Position numbers and translations under genes: made by a program
Part shown: in pieces, positions 1-64,000 of the stretch
Numbering within the stretch: position 1 is the stretch's first letter
Layout: each line of letters opens with the position of its first letter
Origin: Pseudomonadota bacterium
Lineage (GTDB): Bacteria > Bdellovibrionota > Bdellovibrionia > Bdellovibrionales > Bdellovibrionaceae
DNA: 64,000 nucleotides
Assembly: GCA_041178425.1 (NCBI GenBank)
Contig: JBEGVH010000009.1
Span: 96,001-160,000 of the forward strand
Direction of reading: 5' to 3'
The notes under the pieces: model-generated
Databases searched by the model: none
Told to the model about the DNA's origin: nothing
The model's input: only the letters and a program-made list of their open reading frames with translations

Positions 1-2217
1 TGCACAACCCCCGAATCAAAAATTATTATTGTTACCGAGGCTCTTCTCTTAAGAGAGCTTCTAAAAGATCCTGAACTCTCGGAGTACGGTATTATTATTT
101 TTGACGAGTTCCACGAGAGAAACCTCTACTCGGACTCTGGCTTGGCAGCAGTGAGAGAGCTTCAACAGCTTTCTCGGCCTGATTTAAAAATAATAGTGAT
201 GTCGGCCACGATCGACGCAAATCCGCTCCTGAGCTACCTTAATCCTGCCCGTTTAATTGAGGTTCCCGGTCGTACATTCCCAGTAGACATTTTCTACGAT
301 CAGCAATCCCAACTGCTTAATACCGATCGCCTCTTTATAGAACGGGTGACAAACAAAATCGTGGAGGCCCATTCGAACACTGAACAAGATAAACATATTT
401 TAGTTTTCTTGCCTGGCTTAAGTGAAATTCAGCGAGTGGAAGAAGCTTTAAAAAATAAACCCAACTTGGTGGCACAAAGAAGACTTTGCCGACTCCACGG
501 TAGCCTTTCCCTCGATGAGCAACACTCGGTACTCCAAACCGATGATGCAAAGATCATCCTCGCCACGAATGTGGCCGAAACCAGTCTAACAATCGATGGC
601 GTAACAACGGTAGTTGATAGCGGTCTAGCCAGAGAACTCCAAAATGATCAACGCCGTTTGTATCCTTGGCTAAAGACCACTCGTATCAGTCGCGCTTCGG
701 CCGAACAACGAAAGGGCCGAGCCGGCCGTCAAAACGCTGGCCGCTGTTATCGGTTATGGACCAAACTCGATGATCAATCCATGCCCCCTTTTGCTGCCCC
801 TGATATTTTAACTCAAGATTTAAGTGAACTCCTGCTCGTGCTATTGCAACTCGGAGTCTCGGATCCACAATCCTTTACCTGGTTCGAACAACCGCCTCAA
901 ATAAACCTAGAGAGATCCCTTCAGTTTTTATTACAACTAGAGTTGATTGCTAAAAAAGAGAATATTTTTGAGCTTACAGAAAAAGGCCGCTGGATTCAGC
1001 GATTGCCATTGAATCCACGCTTGGGAGCTGTTCTCTATCAGGGTGCTCAGACACAACAAATTATTTTAGCGGCCCAGATTGGTGCCCTATTGAATGAACG
1101 TGATCCCTGGGGAAGAGAGTCTCTCGATTCGTGGCAATCGAGCAGTGAGGATTCTGATTTGATTCCGCGCTTGTCGGCCCTCAACCAAAAGCCTCTCCCT
1201 AGAGAATTTTCGCTCGTTGAAAAAGTCGCCCAACAACTCTGCCGACAACTCTCCGTCGCCTATCGAAAACTCGATCATTTTTCGGTGCAGGAGATTACTG
1301 ATCTTTTAATCTCTGGTTTCGCAGATCGTATCGGCCGTCGTCGCCGCTCAAAGGAAACGGCGGGGCTCGTGATTGGCCAAAGGGGGGTCGAGCTTTCACA
1401 ACGCTCTTTAGTTAGAGCCGCAGACTTTTTCATTTCTCTGACGGGCCACGCCAACGAATCCAATGGCAATGCGGTTGTTGATCTCGCTCACCCATTAACT
1501 AAAAGCTATTTGATTCAAAAATTCTCAAATCGAATTCAATTAAAAAAGGAAGCACAATTTTTTCCAGAAAAAGACTCCTGGATGAGCGTCGAACAAAAGA
1601 CCCTCGACGATCTTCCCATCGAAGAGCCCTCCTTTAGACCCCTTGAGCTCAATAGCGAAAACCTGATACCGATTGCCAAAGACGCCTTTCAAAAGTGGAA
1701 GCAAACCTTACCTATCCTGGTTCAGCTCTTCGAACGTCTCCAATGGGCCAAGCGCCTTTGGCCTGATAAGAACTGGCCCGAAGGAGCCCAATGGGAAAAT
1801 GATTTGATTGAGATGGCTTGTCTTGGAGAAACAAGTCTTCAAGCCATCAAAGACAAAGATTGGAACGACCTACTATTGCTTCAACTCTCGGCCTCAGAAA
1901 AAAGACTCTTGCGTGACGAACTTCCGGAGAAACTTGTCTCTCCACGAGGACGCCCCTTCTCGTTAGTCTATGAAACTAACGGAAACGTGAGTGTCGAATT
2001 GAAGATTCAAGAGGCCTATGGCTGGAAAGACACTCCAACCATTGCTCAAACTCGCGTGAAGGTTCGCATGATCTTACTAGGACCACACATGCGCCCCTTA
2101 CAAACCACCGACGATCTTGCCTCGTTCTGGAAAGGCACTTACCAAGAGCTCCGCCCTTCACTCAAAGCCAGATACCCCAAACACCAGTGGCCCGAAGACC
2201 CATCGGCATTAGGATAA
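1..2217 (+). CDS. hrpB: ATP-dependent RNA helicase HrpB (5' end outside window)
   Basis: Frame is open from base 1 (CTTPESKIIIVTEALL...IIFDEFHER). Contains the DEFH box, MSAT, LATNVAETSLTI, QRKGRAGR and the HrpB C-terminal 'PLQTTDDLASFWKGTY...RYPKHQWPEDP'. Confidence 0.95.
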   Translation, partial: CTTPESKIIIVTEALLLRELLKDPELSEYGIIIFDEFHERNLYSDSGLAAVRELQQLSRPDLKIIVMSATIDANPLLSYLNPARLIEVPGRTFPVDIFYDQQSQLLNTDRLFIERVTNKIVEAHSNTEQDKHILVFLPGLSEIQRVEEALKNKPNLVAQRRLCRLHGSLSLDEQHSVLQTDDAKIILATNVAETSLTIDGVTTVVDSGLARELQNDQRRLYPWLKTTRISRASAEQRKGRAGRQNAGRCYRLWTKLDDQSMPPFAAPDILTQDLSELLLVLLQLGVSDPQSFTWFEQPPQINLERSLQFLLQLELIAKKENIFELTEKGRWIQRLPLNPRLGAVLYQGAQTQQIILAAQIGALLNERDPWGRESLDSWQSSSEDSDLIPRLSALNQKPLPREFSLVEKVAQQLCRQLSVAYRKLDHFSVQEITDLLISGFADRIGRRRRSKETAGLVIGQRGVELSQRSLVRAADFFISLTGHANESNGNAVVDLAHPLTKSYLIQKFSNRIQLKKEAQFFPEKDSWMSVEQKTLDDLPIEEPSFRPLELNSENLIPIAKDAFQKWKQTLPILVQLFERLQWAKRLWPDKNWPEGAQWENDLIEMACLGETSLQAIKDKDWNDLLLLQLSASEKRLLRDELPEKLVSPRGRPFSLVYETNGNVSVELKIQEAYGWKDTPTIAQTRVKVRMILLGPHMRPLQTTDDLASFWKGTYQELRPSLKARYPKHQWPEDPSALG

Positions 2218-2224
2218 GAGCAAA

Positions 2225-2240
2225 CCTCCTCAAAAGGAGG
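2225..2240. terminator. short hairpin between convergent genes (possible terminator)
   Basis: CCTCCT-CAAA-AGGAGG just after the hrpB stop; U-tract is weak. Confidence 0.3.
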
Positions 2241-2275
2241 AATTCAGGCTCCGACGAGCAAGAGACGTTGGTAGA

Positions 2276-4096
2276 TCACAATTTGCCTTGAGTCATGGAA
2301 CAAGAGCCCCACGTCTCCTTGGTTTCGGGAATGCATTCTAACAAGTTGGAAATTTCGCGATTATAAAGAGCCAAGCGGCGCATGCGGCTTTCTGGGTGCG
2401 GAGCAATCGAGTAGCTTTTTTCGATGTTTAAGAGGGTGCCGGCTTCTTGCCGCACGCTCGGGCGATCGCAGAGATCAGCCAAGGCTAAGGCTGACGCCTC
2501 CCGTTTTTCTTCGAGCTTTGATTTCGTCTTCAAGAAGCGTTGAAATAACCGAAACGACATCCAATCTGCAAACTTCTCATCGATGTTTCGGGCCATTCCG
2601 TTGCGCACAAAAGCAGGACAATATTGACCACAAGAATAATAGATCTCTTCGAGAAGGAGGACCAAGACGTGTTGAGTGGTTTCGATAGAAGATCGAAATA
2701 CTTGTTCTCGTTCACCAAGGCTTTTTTTTGTGAAGTATTCGGTAATTGGCACCTCACTTTTTTTTGCTTCGTGCTCACAACGAATGGCTTGGTAAAAAAT
2801 TTCTGCTGTCGCCGGATGGGATCTCGTTTTCTTATTGTTCGGGGTATAGCCCTTGCTTGACATCTCTGATGCAAAAACATCGGGATCCAAGAAGAAGGGA
2901 TTCTTTTTTTCGCGACCAAACTCTTCGTAATTTGGGATGACCATAGAACTAAACAAGTTACGATTAGATAAAAAATCCATCGAATCAACGATGTCTTCTT
3001 CAATTTTACGACTCACCTCCATCGGATCAAAAGCTTTCTTGAGCGGCCGGCCTTCATCTAAACAATCTGCTAAACTATCAAAAGGGAGAGCCTTTTTTAC
3101 TTTTTCAATCTTGGCAACTTCAAGCTCAGTCACCATTTTGTTCCACTGGTCGCAAGTCAAAGGTTTGTTTTTCACCCCAATCAGCGGTCGTAGAACTTTG
3201 GTTCTTGGCCCATTTTCTTTGAGCCAAGCCAAATTATAACTCGAGGGATCCACACTGTGCGATAACTCGTGAGCAAGAATAATATAAATCGCAGATTCTG
3301 ACTTCAAACTATTGAAGAGTCCCGCACAAACCGTAATTTTATTATAACTTGGGTGATAATAGGCATTAATAGTCGATTCGGCACAGTCTTTACGCCCATC
3401 GAAAGTTTCGAGATCTTGAAAAGGCAGAGTCAACTCAACCCGTTGAACTCTTGCAATAAGAAAATTCTTAAAATCCTCCGCAAAAGGAAACTCAGTCACT
3501 TCACTGATCAGATCCTTTTTGATCCCCTCAAAAAATTTTTTCACTCGCAACCAATGAGGATGCTTATCATACTTGGCCAATGTGATTTGATCGACCAATT
3601 GATAGTACTCTCTGTTGATCAAACTGTTTTCTATTTGTGTTCTATCGGCCAAGCGAGTTTTCCGAAGCTCAGGAGATTTCTTGATGGCTCTATCCTGTGC
3701 CACATCAGAAAGCATCTGATTCCAGAGGGTCTCCCAACGATGATACTGTCGGGCCCATTGAATCGTTTCAGACTCCGATTTTAAAATCATCGAAAGACGC
3801 GCTATTAAGGGAGCGGCCTGTTTTTTTAGATCTTCGGGCAGAGAAGATTCAGCGGTGATTAAGGCCCGCAGATCTGTCAGAGTTGAAAGGTTCACGAGCC
3901 GACTTTTCTTTGATCGTCCGAGCATGATTTCGCCATCGAAGGCAGAGAGATTTCCTTGGTGTTTGGCATCCCAAAGTTGGTTACAAAGATCGTCGGTGAT
4001 CGAGGAACAGAGTGGTTTCTGTTTAACAGACGCCTCTGCCCCCGTAACCATTGAAAACAATAGAATCAAACATCCAATTAAAACAGTCGATCTCAT
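2276..4096 (-). CDS. secreted zinc metallopeptidase-like protein (M13/M48-like gluzincin)
   Basis: N-terminal signal peptide; INAYY, ILAHELSH (HExxH), distal DEKFAD and C-terminal PHPESRMR. Confidence 0.65.
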   Translation of the reverse strand: MRSTVLIGCLILLFSMVTGAEASVKQKPLCSSITDDLCNQLWDAKHQGNLSAFDGEIMLGRSKKSRLVNLSTLTDLRALITAESSLPEDLKKQAAPLIARLSMILKSESETIQWARQYHRWETLWNQMLSDVAQDRAIKKSPELRKTRLADRTQIENSLINREYYQLVDQITLAKYDKHPHWLRVKKFFEGIKKDLISEVTEFPFAEDFKNFLIARVQRVELTLPFQDLETFDGRKDCAESTINAYYHPSYNKITVCAGLFNSLKSESAIYIILAHELSHSVDPSSYNLAWLKENGPRTKVLRPLIGVKNKPLTCDQWNKMVTELEVAKIEKVKKALPFDSLADCLDEGRPLKKAFDPMEVSRKIEEDIVDSMDFLSNRNLFSSMVIPNYEEFGREKKNPFFLDPDVFASEMSSKGYTPNNKKTRSHPATAEIFYQAIRCEHEAKKSEVPITEYFTKKSLGEREQVFRSSIETTQHVLVLLLEEIYYSCGQYCPAFVRNGMARNIDEKFADWMSFRLFQRFLKTKSKLEEKREASALALADLCDRPSVRQEAGTLLNIEKSYSIAPHPESRMRRLALYNREISNLLECIPETKETWGSCSMTQGKL

Positions 4097-4098
4097 GC

Positions 4099-5139
4099 TT
4101 ATCTGTACTGTTTACCCCATCCACCCATAGGCTGAGTTAAACGGCGCCCCCAGAGAAATAATAAGATAAGTCCTACTATGAACATGGCCCCACTGAGCAT
4201 TTGCCCTCTGGTTAAGCCAAAATCATTAAACCCAATTTGAGCATCGGGCATACGAAAGTGTTCATCGAAAATACGAATGATGGCGTAAAAGATAACAAAA
4301 CAAGCCGCCACCACGCCTGGATTGCGCGGCTTGTACCAAACGGCCCCTAGCAAAACAAATAATAACACACCCTCAGTGGCCGCAGCATAAAGTTGCGAAG
4401 GATGGCGAAGCAATAAAAGCGGCGCTAAAGCATCAGTCACGGCTGTATTTCCCTCTTGAATCGACAAAACGATTTTATTGAGCGCCTCGAATAAAGACAT
4501 TTGTGCCGTACCGTTAGTATGACTCTTATCAATCAAATTAAGCCAAGTCTCTTTACTCATTCCCAACTTTTCAACCACAGGAGCTAATTCTGGTAACTTC
4601 GCCGGAGACTGACTTGGCCAAAGAAAAATATCAGAAGGAAATTTCACACCCAAAGGAAAACCCGGATCGCATGGACGACCAACTAATTCACCATTTATAA
4701 AATTGGCAAGACGCCCAAAGAAAATACCGATGGGTCCACAAATCGCAACCCAATCAAAAAGATGCAGGGTATTCAATCGATTGGCTCTTGCAAAAAGAAC
4801 GCAAGCCACAACAAGACCGATCATTCCACCGTGAGAGGCCATGCCCCCTTCATTGACAGCCAGCAAGCCCCAAAAGGGAGGATTACTTTTGAACTGCCAA
4901 AGTAAGTCAGGACTATAAAAAATCACGTAACCGATTCGCCCGCCAACGAGAATTCCAATCGCACAATAGGTAATAAAATCAGAGACGAGGCGCAATGGAA
5001 TTTGCGCCTTATTTCGAGAAGCCATAAACGAGATGAGTAGAAAAGCACAAACGAACCCAGCCAGGTAAGCCATCCCATACCATCGAACACCAATTGTAGA
5101 CGTAATTTGCCATAGGAAGGGATCAAAAGTGTGTACCAT
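4099..5139 (-). CDS. lgt: prolipoprotein diacylglyceryl transferase
   Basis: VRWYG, GGRIGY, GGMASHGG, GRLANFINGEL, RHPSQLY. Start placed at ATG 5139 behind GAGAGG. Confidence 0.96.
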   Translation of the reverse strand: MVHTFDPFLWQITSTIGVRWYGMAYLAGFVCAFLLISFMASRNKAQIPLRLVSDFITYCAIGILVGGRIGYVIFYSPDLLWQFKSNPPFWGLLAVNEGGMASHGGMIGLVVACVLFARANRLNTLHLFDWVAICGPIGIFFGRLANFINGELVGRPCDPGFPLGVKFPSDIFLWPSQSPAKLPELAPVVEKLGMSKETWLNLIDKSHTNGTAQMSLFEALNKIVLSIQEGNTAVTDALAPLLLLRHPSQLYAAATEGVLLFVLLGAVWYKPRNPGVVAACFVIFYAIIRIFDEHFRMPDAQIGFNDFGLTRGQMLSGAMFIVGLILLFLWGRRLTQPMGGWGKQYR

Positions 5140-5376
5140 ATTGCCTCTCGTTTGGCAGAATCTCACATTTCATGGTCGATTGAGTCGGAGAACTGCCGAC
5201 CTCTATTCAAAACGCAACCCGGAGTCATTGGCAAGTAAGAATTGAATGTCATTCATTGAATCTTCCAAACATTGACTGCCAGTTGTTCTCTATAGTTTTT
5301 ATGGAGTATCGAAACGAAATTGCCTCTATCGAGCACCGCTTGTGTGTGGCTTTACGGAAAAGAAACAGCTTCCATT

Positions 5377-5907
5377 TTAACGTGGATACACCTTTTGATA
5401 CATGGCAATAGCTTGACGAATGATATCAAGGGCTTTGTCTTTACCCAAAAAATCCTTCACTTTGACCTGCTTTTTTTCGAGAGCTTTGTAGTCTTCAAAA
5501 AAGCGCTTTATTTCGATCATTCGATGACGAGGCAGCTCTTTCAACGAAGCGTAGTCTCTGTATTCGGGGTCATTGGCGTGAACAGCAATTATTTTATCGT
5601 CGGCCTCCCCTTGATCAACCATCTTCATCACCCCGATGGGACGAGCAATCATGATCGTAAGAGGGTAAACAGGCTCCTGCCCAAGAACTAGGATATCGAG
5701 GGGGTCGTTATCCTCGCAAAGAGTTTGAGGTATGAAACCGTAGTTGGCCGGGTACTGAACCGAACTATAAAGCACACGGTCTACCTTGATGAGTCCACTT
5801 TGCTTATCCAGCTCGTATTTGTTCTTGGAACCTTTTGGAACCTCGATGACCGCCGGAAGTAATTCTGGAGCCCGAGAACCTAATGATACACCATGCCATG
5901 GATGCAT
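5377..5907 (-). CDS. ppa: family I inorganic pyrophosphatase
   Basis: [45 protein letters not shown]. Confidence 0.97.
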
Positions 5908-5988
5908 ACCATTCCTCCTAAATAGAGTGTAAAACGAGTTGTGGGTTCACCCGAACTCGCACTTGTATTTTTTCATCTTAAGGAGCCC

Positions 5989-6603
5989 ATGGCAACTTTG
6001 AATAAAATCTTCTTTCGAGGTCTAGTCACACTCATCCCTATCGCTGTGACATTCTATTTACTTTTCTGGATTGTGTCCGTCATGGAAGGCCTTGTGGGTC
6101 ACATCCTTCGCCTTTTAATGCCCGACGGTTTTTATATCCCAGGCCTAGGAGTGATAGCGACCTTAGTCTTGATCCTCATTTTTGGTCTCGTTCTAAATAA
6201 TTTCGTTATGAGTGAGCTTATGGAGCGAGCCGAAAGGAAACTAAAATCGATTCCTTTTTTTAAAGCTATTTACTCTCCGCTTCGTGATTTAATGAACCTC
6301 TTCTCAAAAAGTGGCGCATCAGGAATGAAGAGCGTAGTTCTCGTCGAGGTGGCACAGGGAACAAAAATTCTAGGCGTCGTGACACGGGAGGATTTCTCCG
6401 ACATGCCCCAAAGTCTCCGCGAACAATCTCTGGTCGCGGTTTATTGCCCTTGGAGTTACGGAATGGGCGGATTTACTCTTCTTGTTCCACGAACTAAAAT
6501 TGAGCCCATCGATTTACCCATCGAAAAAGCCATGAGCCTCGCTATTACTGGTTGGGTGAAGGTTGACTCAAAAATCACCAAGGAAATGGAGAATCGTCAG
6601 TGA
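5989..6603 (+). CDS. DUF502 family membrane protein
   Basis: FFRGLVTLIPIAVT, two TM segments, IPFFKAIYS, VVLVE, VAVYCP. AAGGAG RBS before ATG 5989. Confidence 0.85.
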   Translation: MATLNKIFFRGLVTLIPIAVTFYLLFWIVSVMEGLVGHILRLLMPDGFYIPGLGVIATLVLILIFGLVLNNFVMSELMERAERKLKSIPFFKAIYSPLRDLMNLFSKSGASGMKSVVLVEVAQGTKILGVVTREDFSDMPQSLREQSLVAVYCPWSYGMGGFTLLVPRTKIEPIDLPIEKAMSLAITGWVKVDSKITKEMENRQ

Positions 6604-7985
6604 ACCAACGTCGTACGACCCTCGGAAAAGCTCTCTACATCAATCAAGATCCGACGCTCTATGGAACCTTCGCTGAAATTGGTGCTGGCCAAGAAGTGGC
6701 TCGCTACTTTTTTCAGGCGGGAAAAGCATCGCAAACTATCGCCAAGACGATCTCCGCCTACGACATGACTTTCAGTGATGAAATCTACGGTCGCGAAAAA
6801 AATGGTCGCTATGTTTGTGAATCTCGACTCCAAAAAATGTTGCAAAAAGAATTCGACCTTTTGCCAGAGCGTCTTGATAAACAGAGAGGCGATCAAACCC
6901 ATTTCTTTTCCTTTGCCAGCACCGTGGCCACCAGTTCCGACAGCTCCCGTTGTCACGGCTGGATTGGACTGAGATTTCAAGCGGCTCCACATGGTCCCAC
7001 AAGCGATGTCATCTTGCATGTTCGAATGCTCGATCGGCACCGGCTTCAACAACAAGAAGTTTTGGGAATTCTTGGTGTCAATCTCCTGTTTGCATCGTTC
7101 TATTTTCGTCAGTCACCCGACGCCTTCATCGACATTCTTACCGACGAGATTAAAGATGGTCGTTTGGCCATTGACCTCATTCGTTTTTCTGGACCCGCGT
7201 TTAACCTCTTTGACGATCTTTTCGTAAACCTGGAACTGGTTCGTCGAAACCTCTGCGATGGAGCCCTCTTTGGTCCAAAACACGATCTTCTTTACTGCGG
7301 TGATGTTTTCTATCAAAAATCACTTCTTGTGGAGCGAGCGACCTTTTCTCCGCCCACTAATACGCATGTTGAGATTTTAGAAAAAGCATCTCAACAGATT
7401 CGAAACGAGCATAAAAACCAACCACTCATTGTGTGTGAAATCAGTCTTCCTGAAGCTGAACTTAGCCACTCCCATCTCACCCTTAACGAAGACATCAGAC
7501 ATCGCATTAAAATGCTAAATGGTCTTGGGTATCACGTTTTAATCTCTAGATTTACTTTATTCTTTGAACTTAAAACCTTTCTTTACCAATACACACACGA
7601 ACCGATGGGTTTTGCTGTAGGTGCATCATTTCTTGAAAAGCTTTTCGACGAAAAATTTTACGACTCCTTAGGAGGAGGCCTCCTCGAGGGCCTAGGTCGA
7701 CTCCTCGAAGACAAAACCAGCCTCTATGTTTACCCCCACAAAACAGACGAACTATGCCAAACTCTGAGCACTTTCTCTTTACAAGGGCCAGAGCAGAAAA
7801 TTTTTGATTACTTTAAACAAAAGGGCTGGATCAGAGAGCTAGGCAATTGTGAAATAGCTCAACTTTCGATCCGCTCGGCTGATATTCGTAAAAGCCTCCA
7901 AGAAGGAAAAGATGTTTCTAAATTGGTGCCAGCACCAATATTAAAATATCTTTCAGCCAACAACCTTTACCAACCCCACACCTAA
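6600..7985 (+). CDS. nucleotidyltransferase (NadD/NMNAT-like C-terminal domain) with a conserved N-terminal domain
   Basis: N-terminal YGTFAEIGAGQEVAR...AKTISAYD. C-terminal half has ATFSPPTNTH (resembles GxFxPxxxxH) and SIRSADIR...LVPAPILKYL, like the NadD terminus. Confidence 0.6.
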   Translation: MNQRRTTLGKALYINQDPTLYGTFAEIGAGQEVARYFFQAGKASQTIAKTISAYDMTFSDEIYGREKNGRYVCESRLQKMLQKEFDLLPERLDKQRGDQTHFFSFASTVATSSDSSRCHGWIGLRFQAAPHGPTSDVILHVRMLDRHRLQQQEVLGILGVNLLFASFYFRQSPDAFIDILTDEIKDGRLAIDLIRFSGPAFNLFDDLFVNLELVRRNLCDGALFGPKHDLLYCGDVFYQKSLLVERATFSPPTNTHVEILEKASQQIRNEHKNQPLIVCEISLPEAELSHSHLTLNEDIRHRIKMLNGLGYHVLISRFTLFFELKTFLYQYTHEPMGFAVGASFLEKLFDEKFYDSLGGGLLEGLGRLLEDKTSLYVYPHKTDELCQTLSTFSLQGPEQKIFDYFKQKGWIRELGNCEIAQLSIRSADIRKSLQEGKDVSKLVPAPILKYLSANNLYQPHT

Positions 7986-7994
7986 GGTGACACC

Positions 7995-8417
7995 GTGCCC
8001 TCTTTGACGATCAACCATCGGTTAGTAATTGAGGACTCTGAGCTCGAATGGTCTTACGTTCGAAGTTCAGGCCCCGGAGGGCAAAATGTGAACCGCACCA
8101 ACTCATGCGCGGTTTTGAGATGGAACTACCTTGAAAGCGAAAGTCTACGGGCTACCACACCAAGTGACACCGTGCTTGAAAAACTCAAAGCGCACGCCAC
8201 TAAAGAGGGTGACATCATTATTAAGTCGCAAACTTTTCGAGACCAAGAGCGTAACTATCAAGAGTGCTTAAATAAATTCGTGACACTTCTCAAGTCGGCT
8301 TTCCATAAACCGAAACACCGGGTGCCAACAAAACCAACTAAGTCGAGTAAGCGCCGACGCCTTGAGGGTAAAAAAATCCAGGGCGATAAAAAAACCATGC
8401 GCCGAAAAGTTTTTTAG
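7995..8417 (+). CDS. arfB: alternative ribosome rescue factor B (peptidyl-tRNA hydrolase)
   Basis: RSSGPGGQNVN (GGQ), RDQERN, basic tail RVPTKPTKSSKRRRLEGKK. Confidence 0.93.
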   Translation: MPSLTINHRLVIEDSELEWSYVRSSGPGGQNVNRTNSCAVLRWNYLESESLRATTPSDTVLEKLKAHATKEGDIIIKSQTFRDQERNYQECLNKFVTLLKSAFHKPKHRVPTKPTKSSKRRRLEGKKIQGDKKTMRRKVF

Positions 8418-8460
8418 ATAAAATAAAAAGTGTTTTAACCTTTCAAAAAAAGAGGCCACT

Positions 8461-8847
8461 GTGTCTTACACTTTTAGTAAAATTATGAAGATGCCTTTCA
8501 ATTCAGCCATTGAAAAAGTCACCCTTAGCTTAAAAGCTGAGGGTTTTGGTGTTCTCACCGATATCGACGTGCAGGCCACCATGAAGGCCAAAATTAACCA
8601 AGATATGAATGGCTATCGCATTCTTGGCGCCTGCAATCCAGCCCTTGCCTATCAAGCCATCCAAGCTGAGCCCCGCATCGGCAGCATGCTTCCCTGCAAC
8701 GTGGTGGTTAGGCAGCTCGATGGAGAATCGGTAGAGATTTCTATTATTGACCCTGTCGCTTCAATGATGGCCATCAAAAATGAAAAACTGGGTGCCATTG
8801 CCACAGAAGTGCAAGCGAAACTCAAAAAAGTGGGCGAAAGCCTCTAA
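8461..8847 (+). CDS. DUF302 domain protein
   Basis: GFGVLTDIDVQATMK...YRILGACNP...LPCNVVV. Confidence 0.9.
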   Translation: MSYTFSKIMKMPFNSAIEKVTLSLKAEGFGVLTDIDVQATMKAKINQDMNGYRILGACNPALAYQAIQAEPRIGSMLPCNVVVRQLDGESVEISIIDPVASMMAIKNEKLGAIATEVQAKLKKVGESL

Positions 8848-9425
8848 TTTTTTCCGCGAAAACGAAGACCAAAATCTTCGCAGGTAGCCGCATAAATAAC
8901 TAAATCTAGCCACTCGCCGTTTATTAATAAACGGCGTTTACTTAGGCCTTCTTTGCGGAATCCCAAACTCTTCGCTAAACGGAGAGAACGCCGATTGGCC
9001 GAGGGGATCCCCGCTTCCAATCGATGCAACTTCAAAACTCGAAAGGAAATGTCAATAACAGCCTTGCAAGCCTCCGCTGCAAAACCGTGCCCCCAATAAG
9101 GATTGTAGATTCTATATCCCAAGTAGGCATTTTGAAAAAGCCCTCGAGAAATATCCATGAGTTCCACTTCTCCCAGTAAAACACCATCGGATCTACGAAA
9201 AACTCCCCAGGAGTAGGCCTTATCTTTTTTCTGCAAATCATTTTTATTTTTTAGCAGCACTTTGAATTTTTGTAGGGTGAGCTCTGATTCATCCCAATTC
9301 GTTTCATCCCACTCATTTTGTGGATCGAGCATTGAGGAATAGGCTTGAGCCCAATTCACATAATCACGGAACTCAAGTGGGCGAAGCTCTAATCGCTTTG
9401 ATATTTTCTTTAACTGATTTTTCAT
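8844..9425 (-). CDS. GNAT N-acetyltransferase, RimJ/RimL family
   Basis: AYLGY, WGHGFAAEA, LKLHRLEA, NRRSLRLAKSLGFRKEG, GEWLD. Confidence 0.9.
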   Translation of the reverse strand: MKNQLKKISKRLELRPLEFRDYVNWAQAYSSMLDPQNEWDETNWDESELTLQKFKVLLKNKNDLQKKDKAYSWGVFRRSDGVLLGEVELMDISRGLFQNAYLGYRIYNPYWGHGFAAEACKAVIDISFRVLKLHRLEAGIPSANRRSLRLAKSLGFRKEGLSKRRLLINGEWLDLVIYAATCEDFGLRFRGKN

Positions 9426-9464
9426 TGGCTCCCTAAAAAAAATGTTAGCTTAACCCAAGCCCAC

Positions 9465-10697
9465 TCACTGATTATGCGATTCATCCACAACTGGTGGTGC
9501 ATCTTTCGGTTCTTGTTTGGGAATATCAGAACAGTTAAAGTCGGCTTGTTCACTTTTATGGTGGCGAGCATACCAACAAGCTTCTGATTTTAAATCGAAG
9601 CGAAGACGAGCCTTCGAAACACCACTGCAATCGGACGATAAAATTTTAGATGTTAAATAAAAACCATATTGGCTCTTGAGTTCCGTGCATTTTTCAGGAT
9701 TGGCAGGACATTGGTATCTTTGCCCTGGATGTTGCTTCTCCAATTGTTTGACGTTTCGATTAAATAAATTGGGGTGAGAGAGACTACCGACATCATAAAT
9801 CGGGTTAAAATCAACACAGTTAATCCCTTCATCCCAAGCATCGGTAACAAAGTCGCTCCACGTAAATTTACGAATCAAAGATACTTGTCCGTTCTCGCAG
9901 CGAAAGAATGGGCCCTTATCCCAAACTTTTTTTGCCCACGAAGAATCTTTGATAAAACTCGGCGGAGCACCTTTCTCAAAGCGAGTCGCCGACAACCAAA
10001 AAAGTCCACCCGAAAGATCAGCGGCCAAATCACCAAAAGAGTAAACACCGGTCCCAGCAAGACCAAGGGTTCCCTGCTCTGTCATTAAAGTGTGTGACAT
10101 AGCTCGCTTTGACTTGAGCGAGGGTTCAGATTCTTTTTTGTATTCATTGAAAAAAGCCCACCCCTGATCGAAAAAATGGCCGAACTTATCCGTACCCACA
10201 TAATGACCAGATACGCTCACGGAACTCGCAAGAGGAATCTTTTGATTGGCGGCTGATACATAAAATTCAGAAGGAACATGTTCTTTTTTACCAAAATCGG
10301 GGTGGCGATAAATATTTTGGCGATCAAAGGTATGGGCGTCAAGAGACTTACCTTTTGAGCTCATTTCTTTTTTATTCTTCACCGCCGACTCTACACCCAG
10401 TTCAAAAGCCCCTAAAAGGTGTTGGCTGTAGAATTCTTCTTTTAAAATTTTTTCTAGACGATCCGAATCGCATTTCTCTGATCCCGCAAACACTTTTGCC
10501 AAGGTACTTCTGACAGGATTATTGTATTTCTTAACCACGTTTTGCAGCTGCTCATTCACTTTATCGTCAAGAAGGGGGCCTGCGTCTCGAAGCGCTGATT
10601 GCTCCCAACGACGAGAAATATTATCAACTTCGTTGGCAAATAGCCCCTTGGGATGAAAAAAAATAGATAAGAGGATCCAAATCGAATAACTTTTCAC
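9465..10697 (-). CDS. secreted hypothetical protein
   Basis: 410-aa ORF with a signal peptide and several Cys; conserved-looking GTDKFGHFF and GVYSFGDLAA segments. Confidence 0.7.
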   Translation of the reverse strand: MKSYSIWILLSIFFHPKGLFANEVDNISRRWEQSALRDAGPLLDDKVNEQLQNVVKKYNNPVRSTLAKVFAGSEKCDSDRLEKILKEEFYSQHLLGAFELGVESAVKNKKEMSSKGKSLDAHTFDRQNIYRHPDFGKKEHVPSEFYVSAANQKIPLASSVSVSGHYVGTDKFGHFFDQGWAFFNEYKKESEPSLKSKRAMSHTLMTEQGTLGLAGTGVYSFGDLAADLSGGLFWLSATRFEKGAPPSFIKDSSWAKKVWDKGPFFRCENGQVSLIRKFTWSDFVTDAWDEGINCVDFNPIYDVGSLSHPNLFNRNVKQLEKQHPGQRYQCPANPEKCTELKSQYGFYLTSKILSSDCSGVSKARLRFDLKSEACWYARHHKSEQADFNCSDIPKQEPKDAPPVVDESHNQ

Positions 10698-10867
10698 TTT
10701 TGAAACTTCCTCGTCTCACACAAAAAAATGGATTGGATCTTAGCGACCTCATCTCTAGTTAAGATTATCTTTTACCGTCTTATTTGTATACTTTGAATTT
10801 CATACTTTGAAGTTGATCCCTGGCTCACAACCTTGCGCTTTCACCAAAGCCTCGGTAAGCTGATGCT

Positions 10868-11986
10868 ATGCGAACACCAAACGCCAGTTTCTTTTTTTCG
10901 CTGATCTTTGTTTACTTTGGGTTGTTTATTTCGTCTCACACTGAGGCAGCTCAGTCTTACAAAATCAACTACAACTCCTCTACAATCATCAAAGAACACA
11001 GTGTTTGCAAAGTGGTTACAAATTCGAGCACAACAGGTCTAGCCATCTTCGTACCCACGAATTCATCAGGAGAGTGGTCGAGCTTTTATAATAGTCCCTC
11101 ATCAGGGGTTACTGCGGCTAGCTGTAAAGCTCTAGATCTTCTATCGGTCTCATCTGCGGCGGCCTTTAGCCTACGAAAGCTTCGAGTTCTTTACACGGGC
11201 GCTGCCATACGTGTTCGCAATAATAATAACAACGCCGAAGCTGATATAAGCTTCGACTCCTCCGACGCGGTCAGCGCAACGAGTACAGCAACCATCAAAG
11301 TGGTCGGCTCCTCGGGATGGGCCTTAAATAGCACCATGAATTTCAGCTCCTTTTATTCGGGGGCCACAGTTTATGTCACAATCTTTTATGACCAAAGCGG
11401 AAATAATAAAAACCTCGCTCAAGCCAGCACAGCCAACCAACCTCGGATTGTGAATGGCGGATCGCTAGACCTTAATCCCTCGTCCAAAATTGGAATTCAT
11501 TGGTTTGATACCACCAGTCGCTCTCTCGAGGGTAGCGCCCCAATGATAGGCGGGAGTGAGTTTACTGTGAATCTTATTAAGTATGAGCGAACTCGAACAA
11601 CCGTTACAGATTTTATGCTCTCAGCAGATGGCGATTCAGGTGGCCGAATTCTGGGTCACGTACCGTGGAGCGATGGAAACATTTACTTTGATTCAGGCAC
11701 CTGCTGTAACTACCCGCAGAGAATTTCTGGCGCCTCTGGCGTGGCTGCTAATACCACCAACATTTACACCTTCACCAACAGCACTAGTGCCAATCAAAAA
11801 TATATTTATGTGAATACCAATAGTATAGCGTCCGGAGCTGGCGCCGTCGCCACGGTCAACAGAAACGTCCTCGGCAGTGCCAATAATGGCATGTACCATG
11901 AGTACATTATTTTTTCGAGTGTCTTATCCGCAACGGACCGCTCAACTCTACTCGCCAATCAGAAGACTTTCTGGTCAACGCCGTAA
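10868..11986 (+). CDS. secreted Ser/Thr-rich protein with a concanavalin A/LamG-like beta-sandwich domain
   Basis: Signal peptide; AAAFSLRKLRVLYTGAAIRVR, VTIFYDQSGN, ANQPRIV and MYHEYIIF resemble LamG / arabinofuranosidase-B-like modules. Confidence 0.6.
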   Translation: MRTPNASFFFSLIFVYFGLFISSHTEAAQSYKINYNSSTIIKEHSVCKVVTNSSTTGLAIFVPTNSSGEWSSFYNSPSSGVTAASCKALDLLSVSSAAAFSLRKLRVLYTGAAIRVRNNNNNAEADISFDSSDAVSATSTATIKVVGSSGWALNSTMNFSSFYSGATVYVTIFYDQSGNNKNLAQASTANQPRIVNGGSLDLNPSSKIGIHWFDTTSRSLEGSAPMIGGSEFTVNLIKYERTRTTVTDFMLSADGDSGGRILGHVPWSDGNIYFDSGTCCNYPQRISGASGVAANTTNIYTFTNSTSANQKYIYVNTNSIASGAGAVATVNRNVLGSANNGMYHEYIIFSSVLSATDRSTLLANQKTFWSTP

Positions 11987-12007
11987 GCATTAGATACCCC
12001 TAATCCT

Positions 12008-12904
12008 TTATAGTGCTCGAATCATGTAATCAATGCCACCGCGACCGTCACGTAGCACAGCCACCACTATCACCTTGCGTCCGCTCGAAGGCGCCGACGT
12101 TGGAGGATTCCATTCTACTGTTTCACCAGTGCGACCTCGACTCGATTTTATTTTTCCATCAGTAATGAACCAACTCACTTCGAAAGCCTCAGTGAGCGCA
12201 AGAACATCTCCACTGCTTTTCTTATAGTCGTAGTTCTCTGGATTAGTTGCTGACTCGAACGCCAAAAGTGACTCTTCCGAAGGAAGGCTAACCAGAGAAT
12301 TGCCACTCACCTTTAGGTCAATCAGTCCAGGATTTGTGTTGAGTGATGATTTATTCGAAAGGAGCACCCTTCTAAAAGCAGTCAGCTCTCGCCCGCTATC
12401 CACAGACCTTACCTTAGCGACAATAACATAAGGAACACCATTAAATTGTAAAACACTCGAAAACGAACTCCACAGGGTTCTTGGAAAAGGAAGCGTCATC
12501 GCAATAGATCCCGTCGATGGAATCCCCGTTCGTGTTTCGTCGCCAAAAATATCGCTGGCTGCGCCAACCGCAGGTGTCACAGTGACCGTCGTTAAGCTAC
12601 TTGCTACATCCGCATCACTACAATTGGGCTCGGCTCCCACAACGATACCAGGATCGAGACATCCCTGCAGAGAGAGCTCGAGGTTTCCGCTGCCACCAAA
12701 ATCACTTAAAAGAGGGGTCATTACGATACTATAAGAATCAGTACTAGAATTATATTGAAGCTCAGGCTGGTCTACTTTAAGGGCCAAAATCCTTAACCCC
12801 TCGAGCTTCGAATAATCAGGAAAAGGGCTCTCCGAACATCCGATCAAGCCAACAACGATAGGGCACAAAACAAAAACAGTTTGCCATTTCATTTTAAAAT
12901 TCAC
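12008..12904 (-). CDS. lipoprotein encoded downstream of the TonB-dependent receptor
   Basis: Lipobox LIGC; LRILALKVDQPE, SWFITDG, VLRDGRGG. Abuts/overlaps the receptor stop; start may be 12892. Confidence 0.75.
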   Translation of the reverse strand: MNFKMKWQTVFVLCPIVVGLIGCSESPFPDYSKLEGLRILALKVDQPELQYNSSTDSYSIVMTPLLSDFGGSGNLELSLQGCLDPGIVVGAEPNCSDADVASSLTTVTVTPAVGAASDIFGDETRTGIPSTGSIAMTLPFPRTLWSSFSSVLQFNGVPYVIVAKVRSVDSGRELTAFRRVLLSNKSSLNTNPGLIDLKVSGNSLVSLPSEESLLAFESATNPENYDYKKSSGDVLALTEAFEVSWFITDGKIKSSRGRTGETVEWNPPTSAPSSGRKVIVVAVLRDGRGGIDYMIRAL

Positions 12905-15161
12905 CTTTCACACCGAGAGTGGGCAAAACAGGAATTCCACTTATTTCTTGTTTCTCTGCGTAATTATAGGAGTAGGTTAAACTCTCAGGATTTTTCTCAT
13001 TGGTAAGATTTTGAATATCCACATAAGCGGAGAGAATCCACGTGTCGTAAATCCACTGACGATCAATACGAAGATCGAATTGTTTAAAGTCACCATTCCT
13101 CTGACTAAAAACGGCGCCTCTTGATGGAATATACACATCATTGTCGGCATCAAATTGCGAGCCAATCACAGGCGTGTACGGGTTTCCCGTGACATACCGA
13201 AAACGTGCTCCATACCTCCATTCATTGAACTGATAACCCATAAGCAAATTCAACGAATGGGTTTGATCAAAGGCCGATGGCAATACCGGTTTACCGGGGC
13301 TCCATCGGCGGCTCTCAAGCAAAGTGTAGTTAACAATCCAAGACCAATCTTCTTTTTGGTAACGAACTTGAGTTTCGAGCCCGTGAATTCTTCCTAAACC
13401 ATTGTTGTTAAAATTCTCAAATACCTCCACGCCGTCTCGAGTCACTTTACTTGTCGATGAAACCACGAGTCGGTCCAAATCTTTGTAAAAAAGCGAACTC
13501 GAAAGTCGCCATCCATTGGTGGCCCCTTCGCGAAGGTCACGCTCCCAAGCGATGGCATAATGTTTTGCACGCTGGCTTTTTAAATCAGGATTACCGAAAT
13601 CTTCTGATAGATCTTGAGGCTGAGGAACTTGATGATAAAGTCCCGTATTGAGTCTCCACTGCTCAAAGGCCGACGACTGATAGCGTAGCGAAACTCTTGG
13701 TTGAGCCAACAGTTCTTTCGTTGGTCCGAGCTTATCCAGCCGAACTTGTGGCAAAACACTCCAAGGTGAGTCGGGATTTTGGTTAATGAAGGGCTTCCAC
13801 TCGTTCGTCCAAAAAGCACCAATGGATGCCTGACGCCCTTTCACCCGACTTTCTTTAAATTCACCGGAGGACACTGGATTTGCAATTCCCCCCTCGGAAA
13901 AAGTAACAGGAAGTCTCACACTCACATCAAACCAATCATAAAGGTTGTCAAATCCGAGCGTTGTTTTCCAGGACGAATTGATGACCGACTTGTACTCTCC
14001 CAGAGTTGTGAGAGCATTGTTTCGCAAGCGAAAATAGTTTGTTCCCAAATCAAAGGTGATATCGTTAGCACCGTAGGCCATCGAAACTTTCGCTGAATGG
14101 TCTGCGTCGATTTTACGTTCCCAACTGGGCATTATTCGATAAAACTTAGTCTCCTGATTAAAGCTTCCTCTTAATTTAGGATCATTTCCCATGGGCTCAG
14201 CTAAAACAAAAGAGAGCCGATCGTTGGAGGCAATGGTCTGGATCCTTAGCTCATCGCGCTCATTCAACTGTTTTTGATATTGGGTATGAATATCGTAAAA
14301 AGAAGGCGCAACCACCAGATCAAAGTTCTCGTTGTCTTTAGCGATTGCCTCTAGCACTTCGCCAATGTAGGAGATTCGCCCTGAAATAAGATAAGAAGAC
14401 GCTTCGTCGATTGGACCTTCTGCAAGAAAACCTGAATTAAGCGCATCAACAAAGGCCATACCATGGTGTCGGTCTGTTTTCGGCCGACGAGTATTTAAAC
14501 CAATATGCCCACCAATGGCCCGACTCCATTCGGCTCCATGGCCAGCGCTAAAGTAATCAACGCTCTCCACCGCTTCGGGAGTAATGAGAGAGGTCACGCC
14601 ACCAAAGTGAAAAATGAGCGGCACCTCATGGCCCTCAAGATGATAGCGTGTATCTTCGGGTTCGCTTCCCTGAATGACCACTCGGGCACTGCCTCCAGTG
14701 GAGCGATTGATGCCAGGCAAGTTTTGAACAGCCTTGATAGGATCTCCGTTACTACCTGGCATTTGTAAAAACTCTTCTTGAGAGAGATTTTTTTGTGCTG
14801 CTTTTTTTTCTCGAAGACCTCGCACAGTGGTCTCTTGGTAGCGGTAGGATTCTCGCTCAACAAAAAAAGTTGAATCCAATTGTGAGATCTCAGCTGACCA
14901 ACTGAGGTTTTTAGTGAATCTTTTATAGCCACTCACACTGATAACAATTTCACCCGCAAGACCTTCAAGATTAAACTCACGAAACTCAAAGCGACCTTTT
15001 TCATCCGTCACCGCTTTTAATTTGAGTGGCAACAAATAAACATTGACCATTTTGAGGGGTTGACGGGTTCCTTTTTCGAGCACCTGACCCGTGAGCTCAA
15101 GAGCCATTGCCAGTGGCCCCAAAAGGCTTACGAGAAAATAGAGCAAAAAATAGTGGCGCAC
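12894..15161 (-). CDS. TonB-dependent outer-membrane receptor with an N-terminal carboxypeptidase-regulatory-like domain
   Basis: LTGQVLEKGTRQPL N-domain, plug (DPIKAVQNLPGI...GHEVPLIFHFGG), beta-barrel ending LGVKGEF. GTG 15161 gives a signal peptide and removes the overlap with tonB. Confidence 0.9.
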   Translation of the reverse strand: MRHYFLLYFLVSLLGPLAMALELTGQVLEKGTRQPLKMVNVYLLPLKLKAVTDEKGRFEFREFNLEGLAGEIVISVSGYKRFTKNLSWSAEISQLDSTFFVERESYRYQETTVRGLREKKAAQKNLSQEEFLQMPGSNGDPIKAVQNLPGINRSTGGSARVVIQGSEPEDTRYHLEGHEVPLIFHFGGVTSLITPEAVESVDYFSAGHGAEWSRAIGGHIGLNTRRPKTDRHHGMAFVDALNSGFLAEGPIDEASSYLISGRISYIGEVLEAIAKDNENFDLVVAPSFYDIHTQYQKQLNERDELRIQTIASNDRLSFVLAEPMGNDPKLRGSFNQETKFYRIMPSWERKIDADHSAKVSMAYGANDITFDLGTNYFRLRNNALTTLGEYKSVINSSWKTTLGFDNLYDWFDVSVRLPVTFSEGGIANPVSSGEFKESRVKGRQASIGAFWTNEWKPFINQNPDSPWSVLPQVRLDKLGPTKELLAQPRVSLRYQSSAFEQWRLNTGLYHQVPQPQDLSEDFGNPDLKSQRAKHYAIAWERDLREGATNGWRLSSSLFYKDLDRLVVSSTSKVTRDGVEVFENFNNNGLGRIHGLETQVRYQKEDWSWIVNYTLLESRRWSPGKPVLPSAFDQTHSLNLLMGYQFNEWRYGARFRYVTGNPYTPVIGSQFDADNDVYIPSRGAVFSQRNGDFKQFDLRIDRQWIYDTWILSAYVDIQNLTNEKNPESLTYSYNYAEKQEISGIPVLPTLGVKGEF

Positions 15162-15207
15162 GTAGTACCAGCAATTTTTTAGCCAAATATAAAGAACACT
15201 AGTTCCT

Positions 15208-15867
15208 TTAATCGAGAACAAAACGGTATCCATACCTCATCCTCACTGCCACCGGCTGTTGATCGACGAGAGCGGGGCTAAACTTAAATTTTTTAATCGC
15301 ATCGAGAGCAGATTCATTGAGTCCAAATCCGGGACCACTTAATAACAGGGCTTCTCGTACATTCCCTTGCGTATCTATCAATAAATCCATGATCACAACA
15401 CCTTCTACACCTTGTGCACGAGCTTCTGCGGGATAAGGTATACGCATTTCGTTGAGTAGGCGTGGCATTTGAGTCACTAAAAAGTCATCCGTCGGCATCG
15501 GTAGAGCCTCTTCACCAGGCTTTAGCTCTTCTCGATCAACCACTGTGGCTAAAGTATTACCGGCCTTAATCCCAACAGCAGATGCCGAATCGCTGGTGAG
15601 GGTATTATTGCGAAGACCAAAAACCTTACGCGGCTGAACGGAGGGCGTCTTAACCGGCGGCTCCTGCTGACGCACATCCAAGGGCAAAGTCGCGGTGGTT
15701 ACCGTTGGAGCTTCTTTGATTTTAATGGTCACGGGCCTGGGTACGGGCGGAGGTGCAGGAGGCAGCCACTTTTGCAAAAACAGCGTCAGCAAATAGAAAA
15801 AAAGAATTCCCACCAAATGAAGGGCGGCCGACTCCCACAACGGTGAACGCCTCAAAGTATCCCTCAT
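15208..15867 (-). CDS. tonB: energy transducer TonB
   Basis: N-terminal TM with S..LH, Pro-rich linker, YPAEARAQGVEGVV...FKFSPA C-domain. Confidence 0.93.
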   Translation of the reverse strand: MRDTLRRSPLWESAALHLVGILFFYLLTLFLQKWLPPAPPPVPRPVTIKIKEAPTVTTATLPLDVRQQEPPVKTPSVQPRKVFGLRNNTLTSDSASAVGIKAGNTLATVVDREELKPGEEALPMPTDDFLVTQMPRLLNEMRIPYPAEARAQGVEGVVIMDLLIDTQGNVREALLLSGPGFGLNESALDAIKKFKFSPALVDQQPVAVRMRYGYRFVLD

Positions 15868-16280
15868 GGCTTGGATTTCTCAACCTGTATGGCGAATTGT
15901 TGAATTCCCGATGACTTGATAATATCAATGACTCTCATCACATCACCATGGCGAGTTTCGATATCAGCACTCAAAACGGCCTGGGTCTCTGGGTTTTTGC
16001 TAAGAGAATCTAGACAAATTCCTTTTAGTCCTTCGGGTGATTGAAGTTGTCCGTTAACAACCACCTGACCCTCTTTTGTGATCACAACGGCTAAGGTCGA
16101 TAAGCTTTGGGCATCGGCTTCTGTCACCTTGGGTAATTTAAGTTGCACGATGTCTTTCATCATCATCGGTGCAGTGACGATGAATATCACCAGCAGCACC
16201 AGCACGACATCCACAAAGGGTGTAATGTTAATGTCGTTAATGCCCCCAATGTCGCTATCTTCCTTCGCTCCCATGCCCAC
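15864..16280 (-). CDS. exbD: ExbD/TolR biopolymer transport protein
   Basis: INITPFVDVVLVLLVIFIVTAP; LSADIETRHGDVMRVID. Confidence 0.93.
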   Translation of the reverse strand: MGMGAKEDSDIGGINDINITPFVDVVLVLLVIFIVTAPMMMKDIVQLKLPKVTEADAQSLSTLAVVITKEGQVVVNGQLQSPEGLKGICLDSLSKNPETQAVLSADIETRHGDVMRVIDIIKSSGIQQFAIQVEKSKP

Positions 16281-16283
16281 CGG

Positions 16284-16919
16284 TTAAGGTCTCCCTAAAA
16301 ATTGACCAATCAAAGCCTCTTTAATTGAGTCTGCTTCTCGCAAAAACTCTTGAACCCTACGGGAGTAATAATTGAAAGCCACCACTGCCGGGATAGCCAC
16401 TCCCAAACCCACCGCGGTTAAGATGAGAGCCTCGGCTAGAGAATACATAATCTTTTGAGAGTCAATTTGGCCAGTCGACAGCTCACCAAAAGACACGATG
16501 ATTCCTAAAATGGTTCCCAAGAGTCCAACAAAAGGAGACGTTGAACCCAAGGTACCAAGAACTGGGAGACCTCTTTCGAGGGCTGAGCGTTCGCGAATCC
16601 ATTGGCTTGAAATCAATCGCTCTGCGCGTTCGATCGAATCAGAATTGATCGTTGAAGAGCTTTTGCCGTTGCTGGAGGTTAGGAGTATCTGCACGAGATT
16701 GGAACGCCAACCATCCGTTGAGCGAGCCCACGCCACGAGTTCATCTTTTTGATTATTTTCAATCCACTTAAAGAGAGAATCGTTATTGCCATTTTCAGAG
16801 TAGGCTTTAAAAAAACGTCGCCGTTCAAGAATAATAGACACTGACCAAACTGACAAACCCATAAGCCCAAATAAAATCAAGCGAGCGAGCCATTCAACTA
16901 AAACTATCCATGTTGCCAA
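16284..16919 (-). CDS. exbB: ExbB/TolQ (MotA family) proton channel protein
   Basis: SPFVGLLGTILGI and LILTAVGLGVAIPAVVAFN; TTG start with GGAGG RBS. Confidence 0.92.
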   Translation of the reverse strand: MATWIVLVEWLARLILFGLMGLSVWSVSIILERRRFFKAYSENGNNDSLFKWIENNQKDELVAWARSTDGWRSNLVQILLTSSNGKSSSTINSDSIERAERLISSQWIRERSALERGLPVLGTLGSTSPFVGLLGTILGIIVSFGELSTGQIDSQKIMYSLAEALILTAVGLGVAIPAVVAFNYYSRRVQEFLREADSIKEALIGQFLGRP

Positions 16920-16983
16920 CGGACACCTCCATGGTTTCCATTCTCAGGCTATTTTCATGGAGCTAGTATGGCAAGCTTAAACT

Positions 16984-17511
16984 CTAGTCACAATTCACGG
17001 GATCGAAAGTATCAATTGATTCTCCATTGTAGACATCAACACCTGACGGTGTTGCAAAACAAATTTCATCGGAATTTGACGTTTCACGTCTCATTTTTGC
17101 GAAGGAACTTCGATTGTAACTTTCTACCGTTGCCGTGGTTGGAATACTCAGCGTCAGCGTGCGGCCATCACCCTTTGTAGTGGTCGTCGTTGAGTTGCTA
17201 GTGATCGTGGCTTTCACCACGGTGTCAAAGGAGCAATGGGAGTAGGTCTCACTGATACTTTTACAATCACCAACGAACTGAGTTGCCGCAGGAACCCCTT
17301 CATTCACATCGCCTTGAACAAGAATGCCCATGGCCTTATAGGTATCTTTCAAATTGGTCACTTTAAGTTTGTAATGAAGACAGGGTTTCGTTGCCGGAGT
17401 GCACGTGACCTGAATGGAGCTTGCATAGTCTTGGGCCAAATTGGAGCAATTCTGAAAACAAACCATCGTACTTAACAGTATGATTCCAATAAGAATAGTT
17501 TTAAAAAGCAT
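16984..17511 (-). CDS. hypothetical exported/lipoprotein with an FQNC signal
   Basis: Hydrophobic N-terminus ending FQNCS; Cys- and Thr-rich mature part. Confidence 0.65.
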   Translation of the reverse strand: MLFKTILIGIILLSTMVCFQNCSNLAQDYASSIQVTCTPATKPCLHYKLKVTNLKDTYKAMGILVQGDVNEGVPAATQFVGDCKSISETYSHCSFDTVVKATITSNSTTTTTKGDGRTLTLSIPTTATVESYNRSSFAKMRRETSNSDEICFATPSGVDVYNGESIDTFDPVNCD

Positions 17512-17577
17512 AGGTTAATTTTGTTTGATTTGAGCGACTCCGTCAATGCGCTATCTCAAATTAATACGCCACCAGAA

Positions 17578-17589
17578 GGGGACGGAGTC
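17578..17589 (+). repeat. left copy of RAYT-flanking motif GGGGACGGAGTC
   Basis: Exact reverse complement of 18743-18754; a partial inverted copy GACTCCGTC lies at 17536-17544. Confidence 0.65.
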
Positions 17590-17863
17590 TAAACTCCCAA
17601 CTTTCCTCACCATTTCATTCAAATAAATCGTCCGCCCCTTTTTTTTTGCCGCAAATCAATCCATTCTCCACATTCAAACCTTCGAAAACTCTCACACCCC
17701 ACCCACTTCCACACTTCTAAGTTCGCTCTGCTGGGCCAACTTAAAAATATTTACTCAAATTCAGCTTATTTACCTTAAATTAAACGTAATCCTCCATTGC
17801 GTGCCTCCATCAATGAGCCTCGCTTAGGTGTCTTAATTAAAAATCGAATTCACACGGCCGCAT

Positions 17864-18631
17864 CTACGCAGAGTCATTGATCGGACTTTCACCATCGAAC
17901 TCAACCGCTGGAACTTGATGGGCAACTTGGCTTGCTATCTTTTTAATTTTAGCAACAACCTCTAAGATCCAAATCGCATCGCCGATAAAGGCCTTTTTGT
18001 ACATCTGCGAATTGCTGGAGCTATACTCACCGAGGTAGGTGCGAAAGAGTTTGCGATACTTTACTTGTCGTTCCCTCAAGGTTCTCCCCAGCCTCAGATA
18101 CCATTCGGGAGGAGTCAGGAGATGAGTGAACTTTGTTCGCTTGCCGTAGGCGTAAAAGCCATAACTTGAGTAAACATAGTCTTTGAGATTTTCGAGAGTG
18201 CGAACCCCCGCACGAATTGGGTTCGCCTCAACATAGAATTGAACGCGCATTTCGTGTTCGGGATTTTGAATCAGAGGAGTTTTAGGGCGCCCCTCGGCAA
18301 CTTTACCACTCCTGCGGTTCGAACGATTATACCAAATACCAAATAAGGCATGCTGTTGCCTCATCAAACGGGAGAGATTGGGGGAACCATCGGAGTATCC
18401 CACCACCTGATGGAAATGATTGCTCATCGCACAGTAGGCATTAATGACACACTTTTCTTTGAGCTTAGTGGTTTGAAACGATGGTTTGTGTTCGAGGCCG
18501 CGCTCGAGACACTCAAAGTACATGTCTTTGAAACGATTAGATTGGAGGTAGTACTCCTTATTATGGCAGCGCCAGTAGAGGTGAACTTTGCCGGTGATGG
18601 GATATAGCTGTTGGGAACGATTGATTCTCAT
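17864..18631 (-). mobile_element. REP-associated tyrosine transposase (RAYT; IS200/IS605-superfamily Y1 HUH enzyme)
   Basis: HLYWRCHN, AYCAMSNHFH (HUH), YNRSNRRSG, YVEANPIRAG (catalytic Tyr), YVYSSY. No tnpB adjacent. Confidence 0.88.
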
Positions 18632-18742
18632 GGAGGACACAGAGAAGCAAATTGCGTGAAAAGGTGGGAATCAACATAGGGGAAAATAGTGACCGAAAGG
18701 ACAGGTGGGACGACTGATATCGGATGTTTAGAACGGATGTCG

Positions 18743-18754
18743 GACTCCGTCCCC
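18743..18754 (-). repeat. right copy of RAYT-flanking motif (GACTCCGTCCCC on +)
   Basis: Exact reverse complement of 17578-17589; overlaps a GAACGG...CCGTTC hairpin at 18731-18758. Confidence 0.65.
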
Positions 18755-18795
18755 GTTCGAGGAGAGGAGGAGGAGGGTTTTGGTCTTTTTAAAAT

Positions 18796-18872
18796 TGGTC
18801 GGACCGAGCGGATTTGAACCGCCGACCTCTTGCACCCCAAGCAAGCGCTCTACCAAGCTGAGCCACGGTCCG
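18796..18872 (-). tRNA. tRNA-Pro (anticodon GGG)
   Basis: CGGACCGTGGCTCAGCTTGGTAGAGCGCTTGCTTGGGGTGCAAGAGGTCGGCGGTTCAAATCCGCTCGGTCCGACCA: 77 nt, folds as a cloverleaf, anticodon arm CTTGC-TTGGGGT-GCAAG, encoded CCA. Confidence 0.97.
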
Positions 18873-18950
18873 ACACAAAAAGTATTTATAATTTACTTAA
18901 GCTAAATCTTTCCCTTTGTCTATAAAGATACTGCTGCGCTAACTAACAGA

Positions 18951-19295
18951 TCAATCTTCGTCGTCGTCTTCAACAACTCCGGCGATATCTTCACCATTTA
19001 ACATAGCCTTTAGCACTTGACTCGGGCGAAACGTAAGAACGTGTCGAGCGCTAATGGTGATCTGATCACCCGTTTGAGGATTGCGCCCAATACGAGATCG
19101 CTTTGAGCGTACCACAAAGTTTCCAAACCCAGAGATCTTTACTTTTTCACCAGTCGTAATGCTTTCTTTGAGAGTCGCAAAAATAAGCTCAACGAGATCG
19201 GCGGCTTCTTTCTTTGAAAACCCAAGATTCTCATACACCTTCTCTACTAGATCAGCTTTTGTCACTGTGTTGTGACTTGTGTTTTGACCGCCCAT
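18951..19295 (-). CDS. ihfA: integration host factor subunit alpha
   Basis: TKADL, VKISGFGNF, GRNPQTG, TFRPSQVLK; directly follows pheT. Confidence 0.95.
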   Translation of the reverse strand: MGGQNTSHNTVTKADLVEKVYENLGFSKKEAADLVELIFATLKESITTGEKVKISGFGNFVVRSKRSRIGRNPQTGDQITISARHVLTFRPSQVLKAMLNGEDIAGVVEDDDED

Positions 19296-19343
19296 AGTCT
19301 GCTCCCTCTAATAACAATTCCCTGTCATTTCAATCAGTATGAC

Positions 19344-21779
19344 CTATCGAACCTGAATTTCCCAACGTTTTTTTAAACTTGCAAGAATAGCATCAACAGA
19401 TTCTTGTACCTGAGCGTCAGTCAACGTGGCCTCGAGATTTTGGTATCTTAGCCGATAAGCCACAGACTTTTGCCCCTCTGGCAATTTATCTCCCTCATAC
19501 ACATCGAAAACACTCACCGACTGAAGGTTTGCTCCACCCGTTTTTTGAATTTCTTGCTGAACCGCTCCTGCGCCTAAATTTTTAGACATCACCAGAGCCA
19601 AATCTCGATCAACCGCCTGGAACTTTGAAATGGGTCTAACAAATTGAGTTCGCCCCAATCCCTTTAAGAGAGTTTCAGCTTCAAATTCAAATATCGCAGA
19701 ATCTGTACGAACTTTTAATTCCTCTCTCAGCGATGGATGAAGAGTTCCCAAGAAACCAATCTTCTTTCCTTCCAATTGCAAAACGACGGACTGCCCCGGA
19801 TGCAAAAACTCCGGAAGAGCACCCACTTCACTCCCCTTAATCCACTGCCAACCACGAAACCCCAGTGTGGTTAAGATTTCCTCAACCACTCGCTTAAGAT
19901 CCATCACTACCGGAGTATTAAGTGCTGCCGTCCACAAATTTTGTTGCCAACCCCAAGCAATCCCTGCCCAGCGAAGTTTTTCTTGGTAGGCCCCATCGAC
20001 GGTATCAAAAACAGTTCCGATCTCAAAGAGTCGTCCAAATTCGACACCATGGTGAAAATTGTGATGAAGATTATCAACCAGCCCCATACTCAGTGTGGTT
20101 CTCATTACATCCAAATGTTCATTGAGAGGATTAACAAGCCGCACCGGCTGCTGAAAGCCCTGGAGACCCGACTTTACAAAGGCATCCATATTGCTTGTAA
20201 ACTTTTTTTGTTTTTCTGTTGAAACGAAGGCAAAGTTCAAAGCCTGACTGTAACCAAGTCCAGTCATCAGCTCGACCATATGACACTGAAAACGATACCC
20301 GAGATCATGAGCTGTGGGCGGAGTTCCTAGCGCAGGAAGCGTTTCTGGAATATGCTCGTACCCATTTAGCCTAGCGTACTCCTCGACGAGATCCATGTCG
20401 ATCTCAAGGTCAAAACGCCATGTCGGTGGTTGAATTTTGTAGGCCTCACCCACTTTTTCAATCTGGCAACCCAAACGAATCATCCACGATTCGAACTTTG
20501 CAATATCGATCGCATAGCCAAGACGATCAGAAACGGTGCCAGGAAGAATTTCAATTGTCGACCGAACAGCCTCTTGGCTCTTTACTTCGAATACCTTCGA
20601 AGCCACCTGACCACCAGCCACCTCTAATAACAAACCCGTTGCGCGATTGAGCGCTTCGATCGTGTGGGTCGGATCGACCCCTCGAGAGAACCGATAACCG
20701 GAGTCAGTGTTTAAACCGTGGTTACGTGCACCTCTTCGCACAAACTGAGGAGCAAAATAGGCCGCCTCAAGAAAAATATCTTGAGTATCATCTTGAACTC
20801 CTGAGTTTTTTCCACCAATCACACCGCCCATACAAAGCGATCGATTAGCATCCTGAATCATAAGTTCTTCACCACGCAAGTTCAGCTCAGTGCCATCAAG
20901 CGTAACAAACTTCTCATTGGCCTGAGCTTTACCAATTCGCAACCGCCCACCCTGAATCTGACGAAGATCAAAAGCATGAAGAGGCTGACCCCACTCCATC
21001 ATCACGTAGTTAGTCACATCCACAACATTATTAATAGAATTGAGACCAACCGTTTCGAGGCGTTTTTTTAGCCAATCAGGACTTGGCCCAACTTTCACAC
21101 CGCGAATGATTCTCCCCGTATAGCGCGGACACATCTCGGGTGCAGCTACCTCAATGCCAAAATCCATCCCAACACCGGTAGGCGAGTACTCTTTGAGCTC
21201 ACTGGTTTTAAAAGGGCGATCAAGCAAACAAGCAATCTCCCGAGCTAAACCAATATGACTTAAGCAGTCGGCGCGATTTGGTGTTACCTTCAACTCAAAA
21301 GTAACGTCATTAAAACCGGCAAAATCGGCAAAGCTCTTACCGATTGGAGCATCCTCAGCGAGAATCGCAATGCCATCACTCGTGTCTGCTAAACCAAGTT
21401 CCTTGTAAGAACAAAGCATTCCCCCTGAAGCCACACCACGAATCACTGAATTTTTAATGGCAAAATTACCCGGAAGCACAGCCCCCGGCAGAGCTACAAT
21501 GACTCGATCTTGAGCTTTGTGGTTTTTAGCACCACAAACAATTTGATGTACAATCCCTTCACCCGTTGTCACTTTGCAGACCGTTAATTTGTCGGCATCG
21601 GGATGTTTGTCTTTTTCGAGAATCATTCCAACTTGAACAAAGCGATACTGCTGCGACAAATCGTGAATCTCTTCTACTTCTAACCCCGCTGCCGTCAGTA
21701 GGTTTGCCAGCTGAAGAGGACGATCAAAATATTCTTTTACATCTACGAATTCATTGAGCCATTTTAGTGAAATCTTCAT
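19344..21779 (-). CDS. pheT: phenylalanine--tRNA ligase beta subunit
   Basis: MKISLKWL, HPDADKL, TPNRADCLS, DLVEEYARLNGY, C-terminal FDX-ACB domain. Confidence 0.98.
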   Translation of the reverse strand: MKISLKWLNEFVDVKEYFDRPLQLANLLTAAGLEVEEIHDLSQQYRFVQVGMILEKDKHPDADKLTVCKVTTGEGIVHQIVCGAKNHKAQDRVIVALPGAVLPGNFAIKNSVIRGVASGGMLCSYKELGLADTSDGIAILAEDAPIGKSFADFAGFNDVTFELKVTPNRADCLSHIGLAREIACLLDRPFKTSELKEYSPTGVGMDFGIEVAAPEMCPRYTGRIIRGVKVGPSPDWLKKRLETVGLNSINNVVDVTNYVMMEWGQPLHAFDLRQIQGGRLRIGKAQANEKFVTLDGTELNLRGEELMIQDANRSLCMGGVIGGKNSGVQDDTQDIFLEAAYFAPQFVRRGARNHGLNTDSGYRFSRGVDPTHTIEALNRATGLLLEVAGGQVASKVFEVKSQEAVRSTIEILPGTVSDRLGYAIDIAKFESWMIRLGCQIEKVGEAYKIQPPTWRFDLEIDMDLVEEYARLNGYEHIPETLPALGTPPTAHDLGYRFQCHMVELMTGLGYSQALNFAFVSTEKQKKFTSNMDAFVKSGLQGFQQPVRLVNPLNEHLDVMRTTLSMGLVDNLHHNFHHGVEFGRLFEIGTVFDTVDGAYQEKLRWAGIAWGWQQNLWTAALNTPVVMDLKRVVEEILTTLGFRGWQWIKGSEVGALPEFLHPGQSVVLQLEGKKIGFLGTLHPSLREELKVRTDSAIFEFEAETLLKGLGRTQFVRPISKFQAVDRDLALVMSKNLGAGAVQQEIQKTGGANLQSVSVFDVYEGDKLPEGQKSVAYRLRYQNLEATLTDAQVQESVDAILASLKKRWEIQVR

Positions 21780-21788
21780 ATTTGCGCC

Positions 21789-22814
21789 TTACTTATTAAA
21801 CTGCTGAAGGAAGCGGAGATCGTTTTCTGGAAACAAACGGATGTCGGGAATACCATACTTAATAATGGCCATTCTTTCGACCCCAAATCCAAACGCGAAT
21901 CCCTGCCAGTCGGGATATTTAACACCCGCAGCCTGAAAGACACGAGGATTGATCAGGCCTGCGCCTCCGATTTCGATCCATCCCGATTGTTTACACAACG
22001 AACAACCATCACCTTTACAGATCGGACAAGAACAATCCACCTCTGCTGAAGGCTCAGTAAATGGGAAAAAGCTCGGACGAAAGCGAGTTTTCAACCCCGA
22101 ACCAAAGAATTCTTGCACAAAAAAACTGATGGTACCTTTGAGATCGGCCATCGAAACTTTACGATCTACACACATTCCTTCGATTTGATGAAAGTGAGGT
22201 AAATGTGAAATATCGCTATCACAACGAAAAACACCGCCAGTTCCAATGATTCGCAAAGGCGGTTTTTCAAGCTCAAGGGAGTGAATCTGAATAGGCGAAG
22301 TGTGCGTGCGAAGCACATGCATTCCATCCACAAAAAAAGTGTCTTGCATATCTCGCGCAGGGTGATCGGCAGGGATATTGAGCGCTTCAAAATTATATTT
22401 GTCTTTTTCGATGATCGGACCCGTTCGCAAACTGTAACCCAGGCGAGCCATAATTTGAAAGATTTCTTCTGTCACCTTTTGCACTGGATGAGGATGCCCC
22501 AACTCTCGGGGCCAAGATGGCAAAGTGAGATCCATCTCTTCTGCCGAAAGGCGGCTTTGGATCTCAGCTCTCTTAAGAGTCTCTTCACATTGTGTGTAAA
22601 TCTCTTCGAGATAACTCTTTACCTCATTGACGGCTTTTCCAAACAACGGCTTTTCTTCTTTGGGAAGAGTGGCCATTTTTTTCATGGCCTCGGTGAGGAG
22701 ACCATTTTTGCCGAGGAAGCGAACCTTTTGCTCATAGAGAGCAGCGGTTGATTTCGCTTCGGTGAATGATAACTGGGCTTCTTTTTTAATTTGTTCTAAA
22801 CTTTCTAAAGACAT
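21789..22814 (-). CDS. pheS: phenylalanine--tRNA ligase alpha subunit
   Basis: [39 protein letters not shown]. Confidence 0.98.
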
Positions 22815-22901
22815 AGGCGGCCAGTCTATCGAATCCAGGGGCGAAGATCACTAAGCAGTTCTGCGTGACATTCTGCAAAAATTCCGGCATCACTTCACTC
22901 T

Positions 22902-23723
22902 ATGGCTCATAAGAACAAAACGAACTACAGCCCCTACAAGGCTCGGCAAAAAGAGGGTTCCCTGAGTGCTCGCCCCAAACTGGGCAAGCACCGCGCACCC
23001 GACAAAGTTTACCCCCTTGAAGAAGCCAATGATCGCCTTTACGACCTTTTCAGAAACCATGGTTTTGGCGACTATCCTCATGCCAAACGCCGACAACTCG
23101 CCCATTTTTATAGCCTCTTGATGGAAGTTCAAAGCAAAGAGAACTTCACTCGCCTCACCAGCGTACGTGACGTCGGCCTCAAACACTTTATTGATTGCCT
23201 CATGATCCCTCGCCTTACAAAGTTGCAGTTTCCACTGATGGATGTGGGAACAGGCCCCGGGTTTCCGGGTGTTCCCCTAAAGATTGAATTCCCCGAAGAG
23301 CCAATCATCTTGGCCGAGGGCGTTCAACGGCGAGTGGAGTTTTTAAAGCATGTTCGCGAGGCGATGGACTTACCCAATCTCCCCATCCTCGGTCGCAATA
23401 TCAATCCTGAATGCTTTTACCCCGTTAATGGGGTGATCACCCGAGCGGTTGAGGATCTCCGCAACACCCTTGGCAATGTGATTCACTGCCTTCAACTCGG
23501 AGGTAGAGCCTATTTTATGAAAGGCCCCGGTGTTGACCCTGAAATCCCCATGGCTCTTGAAACCTGGGGTGAATTCTATAAACTGGTAGAAGATCACAAG
23601 TACACGCTCCCCCAAACAGATCAAGAACGACGCTTGGTAGTTTTTGAAAAAATTAAATCTCCACCGGTCAGCGATGAATTTCTTGAGAGCCTCGGGCTCC
23701 CTGACGACGACAATGAGGACTAG
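22902..23723 (+). CDS. rsmG: 16S rRNA (guanine527-N7)-methyltransferase RsmG/GidB family
   Basis: NFTR, KHFIDCL, DVGTGPGFPGVPLKI, ITRAV, MKG, RRLVV. Confidence 0.85.
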   Translation: MAHKNKTNYSPYKARQKEGSLSARPKLGKHRAPDKVYPLEEANDRLYDLFRNHGFGDYPHAKRRQLAHFYSLLMEVQSKENFTRLTSVRDVGLKHFIDCLMIPRLTKLQFPLMDVGTGPGFPGVPLKIEFPEEPIILAEGVQRRVEFLKHVREAMDLPNLPILGRNINPECFYPVNGVITRAVEDLRNTLGNVIHCLQLGGRAYFMKGPGVDPEIPMALETWGEFYKLVEDHKYTLPQTDQERRLVVFEKIKSPPVSDEFLESLGLPDDDNED

Positions 23724-23727
23724 TTGA

Positions 23728-24462
23728 ATGAAAGAGATTAATAGCCCTCAAAATGAGCAATTCAAATACTGGAAGAGCCTCACAAAGAGCAAAGGCCTCA
23801 AAGAGGGCCACCACTTCTTACTGTCTGGTAGCAAATTGGTTGAGGAAACACTCCTCGATCATGATTGGTCCTCTAAAGTTGAGGTTATCCTTAAAACTAA
23901 AAAACAAACACTGCCACCCATAAAAACAAAAGCGGAAGTCGTAGAATTAGCGATACCCCTTTTTGATGAAATCGATATTTTAGGAACTCACTCACCAATC
24001 CTTGTTTTACAGCAACCCCAATGGCCTCAATGGAAGGACTCTGTAGCCCCGCAAGGCCTCGAACTGCTTTGCCCCTTTGGCGATCCTCAAAATCTCGGAG
24101 CCCTTCTGCGAACAGCTTACGGATTTGGAGCCTCCAAAGTTGTTCTCTTGAAAGAATCGGCCCATCCGCTTTTGCCAAAATCAATGAAGGCGTCTTCTGG
24201 CGCCATTCTAAAAATGGCCATTGAGTGGGGCCCCTCCATTCACGAAATTGGACCTTCGGCCATCGCACTCGATCTTGCGGGCACACCAATAAGCTCTAAA
24301 AAGTGGCCAACTAATATACGACTTCTTCTGGGAGAAGAGGGACCAGGCGTACCAGCGAGCTTTTCCGGAGAGCGCATCACTCTGCCCATGAAAAACCCTC
24401 TAGAATCCTTGAATGCCGCTCTAGCCGCGGGAATTGCGATTTACGAATTCACGCAGCGATAA
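23728..24462 (+). CDS. TrmH/SpoU family RNA methyltransferase
   Basis: DPQNLGALLRTA, LGEEGPGV, ESLNAALA. Confidence 0.92.
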   Translation: MKEINSPQNEQFKYWKSLTKSKGLKEGHHFLLSGSKLVEETLLDHDWSSKVEVILKTKKQTLPPIKTKAEVVELAIPLFDEIDILGTHSPILVLQQPQWPQWKDSVAPQGLELLCPFGDPQNLGALLRTAYGFGASKVVLLKESAHPLLPKSMKASSGAILKMAIEWGPSIHEIGPSAIALDLAGTPISSKKWPTNIRLLLGEEGPGVPASFSGERITLPMKNPLESLNAALAAGIAIYEFTQR

Positions 24463-24600
24463 ATAAGTTTACTATACCAAATTCCTGTTGTTTAAAAACA
24501 TCCTCTGTTTAAAGTCTGGAAACGTGCATCAAAGCTAATGATATTCTTGAATTAGCTCAATTTTTTTGCCTTAATTAAATCACAAACAAAGGGAGATTCT

Positions 24601-24849
24601 ATGTCACTACGTAATATCGCTACTGCTGCTGCTTTGGTACTTGCTTCTTCATTCGCATTTGCAAATGACCACAAAGCTGAACACAAAGAAGCTGCTCCAG
24701 CTCACGAAGCTGCTGCTGCTCCAGCTCCAGAAGCTGCTAAAAAAGGTAAAAAAGCTAAAGCTGCTACTGCTGCTCCAGCTCCAGAAGCTGCTGCTGCTGC
24801 TCCAGCTCACGAAGCTGCTCCAGCACACGATGCTAAAAAAGCTCACTAA
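24601..24849 (+). CDS. small secreted Ala/Lys/His/Pro-rich low-complexity protein
   Basis: GGGAG RBS, signal peptide ending AFA, AAPA(H/P)EAA repeats, extreme codon bias, own terminator. Confidence 0.85.
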   Translation: MSLRNIATAAALVLASSFAFANDHKAEHKEAAPAHEAAAAPAPEAAKKGKKAKAATAAPAPEAAAAAPAHEAAPAHDAKKAH

Positions 24850-24875
24850 GCTTTTTGTACACGAAAGTGTAATCG

Positions 24876-24906
24876 AAAGGATCGATGCAAATCGATCCTT
24901 TTTTTT
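24876..24906 (+). terminator. Rho-independent terminator
   Basis: AAAGGATCGAT-GCAA-ATCGATCCTTT followed by a T run. Confidence 0.9.
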
Positions 24907-24908
24907 AT

Positions 24909-25931
24909 TTAAAAGTTATTTTTGCGCGTTTTAAAGTTCTCGATGCACTTCACAACGGCTCGAGCATACCGCTGCTGATATTTGGAACCATTATAGCGAC
25001 GTGCTAGCTCGGCATCAGGTACTTTTCCCTGGACCGCATGCTCACGAGCCTCTTGAACCTTAATACCCATCGTCATCAATCCCATACAAACACCATCATC
25101 ACGATAGAGTGGATTAAGGCGTTCTGTTGGCGGATTAGATCGAGCCTCGTTATAGATATCCGTCTTGTTGTAGCCCGATGGAACCAGTAGATTATCAATC
25201 GCCTTTAGGTACTTATCTTCTCTGGTCGAATTCATCGTGAGACAGCTCTTGAGCTTCACTGACAAATTATCTTTTCGACCCCAACGAGCACTGATTTCTC
25301 GCATGGTGGTATTAGTAATCTGAGCCAAGCCATTCCCGTTCATATTGTGCACAAGACGATCGCGCATTGGATTTTCCTGTTCAAATACACAACGAGCAAA
25401 AGCGTATTTAACTTCAAAGAGCTGTGAAGCGGCTTTCATTTTTGGAAGAAGACACTCATCACTCACACTCTCAAAATATAAATTGGTTTTTTTATCAATT
25501 CCATCTCCGGTGCAGGTCTTTGGGGCAAGTATGCCATTGCTCAGCTTAGAGGTTTCATCACTCAAAAGCTCTAATGTTGCATCATCCACAAACTCCATGA
25601 CCGCCGCCGCGTCTTTTTCAGGAATAGGGTGCCCCGCGATCTCTTCAGTCTCCAGAGACTCGTTCTCATAGCTCTGAGTTGGAATTTCGCCCGGAGCTGA
25701 GGGTTCATAAGGACTAGGATCTTTAATTACCGATTCACTCACTTCTTCGGGGTGTTTCGCTAGTATTTCACGAGCCCGGTGGTAGGCTTCTTCGTCGATA
25801 TTCATAACGATATTGACTCCATTATCGTTATCTAATTGATGAGGCTCGCCACAACCAATCATTGCTGCAAAAGCCAAAAGAACAATCCACTGACTCTTTT
25901 TAATGATGTTGGCGTTTGTGATGGTTTTCAT
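24909..25931 (-). CDS. lipoprotein with a putative lysozyme-like (lytic transglycosylase) C-terminal domain
   Basis: Lipobox AMIGC; VFEQEN...GNGLAQIT...LARRYNGS pattern. Start at ATG 25931 behind AAAGGTGAGG. Confidence 0.55.
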   Translation of the reverse strand: MKTITNANIIKKSQWIVLLAFAAMIGCGEPHQLDNDNGVNIVMNIDEEAYHRAREILAKHPEEVSESVIKDPSPYEPSAPGEIPTQSYENESLETEEIAGHPIPEKDAAAVMEFVDDATLELLSDETSKLSNGILAPKTCTGDGIDKKTNLYFESVSDECLLPKMKAASQLFEVKYAFARCVFEQENPMRDRLVHNMNGNGLAQITNTTMREISARWGRKDNLSVKLKSCLTMNSTREDKYLKAIDNLLVPSGYNKTDIYNEARSNPPTERLNPLYRDDGVCMGLMTMGIKVQEAREHAVQGKVPDAELARRYNGSKYQQRYARAVVKCIENFKTRKNNF

Positions 25932-26115
25932 TTTATCCTCACCTTTCATACCTTCGATTCCTTCAAATCGATGTTTCTGGCAAGATGAGGATTTCTTATT
26001 AGGGAAAAATACACCCCTTTGACAAATTTAGACGTTTCAAAACAAGGCTAACACAGGATAGGGCGTTGCTGCCATTCAACGCCGCTCTATGAGAGTTTTT
26101 TCAAATCCCTGTAGA

Positions 26116-27501
26116 CTAGCCCCGCTCAAAGGTACAGGTGAAATGACGAAGGTACTTGGGCTGTTGAGTGATACGATAACCTTTGAGTTCCGGAAGCTGT
26201 GGCTTCAGATAACCCGCCATCTCGATCATATAATCAACATGGCTTTGGGTATAAACGCGCCGAGGAATCGCCAAGCGAACTAATTCTTTGGGCGCAGGAG
26301 TTTCGATTCCCGTCATACGATCTACCTGACCCAACATAACCGTGCCAACCTCACAACAACGAATCCCGATGTGCTCGTAGAGCGCAACAGCGAGGGCTTG
26401 CCCTGGATACTGGAGCACCGGAATATGTGGGAGCGCCTGGGCGGCATCAATATAAGCGGCATGCCCTCCCCATGGCCTCACCGTTGGATAACCCAAATCT
26501 TCGAGGGCTCGACCAAAGTACTCCACAGACCGAATTCGATAGGCAAGGTAGTTTTCGTCGAGAACTTCTTCCAGACCCACAGCTAAAGCCTCTAAATCCC
26601 GCCCTGCCAAGCCACCGTAAGTAGGAAAACCTTCGGTAATGACCATTAACCGGCGAATCTCTTCGGCCAAGGGGCCATCATTCACAGCCAAAAATCCACC
26701 AATGTTACCGAAAGCATCTTTTTTGGCACTCATCATGGCGCCATCACCGTATGAGAATAGCTCTCTTGCGATCTCGCGAACCGAGCGTTGAGATTGTCCT
26801 GGTTCTCGCATTTTTATAAAGTAGCTATTCTCCGCAAAGCGAGCACAGTCGATAAACATAGGAACTTTATGCTCTAAACAAATATTTTTAGTTTCTCGAA
26901 TATTTGCGAGAGATACAGGAAGCCCACCAATAGAATTGTTTGTGACAGTCATGATAACAAAAGCCACCTGCCCTGGGTTCTCAGCTAAATATTTTTTCAA
27001 GGCCAATACGTCGATATTTCCTTTGAAAGGAGACATACTCGAAGTTTCTTTCGCTTCGACGGACGGGAGATCAATGGCCTTAGCTCCTGAACTCTCGATG
27101 TTTGCGCGAGTCGTATCAAAGTGAGTATTGCCAATCACTACTTGCCCTGGCTTTAGAGTGGCCTTCATTAATAAATATTCAGCCCCTCGTCCCTGATGGG
27201 TGGGAATCACATGTTTGAGGCCCGTTAACTCTTGAATCGCCGATTCGAACCGATAAAATGACTTAGCCCCCGCATAAGACTCATCAGCCGTCATCATTGA
27301 CGCCCATTGAGTCGACGACATGGCACTCGTACTACTATCGGTCAATAAATCAAAAGTTACTCGATGGGCCGGAAGTGAGAATAAATTAAAGTGAGCTTTG
27401 GCTGCGGCCTCTTTACGCTCTTGCGAACTCAATTGATAAAGAGGCTCAACCATTTTTATTTTAAATGGTTCGATAATAGTTTTTGCCTTTGGTAATTCCA
27501 C
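26116..27501 (-). CDS. tnaA: tryptophanase (beta-eliminating lyase)
   Basis: EPFKIKMVEP, DLLTDS, THQGRGAE, MSAKKD (PLP Lys), EGFPTYGGLAGRD, RLAIPRRVYTQSH. LRHFT favours TnaA over tyrosine phenol-lyase (LRFFT). Confidence 0.88.
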   Translation of the reverse strand: MELPKAKTIIEPFKIKMVEPLYQLSSQERKEAAAKAHFNLFSLPAHRVTFDLLTDSSTSAMSSTQWASMMTADESYAGAKSFYRFESAIQELTGLKHVIPTHQGRGAEYLLMKATLKPGQVVIGNTHFDTTRANIESSGAKAIDLPSVEAKETSSMSPFKGNIDVLALKKYLAENPGQVAFVIMTVTNNSIGGLPVSLANIRETKNICLEHKVPMFIDCARFAENSYFIKMREPGQSQRSVREIARELFSYGDGAMMSAKKDAFGNIGGFLAVNDGPLAEEIRRLMVITEGFPTYGGLAGRDLEALAVGLEEVLDENYLAYRIRSVEYFGRALEDLGYPTVRPWGGHAAYIDAAQALPHIPVLQYPGQALAVALYEHIGIRCCEVGTVMLGQVDRMTGIETPAPKELVRLAIPRRVYTQSHVDYMIEMAGYLKPQLPELKGYRITQQPKYLRHFTCTFERG

Positions 27502-27568
27502 AGCCCCTCCCTTGGGTTGATTTTAATCGTGGCACTCCAAAAGACTCCCAAATCTTACAGTCTCTTTC

Positions 27569-27609
27569 AAAAAAAAACGCGCTAGGTTTTCCCAAGCGCG
27601 TTTTTTTTT
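27569..27609. terminator. bidirectional Rho-independent terminator ending the nuo operon
   Basis: A9-CGCGCT-aggttttccca-AGCGCG-T9. Confidence 0.88.
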
Positions 27610-27644
27610 ATTAATGTGAGAAATTCTGACTCTAAATTAAAAAC

Positions 27645-28169
27645 TTAGATTCCAGATTTATGTCGTTCTTCATCATCCACGATAGAAGGGATTCCGCCGC
27701 GAAGGTTCGGGCGATAGGCCAACTTTTCAATATCGTAAATGAAGTTAGCACCGTGAGCCCCTGGTGTTTGCCACTCTGGTCCCATACGAATCGCATCAAC
27801 CGGGCAGGCTTCTTCACAAAAACCGCAAAAAACACAGCGAAGAATATCGATTTCATAATTGATCGGATATTTCTCAACTGTTGGGTCATTATGCTCAGAC
27901 GCCACAATTGTAATACACTGAGCCGGGCAATTGGTTGCACACAACATACAAGCTGTACAACGAAGCGAACCATCTTTTTTAACGGTTAAAACGTGATTAC
28001 CTTTGAATCGAGGAGAGTATTCATACTTCTCTTCAGGATAGTTAATCGTTGGCATTTTTTTCGGATTCAATAAATTGGTATAAAGGTGCTTAAAAGTAAT
28101 AAACAACCCACCAAGAACTCCCGGCAAATACCATTTTGAACTTGGACCCGTCTTTTGAACTACGCTCAT
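27645..28169 (-). CDS. nuoI: NADH-quinone oxidoreductase subunit I
   Basis: TINYPEEK; two 4Fe-4S motifs, CTACMLCATNCP and CVFCGFCEEACP. Confidence 0.96.
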   Translation of the reverse strand: MSVVQKTGPSSKWYLPGVLGGLFITFKHLYTNLLNPKKMPTINYPEEKYEYSPRFKGNHVLTVKKDGSLRCTACMLCATNCPAQCITIVASEHNDPTVEKYPINYEIDILRCVFCGFCEEACPVDAIRMGPEWQTPGAHGANFIYDIEKLAYRPNLRGGIPSIVDDEERHKSGI

Positions 28170-29758
28170 ACTGTTCCTCTCTTGAAAAGGAATTCATTTT
28201 TCTTGCGGCTATCAGCGACCACTTGATCTGGTCTTTGATTGAGATCTGCTAATGGTTTTACAGTTTCTATACCATAAACAGAATCAACGGTAACCTCACC
28301 ACCAGAAAGCAATGCAACCGCCTGATCAAGGGTCAATGCTTCTGATACGATATTAGTAATTTTATTTACTTTTTGAACAAGACCATTATGGTTCATGTAA
28401 GAACCACTTCTCTCCACGAACGTCTTTGTTGGAATCACCCAACAATTTACAGCCGTTAGATCTTGAAGTTGAACTTTGCCCGCCGTGAGAATGATTAGAT
28501 TGATCACCTTTCCAAAGGCTTTCAATTTATCCATTAAATCGGGATATACGGATTGGCTCTCTGGAAGCGCAACAATAAGTGTTGCGACCAGACCCGCCTT
28601 AACCTCAGCCTCTAAAGTTTCAATGATCGTATCAATTTGATGTTTGGCGAAAATGGATTGAACACCCTTTGTATTAGGATTCTTATCTCCACGAATCAAC
28701 AAACCATCAAATTGGCCCCATTGCGCTTCATTGTTTTTCCAATGATAAATCTTTTTAGAGCTAAACTGGGTGGTGAATGTTGATACCAGCGAGTCAACCT
28801 CTTCCATAGACGCCTGACCCGTTATTAGCAAGGAAGCATTCTTTAAATGCCCCTCAAGAGCTTTGGCTGCGTCTTTTGCAGCTGCTCCTGCGGTCATTTC
28901 CTGCCAACCTTTGGCTGTTTTCTTTTGAGCCTTCAGTTGTCGATATTCTTTATTTATAAACTTATAAATTTCTCGACCCTCATCACACATCCAGTAACCG
29001 TTCACTTGTGGATTGTAACGAGGCTTAATACGGAAGAACCCTTCGTTATTAAAGTAGGCTTTTACATTACATCCCGTCGAACAACCCGTACAAATAGTTT
29101 CGCCATCTTTTAGATACCAAACCCTTTGCTTAAAGCGGAAATCCTTTGAAGTTAACGCTCCCACCGGACAAATATCAACAGTGTTCACCGAGTATTTGTT
29201 GTTCAGTGGACGATTTTCGAAGGTCCCGATTTCACTGTGATCACCACGATTGAAAATTGCCAATTCTTTGGTGCCTGTCACTTCGTCAGTGAAACGAACG
29301 CAACGAGAGCAAAGGATACATCGCTCAGAATCAAGAACAACTTTTTCGCCGAGATCGACCACTTTGTGTTTCTTGACCTTGCTTTCGGCCATTTGAGAAT
29401 CGTAGCTGCCGTATTCCATATACTGGTCTTGCAGCCCACATTCACCGGCTTGATCGCACACTGGACAATCGAGAGGATGGTTAATTAAATGAAAATCCAA
29501 ACCCCACTTCACAGCCTCTTTGACTTTATCAGAGGTGTTATTGATTTTCATGCCCTCTGAAACAGCCGTATTGCAGGCAATCTGCAAACGTGGATTACCT
29601 TCCACCTCAACCATACAAAGGCGACATACTCCCGCAACACTCAATCCAGGATGCCAGCAATAGTGGGCAATTTTTTGCCCATTGTCGGCCATCGCTTGAA
29701 TAATGGACGTGCCCTCTTTTACTTCGACTTCTTTTCCATTAATGGTGCATTTTGGCAT
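28166..29758 (-). CDS. nuoG: NADH-quinone oxidoreductase subunit G (short form)
   Basis: HYCWHPGLSVAGVCRLC, NHPLDCPVCDQAGEC, CILCSRCVRF, ICTGCSTGC. Confidence 0.95.
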   Translation of the reverse strand: MPKCTINGKEVEVKEGTSIIQAMADNGQKIAHYCWHPGLSVAGVCRLCMVEVEGNPRLQIACNTAVSEGMKINNTSDKVKEAVKWGLDFHLINHPLDCPVCDQAGECGLQDQYMEYGSYDSQMAESKVKKHKVVDLGEKVVLDSERCILCSRCVRFTDEVTGTKELAIFNRGDHSEIGTFENRPLNNKYSVNTVDICPVGALTSKDFRFKQRVWYLKDGETICTGCSTGCNVKAYFNNEGFFRIKPRYNPQVNGYWMCDEGREIYKFINKEYRQLKAQKKTAKGWQEMTAGAAAKDAAKALEGHLKNASLLITGQASMEEVDSLVSTFTTQFSSKKIYHWKNNEAQWGQFDGLLIRGDKNPNTKGVQSIFAKHQIDTIIETLEAEVKAGLVATLIVALPESQSVYPDLMDKLKAFGKVINLIILTAGKVQLQDLTAVNCWVIPTKTFVERSGSYMNHNGLVQKVNKITNIVSEALTLDQAVALLSGGEVTVDSVYGIETVKPLADLNQRPDQVVADSRKKNEFLFKRGTV

Positions 29759-31031
29759 AGGCTGTTCCCTTTACTTTCGAATGACCTTCACGAACATAAT
29801 ACTCAAACTCGTCGCGAAACTTAGTAACAAAACTTAGGACCGGTAAGGCTGCCGCATCTGAAAGGGCACAAATAGTTTTTCCCTTCATTTGATTGGCTAC
29901 CTTTTCTAAAAGTTCGATATCTTGAAGGCGACCACGACCCTCGAGAATAGAGTGAACGATCTTATTCAACCAACCGGTTCCCTCTCTGCACGGCGTACAC
30001 TGTCCACAACTTTCATGCGCATAGAAGTGAGTAAGAACACCGAGTAAGTCGACCATGCAATGGCTGTCATCAATAACAATGACAGCTCCCGAACCTAACA
30101 TAGAACCCAAACCAGCGAGGCTTTCATAATCTAGATTGGCTTTTTCAACTTCATCAGCCGTCAACACCGGCGCTGACGATCCACCTGGAATGACCGCTTT
30201 TAGTTTACGGCCAGGCTTGAAACCACCACCAAAGCCATAAATTAGATCCTTAAGTGGTAAACCAAGTGGAACTTCATAATTTCCAGGCTTAACGATGTTG
30301 CCACTCAAAGAAAATAGTTTTGTGCCTGGAGATTTTTCTGTTCCAAACTTTCGATAACCAGCAGCTCCATCACGAATGATTGGCACAACGGCCGCTAAGG
30401 TTTCTACGTTATTCACGATGGTTGGTTTTTTAAGATAACCTTGAACAGCAGGAAATGGGGGCTTCAATTTAGGTTGGCCTTTGTCGCCCTCTAATGAAGA
30501 AATCATTCCTGTCTCTTCTCCGCAAATATAGGCGCCCGCCCCCCAATAAACATCAAGATCAAAATCAAATCCGCTTCCGAGAATATTCTTACCTAGGAGG
30601 CCGGCTTGATAAGCTTCGCGAAGGGCCGCTTCCATATTGGCAGCGGGCTTTTTATATTCGCCTCGAATATAGATATAACCTTTATGAGATCCAATGGCGT
30701 AGGCCGAAATAATCATTCCCTCAATTAACTGATGAGGAGCCTGATCAAAAATAATCCGATCTTTACAAGTTCCGGGCTCTCCTTCGTCACCATTGCACAG
30801 AAGATAACGAGGCTCACCATTTTTAGGTAGGAACCCCCACTTCATTCCCGTTGGAAACCCAGCACCGCCACGCCCACGAAGACCTGAGGTCTTCACTTCG
30901 TCGATGATTTGCTGCGGTTGCATTCCAAATGCTTTTTTTAACACTTCGTAACCGCCATCAGCTTGGTAGCCCTTTAAGGTCCGAAACTCAGGCTTCGAAT
31001 AATGTTCTGTAAGAAGTTTTGTTTCGTTCAT
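29739..31031 (-). CDS. nuoF: NADH-quinone oxidoreductase subunit F
   Basis: GRGGAGFPTG, GAGAYICGEET, ESCGQCTPCREG. Confidence 0.97.
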   Translation of the reverse strand: MNETKLLTEHYSKPEFRTLKGYQADGGYEVLKKAFGMQPQQIIDEVKTSGLRGRGGAGFPTGMKWGFLPKNGEPRYLLCNGDEGEPGTCKDRIIFDQAPHQLIEGMIISAYAIGSHKGYIYIRGEYKKPAANMEAALREAYQAGLLGKNILGSGFDFDLDVYWGAGAYICGEETGMISSLEGDKGQPKLKPPFPAVQGYLKKPTIVNNVETLAAVVPIIRDGAAGYRKFGTEKSPGTKLFSLSGNIVKPGNYEVPLGLPLKDLIYGFGGGFKPGRKLKAVIPGGSSAPVLTADEVEKANLDYESLAGLGSMLGSGAVIVIDDSHCMVDLLGVLTHFYAHESCGQCTPCREGTGWLNKIVHSILEGRGRLQDIELLEKVANQMKGKTICALSDAAALPVLSFVTKFRDEFEYYVREGHSKVKGTAYAKMHH

Positions 31032-31504
31032 TATTTAAGACCTTTCAAAATCTCCACGGCTGTCGTTGGAGTTAAATTTTCGTAATAGTCTTCATTTACT
31101 TGCATCATTGGAGCCATAGCACAAGCGCCAAGGCATTCAACGCTAGAAACACAATATTTTCCGTCGAGGGAGATATCGTTCATTTTACATCCCAAAGCAT
31201 TCAAAACATGATCGGTAAGCTCACGGCTCCCATTTAAAACGCAAGAAATGTTGTTACAGATCTGAACGTGGTATTTACCCACGGGTTTCTGGTTGAACAT
31301 GGTATAAAATTTAAATACCTCATTGATGCGAGAAACCGGCAGTTCCATTACCTTTGAAAGATAATCAATCATTTCATCGGTAACAAATCCGCCATTCTCA
31401 CTCTGTGCAATAAAGAGCGCCGGTATGATTGCTGACTGACGGCTTTCATAACGATTGAGCTCTATTTGAATTTTTTTAAGACCTTCTTCTGATAACTGAA
31501 ACAT
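31031..31504 (-). CDS. nuoE: NADH-quinone oxidoreductase subunit E
   Basis: FYTMF, CNNISC, ECLGACAMAP. Confidence 0.96.
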   Translation of the reverse strand: MFQLSEEGLKKIQIELNRYESRQSAIIPALFIAQSENGGFVTDEMIDYLSKVMELPVSRINEVFKFYTMFNQKPVGKYHVQICNNISCVLNGSRELTDHVLNALGCKMNDISLDGKYCVSSVECLGACAMAPMMQVNEDYYENLTPTTAVEILKGLK

Positions 31505-31529
31505 GAGTCCCTCTCTTCGATGGCCAATA

Positions 31530-33218
31530 TTAGCGGTCTAGCTCACCGGCAATAACGTTCATACTTGCTACTGTTGCAACGGCATCCGCAATCAAACTGC
31601 CCTTCACCACCTCTGGAAAAGACTGGTAAATTGCAAAACAAGGAGGACGAACTTTTAAACGATAAGGGTTCGCGGATCCATCCGAAATAAGGTAAAACCC
31701 CAGCTCTCCATTTGCCGCTTCCGTCGCATCGTAAACTTCGCCGACTGGTGGTCGAATACCCTTAATAATTAACATGAAGTGGTTCATGAGCCCTTCGATG
31801 TTTCCATAAACATCTCGCTTTTCAGGAAGAACGATGTGCTTATCACGGATCGTATAGTCGCCCCCCGGCATATTTTTAATAACTTGTTCAATAATTCGAA
31901 GCGACTGACGCATTTCTTCGATACGAACTAGGTAGCGATCAAAAATGTCACCATTCGCTCCAATAGGAATATCGAAATCAAGTTGGTCGTATCCGTAATA
32001 GGGTTGAGCTTTTCTTAAATCGAGTGCCACACCCGAGGCTCTTAAAAGTGGCCCAGTATATCCCCACTCGATCGCATTTTCAGCCGACACAGGTCCCACG
32101 CCTTCCGTTCTCTTACGAAAGATCTTATTACCAATCATGAGTTTGTCGATCTCATCAATCTCTGCACTCATACGCTTACAAAATGCAAGGACCTCATCAA
32201 ACCATCCCGCCGGGGCATCTTGCGCCATTCCCCCAACGCGAGTCAGTGCAACCGTCAAACGAGCACCACACAGTCTTTCAAAAAGCGTGTAGGCTTCTTC
32301 ACGGTAGGTGAACAAGTGAAAGAAGCTCGTCAAAGCGCCAAGATCGACACCACCGGTTCCGACCGCAATGATATGGTCGATGACCCGAGAAATCTCGCAA
32401 AGAACAATACGCATAGCCTGCGCACGAGCCGGAATCTCAACTCCAAGAAGACGTTCTACGGCTTTACAGTATCCAACGTTATTCATAGGCGCTGAACAGT
32501 AGTTCAAACGATCTGTATAAGGAATTACCTGATTATAAGGATGAGTTTCTGCCATCTTTTCGAAGCAGCGGTGAAGAAAGCCAATATCGACGCCCGCTCG
32601 AACGATGGTTTCACCATCGAGTTCTGCCATCACACGAAGGGTACCGTGCATCGCTGGATGTGAGGGACCAATGTTGATCGGCACCAAATTCTCATTCAAA
32701 ATGGAACCATCTTGACCCTTTACATTATCAAAATGAATGGGAAGCACCTCGGTGGCATGCTGCTGATGATCTGCTTCGTAATCTTTACGAAGCGGGTGCC
32801 CCTTAAATTGATGGTGAGTTAAAATTCGACGAAGATTAGGATGCCCTTCAAAAACAATCCCAAACATATCGTAGGCTTCTCGTTCGAACCAATCAGCACC
32901 TTTCCAAATTCCAGTCGCTGTTTGCAAGGTTTCACCCTCACCCACCATCACCTTTATTCGAAGACGAGTATTATCTTTGGAAGAAAATAAATGATAGACC
33001 ACATCAAAGCGTTTTTCTCGCGCAGGATAGTCGACCCCACAAATATCCATTAAGAAGTCGAAATGCTCTTTCAACTTTAAAATTCTCAATCCCGATACGA
33101 TATTATCTTTGGAGAGAAGAAGAACATGATCTCCCACTGCCTCGAAAAATTGAGCTTCAGGAAAACGATTTAAATCATTTTTGATTGCTTGAATTTTTGA
33201 CTTCATCAAATCACTCAT
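31530..33218 (-). CDS. nuoCD: fused NADH-quinone oxidoreductase subunits C/D
   Basis: NuoC ([19 protein letters not shown]) is in frame with NuoD ([14 protein letters not shown]). ATG 33218 overlaps the nuoB stop. Confidence 0.96.
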
Positions 33219-33772
33219 TTTTCTACCATTCCCTCTGGCGCATTCCACTGATCTTTCCATGGACGCGGATGTTTATCGGTAATCATTTTTTGCAAAGCCA
33301 TAACCCCATCAAGAACAGCTTCTGGAGTCGGAGGACAACCCGGAACATAAATATCCACTGGAATAACTTTATCGCATCCTTGGAGAACGTGATAAGCACG
33401 ATAAAAGCCACCAGAACTTGCGCATGCACCCATCGCGATAACATATTTGGGCTCTAGCATTTGTTGATAAATCCGGACGAGAACAGGGGCCATTTTTTCC
33501 GTAATGGTACCCGCAACCAACAAGAGATCGGCCTGTCGTGGAGAAAAACGAACAACCTCCGCACCAAAGCGAGCAAGGTCATACTTGGGTCCCATGACTG
33601 ACATCAATTCAATACCGCAACAAGCAGTACCGTATGGGAGTGGCCAAAGAGCGTTTTTTCTTCCCCAAGCGACGATATCTTCAAGCCGTGTGGTAAGGGC
33701 GAAAGATCGAGACAGATCTTCAGCCGATTGATCTCCTACAAAGTGAGAACCTTCTGATTGAGTTTGCTGCAT
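33215..33772 (-). CDS. nuoB: NADH-quinone oxidoreductase subunit B
   Basis: [30 protein letters not shown]. Confidence 0.97.
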
Positions 33773-33901
33773 ATTCTCCTCAAACTAAGTAACTTTTGTT
33801 TACTTAAATCTTTATCTAAATATCTTTAAAGCCATTTTTGCATTTCATCACTATTTACAGTAACCCTTAAATCTTACCCAAACCCTCAAGAAGGTCTACT
33901 C

Positions 33902-33921
33902 GCGTCGAAAATTTTAGACGC
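33902..33921. promoter_or_regulatory. near-perfect 20-bp palindrome, candidate operator
   Basis: GCGTCGAAAATTTTAGACGC (one mismatched pair) in the divergent nuoB/protease intergenic region. Confidence 0.4.
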
Positions 33922-34136
33922 AAGGCATAGTCATGGAATTTTTGGCCAAAGTATCAATTGATTTTTAGCTTGTCATGAACTTAACCGCCTTTAGAAACAA
34001 GGTGTTATAAATTCAACTAATCAACATCTCTTAGATTTTTTTATTTGAAACTACCCCAGTTTCAACCCACACTTCTGCATTAAACGGGTGTTTTCGAATG
34101 AGGGATTTGAAAGCACTCCCAGAGGAGGGAATCAGA

Positions 34137-35612
34137 ATGAACAAAAGGATTTTGGGTGCCATCACCCTAGCGGCTTTTATTGCGTCTGCCGCAAACGCAG
34201 GAACTAAAGAATATCTTGTGAAACTTGCCCCTGGTGCTGTTGAGAACTTCAGCATCATGCAAACGCTTGCTCAGCAAGCAGGCAAAACTGAAGTGATTGC
34301 TAATGATTGGGTGAAAATCACCGATACCAAAGGCACATTGGACATCAATGTCTTGTCTAGAAATAACGGTTGGGTTGAGTATGTACAACCTAACTATCGC
34401 ATTAAACTCATTGAAAACTATCGAACTAATGATCGCGCCCTTTTAAATAAAGTAGCTGCCCTAATGGCGACAGCTCCCGAGGCCGATAAAAAGAAAGACA
34501 ACCCTAACTTTCCACCAACCCCACAACCATCAAGAGGGGATGATCCTCTCTTTAATAAGCAATGGGGAATGATCGACAACCATGTTAAGGAAGCTTGGAA
34601 ATCTAATCTTCTTGCTCCCGAAAAACAACGTCAGATGATTGTTGCCGTTATTGATACAGGCGTTGATTACACTCATGAGGATCTTCTACCCAATATGTGG
34701 AGAAACCCTGGCGAAACAGGAACAGATGCTCAAGGTCGCAGCAAAGAAACCAATGGAGTTGATGATGACAATAATGGATTCATCGATGACGTTGTAGGCT
34801 GGGATTTTGCGGCCAACGACAATAAACCCTACGACCTTGCTGTGGATCCAATGCAACTTCTTATGGGCGGCGGAAATCCAGGTCACGGAACCCACTGCGC
34901 TGGAAACGTTGGCGCTGCTGCTGACAATGGTAAAGGCATCGTTGGGGTTGCTCCTAACGTAAAAATTATGGCGCTTCGATTTCTCACCGAAAAAGGTGGT
35001 GGAACTACAGCGGATGCGATTAAGTCGATTAAGTATGCGGTTGATAACGGGGCTATGATCACGTCGAATTCTTGGGGTTCTGAGGGCGAAGACCCACAGG
35101 CGGGCGAAGAAAACAAAGCCCTTCGCGACATGATCCAGTACGCTGAAAACAAGGGAACTCTCTTTATTGCAGCGGCAGGTAACGGTCACCAAGGCGTTGG
35201 CTACGACAACGATAGCGATGCAAAACCAGCTTATCCAGCTAGTTACGACCATGAATCAATCATTAGCGTTGCAGCTATTGATAACCAAGATCAATTGGGC
35301 GGTTTCTCCAACTGGGGTCTACGCACAGTCGATATTGGCGCACCCGGTGTAAAAGTATTTTCGACAACGGTTGGAAACAACTACTCTGATACCGTTATTG
35401 ATTTAATGGGGTTTACTGCCTACTGGGATGGGACTTCAATGGCAACACCTCACGTTGCTGGAGCGGCCGCTCTTTACTGGTCTTCTCACCCTGAAAAAGA
35501 TTGGAGACAAGTAAAGGCAGCCATTTACCAAAGCGTTAAAAAAGTTCCGGCTCTTTCGAATAAGGTTTCTACAGGTGGAAAACTTGATGTTTTAAACTTA
35601 ATACGCCAGTAA
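34137..35612 (+). CDS. S8 subtilisin-family serine protease, secreted
   Basis: Signal peptide and prodomain; VAVIDTG (Asp), HGTHCAG (His), GTSMATPHVAG (Ser). GAGGAGGG RBS before ATG 34137. Confidence 0.96.
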   Translation: MNKRILGAITLAAFIASAANAGTKEYLVKLAPGAVENFSIMQTLAQQAGKTEVIANDWVKITDTKGTLDINVLSRNNGWVEYVQPNYRIKLIENYRTNDRALLNKVAALMATAPEADKKKDNPNFPPTPQPSRGDDPLFNKQWGMIDNHVKEAWKSNLLAPEKQRQMIVAVIDTGVDYTHEDLLPNMWRNPGETGTDAQGRSKETNGVDDDNNGFIDDVVGWDFAANDNKPYDLAVDPMQLLMGGGNPGHGTHCAGNVGAAADNGKGIVGVAPNVKIMALRFLTEKGGGTTADAIKSIKYAVDNGAMITSNSWGSEGEDPQAGEENKALRDMIQYAENKGTLFIAAAGNGHQGVGYDNDSDAKPAYPASYDHESIISVAAIDNQDQLGGFSNWGLRTVDIGAPGVKVFSTTVGNNYSDTVIDLMGFTAYWDGTSMATPHVAGAAALYWSSHPEKDWRQVKAAIYQSVKKVPALSNKVSTGGKLDVLNLIRQ

Positions 35613-35633
35613 CAATCGCCATTATATTAATAC

Positions 35634-35672
35634 AAAAAAAAAGGGGCGCCCTCGATGGGGCGTCCTTTTTTT
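35634..35672 (+). terminator. Rho-independent terminator
   Basis: A-run, GGGGCGCCC-tcgatg-GGGCGTCC, T7. Confidence 0.85.
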
Positions 35673-35740
35673 ATGCCCTAAATGACTTTTAAGAACTCGT
35701 TTCAGTTGCCATTTCAGACAATTAAACAAACAATGTTTGA

Positions 35741-36655
35741 ATGAAGGCTATTAATCTCTATCAAACTCTCGGATCCCAAAGAAGCCTCTGGCTCCTATCC
35801 ACCCTAAACGTGTTGATGATCGCCGTTGTGATCTCCTTACAGATTTCGTGCAGCAATTCGCGCGGCGGGCGAAATCCCACCGCAAATTCTACCGGCCTCG
35901 TTGAAAAGAAAGATCTCATTCAGAGAGTGACTATTGCTGGGTTCATTGAACCGCTCCGCACCACCACCATCGCCGCTCCTTACACTGGCTATATTAAAAA
36001 GCTTTATATTAATGTTGGAGACCCAGTTAAAGTTGGCACTTCACTCGTTAGTGTGACTCAGTCACTCTTAGGAACTCAAGAAGTCTATCCCATGCGATCA
36101 CCAATAAATGGTATCATCGTTCAGATCAATAAGTCCGAGGGTGAGTTTGTTAGAGACGGTGACATTAAAGATTTCATTCTCCGAATTGACGACCCCAGTC
36201 AGTACATTATCAAAGCCCAAACGCCAGAAATCGATCGCATCAAATTGAGAGTTGGGCAAAACGCCATCATAAAGGTGAATGCCATTAACGGTAAAACCTA
36301 TAAAGGAGTTATTCGATCTATCGCTCAAGCGCCCTCTGTTAAAGATAGCCGTAATTCTTCGACCGTCGAATACAGTACGATCGTTGATATCCTCGACGCC
36401 GATGAGCTGATCCGCACTGGAATGAGTACTCTCATCGATTTAATCGTAGAGAAAAAAGAAAAGGCTCTGACTCTTCGACACGAATTCATTCAACGAGATA
36501 AAAATGGTTTTTTTGTCACTAAAGCTAATGGCGACCGACAAAATATTACCGTTGGCATTCAAAATGAAGAGGCCTTTGAGATTCTCTCTGGACTCAATGA
36601 GGGCGACTCAGTCAAGGCCGTTGATTTTAGCTTATGGTCGGGAGGGCGCGACTAA
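35741..36655 (+). CDS. efflux transporter periplasmic adaptor (MacA-like)
   Basis: IAAPYTGYIKKLYINVGDPV and RSPINGII lipoyl-like halves, EIDRIKLRVGQ, GLNEGD. Start uncertain. Confidence 0.85.
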   Translation: MKAINLYQTLGSQRSLWLLSTLNVLMIAVVISLQISCSNSRGGRNPTANSTGLVEKKDLIQRVTIAGFIEPLRTTTIAAPYTGYIKKLYINVGDPVKVGTSLVSVTQSLLGTQEVYPMRSPINGIIVQINKSEGEFVRDGDIKDFILRIDDPSQYIIKAQTPEIDRIKLRVGQNAIIKVNAINGKTYKGVIRSIAQAPSVKDSRNSSTVEYSTIVDILDADELIRTGMSTLIDLIVEKKEKALTLRHEFIQRDKNGFFVTKANGDRQNITVGIQNEEAFEILSGLNEGDSVKAVDFSLWSGGRD

Positions 36656-38724
36656 TGCCGCTTTTGGAGATTGAAAACCTCTCTTTCTCCTATCGCTCGG
36701 TCACGTTAAATGAGGAGCCTTCTCAGCGGGCCTCCTCACAGACGATTTTAAAAAACATTAATCTACAAGTTAAACAAGGGGAGCTCATTGCTATTCAGGG
36801 CCCCTCTGGAAGTGGGAAATCAACACTCCTTGCTTTGCTTGCGGGCTTCTTGCAGTTGCAATCCGGGGATATTCGGCTCAACAAGCAATCCTTCTCTTCA
36901 CTTGATGACAATCAAATGTCTCGCCTAAGAAACCAGAATATTGGGTATGTGTTTCAACAGTTTCATTTGCTCCCAAAGCTCACTGTTGTTGAAAATATTT
37001 TACTACCTGGGCAATACAATTCTGAAGCTTCACCGATAGAACTCAGACAGCGAGCTCTCTCTCTCGCCCAGTATCTTGGGCTCGAACACCGCTTAGACCA
37101 TCACCCAAACCAGCTATCTGGGGGACAGCAACAAAGAGTTGCAATTGCTAGAGCACTTCTCCATGATCCAGACCTCATTCTTGCCGATGAACCAACAGGT
37201 AATCTCGACTCAAAGTCCGCAGAAAATATCATGGAACTTCTTATTGATCTCAATAAGAAGGGAAAAACAATTCTCATTATCACTCACTCAGACGACATTG
37301 CCCAGCGCTGCGGGAGAATTATCCAAATCAAGGATGGGCAAATAACTGACTCCGAAATTGATCATTCCCTCAGACCTACCCCCCAACATCAAAGCCACCA
37401 AGAAGGCACAGAAAAGAACGACCAATCACAGCACCTGGAAAATCTAAGGAAAGAAATACGAACTCTTTTTTCCCCCGCAATTGTTCGTCAATCGTATCAT
37501 GATTTGATCCAAAACAAAATGCGTTCATTTCTCACGATGATTGGTATTATTGTTGGTGTGGCATCCGTACTGTCTATGATCACCCTCGGTCACTTTATTA
37601 AAGAAAAGGTTCTTGAATCTTATGCCGCTATGGGAATCAACACGGTCATGTTCATGGGTCATCCCAACTGGAATGTCAAAGCCTCGGATTCCACCGGAGT
37701 TTACTTTAAATCCTTTCATTGGGAGAACGACATTCTACCTCTTGCTAAAATATTTCCCGACATAGATAGCATGACCCCCATCATTCAAAGCTATCGGGCC
37801 ACACTCTCTTACGGCGGACGCACTATCGACACCGATGCCCGCCCCGTCGGTGTCAATGAAAAGGCCTTTCTCATTTCAGATCGCAAACTAAAAATGGGTC
37901 GAGGACTCAGCCCCTTTCATGTTGAAAATCGAAATGCAGTTTGTGTGATTGGAGCCGAGGTTGCCGAGAAATTATTTTTTCCTCACTCACCGATCGGACA
38001 AATTCTAAATGTTCAAGGCAACAGCACAAGTTACGGATGCCAGGTGATCGGAGTCTTGGAGTCAATTTCAAGCAATAAGGGCTGGAGCAATCCTAATTTG
38101 GAGGTTTACCTCCCCTACACTCTTTTTCAAACTCTTGCCGAAAATCCTTGGGAGGCAGAGATCAACCGCGTTCTCATTAAACTAAGAGAGGGTGCTGAAA
38201 TCTCACAAGTGGGTAAAAGCATACAGGGCTATTTTAACCTTCGCTATGGTAAAAGTGGTCGGTTTCGCGTTCATAACGATAGTGTGATGATTGCCCAACT
38301 TCAAAAATTTCTTTCTCTCTTCACTATCGCTCTTGGTGCCATCGCAATGATTTGTCTTCTTGTTGGAGGCGTTGGAATCACTAATATGATGCTAGCCTCA
38401 ATTGCTGAACGATTTCGCGAAATCGGACTAAGAAAAGCCCTCGGCGCTACTCACGAACGAATCCGTCAACATATTCTAATGGAATCGATTCTCCTCTGTG
38501 GAGGAGCCGGAGTTATTGGCCTTTTGATTGGATTTGCTTTTTGCCAATTGGTTGTTTTTATCACGGCACAGTTTGCGAGCAATATTACCTTTCAATGGCG
38601 CTTGGATCTTTGGGCTTTTGTCACTTCGTTTATTTCCATTTGTGTGGTTGGAGTCCTTAGCGGACTCGCTCCGGCCCTTCGTGCGCAAAAGCTTCAGATT
38701 CTAGAGGCACTCAGAGCCGATTAG
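36655..38724 (+). CDS. MacB-type ABC transporter (ATPase + FtsX-like permease)
   Basis: GPSGSGKST, LSGGQQQRVAIARAL, LADEPTGNLD, RSFLTMIGI, ERFREIGLRKALGA. TAATG coupling to the adaptor gene. Confidence 0.93.
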   Translation: MPLLEIENLSFSYRSVTLNEEPSQRASSQTILKNINLQVKQGELIAIQGPSGSGKSTLLALLAGFLQLQSGDIRLNKQSFSSLDDNQMSRLRNQNIGYVFQQFHLLPKLTVVENILLPGQYNSEASPIELRQRALSLAQYLGLEHRLDHHPNQLSGGQQQRVAIARALLHDPDLILADEPTGNLDSKSAENIMELLIDLNKKGKTILIITHSDDIAQRCGRIIQIKDGQITDSEIDHSLRPTPQHQSHQEGTEKNDQSQHLENLRKEIRTLFSPAIVRQSYHDLIQNKMRSFLTMIGIIVGVASVLSMITLGHFIKEKVLESYAAMGINTVMFMGHPNWNVKASDSTGVYFKSFHWENDILPLAKIFPDIDSMTPIIQSYRATLSYGGRTIDTDARPVGVNEKAFLISDRKLKMGRGLSPFHVENRNAVCVIGAEVAEKLFFPHSPIGQILNVQGNSTSYGCQVIGVLESISSNKGWSNPNLEVYLPYTLFQTLAENPWEAEINRVLIKLREGAEISQVGKSIQGYFNLRYGKSGRFRVHNDSVMIAQLQKFLSLFTIALGAIAMICLLVGGVGITNMMLASIAERFREIGLRKALGATHERIRQHILMESILLCGGAGVIGLLIGFAFCQLVVFITAQFASNITFQWRLDLWAFVTSFISICVVGVLSGLAPALRAQKLQILEALRAD

Positions 38725-38843
38725 AAAGGGGCTAGAATTTAAATCGGCGTTATTTCTCCCAAAAGAGACACCGTCCAAAGTCTAGAGTCATGATTTCTGC
38801 GACCTAAGTCCTATCTAGATTTTTCACACCTCGACCGAAAAGA

Positions 38844-39737
38844 ATGGGAATGATCTTTCTCCGGCAATTCTTTTTAGGAATAAGCAGTATCTTTTTGATA
38901 ACCACGTTCTCGTGGTTATCGACTTCATTTGCTGAAACTCCTCGAATTATTCAAAACTTCACTTCTGATGGCTGTTCAGTTTACAAATCGCTCTCACACG
39001 CTAATTGGGAGTTTTGTTGTGTTGCACATGATTTTGCGTACTGGAAAGGCGGCACACAAGCCGAAAAAAGAATGGCCGATTTAAAATTTCATCAATGCCT
39101 CAAAGATCGTAATGCCACCGATGTTGAATTGGAAACTTGGTTTACTGCAGTCTATGAATTTGGTGACGATCGCTGGGGAAGTGGCTGGGTACCAAAACAC
39201 AAACCCACCTTTACTGAGTTAACACTGCTCGAAAAACAAACGGTGCGGTTAAAAATAAAATCGATGGAAAGGGAGTGTACCGATCTTTCGGAGGAAACTC
39301 TTTGCGGCAACGAAAAAAGCAAACCTTCAAAAAACAAATCTCAATGTATCAAAACAATAAGAGTTCCCCTTCTTGAAGATTATGACTCCCTCGAAAAATG
39401 CACTCACGGCATCGTTAGAACTGTTGAGCTTAATCCACCGAATGACCCTAAAAATAAAATCAAGTCTATTAAGTCTTTGTCTTGTTACAAAATTCAAAAA
39501 AAAGACGACTCCAGCAAAACGGAACACACTCTTATATTTTCGCCTGAGTGCGAGGACGGCTATTTTGTTTTTGAGGATCGAAAGGGCGCAACCCAAGCTC
39601 CTTTTTTTGTTTTACAAGGATTTGGCTCTTGCAAGGACAAAATCAAACCGCAAAAGAGCTGTGTCGACCGAACCAATCTTCGCTACGAATACTTTGTTCC
39701 GGAGGATTTAAGCCCTTCGAAAAGCGGTCAACGCTAG
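38844..39737 (+). CDS. secreted Cys-rich protein with an N-terminal phospholipase A2-like motif
   Basis: Signal peptide; FTSDGCS...CCVAHDFAYWKGG...ADLKFHQC. Confidence 0.55.
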   Translation: MGMIFLRQFFLGISSIFLITTFSWLSTSFAETPRIIQNFTSDGCSVYKSLSHANWEFCCVAHDFAYWKGGTQAEKRMADLKFHQCLKDRNATDVELETWFTAVYEFGDDRWGSGWVPKHKPTFTELTLLEKQTVRLKIKSMERECTDLSEETLCGNEKSKPSKNKSQCIKTIRVPLLEDYDSLEKCTHGIVRTVELNPPNDPKNKIKSIKSLSCYKIQKKDDSSKTEHTLIFSPECEDGYFVFEDRKGATQAPFFVLQGFGSCKDKIKPQKSCVDRTNLRYEYFVPEDLSPSKSGQR

Positions 39738-39846
39738 ACTCTCCAGCTGGCCTAGTACTTTCTCCACTGAACATGATTGATGATCTTCATCGTTGAACAC
39801 TTTTCGCCTACTATGTTAGGAGTTAAGGTTAAACCTGGAGAGCCCT

Positions 39847-40404
39847 ATGTTTGAAATCGTATGGAAATCTTTTCTTCTCGTTACCGCCACCGAAATGGGT
39901 GATAAAACGCAGTTACTCGCTTTGGTACTCACGGCTCGCTTTCGTAAACCTTGGGTCATTATGGCGGGAATCCTGGTTGCAACTATTTTTAATCATGGGT
40001 TGGCCGCTTTCGCCGGACAATGGGTCTCTCAGTCTCTATCTCCATCCGTCTTGAAGTGGGTCTTAGCCGCAAGCTTTTTTGGATTCGCGTTTTGGGTTCT
40101 CATTCCCGACAAAGACGATGAAAAAGTGCACTCCTCAACGGCTAGCGCCTTCTTTGTAACATTGGTGTCATTCTTTTTTGCGGAGATGGGAGACAAAACC
40201 CAGTTGTCCACCGTGGCTCTCGCTGCTCGATTCGGTGACATTGCATGGGTGACACTCGGAACTACGCTTGGAATGTTGGTGGCTGATGGGCTGGCCGTTT
40301 TTCTTGGCGAAAGAATTACGAAAGTTATTTCCATGAAGTGGATGCGAAGAGTGACGAGCATACTCTTTTTACTTTTCGGCCTTTTAATTCTGGTAGCTCA
40401 ATAA
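39847..40404 (+). CDS. TMEM165/GDT1 (UPF0016) Mn2+/Ca2+ transporter
   Basis: Two EMGDKTQL motifs. Confidence 0.95.
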   Translation: MFEIVWKSFLLVTATEMGDKTQLLALVLTARFRKPWVIMAGILVATIFNHGLAAFAGQWVSQSLSPSVLKWVLAASFFGFAFWVLIPDKDDEKVHSSTASAFFVTLVSFFFAEMGDKTQLSTVALAARFGDIAWVTLGTTLGMLVADGLAVFLGERITKVISMKWMRRVTSILFLLFGLLILVAQ

Positions 40405-41157
40405 TTAGTTGAGACAATCGCAAACAAAAGACTTTACAGCGTCTCGACGACATTTTACCAAGTGCCCCTCATCTTTTAACGAAAGACTCTGGATACCTTC
40501 GTTCACTTTCTCTACACCTAGCTGTAAACCACCCTGAAGTTGAATAAGGCGAGTTTCGGTTATTTTTCCTGGAGTTCCCTGAGTCTGAAGGCTATCAAAT
40601 GAGGCCATGTCACGCCCGATTCCCTCAGGAAGATCTATCGGCCTAGGAAAACCATCTTCATCTGTCTCGTGCCAATAAACATCGCTTCCCTCTTCGGGAC
40701 TTATCCACTCGTAAACTAGCGTTCGCAGCAATCCTGTTTTCATGCGCAATTCTACTTTTTTCTCTAAGAGTAGATCTTCTTGAACAGGACCCAATTGATT
40801 TTGGAGACTCGTCACCAATTGGCTTAAGTCTCCTCCGCCAGAATTAACATTACTCAGTGGACCATCGCCAAAACAAACTTTAATTTCATCAAGAATAGGG
40901 CTCGCAAGATCAGCTCCAAGAACCCCTTCCGCTTTGGGTGCTTGACTGGCCGTTCTCGAAGTCTCAGGCCGCGGAATGCTCGATCCCCAAAAGGGCTCGG
41001 GCAATGGAGGTTCAGAGTCTTTTTTTAAATAATTATTAGTTACACGAGGAGCCTTCGGCTCGGGGCGCCCATATTTGAGCCACCATTGGTATGGGAATTC
41101 ATATCCCCAAAAAAGCAGTAATCCCAAAAACACTGAGATCAAAAGGCCTTTTCTCAT
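40405..41157 (-). CDS. hypothetical membrane-anchored/exported protein
   Basis: 250-aa ORF with an N-terminal hydrophobic segment and a Pro-rich linker; AAGGGG RBS. Confidence 0.7.
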   Translation of the reverse strand: MRKGLLISVFLGLLLFWGYEFPYQWWLKYGRPEPKAPRVTNNYLKKDSEPPLPEPFWGSSIPRPETSRTASQAPKAEGVLGADLASPILDEIKVCFGDGPLSNVNSGGGDLSQLVTSLQNQLGPVQEDLLLEKKVELRMKTGLLRTLVYEWISPEEGSDVYWHETDEDGFPRPIDLPEGIGRDMASFDSLQTQGTPGKITETRLIQLQGGLQLGVEKVNEGIQSLSLKDEGHLVKCRRDAVKSFVCDCLN

Positions 41158-41296
41158 AAACCCCTTAGATCATGGTCGAGGGGTAGGGAGCAACCCGTTG
41201 AGATTCTCTCTGAAAAATGGCCAATTTTTGTGTCGTATTGAGACACCCTTCATTCCTATACTAGGCCCACCGAGGCAAATGAACCATAATTGAGCT

Positions 41297-42094
41297 ATGG
41301 GGGCCCTCGTGACGTCTGGCAAATTAAGTCTATTTCTTGTAATTCTTTCGTTATGCTTGGCGACGTTTCAGGCCGAAGCTAAACAAGGACGGCGGAGATC
41401 AGGTTCCATAGAAGGTATGAGATTCCCTGCTCAAGAGGCAGGAACCGGAGAGAATGAAGAGGATGTTTTCGACCCCTTTGCCGATTTTTCAGAATTTGAG
41501 TCGAATCGCGACGAAGAAGAAGACCTTAACTTTTTTAAGAATGGGCGAATGTTAACTCTTGGTTTTCAAGGGGGTATGACAAACTTCACCAAAGAAATGG
41601 CAGAAAAATATCAGTCGACCTTTCGCTATGGTCTTTTTATCAGTTACTTCTTTGATCTCAACTTTGCCATCCAGCTTCACTGGCACTCAGCCGATGCGCC
41701 TATTGCATACCGCTCGCTCATCGATACCCGAACAGGCAATGCGAGTTTTAGTAACCTTGGTTTTTCCGTTAAATATTTTTTGAATACTCAAAACGTCACA
41801 AAGGGCCTCGCCAATCTGAATCCCTATTTTCTCGTGGGAATGTCTAATTACGCAAGAACCATCCGTTTCGGTAGTATTAATGGATCGATAAAAGACTCAT
41901 CCACTGGCTTTAATGGCGGCATGGGCATTGAAGTTCCGATGATGCGCAAAAAACTTTTTTGGGGTCTTCAGCTTAACTATGACCTTGTGAGTTTTAAAGA
42001 CGAAAACATTCCCGAAGTCATCGAAGGCAACAACTATGGCACGGCGAAGGGTGACATGTGGAATGTGATAGGAACCGTTGGTATCAACTTTTAG
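41297..42094 (+). CDS. outer-membrane beta-barrel protein with an acidic N-terminal extension
   Basis: Signal peptide, alternating beta strands, NPYFLVG, C-terminal VGINF. Start may be GTG 41309. Confidence 0.75.
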   Translation: MGALVTSGKLSLFLVILSLCLATFQAEAKQGRRRSGSIEGMRFPAQEAGTGENEEDVFDPFADFSEFESNRDEEEDLNFFKNGRMLTLGFQGGMTNFTKEMAEKYQSTFRYGLFISYFFDLNFAIQLHWHSADAPIAYRSLIDTRTGNASFSNLGFSVKYFLNTQNVTKGLANLNPYFLVGMSNYARTIRFGSINGSIKDSSTGFNGGMGIEVPMMRKKLFWGLQLNYDLVSFKDENIPEVIEGNNYGTAKGDMWNVIGTVGINF

Positions 42095-42095
42095 T

Positions 42096-43442
42096 TTAAA
42101 AAAATCGAAACACAAATCCCAACACTATAACCACGGGCACAAAATATTTTAAACTCCACCGCCAAGGTCCATAAAGGGAAGAACTATTAAGGTGTTCGGG
42201 GTTGCAGAATTCTTGCTCCTTTGGAGCCTCTGGAATAATTGCCGAGATCACAAAACTCACACATAAAGCCACCAAAGGTAGGGCCCAAGTGATCAAGACC
42301 GTATCAATATTTTCAAGTAACCCTCTCCCGCCCATTTGAATTTGACTTAAATTACTACTCGAAAAAGCTGGAATTGTTGCAATTAAAAACGCAAAAACAC
42401 AACTAATCATCGTCGACTTACGACGACCAAGACGAGGAAAACGATCTCCCATATTTGAAACAACAGCTTCAAGCAATCCAATGCTTGCACCCAGTGAGGC
42501 CAGATATAAACACAAAAAGAAAACCAAACCCAAATAGGGGCCGGCTTTACTCATCATAAAAAAAGCAGGTAACGCTTCGAAAATCAAAGTGGGATCGGTC
42601 AATCGAGCTTGTGATACCTGCAAAGCCATAGGAAAGACCAATAACCCTGCCAAGAGTGAAATCATTGTGTCGGTGAAGGCTACTCGAAATCCGGCCGTTG
42701 GCACGTGATCATTGTCATTCATGTAGCTTCCGAAGGTGACCATGGTTCCGAATCCAACAGAGAGAGTGAAGAAAACATGACCGAGAGCTGAGATTAGCGA
42801 GGATGAGTTCAATTTTGAAAAATCAGGATAAAATATGAATCGCAACGCCTGCCCAGCTGTTGGCAAGGCCAACGAACGTGCCACTAAATAAACTAGTAAG
42901 ATAATAAAGAGTGGCATCATGTTTCCAATCCACTTCTCGACGCCCTCTTGCACACCCTTGACCACAACAATGAAAACTATCAGAAGGTGAACACTCGCCA
43001 GCCCTGCCTGCAAAAGCCCGTTTGCCATCAGCGCTGCTAGAAAATCGTTTTGTTCCACGTTAGCGCGCACAAAACCCGACAAAAATTGCATGGCAAAATG
43101 AAGCACCCAACCACTTATTACGGCGTAATAACTGAGAATAATCAGAGATAAAATAACACTAATCGGTGCGATAAATTGAAGAAGCCTAACATTGGCCCCT
43201 TTAATCTGAGGTGCTGCCCCCATTAGACTTCTTTGGGTAAACTTTCCGAGCAGTAATTCTCCAACCAAAAGGGGTAAACCAACTGAGAGCGCCAACACTA
43301 AGTAAAGGAGCACGAAGGCTCCTCCACCGTTTTCCCCAACGACGTATGGAAAACGCCACACATTGCCGAGCCCACATGCAGAGCCTATGGCAACCAGATA
43401 AAAGCCCAATCGAGTTGCCCACAGGCTGCGCTTCGTTCTCAT
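42096..43442 (-). CDS. sodium-dependent transporter (NSS/SNF family)
   Basis: GSACGLGNVWRFPY, NGGGAF, FFTLSVGFG. Confidence 0.95.
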   Translation of the reverse strand: MRTKRSLWATRLGFYLVAIGSACGLGNVWRFPYVVGENGGGAFVLLYLVLALSVGLPLLVGELLLGKFTQRSLMGAAPQIKGANVRLLQFIAPISVILSLIILSYYAVISGWVLHFAMQFLSGFVRANVEQNDFLAALMANGLLQAGLASVHLLIVFIVVVKGVQEGVEKWIGNMMPLFIILLVYLVARSLALPTAGQALRFIFYPDFSKLNSSSLISALGHVFFTLSVGFGTMVTFGSYMNDNDHVPTAGFRVAFTDTMISLLAGLLVFPMALQVSQARLTDPTLIFEALPAFFMMSKAGPYLGLVFFLCLYLASLGASIGLLEAVVSNMGDRFPRLGRRKSTMISCVFAFLIATIPAFSSSNLSQIQMGGRGLLENIDTVLITWALPLVALCVSFVISAIIPEAPKEQEFCNPEHLNSSSLYGPWRWSLKYFVPVVIVLGFVFRFF

Positions 43443-44791
43443 CGCCCCTCTCCACCTCCGCTTTTCATGACGAAAATGCGTATTGGAATTCCGTGAAGAT
43501 CAAATCGGCTCTTGAGATGCTTCATCAAAAACCGACGATACTGTGGAGTCACACCGTCGGGGTGGTTGGCAAAAGCAATAAACGACGGTGGTTTTTGGAA
43601 TGTTTGAGTTAAGTAGTAGAACTTAACATTCGTTGTTCCCCATACGGGGGCAGGAGCTTTTCGAATAGTTTCAAAAAAGAAATCATTAAGCTCTGCCGTT
43701 TGAATGCGCGTTTCAAGTTTAACAGAAACATCTTCGATTGTTTTAAGGAGCGCTTCTAGCCCAGAGCCAGTCACTGCACTTGTAAAGACGATAGGTATGT
43801 CTGAGAAGAAATGAAGTTCTTCCTCAACGCGACCTCTAAACCAATCCCTGTAGCCCTCCACCTTATCTTTGGCCGTATCTGATTTATTAGCAACTAAGAC
43901 CACAGCTTTGTGATTTTCTAAAATATGCTGCAATATTTTTGCATCTTGATCGGTAGGTCCAATATTACCGTCGATGACCAACAAGATAATCTGAGCTCGA
44001 CGAATCGACTCCTGAGATTTAAAAGCTGACAAGATCTCTATATCATCCTCTCGTCGTGCCGATCGACGAAGACCAGCAGTATCTACAAGAACATATTGAC
44101 TACCATTATAAATAAAAGGTGTATCGACCGAATCAACGGTGGTGCCCGCGATATCACTCACGATCATACGGTTCTCACCGGTAAGAGCATTTACGATTGA
44201 ACTCTTTCCTACGTTGGGTTTACCCACAATGGCTAAGCGAGGGCCACGCTGAAGATCTTGTTTAAATTCTGGTAAATTTTTATGTAGCCACTCCAAGAGT
44301 TCACTAAGTCCTCGGCGTTGCTCAAAGGAGGTCGCCACGAGGTCTTCGCCAAACTCATAAAACTCTGCTTTAACAAGATCTTCATCTCGGCCGCTATCGA
44401 CCTTGTTAACAACGATCAACAACTTTTTACCAACCGTTTTGGCAATTCGCACCACTTCACGATCTTCAGGTATCAAGCCAGCGCGTCCATCCATTACAAC
44501 AACCAGGAGATCGACGTCCGAAAGAAACTCGACGACTTGTTCGCGAATAAGTTGCGAAAAGGTATCAGGAGCTTCTGTAAGCCCACCTGTATCTACGATA
44601 AGAAACTTTTTTCCCCAAATTTCTGCAACTTCTAATTGGATATCGCGAGTCACACCGGGCTGATCTTTAACGACAGCCTTTCTGGTCTCGGTCAACAAGT
44701 TAAACAATGTAGATTTACCAACATTGGGGCGACCAATGATAGCCACTTTGGGAAAATCACCCTGCATACTTTCACTTGGTTGAAATGACAT
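43439..44791 (-). CDS. der: ribosome biogenesis GTPase Der/EngA
   Basis: Two G-domains (GRPNVGKS, GKPNVGKS; DTGG, DTAG) and a KH-like tail. GGAGGAG RBS before 44791. Confidence 0.97.
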   Translation of the reverse strand: MSFQPSESMQGDFPKVAIIGRPNVGKSTLFNLLTETRKAVVKDQPGVTRDIQLEVAEIWGKKFLIVDTGGLTEAPDTFSQLIREQVVEFLSDVDLLVVVMDGRAGLIPEDREVVRIAKTVGKKLLIVVNKVDSGRDEDLVKAEFYEFGEDLVATSFEQRRGLSELLEWLHKNLPEFKQDLQRGPRLAIVGKPNVGKSSIVNALTGENRMIVSDIAGTTVDSVDTPFIYNGSQYVLVDTAGLRRSARREDDIEILSAFKSQESIRRAQIILLVIDGNIGPTDQDAKILQHILENHKAVVLVANKSDTAKDKVEGYRDWFRGRVEEELHFFSDIPIVFTSAVTGSGLEALLKTIEDVSVKLETRIQTAELNDFFFETIRKAPAPVWGTTNVKFYYLTQTFQKPPSFIAFANHPDGVTPQYRRFLMKHLKSRFDLHGIPIRIFVMKSGGGEGR

Positions 44792-45674
44792 AACCCAACT
44801 CCTCCATCATTTGCTGATTACCCATCCAATTCGGACGAATCGCTACGTGAAACTGCAGAAACACTTTGCTACCCATGAGTTTCTCAATGTCTTTTCGAGC
44901 CTCTGTTCCAATTTTTTTCAAAGTAGCGCCGCCCTTTCCAATGACTATACCTTTGTGAGTATCCTTGCTCACCAAAATCTCAAAGGAGAGATGGGGAATC
45001 GCTTCTGTTTCATCGAATTTTATCATTCGCACAGCCATCTGGTAAGGAAGCTCTTTTTCAAGAAACTCAAAACACTTTTCTCGAACCAATTCGACTGCGA
45101 GCTCCCGCATTGTATGGGGCGTGAAAATCTCACTGTCATAAAGTGGGCCAGGGTTCCCAGGAAGGTTCTCTCGGCAAAACTGTAAAATGTCAGCTGTGGG
45201 CACGCCCTCTTCATGAGAGCAGGTTCCGGTAAAATACTTTCCCTTACGAAGTTCAACTTTTTCAATAATCTTACCGAGGCGATGGGCCTTTTCCTGAAGG
45301 TCGGTCTTGTTTATAAAAACAGCCCATGGTTTGCGATGGTGGGCAACCATATCAAGAATTTCATCCACTTGTTCTGGGGTCTCCGTATCAAGACTCACAA
45401 TCGCTAACAGAACATCACTCTCTTCAATAACCGATTGTAATTCTTTTTGCAAAAATGGATTGATCCCAGAGCTCGTTTTCACAAGGCCAGGAGCATCTAC
45501 AAAAACTACTTGGGTCTCTTCTGTTGTTACTATTCCCAAAACACGTCGACGAGTCGTTTGTGGTTTGGGTGTGACCGCTGCTACTTTCTCATCAACTATT
45601 CGGTTGAGAAAACTACTCTTTCCTGCATTTGGGTGCCCTATTAATCCGACAAAGCCCGCTTTAAATTCACTCAT
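44772..45674 (-). CDS. era: GTPase Era
   Basis: GHPNAGKS, PQTTR, DAPG, NKTD, ELPY, VIGKGG KH domain. Confidence 0.97.
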   Translation of the reverse strand: MSEFKAGFVGLIGHPNAGKSSFLNRIVDEKVAAVTPKPQTTRRRVLGIVTTEETQVVFVDAPGLVKTSSGINPFLQKELQSVIEESDVLLAIVSLDTETPEQVDEILDMVAHHRKPWAVFINKTDLQEKAHRLGKIIEKVELRKGKYFTGTCSHEEGVPTADILQFCRENLPGNPGPLYDSEIFTPHTMRELAVELVREKCFEFLEKELPYQMAVRMIKFDETEAIPHLSFEILVSKDTHKGIVIGKGGATLKKIGTEARKDIEKLMGSKVFLQFHVAIRPNWMGNQQMMEELGYVISTK

Positions 45675-45709
45675 TTCAATCAACCTTCCTCAATGTCTGC
45701 GTCTTAAAT

Positions 45710-46408
45710 TTAAACTTTTATTTCTCGACCTAAGAATTCCTCTAAGGCCACTTGTGCAGCGTTTTGTTCTGCTTGTTTTTTACTTTTGCCTTCGCCAAAG
45801 GCGAGCACTTTATCAACGACTCGAACACTCACTCTGAAGGTACGATCATGAGGAGGGCCAGATTCACTTTCTAAAACATAGGTTGGCGTTTGCAAAAGCT
45901 CCTTTTGCACCACTTCTTGCAAGCGTGTTTTATAATCTTTGCGATACTCTTGTTCGGTTCCCTGATTTTGCACCCGCTGATGGAAGAACTGAGCCACCAC
46001 CCTGAATGCTTGTTCGTAACCACTATCGAGATAAATGGCTCCAATCAGTGCCTCGAGAGCGCTCGCTATCAATCGCGGTTTAAGGGCGCCACCACTCAAT
46101 CGCTCACCTTTTCCTAGGATCAATAATTCAGAAAGTCCCAGATCCTGCCCAATCACAGCTAAGGTACCCTCGCTCACCAAAGCAGCGCGGCGATGGGAGA
46201 GTGGGCCCTCTTGCTCATTGGGATAGGAGCGCCAAAGTAAATCGCTCACCGCAAGATCAAGAACTGCATCACCAAGGAATTCGAGCCTTTCGTTATCGAC
46301 GCCCTCTGACCTACCATGTTCAACGGCAAAACTTCGATGGGTGAGCGCCTGCTCTAATAACTGAGCGCTCTTAAACTGATAATTGATTTTATTCATGAGA
46401 TTATTCAT
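45710..46408 (-). CDS. rnc: ribonuclease III
   Basis: ALTHRS, NERLEFLGDAVL, EALIGAIYLD, dsRBD. Confidence 0.98.
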   Translation of the reverse strand: MNNLMNKINYQFKSAQLLEQALTHRSFAVEHGRSEGVDNERLEFLGDAVLDLAVSDLLWRSYPNEQEGPLSHRRAALVSEGTLAVIGQDLGLSELLILGKGERLSGGALKPRLIASALEALIGAIYLDSGYEQAFRVVAQFFHQRVQNQGTEQEYRKDYKTRLQEVVQKELLQTPTYVLESESGPPHDRTFRVSVRVVDKVLAFGEGKSKKQAEQNAAQVALEEFLGREIKV

Positions 46409-47744
46409 GAATCACCCGCTCTCCCTTAAGTGAAATCTCAAAACTCGATAGCGAAGGGCGCATCCAATCGGAAACGGTAACATCGATTTCAGATCCAGGC
46501 GCCAAGAGAGAGCCACTCTGAGCCACTTGAACGGGCCAGTAGTCTCTCGAGAGACCATGAATGATCCCTTCCTGGTTTTTAAGAATGAGTATCTTTTTTG
46601 AGGTACCAACCTGAAGTGCGGCCTCTTCTTGATGGCGAGCCATCGATAAATCCCGCAGAAATTCAGAACGACGACGACGTTCCGAGACCGCAACTGTCTC
46701 GCTCATCTGCGCCGCTCTCGTTCCCGACCGCTCACTGTAAGGAAACACGTGTAGACGTGTCCATGGTGTATCTTTTAAAAGTTCGTAGGTTTTCAAAAAG
46801 CGTTCATCTGTTTCGGTTGGAAATCCAACAATAACATCCATTCCAATAAATGCATCTGGAAGTCGACGCCGAATGGTCTCGAGCGATGTACGCACATCTT
46901 TTGCAGAGTACTTTCGCTTCATATCTTTCAAAACCTGATCTTCTGCGCTCTGAATACTCATGTGAAAATGAGGACAAAGCCTTGAATCACTATACAGGTC
47001 TAATAATCTCTCCGAAACTTCTACAGGCTCCAGTGAGGTTAAACGAATTCGTTGAATTGCAGTTCGCTTCAATACGGTTTCAATTAAATCTTCTAGCAGT
47101 AGTTCTTCATTGGCTTTCGCATCGGAATAATCGCCAATGTGAACACCTGTCAAAACCACTTCATTGTATCCTGCTCTCTCAAGATCTTTGATTCGAGTCA
47201 CTAGAACATCGATTGGAATACTTCGACTCTTTCCCCGCGCATAGGGAATGATACAATAGGTACAAAAACTATTACATCCATCTTGTATTTTAAGAAAGGC
47301 TCTCGTGTGTTGGCTCTCTTCACCCCCACCTGCTTCGAGGTCTTCTTTTCTAAAAATATTGGATTTAAAAATTTTTTCTTTAATCTCACCCTTGAAATAC
47401 TGCTCTATAATTTCGGGCAAGAAATTCTTGTGAGAATTAGCCACCACTAGATCGGCACCCGGCAAGGATTCATAAACATTCGTATCGACCTGTGCCGAAC
47501 ACCCGGTCACGACCACCGTGGAGAAAGGGTCTTTGGCCTTAATGCGCCGAATACTCTTAACTGCCTCTTTGGTCGCCTCTGCAGTGACCGCACAGGTATT
47601 AAGAATGTGAATTCTGCGATCGTGCCAGTTCTGATTGAATCCCCATCGTTGGAGATTTTTTTCCATCAAGCCACTATCGTAAGTATTGACCTTACAACCA
47701 AAGGTATAAATTTTGTAATTTGGTTTGGTAAGTTGATTATCCAT
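46401..47744 (-). CDS. mtaB: tRNA t6A methylthiotransferase MtaB
   Basis: TFGCKVNTYD, NTCAVT, VTGC, KIQDGCNSFCTYC, HVFPYSER. TAATG coupling with mnmA. Confidence 0.92.
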   Translation of the reverse strand: MDNQLTKPNYKIYTFGCKVNTYDSGLMEKNLQRWGFNQNWHDRRIHILNTCAVTAEATKEAVKSIRRIKAKDPFSTVVVTGCSAQVDTNVYESLPGADLVVANSHKNFLPEIIEQYFKGEIKEKIFKSNIFRKEDLEAGGGEESQHTRAFLKIQDGCNSFCTYCIIPYARGKSRSIPIDVLVTRIKDLERAGYNEVVLTGVHIGDYSDAKANEELLLEDLIETVLKRTAIQRIRLTSLEPVEVSERLLDLYSDSRLCPHFHMSIQSAEDQVLKDMKRKYSAKDVRTSLETIRRRLPDAFIGMDVIVGFPTETDERFLKTYELLKDTPWTRLHVFPYSERSGTRAAQMSETVAVSERRRRSEFLRDLSMARHQEEAALQVGTSKKILILKNQEGIIHGLSRDYWPVQVAQSGSLLAPGSEIDVTVSDWMRPSLSSFEISLKGERVIHE

Positions 47745-48826
47745 TAGAGAATCCAACCTCCACCAACAAGTTCTCTGTCACGATAAAAAACGGCTGCCTG
47801 CCCCGGAGTGATCGCACGCTGGGGTTCAGCAAACTTTAATCGATAACCCTTTTCAGATTTAGAGATTGTGGCCATGGAACCAGGGTGTTGATAACGAATT
47901 TTGACTCTGAGGTCTTCGCCCTCTGACCAATGAGTTAGCCAGTTAACGTTTTGGATTTCTAATTCAGAGTGAAAGAGAAATTTTTCATCTCCCACCCAAA
48001 CAGTCTGAGTTTCAGCATCGAGTTTAATCACAAATAATTTTTCGTGAAAGGTCATCCCTAAACCACGACTTTGTCCGAGCGTGAACTGATAGATTCCACG
48101 ATGTTCTCCCATTATTTCACCCTCGGGGTAACGTCGAATATAGCCTGCCTTGAGGTCTTTCTTATCTACGTGCTCTTCAACAAAAGTTGTGTAGCCCCGA
48201 TCACCCACAAAACAAATTCCCGTCGAATCTTTCTTTTTGGCCACACAAAGCCCTCTCGCTTCTGCTATGGCCCTGACTTCGGGCTTTTTCAAGTGTCCGA
48301 TGGGAAACATGATTTTCCCTAGAATCTCTTTTTTTAGGGTGAAAAGAAAATAGGTCTGATCTTTCCAGTCATCAGTGCTGGTAAAAATAGCTTCTTCATT
48401 CCATGCATTCTTTACCACTTGTGCATAGTGACCCGTTGCCAAATAATCGCAGTCGAGTTCTTTCATTTTTTGTACGAGGTGATCAAACTTCAAAAAGGTA
48501 TTGCAATTCACGCAAGGAAGCGGAGTTTGCCCCTTTAAGTAAGAATTCAAAAAAGGATCGATCACCGCAGATTTAAATTTTGCCTCACAATTAATAACAT
48601 AAAAAGGAATGTCTAAACGATCGGCGACGCTTCTAGCATCATCGACATCTGTACTTGAGCAGCATGTTCCATGACCTTCCTCAATATCACATTGAGAATA
48701 ATCCCAGACTTGCATCGTGGCGCCGATCACCTGATAACCTTGTTCAACTAAAAGAGCTGCAGCAACAGAGCTATCCACTCCTCCACTCATCGCCACCAGA
48801 ACTCTTTTCTTGTTATTCTTTTCCAT
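47744..48826 (-). CDS. mnmA: tRNA 2-thiouridylase MnmA
   Basis: AMSGGVDSSV, PCVNCN, ATGHYA, KDQTYFL, DSTGICF, ITPGQ. Confidence 0.97.
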   Translation of the reverse strand: MEKNNKKRVLVAMSGGVDSSVAAALLVEQGYQVIGATMQVWDYSQCDIEEGHGTCCSSTDVDDARSVADRLDIPFYVINCEAKFKSAVIDPFLNSYLKGQTPLPCVNCNTFLKFDHLVQKMKELDCDYLATGHYAQVVKNAWNEEAIFTSTDDWKDQTYFLFTLKKEILGKIMFPIGHLKKPEVRAIAEARGLCVAKKKDSTGICFVGDRGYTTFVEEHVDKKDLKAGYIRRYPEGEIMGEHRGIYQFTLGQSRGLGMTFHEKLFVIKLDAETQTVWVGDEKFLFHSELEIQNVNWLTHWSEGEDLRVKIRYQHPGSMATISKSEKGYRLKFAEPQRAITPGQAAVFYRDRELVGGGWIL

Positions 48827-48869
48827 ATACTTTCTCACTCAATAAATGACGTATAAACTCTTGCAAGAA

Positions 48870-50051
48870 TTACTTTAACGAACGTAAATGCAGTACAATT
48901 TCTTTAAGTACGACAACAAAGCGATCCAGATCATCTTTTTGGGTGTCCCAACCAAAACTCACCCGCAAACTACTTTGTGCCTCTTCTCGGCTGAGGCCCA
49001 TCGCTAACAAAACCGGGCTCGGCTCTGGAGATCCACTGCTGCATGCAGCACCCGTACTGACGGCAAAGCCTGCCAAGTCAAGCCTCATCAACAATGTTTC
49101 CCCATCAACGCCCTCAATAACAAGGGAGCTGGTGTTAGGTAATCGAGGGGCCTTGTCTGCTGTGATGCTGACTCCGGAGAGGACCTTCAACAACTGCCCC
49201 TCAAAATAAGCTCTCAGCTCTGAACGACTTAAGTGATGTTCATAGACGTTCTCCAGGTGAGGGACGATTTCTTGAATGGATCGAAGAGCCAGAATATTCT
49301 CCGTCCCACCTCGACGCTGGCGCTCCTGTCCCCCTCCTGTGATTTGACTACAGAGAGGAGAATTCTTTTTTATATACAACCAACCCGCCCCTTTGAGCGC
49401 ATGAAATTTGTGTGCCGAAAAACTCGCGTAATCAACACCACATTGGTTCAAATGAATACTGAGTTTTCCCAAGGCTTGAACGGCATCAGTATGAACCCGA
49501 ACACCCTTTTGTTTCGAATACTGAACTATTTTTTCTATTGGGAGGATTGTGCCCGTTTCGTTATTGGCAATCATCATCGAAACTAAAACAGTCTCTTCGC
49601 TGAAGGCTGTTTCAAATTCGCTCCAAGCGAATTCTCCATCGCGATTCACAGAAATTCGACTCACTCTCACACCAAGTTTCTCCAATTCGTCTAGCGTTTT
49701 CTTTACGCTTGGATGTTCGATGGTGCTGGTGATAAAATGGATTTTATTGATTGAACGACCTTGCCTTAAATAATGTTCAAACGTTCCGCGCAAAACTAAA
49801 TTGTTTGATTCGGAGCCGCCGCTGGTAAAAACCAACTCCAAAGGGTGGCACCCAAGACCCTTGGCCAATTTTTCTCGAGTTTCTCGCAAGATCGTTTTAG
49901 AGCCTCGCCCAGCCCAATGAATAGAACTCGGATTTCCCCAGACTTTGAGCCATTCCTGAATATTCTCAGAAATGGTCATCAACGGAGGAGTGGTTGCATT
50001 GTGGTCGAGATACACTCGACCTTCAGAGGGCTTTAAAAGTTTTATTGTCAT
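48870..50051 (-). CDS. cysteine desulfurase (IscS/NifS family)
   Basis: YLDHNATTP, GNPSS, FTSGGSESNN, SAHK, STGAACSSG. Confidence 0.95.
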   Translation of the reverse strand: MTIKLLKPSEGRVYLDHNATTPPLMTISENIQEWLKVWGNPSSIHWAGRGSKTILRETREKLAKGLGCHPLELVFTSGGSESNNLVLRGTFEHYLRQGRSINKIHFITSTIEHPSVKKTLDELEKLGVRVSRISVNRDGEFAWSEFETAFSEETVLVSMMIANNETGTILPIEKIVQYSKQKGVRVHTDAVQALGKLSIHLNQCGVDYASFSAHKFHALKGAGWLYIKKNSPLCSQITGGGQERQRRGGTENILALRSIQEIVPHLENVYEHHLSRSELRAYFEGQLLKVLSGVSITADKAPRLPNTSSLVIEGVDGETLLMRLDLAGFAVSTGAACSSGSPEPSPVLLAMGLSREEAQSSLRVSFGWDTQKDDLDRFVVVLKEIVLHLRSLK

Positions 50052-50100
50052 GACGCAGGCAACCTACCATAAACAAAGGCCTTTTCACAAGGGAAGAAAC

Positions 50101-50128
50101 TAAAGCTTCTCTCTCTGTTAGCCGATAG
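50101..50128 (+). promoter_or_regulatory. putative sigma28 (FliA) promoter
   Basis: TAAA-N16-GCCGATAG, ending 7 nt before the ATG at 50136. Confidence 0.55.
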
Positions 50129-50135
50129 CAGGATC

Positions 50136-51383
50136 ATGAATGACGTGTTTTGGAAAACCAAATTTCCTGAGGTTTATCAGTCAGTCCAGGCTTTACCTGA
50201 GGCCCAAGCCCGAGATCCCCAGGAATGGACTCAGTTGGCCATTGAGAGCAGTCTTTTAAGCTCGGAGGACTACCTCCCGGTAGCTCAAAATTATTATTCC
50301 CTAGCGGTTTTAAATGATCGTTTTTTCACAGAACAATTTACGACACTGGTCTATGAAAAATACAAATCTGAGTTCAATTGGAGCTCAACGGCAGTGCCTT
50401 TTGCTGAATGGGATGGCGTTGTTTTTGTCGCCTGCCTAGATCCCCACCAGGTTCCCTCGAATCTAGAAACCGTTTACCGGCCGATATTAGCCTCCTACGA
50501 AGGCCTTACATGGGCCTGGAATCGATTGCACCAACAGCAAACAGACCTCGAAGAAACAAAGTTCGCTGAAACGGAACGCACTTCTCCCGCTCCGAAAACG
50601 CCACCTCCGCCTCCGCCGGCAGCAGATTCCTTAGCCACATTTACACCGCCACCAACCGTATCATCTGGGATCCAATCAACACAAAATCTGTTTGAACTCG
50701 TTGATACTCCAAGTGAGGCAACCTCCGAAGAGGAATTGCTCAGCTCGGAACCGCAGCCAGAGGCAGAATTTGAAATGCCTGAAGGGCTTTCGTTTGGACT
50801 TGCACCAGCACCAAGCACACCACCGCCTCCTCCACCTCAGGCTCCCCCGGCACCACCCAAGCGGCAAGTGGCACCACCGCCTTCGCCTAGAAATGATTTG
50901 AGAGATTTTGAAAGAACGGCGGCCCAGCAATTAAATATTAAAATCAATCCTGATCAGGCCATCGAAGAAGAACTCATGCTATGTTTTGCAAAAGCTTTTC
51001 AAAACTACAGAAACTTAATGATTCTGAAAGTACATGGTGATCAAGCAATTCCTTTTCGGTGGGATCCCAGCTACCGACCACCAAAGTCTGTAGAGCCCGT
51101 TAACCTTAGTAAACCAAGCGTATTTAGAATTGTATCAAAAACTCAAAAACCTTTTCACGGACCCGTCGTCCTCAACGACACCAATAAGGCTTTTTTTGCG
51201 GCCTGGTTCGGCGGCCTTCAACCGGGATTCCTAACGATTATTCCCCTCTTTTTTGATGGAGAAATGGCAGGAATGATTTTAGCGGCAGCCGATCAAATGC
51301 CTGACTCTAAGGGAAGCCTGAATTTGATGCAAACAACAGCGCAAAAGGTGGAGTCTACTTTTGGTGCGAGAATAGCCGTTTAA
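50136..51383 (+). CDS. hypothetical protein: GspE/PilB N-terminal-like domain, Pro-rich linker, GAF-like C-terminal domain
   Basis: AVPFAEWDGVVFVACLDP (T2SSE_N-like); poly-Pro linker; SVFRIV..KPFHGP...IIPLFFDGEMAGMILA (GAF-like). Confidence 0.55.
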   Translation: MNDVFWKTKFPEVYQSVQALPEAQARDPQEWTQLAIESSLLSSEDYLPVAQNYYSLAVLNDRFFTEQFTTLVYEKYKSEFNWSSTAVPFAEWDGVVFVACLDPHQVPSNLETVYRPILASYEGLTWAWNRLHQQQTDLEETKFAETERTSPAPKTPPPPPPAADSLATFTPPPTVSSGIQSTQNLFELVDTPSEATSEEELLSSEPQPEAEFEMPEGLSFGLAPAPSTPPPPPPQAPPAPPKRQVAPPPSPRNDLRDFERTAAQQLNIKINPDQAIEEELMLCFAKAFQNYRNLMILKVHGDQAIPFRWDPSYRPPKSVEPVNLSKPSVFRIVSKTQKPFHGPVVLNDTNKAFFAAWFGGLQPGFLTIIPLFFDGEMAGMILAAADQMPDSKGSLNLMQTTAQKVESTFGARIAV

Positions 51384-51415
51384 ACTATTCTCACCCGAGT
51401 ACGCGGGGAATGATC

Positions 51416-52267
51416 CTAGCGTACCGATGGTTCTGTTGATTGTTTTTTAAAAACAAGAACTAGATAGGTCTTATACTTGGCAAAAGTCACCGAATCCTGA
51501 TGGGAGTATTTTTCTTTGAGAAAAATCAGCTTATCTCTCATAAAAAACGCCATAAGCTTGTAAACCCATGAAAACTTTCTTCGAACAAATTCAAAAATAG
51601 CCTCACAAACAGGAAACACCTTGGTAAATATAATTTCCTGATACAGATCCATGGTTGGCGCCGTTTCTTTGGTAATATCTTCTTTGTTTACAAGTTCAAA
51701 ACCGGCATTTTTAGCAACCTGTATAAATGACTCAAGCCTGTGACCTGACTTACTCAAATAGGGTTGGTCAATGTCGCGAGTAATAAAAAAATCAACGGCC
51801 ATCACATAGCCACCGGGTTTCACATGTTTTGAATGTAACTTCCAACCTTCTTGAGGGTTGATGTACTGGCAAGACTCCGACATTAGTACCAGGTCAACAC
51901 TTTCAGGTGCCACGTCTTTCACGTTTTCGTAAAGTCCCACGTGAGTTTTTACTTTTTGATTTGTTGCCGCTTTCGTTTTTTCCAAGAGATAAGGATCTGG
52001 ATCAATGCAGGCCACTTGGTAACCCGCCGTCACCATGGCTTTAGCGTTACCACCAGCTCCACAGCCAACATCAAGAATTGAGCGGACGTCTTTGGGAATT
52101 GAAGCGAGAATTTTTTCTGTGTATTTCTGTTGGGCCATTTTTAGCCCGTCGACGTTAATAGGAATTCCAGGTTCAAAATATCCGTAGTGGAGGTAGTCTA
52201 GCCCAAAGAGTTTTTGAGCTAGTTTTAATAAAATATCGTTATAGTAAGTTTTTGAATGTTGTTTCAT
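51416..52267 (-). CDS. class I SAM-dependent methyltransferase (sterol/tocopherol-type)
   Basis: LHYGYF, LDVGCGAGG, ESCQY, KPGG. Confidence 0.88.
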   Translation of the reverse strand: MKQHSKTYYNDILLKLAQKLFGLDYLHYGYFEPGIPINVDGLKMAQQKYTEKILASIPKDVRSILDVGCGAGGNAKAMVTAGYQVACIDPDPYLLEKTKAATNQKVKTHVGLYENVKDVAPESVDLVLMSESCQYINPQEGWKLHSKHVKPGGYVMAVDFFITRDIDQPYLSKSGHRLESFIQVAKNAGFELVNKEDITKETAPTMDLYQEIIFTKVFPVCEAIFEFVRRKFSWVYKLMAFFMRDKLIFLKEKYSHQDSVTFAKYKTYLVLVFKKQSTEPSVR

Positions 52268-52320
52268 AGCTTAAAAGATCTAGCAGACTTTATTCGCAAT
52301 CGACAACGCTTTTATCTCAC

Positions 52321-53025
52321 TTAAGGATTATTCTTGTAAATCACCTCAGCATCGAGATCCTTCCACTTGCTTCCATCTTTTCGTTTTGGCGCAACTCGTC
52401 CAATCATACCCAACAATTCTTTACCGTCATTGCTAAATTTAAAAATAACTGGATCTACAAGGGCAGCGATCACAAAACTGGTTGGCTTGAACTTCAACAA
52501 GACAACATCTCTTCCATCGAGTTTTTCTTGCCCCACTTTGAAAAGAGAAAATCCTACCGTCTCCTGCCGATCCCAAACACCAAAACGAATATCAACAGTC
52601 TCGCCGGCCACAATTTTTTGCCATTGGGTGGCAACGTAGGGCGCGAGCGTGTGCCCGACCACGAAGTTTTCGGGAAACGTCTCTGTAGCTGCTTCTTTTT
52701 TGCTACCGTTGTCTTCAAAATTAAAGATCACTTTGCTTCCATCAACAACAATAGACCCTTTTCGACCCGTCTGGCGATGAGTAACGTCGTACCGTTTTAA
52801 CTTTGCCCCCTGACGCTCAGACGACTCTTCTACAGCCACTTGGCCACTTAAGTCGGAAAAATGAGCCGAAGCTTTCGTAACGCCAGACGAATCAGAAATT
52901 TCATTCTTAAAGTTATAAAGTAACTCTTTTCTATTTGAATCCTTTTTAAAGACTTGGCCGATCACCGTTTCGGCGTGAACCTGATTTGCAAGAGCAAAAA
53001 TAAAAATAACAGACATTAACTTCAT
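52321..53025 (-). CDS. secreted hypothetical beta-rich protein
   Basis: GGAGGA RBS before ATG 53025; signal peptide ending VHA. Confidence 0.75.
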   Translation of the reverse strand: MKLMSVIFIFALANQVHAETVIGQVFKKDSNRKELLYNFKNEISDSSGVTKASAHFSDLSGQVAVEESSERQGAKLKRYDVTHRQTGRKGSIVVDGSKVIFNFEDNGSKKEAATETFPENFVVGHTLAPYVATQWQKIVAGETVDIRFGVWDRQETVGFSLFKVGQEKLDGRDVVLLKFKPTSFVIAALVDPVIFKFSNDGKELLGMIGRVAPKRKDGSKWKDLDAEVIYKNNP

Positions 53026-53086
53026 GTAGGTTTCCTCCACTCATTTACGATAAACAACCAAGGAGGAAATTCAACCTTCTTTTTAC

Positions 53087-53584
53087 CTAGTCGTCCACTC
53101 TTTGTGGAATCACTTTTTTAGTAAAATCGTCTAGCTGCCGACTTTGTTCAAGCTGCTGATCACGATGTTGATTCCAATTCACATGATCAGGAACATCAAC
53201 GGTCTCCGTTGGTGCCGAGATGACCATGGGGGCATGAGTCTTTAACTTAGGCCGCCCTCCTTTTTTTGATTTCCAAACTTTTTGGGCTCTCATTTCCTCT
53301 GATCTAGAATCTTCTATCTCGGCACTCAAGTCGGTGTTTGTGCGAGGTATCTCACTAACAGGAACAGGGCGACCGGCAATCTCTCGCACCCCTTTTGTTT
53401 TTACCGGTTTCAACCGAACTGACATTTCATTGGGAACAGACGAAGGCCGAGTAAGCTTTTTAAACTCGGTTCCACCACCCCGACTAATTGATGAGCGACT
53501 CTGGCGCTCAGTCGACGAGAGTCCTTTCGCCATAACATTTGCACTCAAAAACATAACAAAAGCTAGGTAGAAAGATCTAATCAC
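53087..53584 (-). CDS. secreted basic low-complexity hypothetical protein
   Basis: Signal peptide; Arg/Lys/Ser-rich, probably disordered; GGAG RBS. Confidence 0.6.
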   Translation of the reverse strand: MIRSFYLAFVMFLSANVMAKGLSSTERQSRSSISRGGGTEFKKLTRPSSVPNEMSVRLKPVKTKGVREIAGRPVPVSEIPRTNTDLSAEIEDSRSEEMRAQKVWKSKKGGRPKLKTHAPMVISAPTETVDVPDHVNWNQHRDQQLEQSRQLDDFTKKVIPQRVDD

Positions 53585-53743
53585 TCCACTCTCCTGTTTC
53601 TCTTATAGTAACCAGACTTTGATTTAGTTTCCAGTTTGCTCGCTGCGCCACAAAATACTGGCGCAAACGAACAGATCTAAGTCCTTTAATGAAACGAACG
53701 CCATTGCCGGCCCCAAATAGTGCAGCACGCCAAATCCAAACAC

Positions 53744-53770
53744 TAAAGTTTTTAACTTTTCGTCCGAAAA
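53744..53770 (+). promoter_or_regulatory. putative sigma28 (FliA) promoter
   Basis: TAAAGTTT-N11-TCCGAAAA versus consensus TAAAGTTT-N11-GCCGATAA; ends 19 nt before ATG 53790. Confidence 0.65.
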
Positions 53771-53789
53771 AGAGACTAAGGGAAAATAT

Positions 53790-55208
53790 ATGAGCTTAAA
53801 CTACCAGCATGAAAAAAAGAAACATCAGGAAAACTTTTGGACTTCCTATGCTGACCTATACAGTACCCTCTTTACTATCTTTCTTTTTATTTACGTTGCT
53901 TCGACCCTTAAGCAAGGCACTAGAACTCTCGAACAGGTTCAAGATAAAAAATATTTAGTAAATCAAATTGAAGATCTAAAGCAGCAATTAAAGGTCTACG
54001 AAGCACTCAAAGACAACTACATGAAAAAAGAAGCGTCAGGAGAAGAAAGCGCTCTTTACGATGAACTCATAGGCAAGCTGGATCTATTGCAAGAAGAGGC
54101 TAAAAACGAAAAAGAAGCCCTTCGTCGAAAAGCGATGGAAAACGAGCGCAAAGAAAAAGCACTCAATAAATATCAACAGCTCATTCGGAATATGATCAAC
54201 TCGAATGTCATCGCTAAAACAAAAATTCAATATCGCAATGAATTAATATCAGAAAAAGAGACTTTGATAGAAAAGCAAAACACAGAAATCGCCACCTTAG
54301 ACGCCGACGTTGCTGCTAAACGAACTGAACTAGCCAGCAAAGAGCAACAGCTCAACCAAGTAAGCGAAGAGCTACGGCAAAAAGAACTTAAACTCACTGA
54401 AGCCAAGGGGCAATACGACCTTTCTCTCGCGGACGCTCGTCAGAAATTTCAAAACGAACTTAATTCGGCTCAAAATAGTTTTAACGAAGCCATAAACAAA
54501 GAACGACTGTCTGGAGCTGAAAGGGCTGCAAGAGAAAAATCGTTCCGCGACCAGATGAGCGCAAGAGAGAAAGCCTACGAAGGACAATTGGCCGCTCTTA
54601 AATCGAAATACGATAGCACTCAAGGTGAACTCCGAAAAGCCATCGATCAGATTAACACCCGAAAGAAACTCACTGACCAGATCAAAAATCGATTTGCTAA
54701 AAATGGAATTCAGATTGAAATAGATGAAAAATCTGGCGAGGTCGTGCTCGACTTTAAAGATAGCTATTTCGAAACTGGCAAAGCTATTTTAAAGACCGAA
54801 ATGATTGAAAACCTCAGACGATTTATACCCCTGTACACAGATGGGCTTTTCGAAGACGATGCCACCGCTAATAAAATTGCTTCTGTTGAAATCATCGGCT
54901 TTGCCTCACCTACCTACAAGGGAAAATACGTAGATCCATCAAGCCTAGAGGCGTCTAACCGTGATGCCGTCAATTACAATCTCGATTTAAGTTATGCGAG
55001 AGCCAAGGCTATATTTACGTATGTTGCCAATACCGATAAATTGCAGTTCAAAAACCAACAGCGGTTCATGGGCTTGGTAAAAGTCACAGGACGAAGTTTT
55101 CTCGCTCAAAAAACAGATGTTAATGGAGCGGCAGTGGATGATTTTTGCAAGGTCAATGACTGCAAAAAAGAGCAAAAGGTAATTATTAAATTTAATTTAA
55201 AGGATTAA
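53790..55208 (+). CDS. MotB/ZorB-like protein: TM with conserved Asp, long coiled coil, OmpA-like domain
   Basis: ENFWTSYADLYSTLFTIFLFIYV; ~260 aa of E/K/Q-rich coil; YFETGKAILK...VEIIGFAS...NLDLSYARAKAI. Confidence 0.8.
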   Translation: MSLNYQHEKKKHQENFWTSYADLYSTLFTIFLFIYVASTLKQGTRTLEQVQDKKYLVNQIEDLKQQLKVYEALKDNYMKKEASGEESALYDELIGKLDLLQEEAKNEKEALRRKAMENERKEKALNKYQQLIRNMINSNVIAKTKIQYRNELISEKETLIEKQNTEIATLDADVAAKRTELASKEQQLNQVSEELRQKELKLTEAKGQYDLSLADARQKFQNELNSAQNSFNEAINKERLSGAERAAREKSFRDQMSAREKAYEGQLAALKSKYDSTQGELRKAIDQINTRKKLTDQIKNRFAKNGIQIEIDEKSGEVVLDFKDSYFETGKAILKTEMIENLRRFIPLYTDGLFEDDATANKIASVEIIGFASPTYKGKYVDPSSLEASNRDAVNYNLDLSYARAKAIFTYVANTDKLQFKNQQRFMGLVKVTGRSFLAQKTDVNGAAVDDFCKVNDCKKEQKVIIKFNLKD

Positions 55209-55229
55209 TTCTCAATTAGGAGGAAGAAA

Positions 55230-56183
55230 ATGACAGCTGGAGTTGGCGCGGTGACGCCGGAATTAAGTCTCCTCGATATTTTGTTTAAGCTGATGTCGAT
55301 GGGCCTAATGGGATTCATGCTCACTGTTTTTATTGTCGGAGCTATTGCTCGCATCCTCATTTTCTACACCGTTAAAAGACACGAATGGTTCACCATTGAA
55401 TTTCTAAAGCGAATTCGATCGGCGATGGATGCAAGAAAAGATGACACTCCTTTTGGGTCTTTCTATGGCAATACACGCAAACTCTTAGAGAGAACTTACT
55501 ATGAGGTTTTCAAAGTTCGCTCGGTGATGAAACGTCGCCGTCCCGATCTCCTTATGGATCCAATGGATCGTTGGTTCCTTATTAAACAAGGCAGTGCGTG
55601 GCTCATCCATGAAGTCTTGCGTAACATTCGTTTTTTAAGACCTGGGATGCATCCAAAAATGCATGAACTGACGAGATCAATTATTCAGGCGAACCCCGCA
55701 TACAACCGAATTTTTGGAATTTTTCCTGTGGGGACCCTTACTGAAGTTACCAATCTCCTGCCTGGCCTTTTTGTTATCGGAGGTATTTTGGGAACCTTCC
55801 TCGGAATCAAAAATGCACTCCCTGAATTAGCAGCCCTGGATCTCGAAAATCCTGACGCAACAAAAACAGCAATCGCAAGTTTTCTGACAGCAATTACCTT
55901 TAAGATGAACTCTTCGATCTTTGGTATTCTTTACTCCGTCGCTTTCTCATTATTGAATTCATGGCTCGCCCCCGAGCGCGTTTTTGTCAACACGGTTGAC
56001 CTCTTTGAAAGCGGTTTAGATACCATTTGGAATCTTTCTGATCACACCGTCGGTCATTCAGCTCAACCTGATTTTGATGAAAACAAAGATCCAATGGAAG
56101 CTCTGGCTTCTGAATTTTTGAGGGATGAAATCGATCGGCAATCGGGAATTTTAACAAATAGGGGCCTTAATAAAGCTTCTTAA
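55230..56183 (+). CDS. MotA/ZorA-like ion channel subunit
   Basis: Three TM regions; LPGLFVIGGILGTFLGI and MNSSIFGILYSVAFSLL. AGGAGG RBS. Confidence 0.75.
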   Translation: MTAGVGAVTPELSLLDILFKLMSMGLMGFMLTVFIVGAIARILIFYTVKRHEWFTIEFLKRIRSAMDARKDDTPFGSFYGNTRKLLERTYYEVFKVRSVMKRRRPDLLMDPMDRWFLIKQGSAWLIHEVLRNIRFLRPGMHPKMHELTRSIIQANPAYNRIFGIFPVGTLTEVTNLLPGLFVIGGILGTFLGIKNALPELAALDLENPDATKTAIASFLTAITFKMNSSIFGILYSVAFSLLNSWLAPERVFVNTVDLFESGLDTIWNLSDHTVGHSAQPDFDENKDPMEALASEFLRDEIDRQSGILTNRGLNKAS

Positions 56184-56215
56184 GCGGAAGCAAAAATTAG
56201 GTTATTGAGGAATGT

Positions 56216-58813
56216 ATGTTTAAAAGAAATCCACAATTCATCGTATACCTTAACAGTGATGGCAACCTACCGCCAATTTCTATCCACGAAAAAAAATTCG
56301 TGATTGGCAGAAAGCCTACTCATCCGGTCTCAATTCCTGATGCCAGCATTAGTAGGGATCACTTGGAAGTCATCGTTCAAGATGGCCAAATTTATGTCAT
56401 GGATCTTGAAACCTCCAATGGCACAAGAGTTGATGGAATACTCATTCCCGGAAATATTCCCACCCCGTATAGACCGGGCCAGAGCCTCTATCTAGGACAC
56501 TCAAATGTCTCAATAACCATCGAACTTTTCGAGGACCAAAAAGGAAAAACTAAATCGGCCCCAACTACACCAAGGGTCGCGGTCACCAACACAAGCCAAA
56601 CATTTGCTCAAGAGAAAAAAATCTATTCTCCACAGCCGGCAATGGTCACTCACCATCACCACGAAGAGGATGATCAGTCTCCTTCTGTTGCTCAATCGTC
56701 GAAAAAACCCGATGTAATCAAACAAAACACAAGAGGAATACAAACGGTCCAAACATCTCAATCAGCCCATCGAAATATTCCTCATGCTCCAGCCAACGAA
56801 CCGTCGTCGGCAGCCCCTCATCACAACGAAGCGACGTCCCCCTTGGGTGCTCAGAAGCCCTCTCAAGAACTTAAATCACAGGAGCTACCTCCCAACGATC
56901 TAGAAGCGCTTAAGCAGTCGGTTGCCGTCCTCATGGTTCAAATCGATCACCTTAAGGCACAGGTCATCAAACATCAAACCGACAAGATCGCGACCGAAGC
57001 CCTCTACAAGCAAGAGAGCACGCGCCTCGAAAAAATTCAAGAAGAGCTCCGAAGCGAAGAACACAAACAAAGAACAATTCGCCAAGACCTTGAAATCAAA
57101 CAAAACTTACTAAAAGAAACTGAAGAAAAGCATAAAATGCTAGTTCTTTCGAATCAGTCGCTGGTTGAAGACACAAAAGCGGCTCTCGAAAAAGCACGCT
57201 CCCGCGAAGTAGAGTTGAATGTTCTCATTGAACAAGCACGGAAAGACCATCAAGAAGCCATTGACTTTGCAAAAAATCATAGAGCCGATGCCGAATCTTA
57301 TTCAACGCAGATGCGCACCGATGCCGAGCGCTATTCGAATCAGCTAAGAACAGAAGCTGAGGTTTATGCCAAAGACACTCGCGAAGAAGCCGAGAAGTAC
57401 TCTAAGAGTGTTCGAGATGAAGCTGAAACCTATTCGAAAACCACCAGAGAAGAGGCTGATGAATGGGCCACAAGACTTCGCAGTTCAACTGACGCTGAGG
57501 TTCGCAAAAAGATTGATTCTCTCCAAGAAGAAACCAACAAGATTTTTGCTGAACGTGAACAAACCTACTTAGAGCTCAAGGCGCGACAAGAGGCTCAGCT
57601 TGAGGATATTAAAAAAGCCGAATCCACAAAGATTAAGAACGTTCAAAATCTTGATGCTACATTTAAAAAACGCACCGAAGAGCTCGAAGAAACTTATCGC
57701 ACAAGAAAAGATCAAGTAGAACGGGATTTCTATGAAAAACGTGAGATCTTGGAGCGTGAACTCTCGCAACGACGCACAAGTATGGAACGGGAGCTACTCG
57801 AAAGACGTGAAGCACTTGAAAAAGAGGCCAACGATCGACGAAGCCAAATTGAGAGCGATGCTCAAGAACTTAGAAGCATTAGGGATCGCGAGTACAAAGA
57901 ACTGAAAACCCAACAGGATGCTTACTTGATTGATGTGAGAACACGAGAAGAAGACAGACTTAAAGGAATCGTTGACGAATCAAGAAAGGTCATTAAAGAG
58001 CAATTTAGTATTAAAAATGAAAACATCAACAAGGCTTTCAATGACTATTTTGAAGAACAAATTAAATTAGCCCCCACAGAGTCTCGAGAGCAGCTACCGA
58101 AACTCCAACAGGATTTGCAGAAAATTCTCCGCGAAGCTCTGACCGAGGAATTTAGCGGCGAAGACAAGCAAATTAAACAGTTGTTTGAGTATGATCCAAA
58201 ACATCAGAAAAAACATAAAACTTTCTGGAAGCGCTTTGCAGTAACCGCCGCCATTATCGTCACGGTGGGTGGCTACCTTGTCAATAATCCGAAACAGGTC
58301 ACTGAGAGCGCCATCACTTTTTCAGAAACGGTAAACACCATCGACCAGGAGAACAAAAAAGTACAAGCGGAGTACCTCAATAAAATTAAAGAGCAAAGTG
58401 TTTATCACCCCGACCAGACTCCTAGTTTTAAGGATACCTACACAGACAACGTTCTCTTCACCAGTCGCTACGTGGAGTTTGAAAATGATGAGCAGTACAA
58501 ATCCCAATGGATTGTGGCAATCAAAGAGTACCTTACTCAAGAAGCCAAGATTCAGGACGATAAAGCAGATGAGCTTATTTCTAAAGAAGGAGCGTTGATT
58601 AACTCGCTTTCTGGTGAAGTTGCCACCATCGATGCTCGACAAGCCGACAAAGGAATCGCTCGAATGCGCGAAATCGAAATACCTTTCATAGTTCTCTTGA
58701 CCCAATCAATGAACGATGAGATCAGAAAGGGCTATCAGGAGAAGAAACAAGCTTTTTATGAGCGCTTCATTAATGATCCCGCTAAATTTCGAGGTCCCGC
58801 CCAGAGCAAATAA
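56216..58813 (+). CDS. FHA domain + long coiled coil + TM + C-terminal helical domain protein
   Basis: FHA motifs VIGR, SISRDH, DLETSNGT; 11-residue repeats; TM FAVTAAIIVTVGGYLV near aa 675. Confidence 0.85.
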   Translation: MFKRNPQFIVYLNSDGNLPPISIHEKKFVIGRKPTHPVSIPDASISRDHLEVIVQDGQIYVMDLETSNGTRVDGILIPGNIPTPYRPGQSLYLGHSNVSITIELFEDQKGKTKSAPTTPRVAVTNTSQTFAQEKKIYSPQPAMVTHHHHEEDDQSPSVAQSSKKPDVIKQNTRGIQTVQTSQSAHRNIPHAPANEPSSAAPHHNEATSPLGAQKPSQELKSQELPPNDLEALKQSVAVLMVQIDHLKAQVIKHQTDKIATEALYKQESTRLEKIQEELRSEEHKQRTIRQDLEIKQNLLKETEEKHKMLVLSNQSLVEDTKAALEKARSREVELNVLIEQARKDHQEAIDFAKNHRADAESYSTQMRTDAERYSNQLRTEAEVYAKDTREEAEKYSKSVRDEAETYSKTTREEADEWATRLRSSTDAEVRKKIDSLQEETNKIFAEREQTYLELKARQEAQLEDIKKAESTKIKNVQNLDATFKKRTEELEETYRTRKDQVERDFYEKREILERELSQRRTSMERELLERREALEKEANDRRSQIESDAQELRSIRDREYKELKTQQDAYLIDVRTREEDRLKGIVDESRKVIKEQFSIKNENINKAFNDYFEEQIKLAPTESREQLPKLQQDLQKILREALTEEFSGEDKQIKQLFEYDPKHQKKHKTFWKRFAVTAAIIVTVGGYLVNNPKQVTESAITFSETVNTIDQENKKVQAEYLNKIKEQSVYHPDQTPSFKDTYTDNVLFTSRYVEFENDEQYKSQWIVAIKEYLTQEAKIQDDKADELISKEGALINSLSGEVATIDARQADKGIARMREIEIPFIVLLTQSMNDEIRKGYQEKKQAFYERFINDPAKFRGPAQSK

Positions 58814-58846
58814 GGCCATGACCGCCATTGAATTAAAGGATAAAAA

Positions 58847-59824
58847 ATGAAGGCTTTTGATATCAGCAAAAGCCTTCTTGTTTCTTTTAGCCCTTTTGAA
58901 GGGCGATGTTTCTTTCTTAGCTTTGAGAATTACGAAGACGATTTGAAATCCGAGCTAAATCTAAATAAAAAGTGTAAAATCATCAAAACGATGGGTCGAC
59001 TTTTTCTTGTCGAAGGATGGATCCGCCCGGCACTATGGGCTCAATCCCATTGGCTTCATCCCGAAGTAACTAACATAGCTTCTATCGGCGAAGCTGCCAA
59101 ATTTTTGAAATCAACTTTTCCGCGCTGGTCGCTCTTTTCTGTTGATGCCCATCGGCGATCCCAGTTAATTTGGGAGAAGCTCCCTAGAGTCACCTCTCCA
59201 CAAATAGAGTTTTTGCAGGATTGGAATCGTAAAGATCATGGAGCCTGGACACTCGAAGATTCCAACACTCTCTGGTATAGCACCCACGTGATTCCTGCCC
59301 TTCCCATCGGAGAATTTAACTTTAAAGAGGATAAGGTGAACCCTCCATCGCGGGCCTACAATAAACTCTGGGAGCTATTCACCCTCCATGGATACAGACC
59401 AAACAAAGGGGAAAAGGTCCTCGATATGGGAAGTTGCCCCGGTGGTTGGACTTGGGTTCTTCAAGGAGTTGGTTGCCAAGTGATAAGCGTCGACAAAGCT
59501 CCAATCGATCCTAAAATCGAATCTCTTCCGCGAGTAAGGTACCTAAAAAGAGACGCTTTTGCCCTGGATCCAAAAGATGTCGGTCCGATTGACTGTTTTT
59601 TTTCAGACATTATTTGTTATCCAGAAAAGCTCCTAGAACTTGTTCAAAAATGGAGACTCTCTGGCTTCTGCCATCGGTTTGTCTGCACCATCAAATTCCG
59701 GGGAAAAACTGATTTCGAGACTCTGCAAAAATTTGCGGATATTCCAAGCTCCAAACTCATTCATCTCTCGGTCAACAAACACGAAGTCACTTGGATTTGT
59801 GGTTTTGACAATAAAGAAAACTAG
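58847..59824 (+). CDS. FtsJ-like RNA ribose methyltransferase (RlmM-like)
   Basis: PPSRAYNKLWE, DMGSCPGGWT, SDI, TIKF, HEVT (K-D-K-E type). Confidence 0.8.
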   Translation: MKAFDISKSLLVSFSPFEGRCFFLSFENYEDDLKSELNLNKKCKIIKTMGRLFLVEGWIRPALWAQSHWLHPEVTNIASIGEAAKFLKSTFPRWSLFSVDAHRRSQLIWEKLPRVTSPQIEFLQDWNRKDHGAWTLEDSNTLWYSTHVIPALPIGEFNFKEDKVNPPSRAYNKLWELFTLHGYRPNKGEKVLDMGSCPGGWTWVLQGVGCQVISVDKAPIDPKIESLPRVRYLKRDAFALDPKDVGPIDCFFSDIICYPEKLLELVQKWRLSGFCHRFVCTIKFRGKTDFETLQKFADIPSSKLIHLSVNKHEVTWICGFDNKEN

Positions 59825-59940
59825 GCGGCTAGAATCCTTTTTTCTGCATCCAGACAAGCGATTTTATTTGAATTCTATCTCTAGAGATTGCTAGACCTGG
59901 AGTATGAGGAACTTTTAAAGAGTTCCGTTGGGGAGAAAAT

Positions 59941-60834
59941 ATGCTCAAAATAAAAACTACGTCTCTTATATTCGTCATCTTTTCGTTCTACGCTGCGACC
60001 TCGATATCGCAATCCTTATTTCAACCGAATGTGATTTTCGGCGACGATAATCGACAAGAGATGTATAGCACGTCACCCTTTTGGCAACAAATCGGCCAAG
60101 GAATTGCCGGCAAAGTGTCCAATGAACACATTCAAACCTCAGGGAGTGATTATACTCTGTCTGGAACGGAGCTTAACAGACGCGTCTGCCCCACAAATAA
60201 ATTTGCCGATCAAATCACGGTTCCAAGCTGCAGTGGCTTCCTTGCCACTCCAACACACCTCATCACGGCAGGCCACTGTATCAAGAGTCAGGCTGACTGC
60301 GATAACTATACATGGGTCTTTGGGTATCAGAAGCAAAACGAAACCGATAAACAGTACACTCAAATCAAACGCGATCAGGTTTACCGTTGTAAAAAAATCC
60401 AGAGTAGAAAGTTTGAAAATTTCGGTGCGACCGATTACGCTATTATCGAATTGGACCGCCCAGTAGAAAACCGCCAGCCCCTTCAGCTTGGTTTCGATAC
60501 GGTTCCTTACCCCGGCATGCAGGTGACTAGCATGGGTCATCCACTGGGATTACCCATGAAGTTTATTGATGGTGCATCCGTTATTCAACTCGTCGATAAC
60601 AATCTCACCATTGCCACCGACCTAGATGCTTTCCAAGGAAATTCAGGCTCGCCGGTGTTCGATGCTACCACGGGGGTCGTGATTGGTATCACCTCACATG
60701 GGCATGCAGATCACATTAGGGATCCCGAGAAAAACTGCAAGATCGTTCGTGTGTGTATGCCTGGCGATAACTGCCACTTATCAGCTAATTCGAGCATTAC
60801 TAATCTTAGTGGTGAAGATGTTTTAAAAAAGTAA
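59941..60834 (+). CDS. secreted trypsin-like (S1) serine protease
   Basis: VIFGDDNR, CSGFL, TAGHC, DYAII, GNSGSP. Confidence 0.93.
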   Translation: MLKIKTTSLIFVIFSFYAATSISQSLFQPNVIFGDDNRQEMYSTSPFWQQIGQGIAGKVSNEHIQTSGSDYTLSGTELNRRVCPTNKFADQITVPSCSGFLATPTHLITAGHCIKSQADCDNYTWVFGYQKQNETDKQYTQIKRDQVYRCKKIQSRKFENFGATDYAIIELDRPVENRQPLQLGFDTVPYPGMQVTSMGHPLGLPMKFIDGASVIQLVDNNLTIATDLDAFQGNSGSPVFDATTGVVIGITSHGHADHIRDPEKNCKIVRVCMPGDNCHLSANSSITNLSGEDVLKK

Positions 60835-60844
60835 TCTCTACTTC

Positions 60845-60878
60845 AAAAGGGAACTCACAAGCCATCGAGTTCCCTTTT
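60845..60878. terminator. bidirectional Rho-independent terminator
   Basis: AAAAGGGAACTC-N10-GAGTTCCCTTTT between convergent genes. Confidence 0.88.
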
Positions 60879-60880
60879 AA

Positions 60881-62485
60881 TCAGAACTGAGTGAGGCTCA
60901 TTTTCTTTACGATTCCGTAGTAGTACTTTTGAAAACTAGCGCCATCTAAAGGCATTTTCATCATTTTTACCACCTCACTACGGCTCCATTTTTTTGATCG
61001 ATAGAGTAGGTACAATTTTTCCCCCAACATAGCTCCAAGAAGCTTGGCGGCCTCTGTAAATGTGAAATCATCATACTCCCCTTTTTTAAGCCCAAGCAGA
61101 CCACCATGGGTAAAGTAGCTCACTTCGCGAACCTTCTGATTGATAGCAAGAATTAAGATCTTACGATTCTTTCCTTTTGAGTCCGAACCAACGAGAGATT
61201 TTCTCAGATCCTCAAGGGTATTTGTTTTTCTTTTGTGATTAATGATCTTTGATCCAAAATAGGCTATCGCTTGAATCCAAATCTGACGCTCAAAATCTTT
61301 ATCTCCGGCAACATAGAGAGAGCCCCTTTTTGACAGAAAGGCATGGACCAACTCTCCCGCCAAGGCCGCTGTATGATTGACTGTAACCCTGCCTAGGTAT
61401 CCTGCCTGTAAGTGAGGAATATAAAAGCTTTTCTGTTGCGATATCCAACCTTGTACAACGAGCCACTCCGTTTTCTTAAGCTGGTCCCGGATTCTCGAAT
61501 AAAGTTGAGTGTCTTCTGCGGTATAAATTGCAGGATAAAGATCTTTGAGCTTCAACTTAAATTCGGACCCCAGAAAAACAACCAACTTTGCCACATGATC
61601 AGTGTGGTCAATATCGCCCTCCCAATCATCTATTTGCCGATCGTAAGTGTTTTCGAGAAAAAGCAAATAGCTTTGCCATTTGACCCAAGGAGGAACTGAT
61701 TGAACACAAAAATCACCGCTCCTAAGTTGCAAATACTCAAGCCTATTCTCCAGTCCGCGACTGAGAGCATGAAAATACAACTCTTCGTCGTTCTGAAAAA
61801 CCCTCTTAATTTTTTTTGCAGGAATCCCGACATTTTTTTTGATCGCGGCCGGTAGTTGTCCACTCGAAAGATGGAGATCTCCATAAATAATAACGATCTT
61901 TCTATGGGGAAAACGTCGATGAATTTTTCGCAAGCAAATAGCCGAAAAATTTTCTCTTGTTTTAATCGATTTGATTTTAGTTTGCCGGAGTCCCCAATTT
62001 ATACCAAAAAGGGGGATTTTATTTTTGATGGCCCAATCAACAATAGGCTTATAGTGTTCCCAAGGGAACCCCCATGTTTTGGCCCAGGAGATTTTTTCTA
62101 AAAAAGCTTTTTCACTGATTTTTCCGTGCCAGTAGGCATCAACGTATTTTTGATGCCTCGATTGAAAGAATTCAACAGCCAAAACGGGATAATCATCTTG
62201 AGGCCAATCTCGAAGTATCCTTAGATGTGCTCTTTGTGATTGCTGAAGAGCATGAAAGTCTCCCATTAAAATAAAGGATGCAGACTTAACCCCCAGATAG
62301 AGCTCCCCCTTCGAAATGGCTCTCCAGGATTGATTTAATTCTTTTGCGTATTTTCTCTCGAGGGGAAGAAATTCTTTCCAAGTTTCAGCCAGAAGTTTGT
62401 GCACATCGGCCTTGATTTGCAGGTACAATTTTTTTCGAATCTGCACCCATTCACGTGTTGCTTTATCAAAAAACTTAGATGACAT
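60881..62485 (-). CDS. ChaN-like domain protein with a long C-terminal extension
   Basis: ILMGDFH...LAVEFF...WGFPWEHYKPI...VIIYGDLH; no signal peptide or lipobox. Confidence 0.6.
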   Translation of the reverse strand: MSSKFFDKATREWVQIRKKLYLQIKADVHKLLAETWKEFLPLERKYAKELNQSWRAISKGELYLGVKSASFILMGDFHALQQSQRAHLRILRDWPQDDYPVLAVEFFQSRHQKYVDAYWHGKISEKAFLEKISWAKTWGFPWEHYKPIVDWAIKNKIPLFGINWGLRQTKIKSIKTRENFSAICLRKIHRRFPHRKIVIIYGDLHLSSGQLPAAIKKNVGIPAKKIKRVFQNDEELYFHALSRGLENRLEYLQLRSGDFCVQSVPPWVKWQSYLLFLENTYDRQIDDWEGDIDHTDHVAKLVVFLGSEFKLKLKDLYPAIYTAEDTQLYSRIRDQLKKTEWLVVQGWISQQKSFYIPHLQAGYLGRVTVNHTAALAGELVHAFLSKRGSLYVAGDKDFERQIWIQAIAYFGSKIINHKRKTNTLEDLRKSLVGSDSKGKNRKILILAINQKVREVSYFTHGGLLGLKKGEYDDFTFTEAAKLLGAMLGEKLYLLYRSKKWSRSEVVKMMKMPLDGASFQKYYYGIVKKMSLTQF

Positions 62486-62543
62486 TTGTACCTATTGTTT
62501 CACCCCCGGTGGTTGATTTCAATCATAATGAAGAGGTTTTAAT

Positions 62544-63740
62544 ATGCGCCGACAAACCAGCAGCACTCTCAACATGACCTTAGCCCTCATCACAAGTTTG
62601 GCCGCTCTTGCTGTTCATTTTTATCTCACTAAGCATTTTCATGAACTTCACTTAGGTCTGTCATCAGGGTCAGCGGCTTGCAATATCAATAAAACATTTA
62701 ACTGCGACGCCGTCTCTGCCTCAAACTTTTCATCCTTAGGCGGTATTCCCATTGCACTTTGGGGACTGACCACGCAAATTGTTCTCCTTATTTTAACTCT
62801 TACTTTTGTCTTAGGTCTTTCGTCGAAGAAAGACCTCGTTGGTCGTTGCGCCGCCTACCTCAGTGCTTTTATTGCTGTAGCCTCCATTGTTATGGGCGCT
62901 ATCAGCCTTGCGTTTTTGCAAGCGTACTGTCTCTTTTGCCTTTTCGCCTACGCTCTGAGTTTTGTTAATTTTTATGCGTTATGGAATCTCAATGATAGAG
63001 TGAACTTCAACAATTTGGCGAAAGACCTTAAAGACGCTGCATCTGATTTTAAGTGGATAGGAATTTTAACAGCAGGTATCGTGCCCCTCACGTTTCTGTT
63101 GAATAGCATGATTCTCGATAATTACGGAGGATCTCTCATAAAGGATGCTGCAGAATCATCCTTTTACGGATGGCAGGGTAATCCTGATAATAATTTCTCA
63201 GAAGAGGGTCTTAGCAAGGGACCAGCAGCCAATGCTCGAATGACCATCGTGGAATTCGCAGATTTTCTTTGTCCTCATTGTAAGCATGCTTATCCTAGCT
63301 TGAAGGTTTTTGCTGATTCGCACCCTGACGTTCGAGTGATCTACAAACTTTTTCCTCTGGATGGAAACTGTAATGCAGCAACCGAAATGCCTAAAGGAGA
63401 TGGCACTCGCTGTCTTTTGGCCAAGACGGCATATTGTGCAGAAAAATTAGGTCAAAAAGGCCTAGCCGTCTACGAGGCTATTTTTAATAAGCAAGAGGAG
63501 TTTCACGGTGCAGGTAATGCTGCCAATCTCGTAAAAACAATCGTCGAAGACAATGGTCTCGATAATAATAGGATGGAAGAATGCCGAAATAGCGAAGAAA
63601 CACACAATAAGATTCTACAACAGTCACAAGAGGGACTTTCGGCAAAGATCGAAGGCACACCAACCATCTTTGTAAACGGCAAACACCTGTCACGCGGGCA
63701 ACTACTTCCTGTACTACAAAGGGTTTATAATTCTCTCTAA
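62544..63740 (+). CDS. VKOR-DsbA (thioredoxin) fusion disulfide-bond formation protein
   Basis: VKOR cysteines ACNINKTFNCDAV and YCLFC; DsbA EFADFLCPHC, FPL, IEGTPTIFVNG. Confidence 0.92.
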   Translation: MRRQTSSTLNMTLALITSLAALAVHFYLTKHFHELHLGLSSGSAACNINKTFNCDAVSASNFSSLGGIPIALWGLTTQIVLLILTLTFVLGLSSKKDLVGRCAAYLSAFIAVASIVMGAISLAFLQAYCLFCLFAYALSFVNFYALWNLNDRVNFNNLAKDLKDAASDFKWIGILTAGIVPLTFLLNSMILDNYGGSLIKDAAESSFYGWQGNPDNNFSEEGLSKGPAANARMTIVEFADFLCPHCKHAYPSLKVFADSHPDVRVIYKLFPLDGNCNAATEMPKGDGTRCLLAKTAYCAEKLGQKGLAVYEAIFNKQEEFHGAGNAANLVKTIVEDNGLDNNRMEECRNSEETHNKILQQSQEGLSAKIEGTPTIFVNGKHLSRGQLLPVLQRVYNSL

Positions 63741-63764
63741 AAAGACGCACGACCTTATTGATAC

Positions 63765-64000
63765 TCAACGCCCGAGGAGCCGTAGGATTTTATCACCAAG
63801 ATTGGTAATCGTCTGGTCGACATAGATTCCAATCACTCCTCCAAAACCACCAATAATTTCTAAGACAAAACCTGCAATAGCAGTTACAACCATAGCATAA
63901 AAAAAGGCTCTTACGACCCAGAGGGTGGAACGAGAGTCTTCATTTTTGAGCCGCCCCACTTTTCGATGCATTTTGGATACTGTTTTTTGAAGTTCAACAA
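63765..64000 (-). CDS. C-terminal part of a membrane protein (5' end probably outside window)
   Basis: Frame stays open from the ORF to the window edge (VELQKTVSKMHRK...); one hydrophobic segment. Confidence 0.55.
   Translation of the reverse strand, partial: VELQKTVSKMHRKVGRLKNEDSRSTLWVVRAFFYAMVVTAIAGFVLEIIGGFGGVIGIYVDQTITNLGDKILRLLGR

Follow-up and report, generated by a model that had tools for sequence, protein, structure and literature searches.

Characterised 5:2 ion motors serve flagella, outer-membrane transport, envelope constriction, gliding and phage defence. A three-gene operon of a Bdellovibrionaceae genome, located in a stretch of 64,000 nucleotides that we analysed as a whole (the window), raises the question of which of these motors it resembles and what work it may do. 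We refer to its genes, in the order of transcription, as B, A and F.

A three-gene operon behind a FliA-type promoter

The operon consists of three open reading frames on the + strand, at 53790-55208 (472 aa), 55230-56183 (317 aa) and 56216-58813 (865 aa), separated by 21 and 32 nt. Close upstream of the B gene lies a FliA (sigma28)-type promoter (53744..53769, + strand), with TAAAG at 53744-48, a 15-nt spacer and CCGAAA at 53764-69; the published FliA consensus of Bdellovibrio bacteriovorus is TTAAG-N16-CCGATA (PMC3627812). The ORF coordinates and the sequence thereby confirm the initial annotation in its description of three close co-directional genes behind one sigma28-like promoter. Profile matches and the hydrophobic helix of F bear out the order it gave (ZorB-like, ZorA-like, FHA-coil-TM), and both motifs it quoted, FWTSYADL and ILGTFLG, are found in the sequence.

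A FliA-type site occurs at the same place in 40 of 84 related loci, compared with 2.1 ± 1.4 in 200 shuffles (maximum 6), counted in a position window that was picked after an initial look at the sites. The recurrence exceeds chance, and sites are kept in all three groups of loci described below. The host genome carries a fliA gene that scores over its cut-off. A crude genome-wide count of FliA-like sites upstream of ORFs (55 versus 52 of 2615) reveals no enrichment and gives no more than a background level of about 2%. The rlmM-like gene downstream (58847-59824) was considered as a further member of the unit and rejected, the flanks being conserved only among close relatives.

The ZorAB-like membrane core

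The B subunit (53790..55208, + strand) is built from a single TM helix, a long stalk and an OmpA-like domain. Its top PDB sequence match is ZorB 8VVI, and the PADLOC ZorB1 profile matches it at E 1.9e-31. The NCBIfam ZorB1 model gives 30.9 bits against a cut-off of 400, and the ZorB2 match is also weak. MotB_plug matches weakly (E 4e-5), and the ExbD profile finds no match in B. The TM helix (53853..53909), assigned by hydropathy and homologue alignment, starts with Asp22, which is kept in 83/83 aligned homologues and aligns with Asp26, the motor residue of ZorB (PMC11946911).

Following the helix, the periplasmic stalk extends for about 245 residues (53922..54659; 246 in the homologue alignment). 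It contains no proline and 40% E/K/Q/R; this composition, together with SMC-like profile matches, indicates that it is probably a coiled coil. Across 87 homologues the stalk varies from 243 to 1492 residues. The OmpA-like domain (54651..55205) contains Y396, N397, L400 and R404, spaced as the peptidoglycan-binding residues Y151/N152/L155/R159 of ZorB (PMC11946911). N, L and R are present in 94/94 loci and Y in 84/94, and the pair Cys453/Cys458 is complete in 93/94. B keeps the ZorB-type Y-N-x-x-L-x-x-x-R motif, and peptidoglycan binding is predicted. Some B homologues are labelled ‘microtubule-binding protein’ at NCBI.

The A subunit (55230..56183, + strand) shows a ZorA-like core with three hydrophobic segments, seen both by hydropathy and in the AlphaFold model (pLDDT 81). 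Its top six PDB profile matches are all ZorA chains, and the NCBIfam ZorA_4 model yields 38.3 bits against a cut-off of 500. In a structure search with the model, ZorA 8QYH ranks first (Z 11.3, rmsd 4.0, 201 aligned residues), a score within the range that chance matches between helical bundles reach, with an ExbB structure near at Z 9.7. Language-model features also place A and B nearest to ZorAB. MotA family profiles find no match in A, and the A family aligns with the ExbB encoded in the window over at most 18 columns (hhalign probability 9.6%). With ZorA and ZorB on top both by profile and by the fold of A, the earlier view that the pair is more Zor-like than ExbBD-like holds.

In the profile alignment, T189, S229 and P178 of A map onto T147, S184 and P136, the filter and kink residues of ZorA (PMC11946911), and are kept in 94/94, 93/94 and 93/94 loci. 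The acidic residues E87, E92, D106 and D113 are conserved in 70-78 of 94, without the E-x-x-E spacing; the Ca2+ site of type I Zorya is formed by ZorA E86/E89. After TM3, the tail comprises 70 residues here, with a median of 72 and a maximum of 202 in the 94 loci. This tail contains the acidic C-terminal motif FDENKDPMEALA (56073..56108, + strand), which is present in 52 of 60 FHA loci, 0 of 14 cNMP loci and 1 of 20 other loci, and the sole genome with the motif at a non-FHA locus carries an FHA gene elsewhere. By this count, the acidic motif appears confined to the clade having the F protein.

The F protein and the third gene position

The F protein (56216..58813, + strand) comprises an FHA domain, a low-complexity linker, a long cytoplasmic coil, a TM helix and a periplasmic helical domain. 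The FHA domain (56300..56497; Pfam E 2e-10) contains R32, S46, H49 and N68, which we take to be the phosphothreonine-binding residues. All four are kept in 49 of 60 homologues; the other 11 miss at least one, some perhaps through wrong start calls. Two genes with Ser/Thr-kinase domains over the Pfam cut-off are present in the host genome. The TM helix (residues 674-690, 58235..58285) is flanked by six K/R before and one after, which places its N terminus inside; a hydropathy of at least 1.5 and the K/R excess before the helix are each found in 54 of 60 homologues. The region ahead of the helix ranges from 284 to 1459 residues, and the part of the coil next to the membrane shows no sequence conservation. 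DivIVA weakly matches one F homologue.

The periplasmic domain (58286..58810) carries a YTDNVLYT motif, belongs to no recognised family and is conserved in 84 of 301 genomes of the phylum. Its model (pLDDT 93) is predicted to be all-helical, with no strand of three residues or longer. Searches with the C-terminal 215 residues returned nothing trustworthy in Foldseek (best E 0.87), a best Z of 7.5 in VIA, below the trust level of the tool and with globin-like rows at Z 5.6-7.1, and no usable match in the Atlas; such nulls do not show that the fold is new. A complex prediction for A (residues 14-306), the FHA domain and the C-terminal 303 residues of F scored 0.00 (mark 0.32); with no folded controls beside it, this score counts neither for nor against a contact.

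Conserved linkage of the trio, which the initial annotation had named as a check, is borne out across genomes. B adjoins A in 94/94 loci. An F gene is present in all 80 genomes whose A matches are strongest; among genomes with middling A matches the count is 2 of 17, and in a distant clade 0 of 23. The third position is occupied by an FHA gene in 60 of the 94 loci and by a cNMP-binding gene in 14, and 20 have no adjacent third gene. The cNMP-binding gene takes the place of FHA in the distant clade; its product has no membrane anchor or coil. This small gene had been considered as a homologue of the F periplasmic domain, which was rejected on finding that it is a cNMP-binding domain. Judged from domain content, the third gene, where a clade has one, is a predicted signal-binding module, either FHA or cNMP. 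The loci with F group together (SH-aLRT 97) as a single clade in a quick tree that omits one locus with an incompletely readable A and whose outgroups attach by unreliable long branches. The co-occurrence of F and the acidic motif of A therefore counts as one evolutionary event.

The operon is mostly single-copy and found in 32 of 37 genomes of the family. None of the three genes has a match in four near-complete family genomes (G023, G141, G207 and G210), three of which are single-contig. The flanks show no conserved gene content, the largest cluster holding 8 of 782 proteins. We found no conserved outer-membrane partner gene near the loci, no member of the family on plasmids, only remote ZorAB-like pairs on viral contigs, and no clear Zorya locus among the long A-like matches in the phylum.

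Expression and fitness of the likely B. bacteriovorus orthologue

Gene lengths, gaps and upstream gene types indicate that Bd1167-Bd1168-Bd1169 of HD100 (EP01_RS15535-15545 in 109J) is likely the orthologous operon. The published genes encode 522, 301 and 794 aa and are separated by 12 and 0 nt. One of our loci (L039) agrees in the lengths of A (301 aa) and F (794 aa), in both gaps and in the three gene types that the 109J table lists upstream. The three genes are annotated as ‘microtubule binding protein’, ‘hypothetical’ and ‘large Ala/Glu-rich protein’, and Bd1167 has been called crescentin-like and possibly cytoskeletal (PMC2797640). They belong to a single operon whose genes rise 26-, 55- and 36-fold in attack phase, and the start site mapped in HD100 was scored without a FliA site. 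On arrays, their transcripts drop mildly upon prey entry (0.58-0.81) and stay expressed in host-independent growth.

In a Tn-seq study of B. bacteriovorus 109J, insertions in the three likely orthologues gave fitness values of 1.5-2.0 under four prey conditions, the prey being planktonic and biofilm V. cholerae and E. coli. Predation genes fell below 0.1 in the same study, which also lists gliding and pilus genes among attachment-defective mutants. Assuming this orthology, the operon would be expressed in attack phase without a predation defect. The accessible literature yielded no description of the operon or of Bd1167-1169 as a motor. Two further studies, Fenton 2010 (Ccrp) and Butan 2011 (nucleoid), may mention Bd1167 and might report a mutant phenotype.

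Possible functions of the operon

The reading that we favour, to which we give a little less than an even chance, is that a ZorAB-type motor acts as an envelope-strain sensor of the attack phase, with F replacing the ZorA tail. ZorAB itself has been proposed as a sensor of envelope perturbation. In this model, A and B would form a proton motor, A5B2 by homology, and B would grip the wall through the OmpA-like domain at the end of its stalk. The stalk would measure at least four times the membrane-to-wall gap of E. coli, so that it must run along the periplasm or fold back. Deformation of the envelope would load this tether, protons would pass Asp22, and A would turn. The short acidic C-terminal motif of A may couple to F, directly or via a partner, and the long cytoplasmic coil and FHA tip of F would stand in for the ZorA tail and reach a phosphothreonine partner; in the distant clade, the cNMP-binding protein would occupy this third position. 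The 5:2 assembly, rotation, A-F coupling, stimulus and output are all inferred here. More tentatively, we speculate that predatory bacteria use a rotary motor of the Zorya type for a developmental task other than defence. It would sense or generate envelope tension on a wall tether of 36 to >200 nm, and what was the ZorA tail would now be an exchangeable signalling arm of its own, gated by phosphothreonine or cyclic nucleotide according to clade.

Instead of signalling, F might anchor the A ring to a cytoplasmic scaffold, while proton flow twists the B dimer, tensions the stalk and stiffens or reshapes the attack-phase cell. Long helical rods, very variable in length, make up most of both B and F, the crescentin-like label of Bd1167 and the DivIVA match point the same way, and periplasmic shape polymers are known in Vibrio (PMC8938487). 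However, two clades have a ligand-binding module as third gene, the cNMP protein has neither membrane anchor nor coil, the hydrolase Bd1075 accounts for the curvature of B. bacteriovorus, and Tn-seq found no fitness cost. Such a brace or winch seems rather unlikely. We also hold it unlikely that the operon provides Zorya-like phage defence in the phage-exposed attack phase, whether by depolarising the membrane or by recruiting, through F or the cNMP protein, effectors encoded elsewhere. Its nearest relatives are indeed ZorAB, neutral fitness in a phage-free screen and the loss of the whole operon in some genomes fit an accessory defence, and the cNMP domain resembles, as a generic domain match, that of Pycsar effectors. 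Yet tail truncations of ZorA abolish Zorya defence and A has no long tail, the promoter is developmental, and the near-core, single-copy distribution and the plasmid and viral searches argue against it. At the related loci, ZorC/D/E/F/G profiles found no match in the 150 immediate neighbours scanned out of 168, the scan covering proteins of up to 700 aa free of unread bases. Genome-wide, the ZorC searches with PF15611 and NF041789 gave no match, in a search whose controls also matched nowhere.

The initial annotation had suggested that F is a transducer like the Glt proteins of gliding, possibly for motility, prey invasion or envelope sensing; the last of these options is the one kept in the reading that we favour. 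A force generator for gliding or invasion of prey would suit the expression of the orthologues in attack phase, the GltG-like FHA-plus-membrane-helix layout of F and the occurrence across a predator-rich phylum. Against it, profiles for GltG, the AgmX C terminus and TonB-C-type domains found no match in F, although the host's own GltG matches its model at 213 bits and TolA-like proteins match too; together with the all-helical periplasmic domain, this speaks against a GltG-like role. The genome already has AglRQS-like sets, one of them adjoining gltG, and no outer-membrane partner gene is conserved nearby. The dispensability of the orthologues on V. cholerae and E. coli argues against a motor for prey invasion, and we consider the whole proposal improbable. 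An auxiliary flagellar stator co-regulated by FliA would account for the promoter and for the MotB-like wall anchor, but seems very improbable: the three-helix A matches ZorA, ExbB and TolQ better than MotA, three ordinary motAB pairs are already present, and FliA is proposed to govern most attack-phase genes of B. bacteriovorus, beyond the flagellar ones (PMC3627812).

Since the catalytic residues of the Zorya motor that could be mapped are kept in a different architecture under different regulation, our analysis suggests that motors like ZorAB also have roles in everyday cell biology. The operon, found in many Bdellovibrionota without nuclease genes, may be an envelope-sensing machine of the free-swimming hunting stage. 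Loci that lack a third gene, or have either an FHA arm or a cNMP protein there, offer a natural experiment in motor signal output. The result also gives a new annotation to an operon that is strongly induced in attack phase and at present carries the labels ‘microtubule binding’ or ‘crescentin-like’, in a species with a transposon library and genetic tools. If true, the non-defence reading would make this a functionally new class among 5:2 motors and offer a possible clue to a non-defence origin of Zorya.

Relation to Zorya and other 5:2 motors

The nearest solved relatives are the ZorA5B2 complexes of Zorya I-II (8QYD/8QYH from E. coli, 8VVN from Shewanella and 8VVI from Sulfuricurvum). A shares with ZorA the three helices, a membrane-proximal cytoplasmic domain, the kink proline and the filter threonine and serine. 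B shares with ZorB the motor aspartate, the OmpA-like domain, the Y-N-L-R motif and conserved cysteines, and it has GxxS where GHTD is usual, as does ZorB 8VVI. In contrast to E. coli ZorA, with 729 aa, A has no long tail. In ZorB, no linker separates the membrane helix from the wall-binding domain (PMC11946911), whereas B interposes its stalk. The gene order (B then A), the FHA or cNMP third gene, the lack of adjoining nuclease or helicase effector genes, the mostly single-copy, near-core presence in one family and the FliA-type promoter are all unlike Zorya. As predicted from homology, A and B are a ZorA/ZorB-type membrane core but fall outside Zorya, because A has no long tail, B carries the stalk and no zorC/D/E gene lies among the flanking ORFs scanned. 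Nor do these flanks hold a flagellar, tonB/tolA or glt gene, in agreement with the initial annotation, and its separation of the operon from canonical Zorya stands, given the tail, the stalk and scores below the curated cut-offs.

Besides this operon, the host genome has nine Pfam MotA/ExbB genes, and its motor genes include the motAB pairs, a tolQRA-like set, exbBD-like pairs and the AglRQS-like sets. With MotAB/PomAB the operon shares the motor aspartate, an OmpA-like anchor on a linker and a FliA-type promoter; however, MotA has a four-helix square fold (PMC12505986, an overview of 5:2 ion motors) and A only three helices, the linker of B is far longer, and flagellar neighbours are absent. 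AglRQS, ExbBD and TolQR resemble it in the three-helix A subunit of the same superfamily, encoded alongside a single-pass partner. ExbD, TolR and AglS have no OmpA-like domain (PMC12505986), whereas B bears one of the OmpA/ZorB type. F shares the N-terminal FHA domain with GltG, but differs from GltG, TonB and TolA in that its long portion lies in the cytoplasm and its periplasmic domain is predicted to consist of helices alone, without a TonB-C-type match. Sequence comparison supports placing the operon as a distinct member of the 5:2 motor superfamily, Zor-like rather than ExbBD-like.

Organization of the operon

The ZorB-like protein B (53790-55208, 472 aa), the ZorA-like protein A (55230-56183, 317 aa) and the FHA protein F (56216-58813, 865 aa) are encoded in this order on the plus strand, separated by 21 nt between B and A and 32 nt between A and F. 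A FliA-type site, TAAAG-N15-CCGAAA, lies ahead of the B gene (53744-53769), confirming the three closely spaced genes behind a sigma28-like promoter described in the initial annotation. Just after F, an 11-bp hairpin (58849-58877), terminator-like on either strand, overlaps the start of an rlmM-like gene and may mark the end of the operon transcript.

Elsewhere in the window, a 415-aa protein is encoded (50136-51383) in which a weakly MshEN-like N-terminal part (E 0.027) is followed by a Pro-rich linker and an unassigned C-terminal domain. On the minus strand, a 258-aa ORF (17864-18640) contains an HFH motif and appears to resemble REP-associated tyrosine transposases; long ORF-free stretches lie on either side of it.

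B and A resemble ZorB and ZorA

The top-scoring models for B and A are ZorB and ZorA, with scores far under the curated cut-offs. A shows no match to the Pfam family MotA_ExbB, while the window's exbB matches it at E 3.5e-29. A profile built from 58 A homologues found seven matches among PDB sequences, the top six being ZorA. When A was modelled with AlphaFold (pLDDT 81), ZorA ranked first in both structure searches, Foldseek (E 5e-3 to 2e-2) and VIA (Z 11.3, rmsd 4.0 over 201 residues; ExbB, Z 9.7). Fold scores of this size are unremarkable for a helical protein, so the Zor affinity of the pair stands on several weak but agreeing lines, which bear out the earlier view that B and A are more Zor-like than the exbBD pair.

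Residues of ZorAB linked to function by Hu et al. (PMC11946911) are kept in the alignment. Asp22 of B is present in 83/83 homologues. T189, S229 and P178 of A, aligned to T147, S184 and P136 of ZorA, are kept in 94/94, 93/94 and 93/94. The wall-binding residues N397, L400 and R404 of B occur in 94/94 and Y396 in 84/94, and the Cys pair of B is kept in 93/94.

Distribution and linkage in the phylum

Matches to the A profile occur in 133 of 301 Bdellovibrionota genomes, 120 of them at E <1e-29, and in 32 of the 37 genomes of the window's family, mostly as a single copy. B, A and F were all unmatched in four near-complete family genomes, and in a fifth the sole match is part of B at the end of a contig. 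We examined 94 loci, comprising 89 regions hand-picked from the match list, four named loci and that of the window; the nearest named ones, from Pseudobdellovibrionaceae and Bdellovibrionales MAGs, are 68-80% identical. B stands immediately upstream of A in all 94. F comes next in 60 loci and a gene for a stand-alone cNMP-binding protein in 14; the other 20 have neither, one of them carrying a cNMP gene on the opposite strand. Linkage of the genes, a check that the initial annotation called for, is conserved in these loci, and their flanking genes show no conservation. The only recurring flank is a divergent upstream gene common to seven pairs of family f21 without a third gene (L081, L084, L088, L127, L129, L130, L132), with ankyrin-like matches in L081.

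In a distant clade (L099-L113; for example L107:7912-13188), B reaches 1758 aa, FliA-type sites are frequent, and the third gene, co-directional in 14/16 loci, codes for a free-standing cNMP-binding protein (146-164 aa). The periplasmic domain of F was found in 84/301 genomes: 80/80 with the strongest A matches, 2/17 with middling ones, 0/23 of the distant clade and two genomes with no A match. Direct genome searches covered the Bdellovibrionota set. A search of 1.8 billion representatives gave 742 matches; the 150 of these that were listed are mainly fragments or proteins of roughly 300 aa, reaching at most 626 aa. The top two Atlas clusters are Bdellovibrionota.

Three genomes (G111, G179, G266) carry two or three paralogous copies each. 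At L072, an A of family f19 nests within f1 sequences in a quick tree, possibly reflecting horizontal transfer. Further orphan pairs (L115-L118) combine an A-like protein that has an extended C-terminal part, at least 563 to 755 aa in total, with either a 187-198-aa gene product or a ZorB-like one of 297-337 aa; no Pfam family was matched by the proteins scanned, and no Zorya effector by the scanned neighbours of L117. On a viral contig (L142:5554-7618; also L143), the genes of a ZorA-like protein of 383 aa and a ZorB-like one of 314 aa are flanked on both sides by a serine recombinase gene and lack an adjoining effector gene.

F and the C-terminal motif of A

F carries an FHA domain whose residues R, S, H and N are all kept in 49/60 homologues. 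A Pro-rich linker and a probable coil of about 435 residues lead to a single membrane helix, oriented with its N-terminal side in the cytoplasm, and beyond it lies a periplasmic domain that is conserved and helical (model pLDDT 93). Unlike the genome's own GltG, F is not matched by GltG models, which speaks against the Glt-type transducer role once suggested for it. A stand-alone 114-aa FHA protein on another contig (L141:6135-6476), 45% identical to this FHA domain, is encoded convergently with a patatin-like phospholipase gene.

A short acidic motif at the C terminus of A (56073-56108) scores at least 12 bits in 52/60 loci with F, 0/14 with the cNMP gene and 1/20 of the others. The single exception is G177, where F lies about 0.9 Mb from B-A (L043; F at C1:1196384-1196968), and B, A, F and the motif are all kept despite the separation. 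The loci with F form a single clade (quick tree, SH-aLRT 97), indicating that F was gained once rather than many times. In one lineage (L073, L082, L090, L094), the canonical FHA residues are lost and the motif is altered alongside; at L091, the FHA domain is degenerate and the motif unchanged, so the link is imperfect.

A recurrent FliA-type site

By a rule derived from the consensus that Karunker et al. published (PMC3627812), a FliA-type site lies 65-110 nt ahead of the membrane motif of B, a range chosen post hoc, in 40/84 loci versus 2.1 +/- 1.4 in shuffles. The sites are divided among loci with F (24/56), cNMP (7/13) and neither (9/15). Ten of the 94 loci are omitted, eight because the motif rule did not place B and two for too little upstream DNA. 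The window genome has a fliA gene.

Possible function

We tentatively favor a role of the trio as an envelope-strain sensor. The wall-tethered motor would turn under load, the acidic motif of A would hand the signal to F, and the coil and FHA tip of F would take the place of the ZorA tail. The assembly, the rotation, the A-F contact, the stimulus and the output are parts that we infer. A mechanical brace seems rather unlikely. Phage defence is suggested by the kinship with Zorya and is an unlikely role; models of ZorC/D/E/F/G matched none of 150 immediate neighbours scanned (168 eligible), agreeing with the earlier remark that no zorC/D/E lies alongside, and genome-wide ZorC searches, run without a working control, were empty.

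An extra flagellar stator is highly improbable, and gliding or invasion is improbable as well. The window genome, with a completeness score of 100%, holds one copy each of B, A and F. The trio comes on top of the customary motors, represented in this genome by three motAB pairs, a tolQRA-like set, exbBD-like pairs and AglRQS-like sets.

In Bdellovibrio bacteriovorus HD100, Bd1167 (522 aa, 'microtubule binding protein'), Bd1168 (301 aa) and Bd1169 (794 aa, 'large Ala/Glu-rich') form one operon, attack-phase specific with 26-, 55- and 36-fold induction, whose mapped start was scored without a FliA site (PMC3627812). That they are orthologous to B-A-F is suggested by gene lengths, intergenic spacing, the types of gene upstream and NCBI naming, rather than by alignment. 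Lambert et al. (PMC2797640) called Bd1167 crescentin-like and reported the genes only mildly down on prey entry and still expressed in host-independent growth. In strain 109J, all three genes have fitness of 1.5-2.0 under four prey conditions, resembling many neighbouring genes, with predation genes below 0.1; subtle roles could escape this screen of a pooled host-independent strain (Duncan et al., PMC6561027).

Comparison with Zorya

We found no description of the operon as a motor in the literature searched, and a survey of MotAB relatives (PMC12505986) leaves Zorya-like proteins out of its tree. By homology, the trio may work like ZorAB. Tail truncations of ZorA abolish defence in E. coli Zorya (PMC11946911; PMC11890865), whereas A stops 70 residues past its third membrane helix in the window (median 72, maximum 202 in the 94 loci). 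The wall-binding domain of ZorB sits directly on the membrane helix, spanning about 9 nm (PMC11946911). In B, a proline-free and charged stalk separates the two, with 246 residues in the window and 243-1492 in 87 measurable homologues; at the standard rise of 0.15 nm per residue, it would span 36-224 nm if straight. Because the tail, the linker-free B and, in the neighbours scanned, the effector genes are all missing, we do not place the trio in Zorya, and the proposal of a system distinct from canonical Zorya is supported. The trio shares with ZorAB the motor Asp22, T189/S229/P178 and the wall-binding Y/N/L/R residues, while A is without the long tail of ZorA and B carries a long stalk where ZorB joins its wall-binding domain to the helix without a linker.
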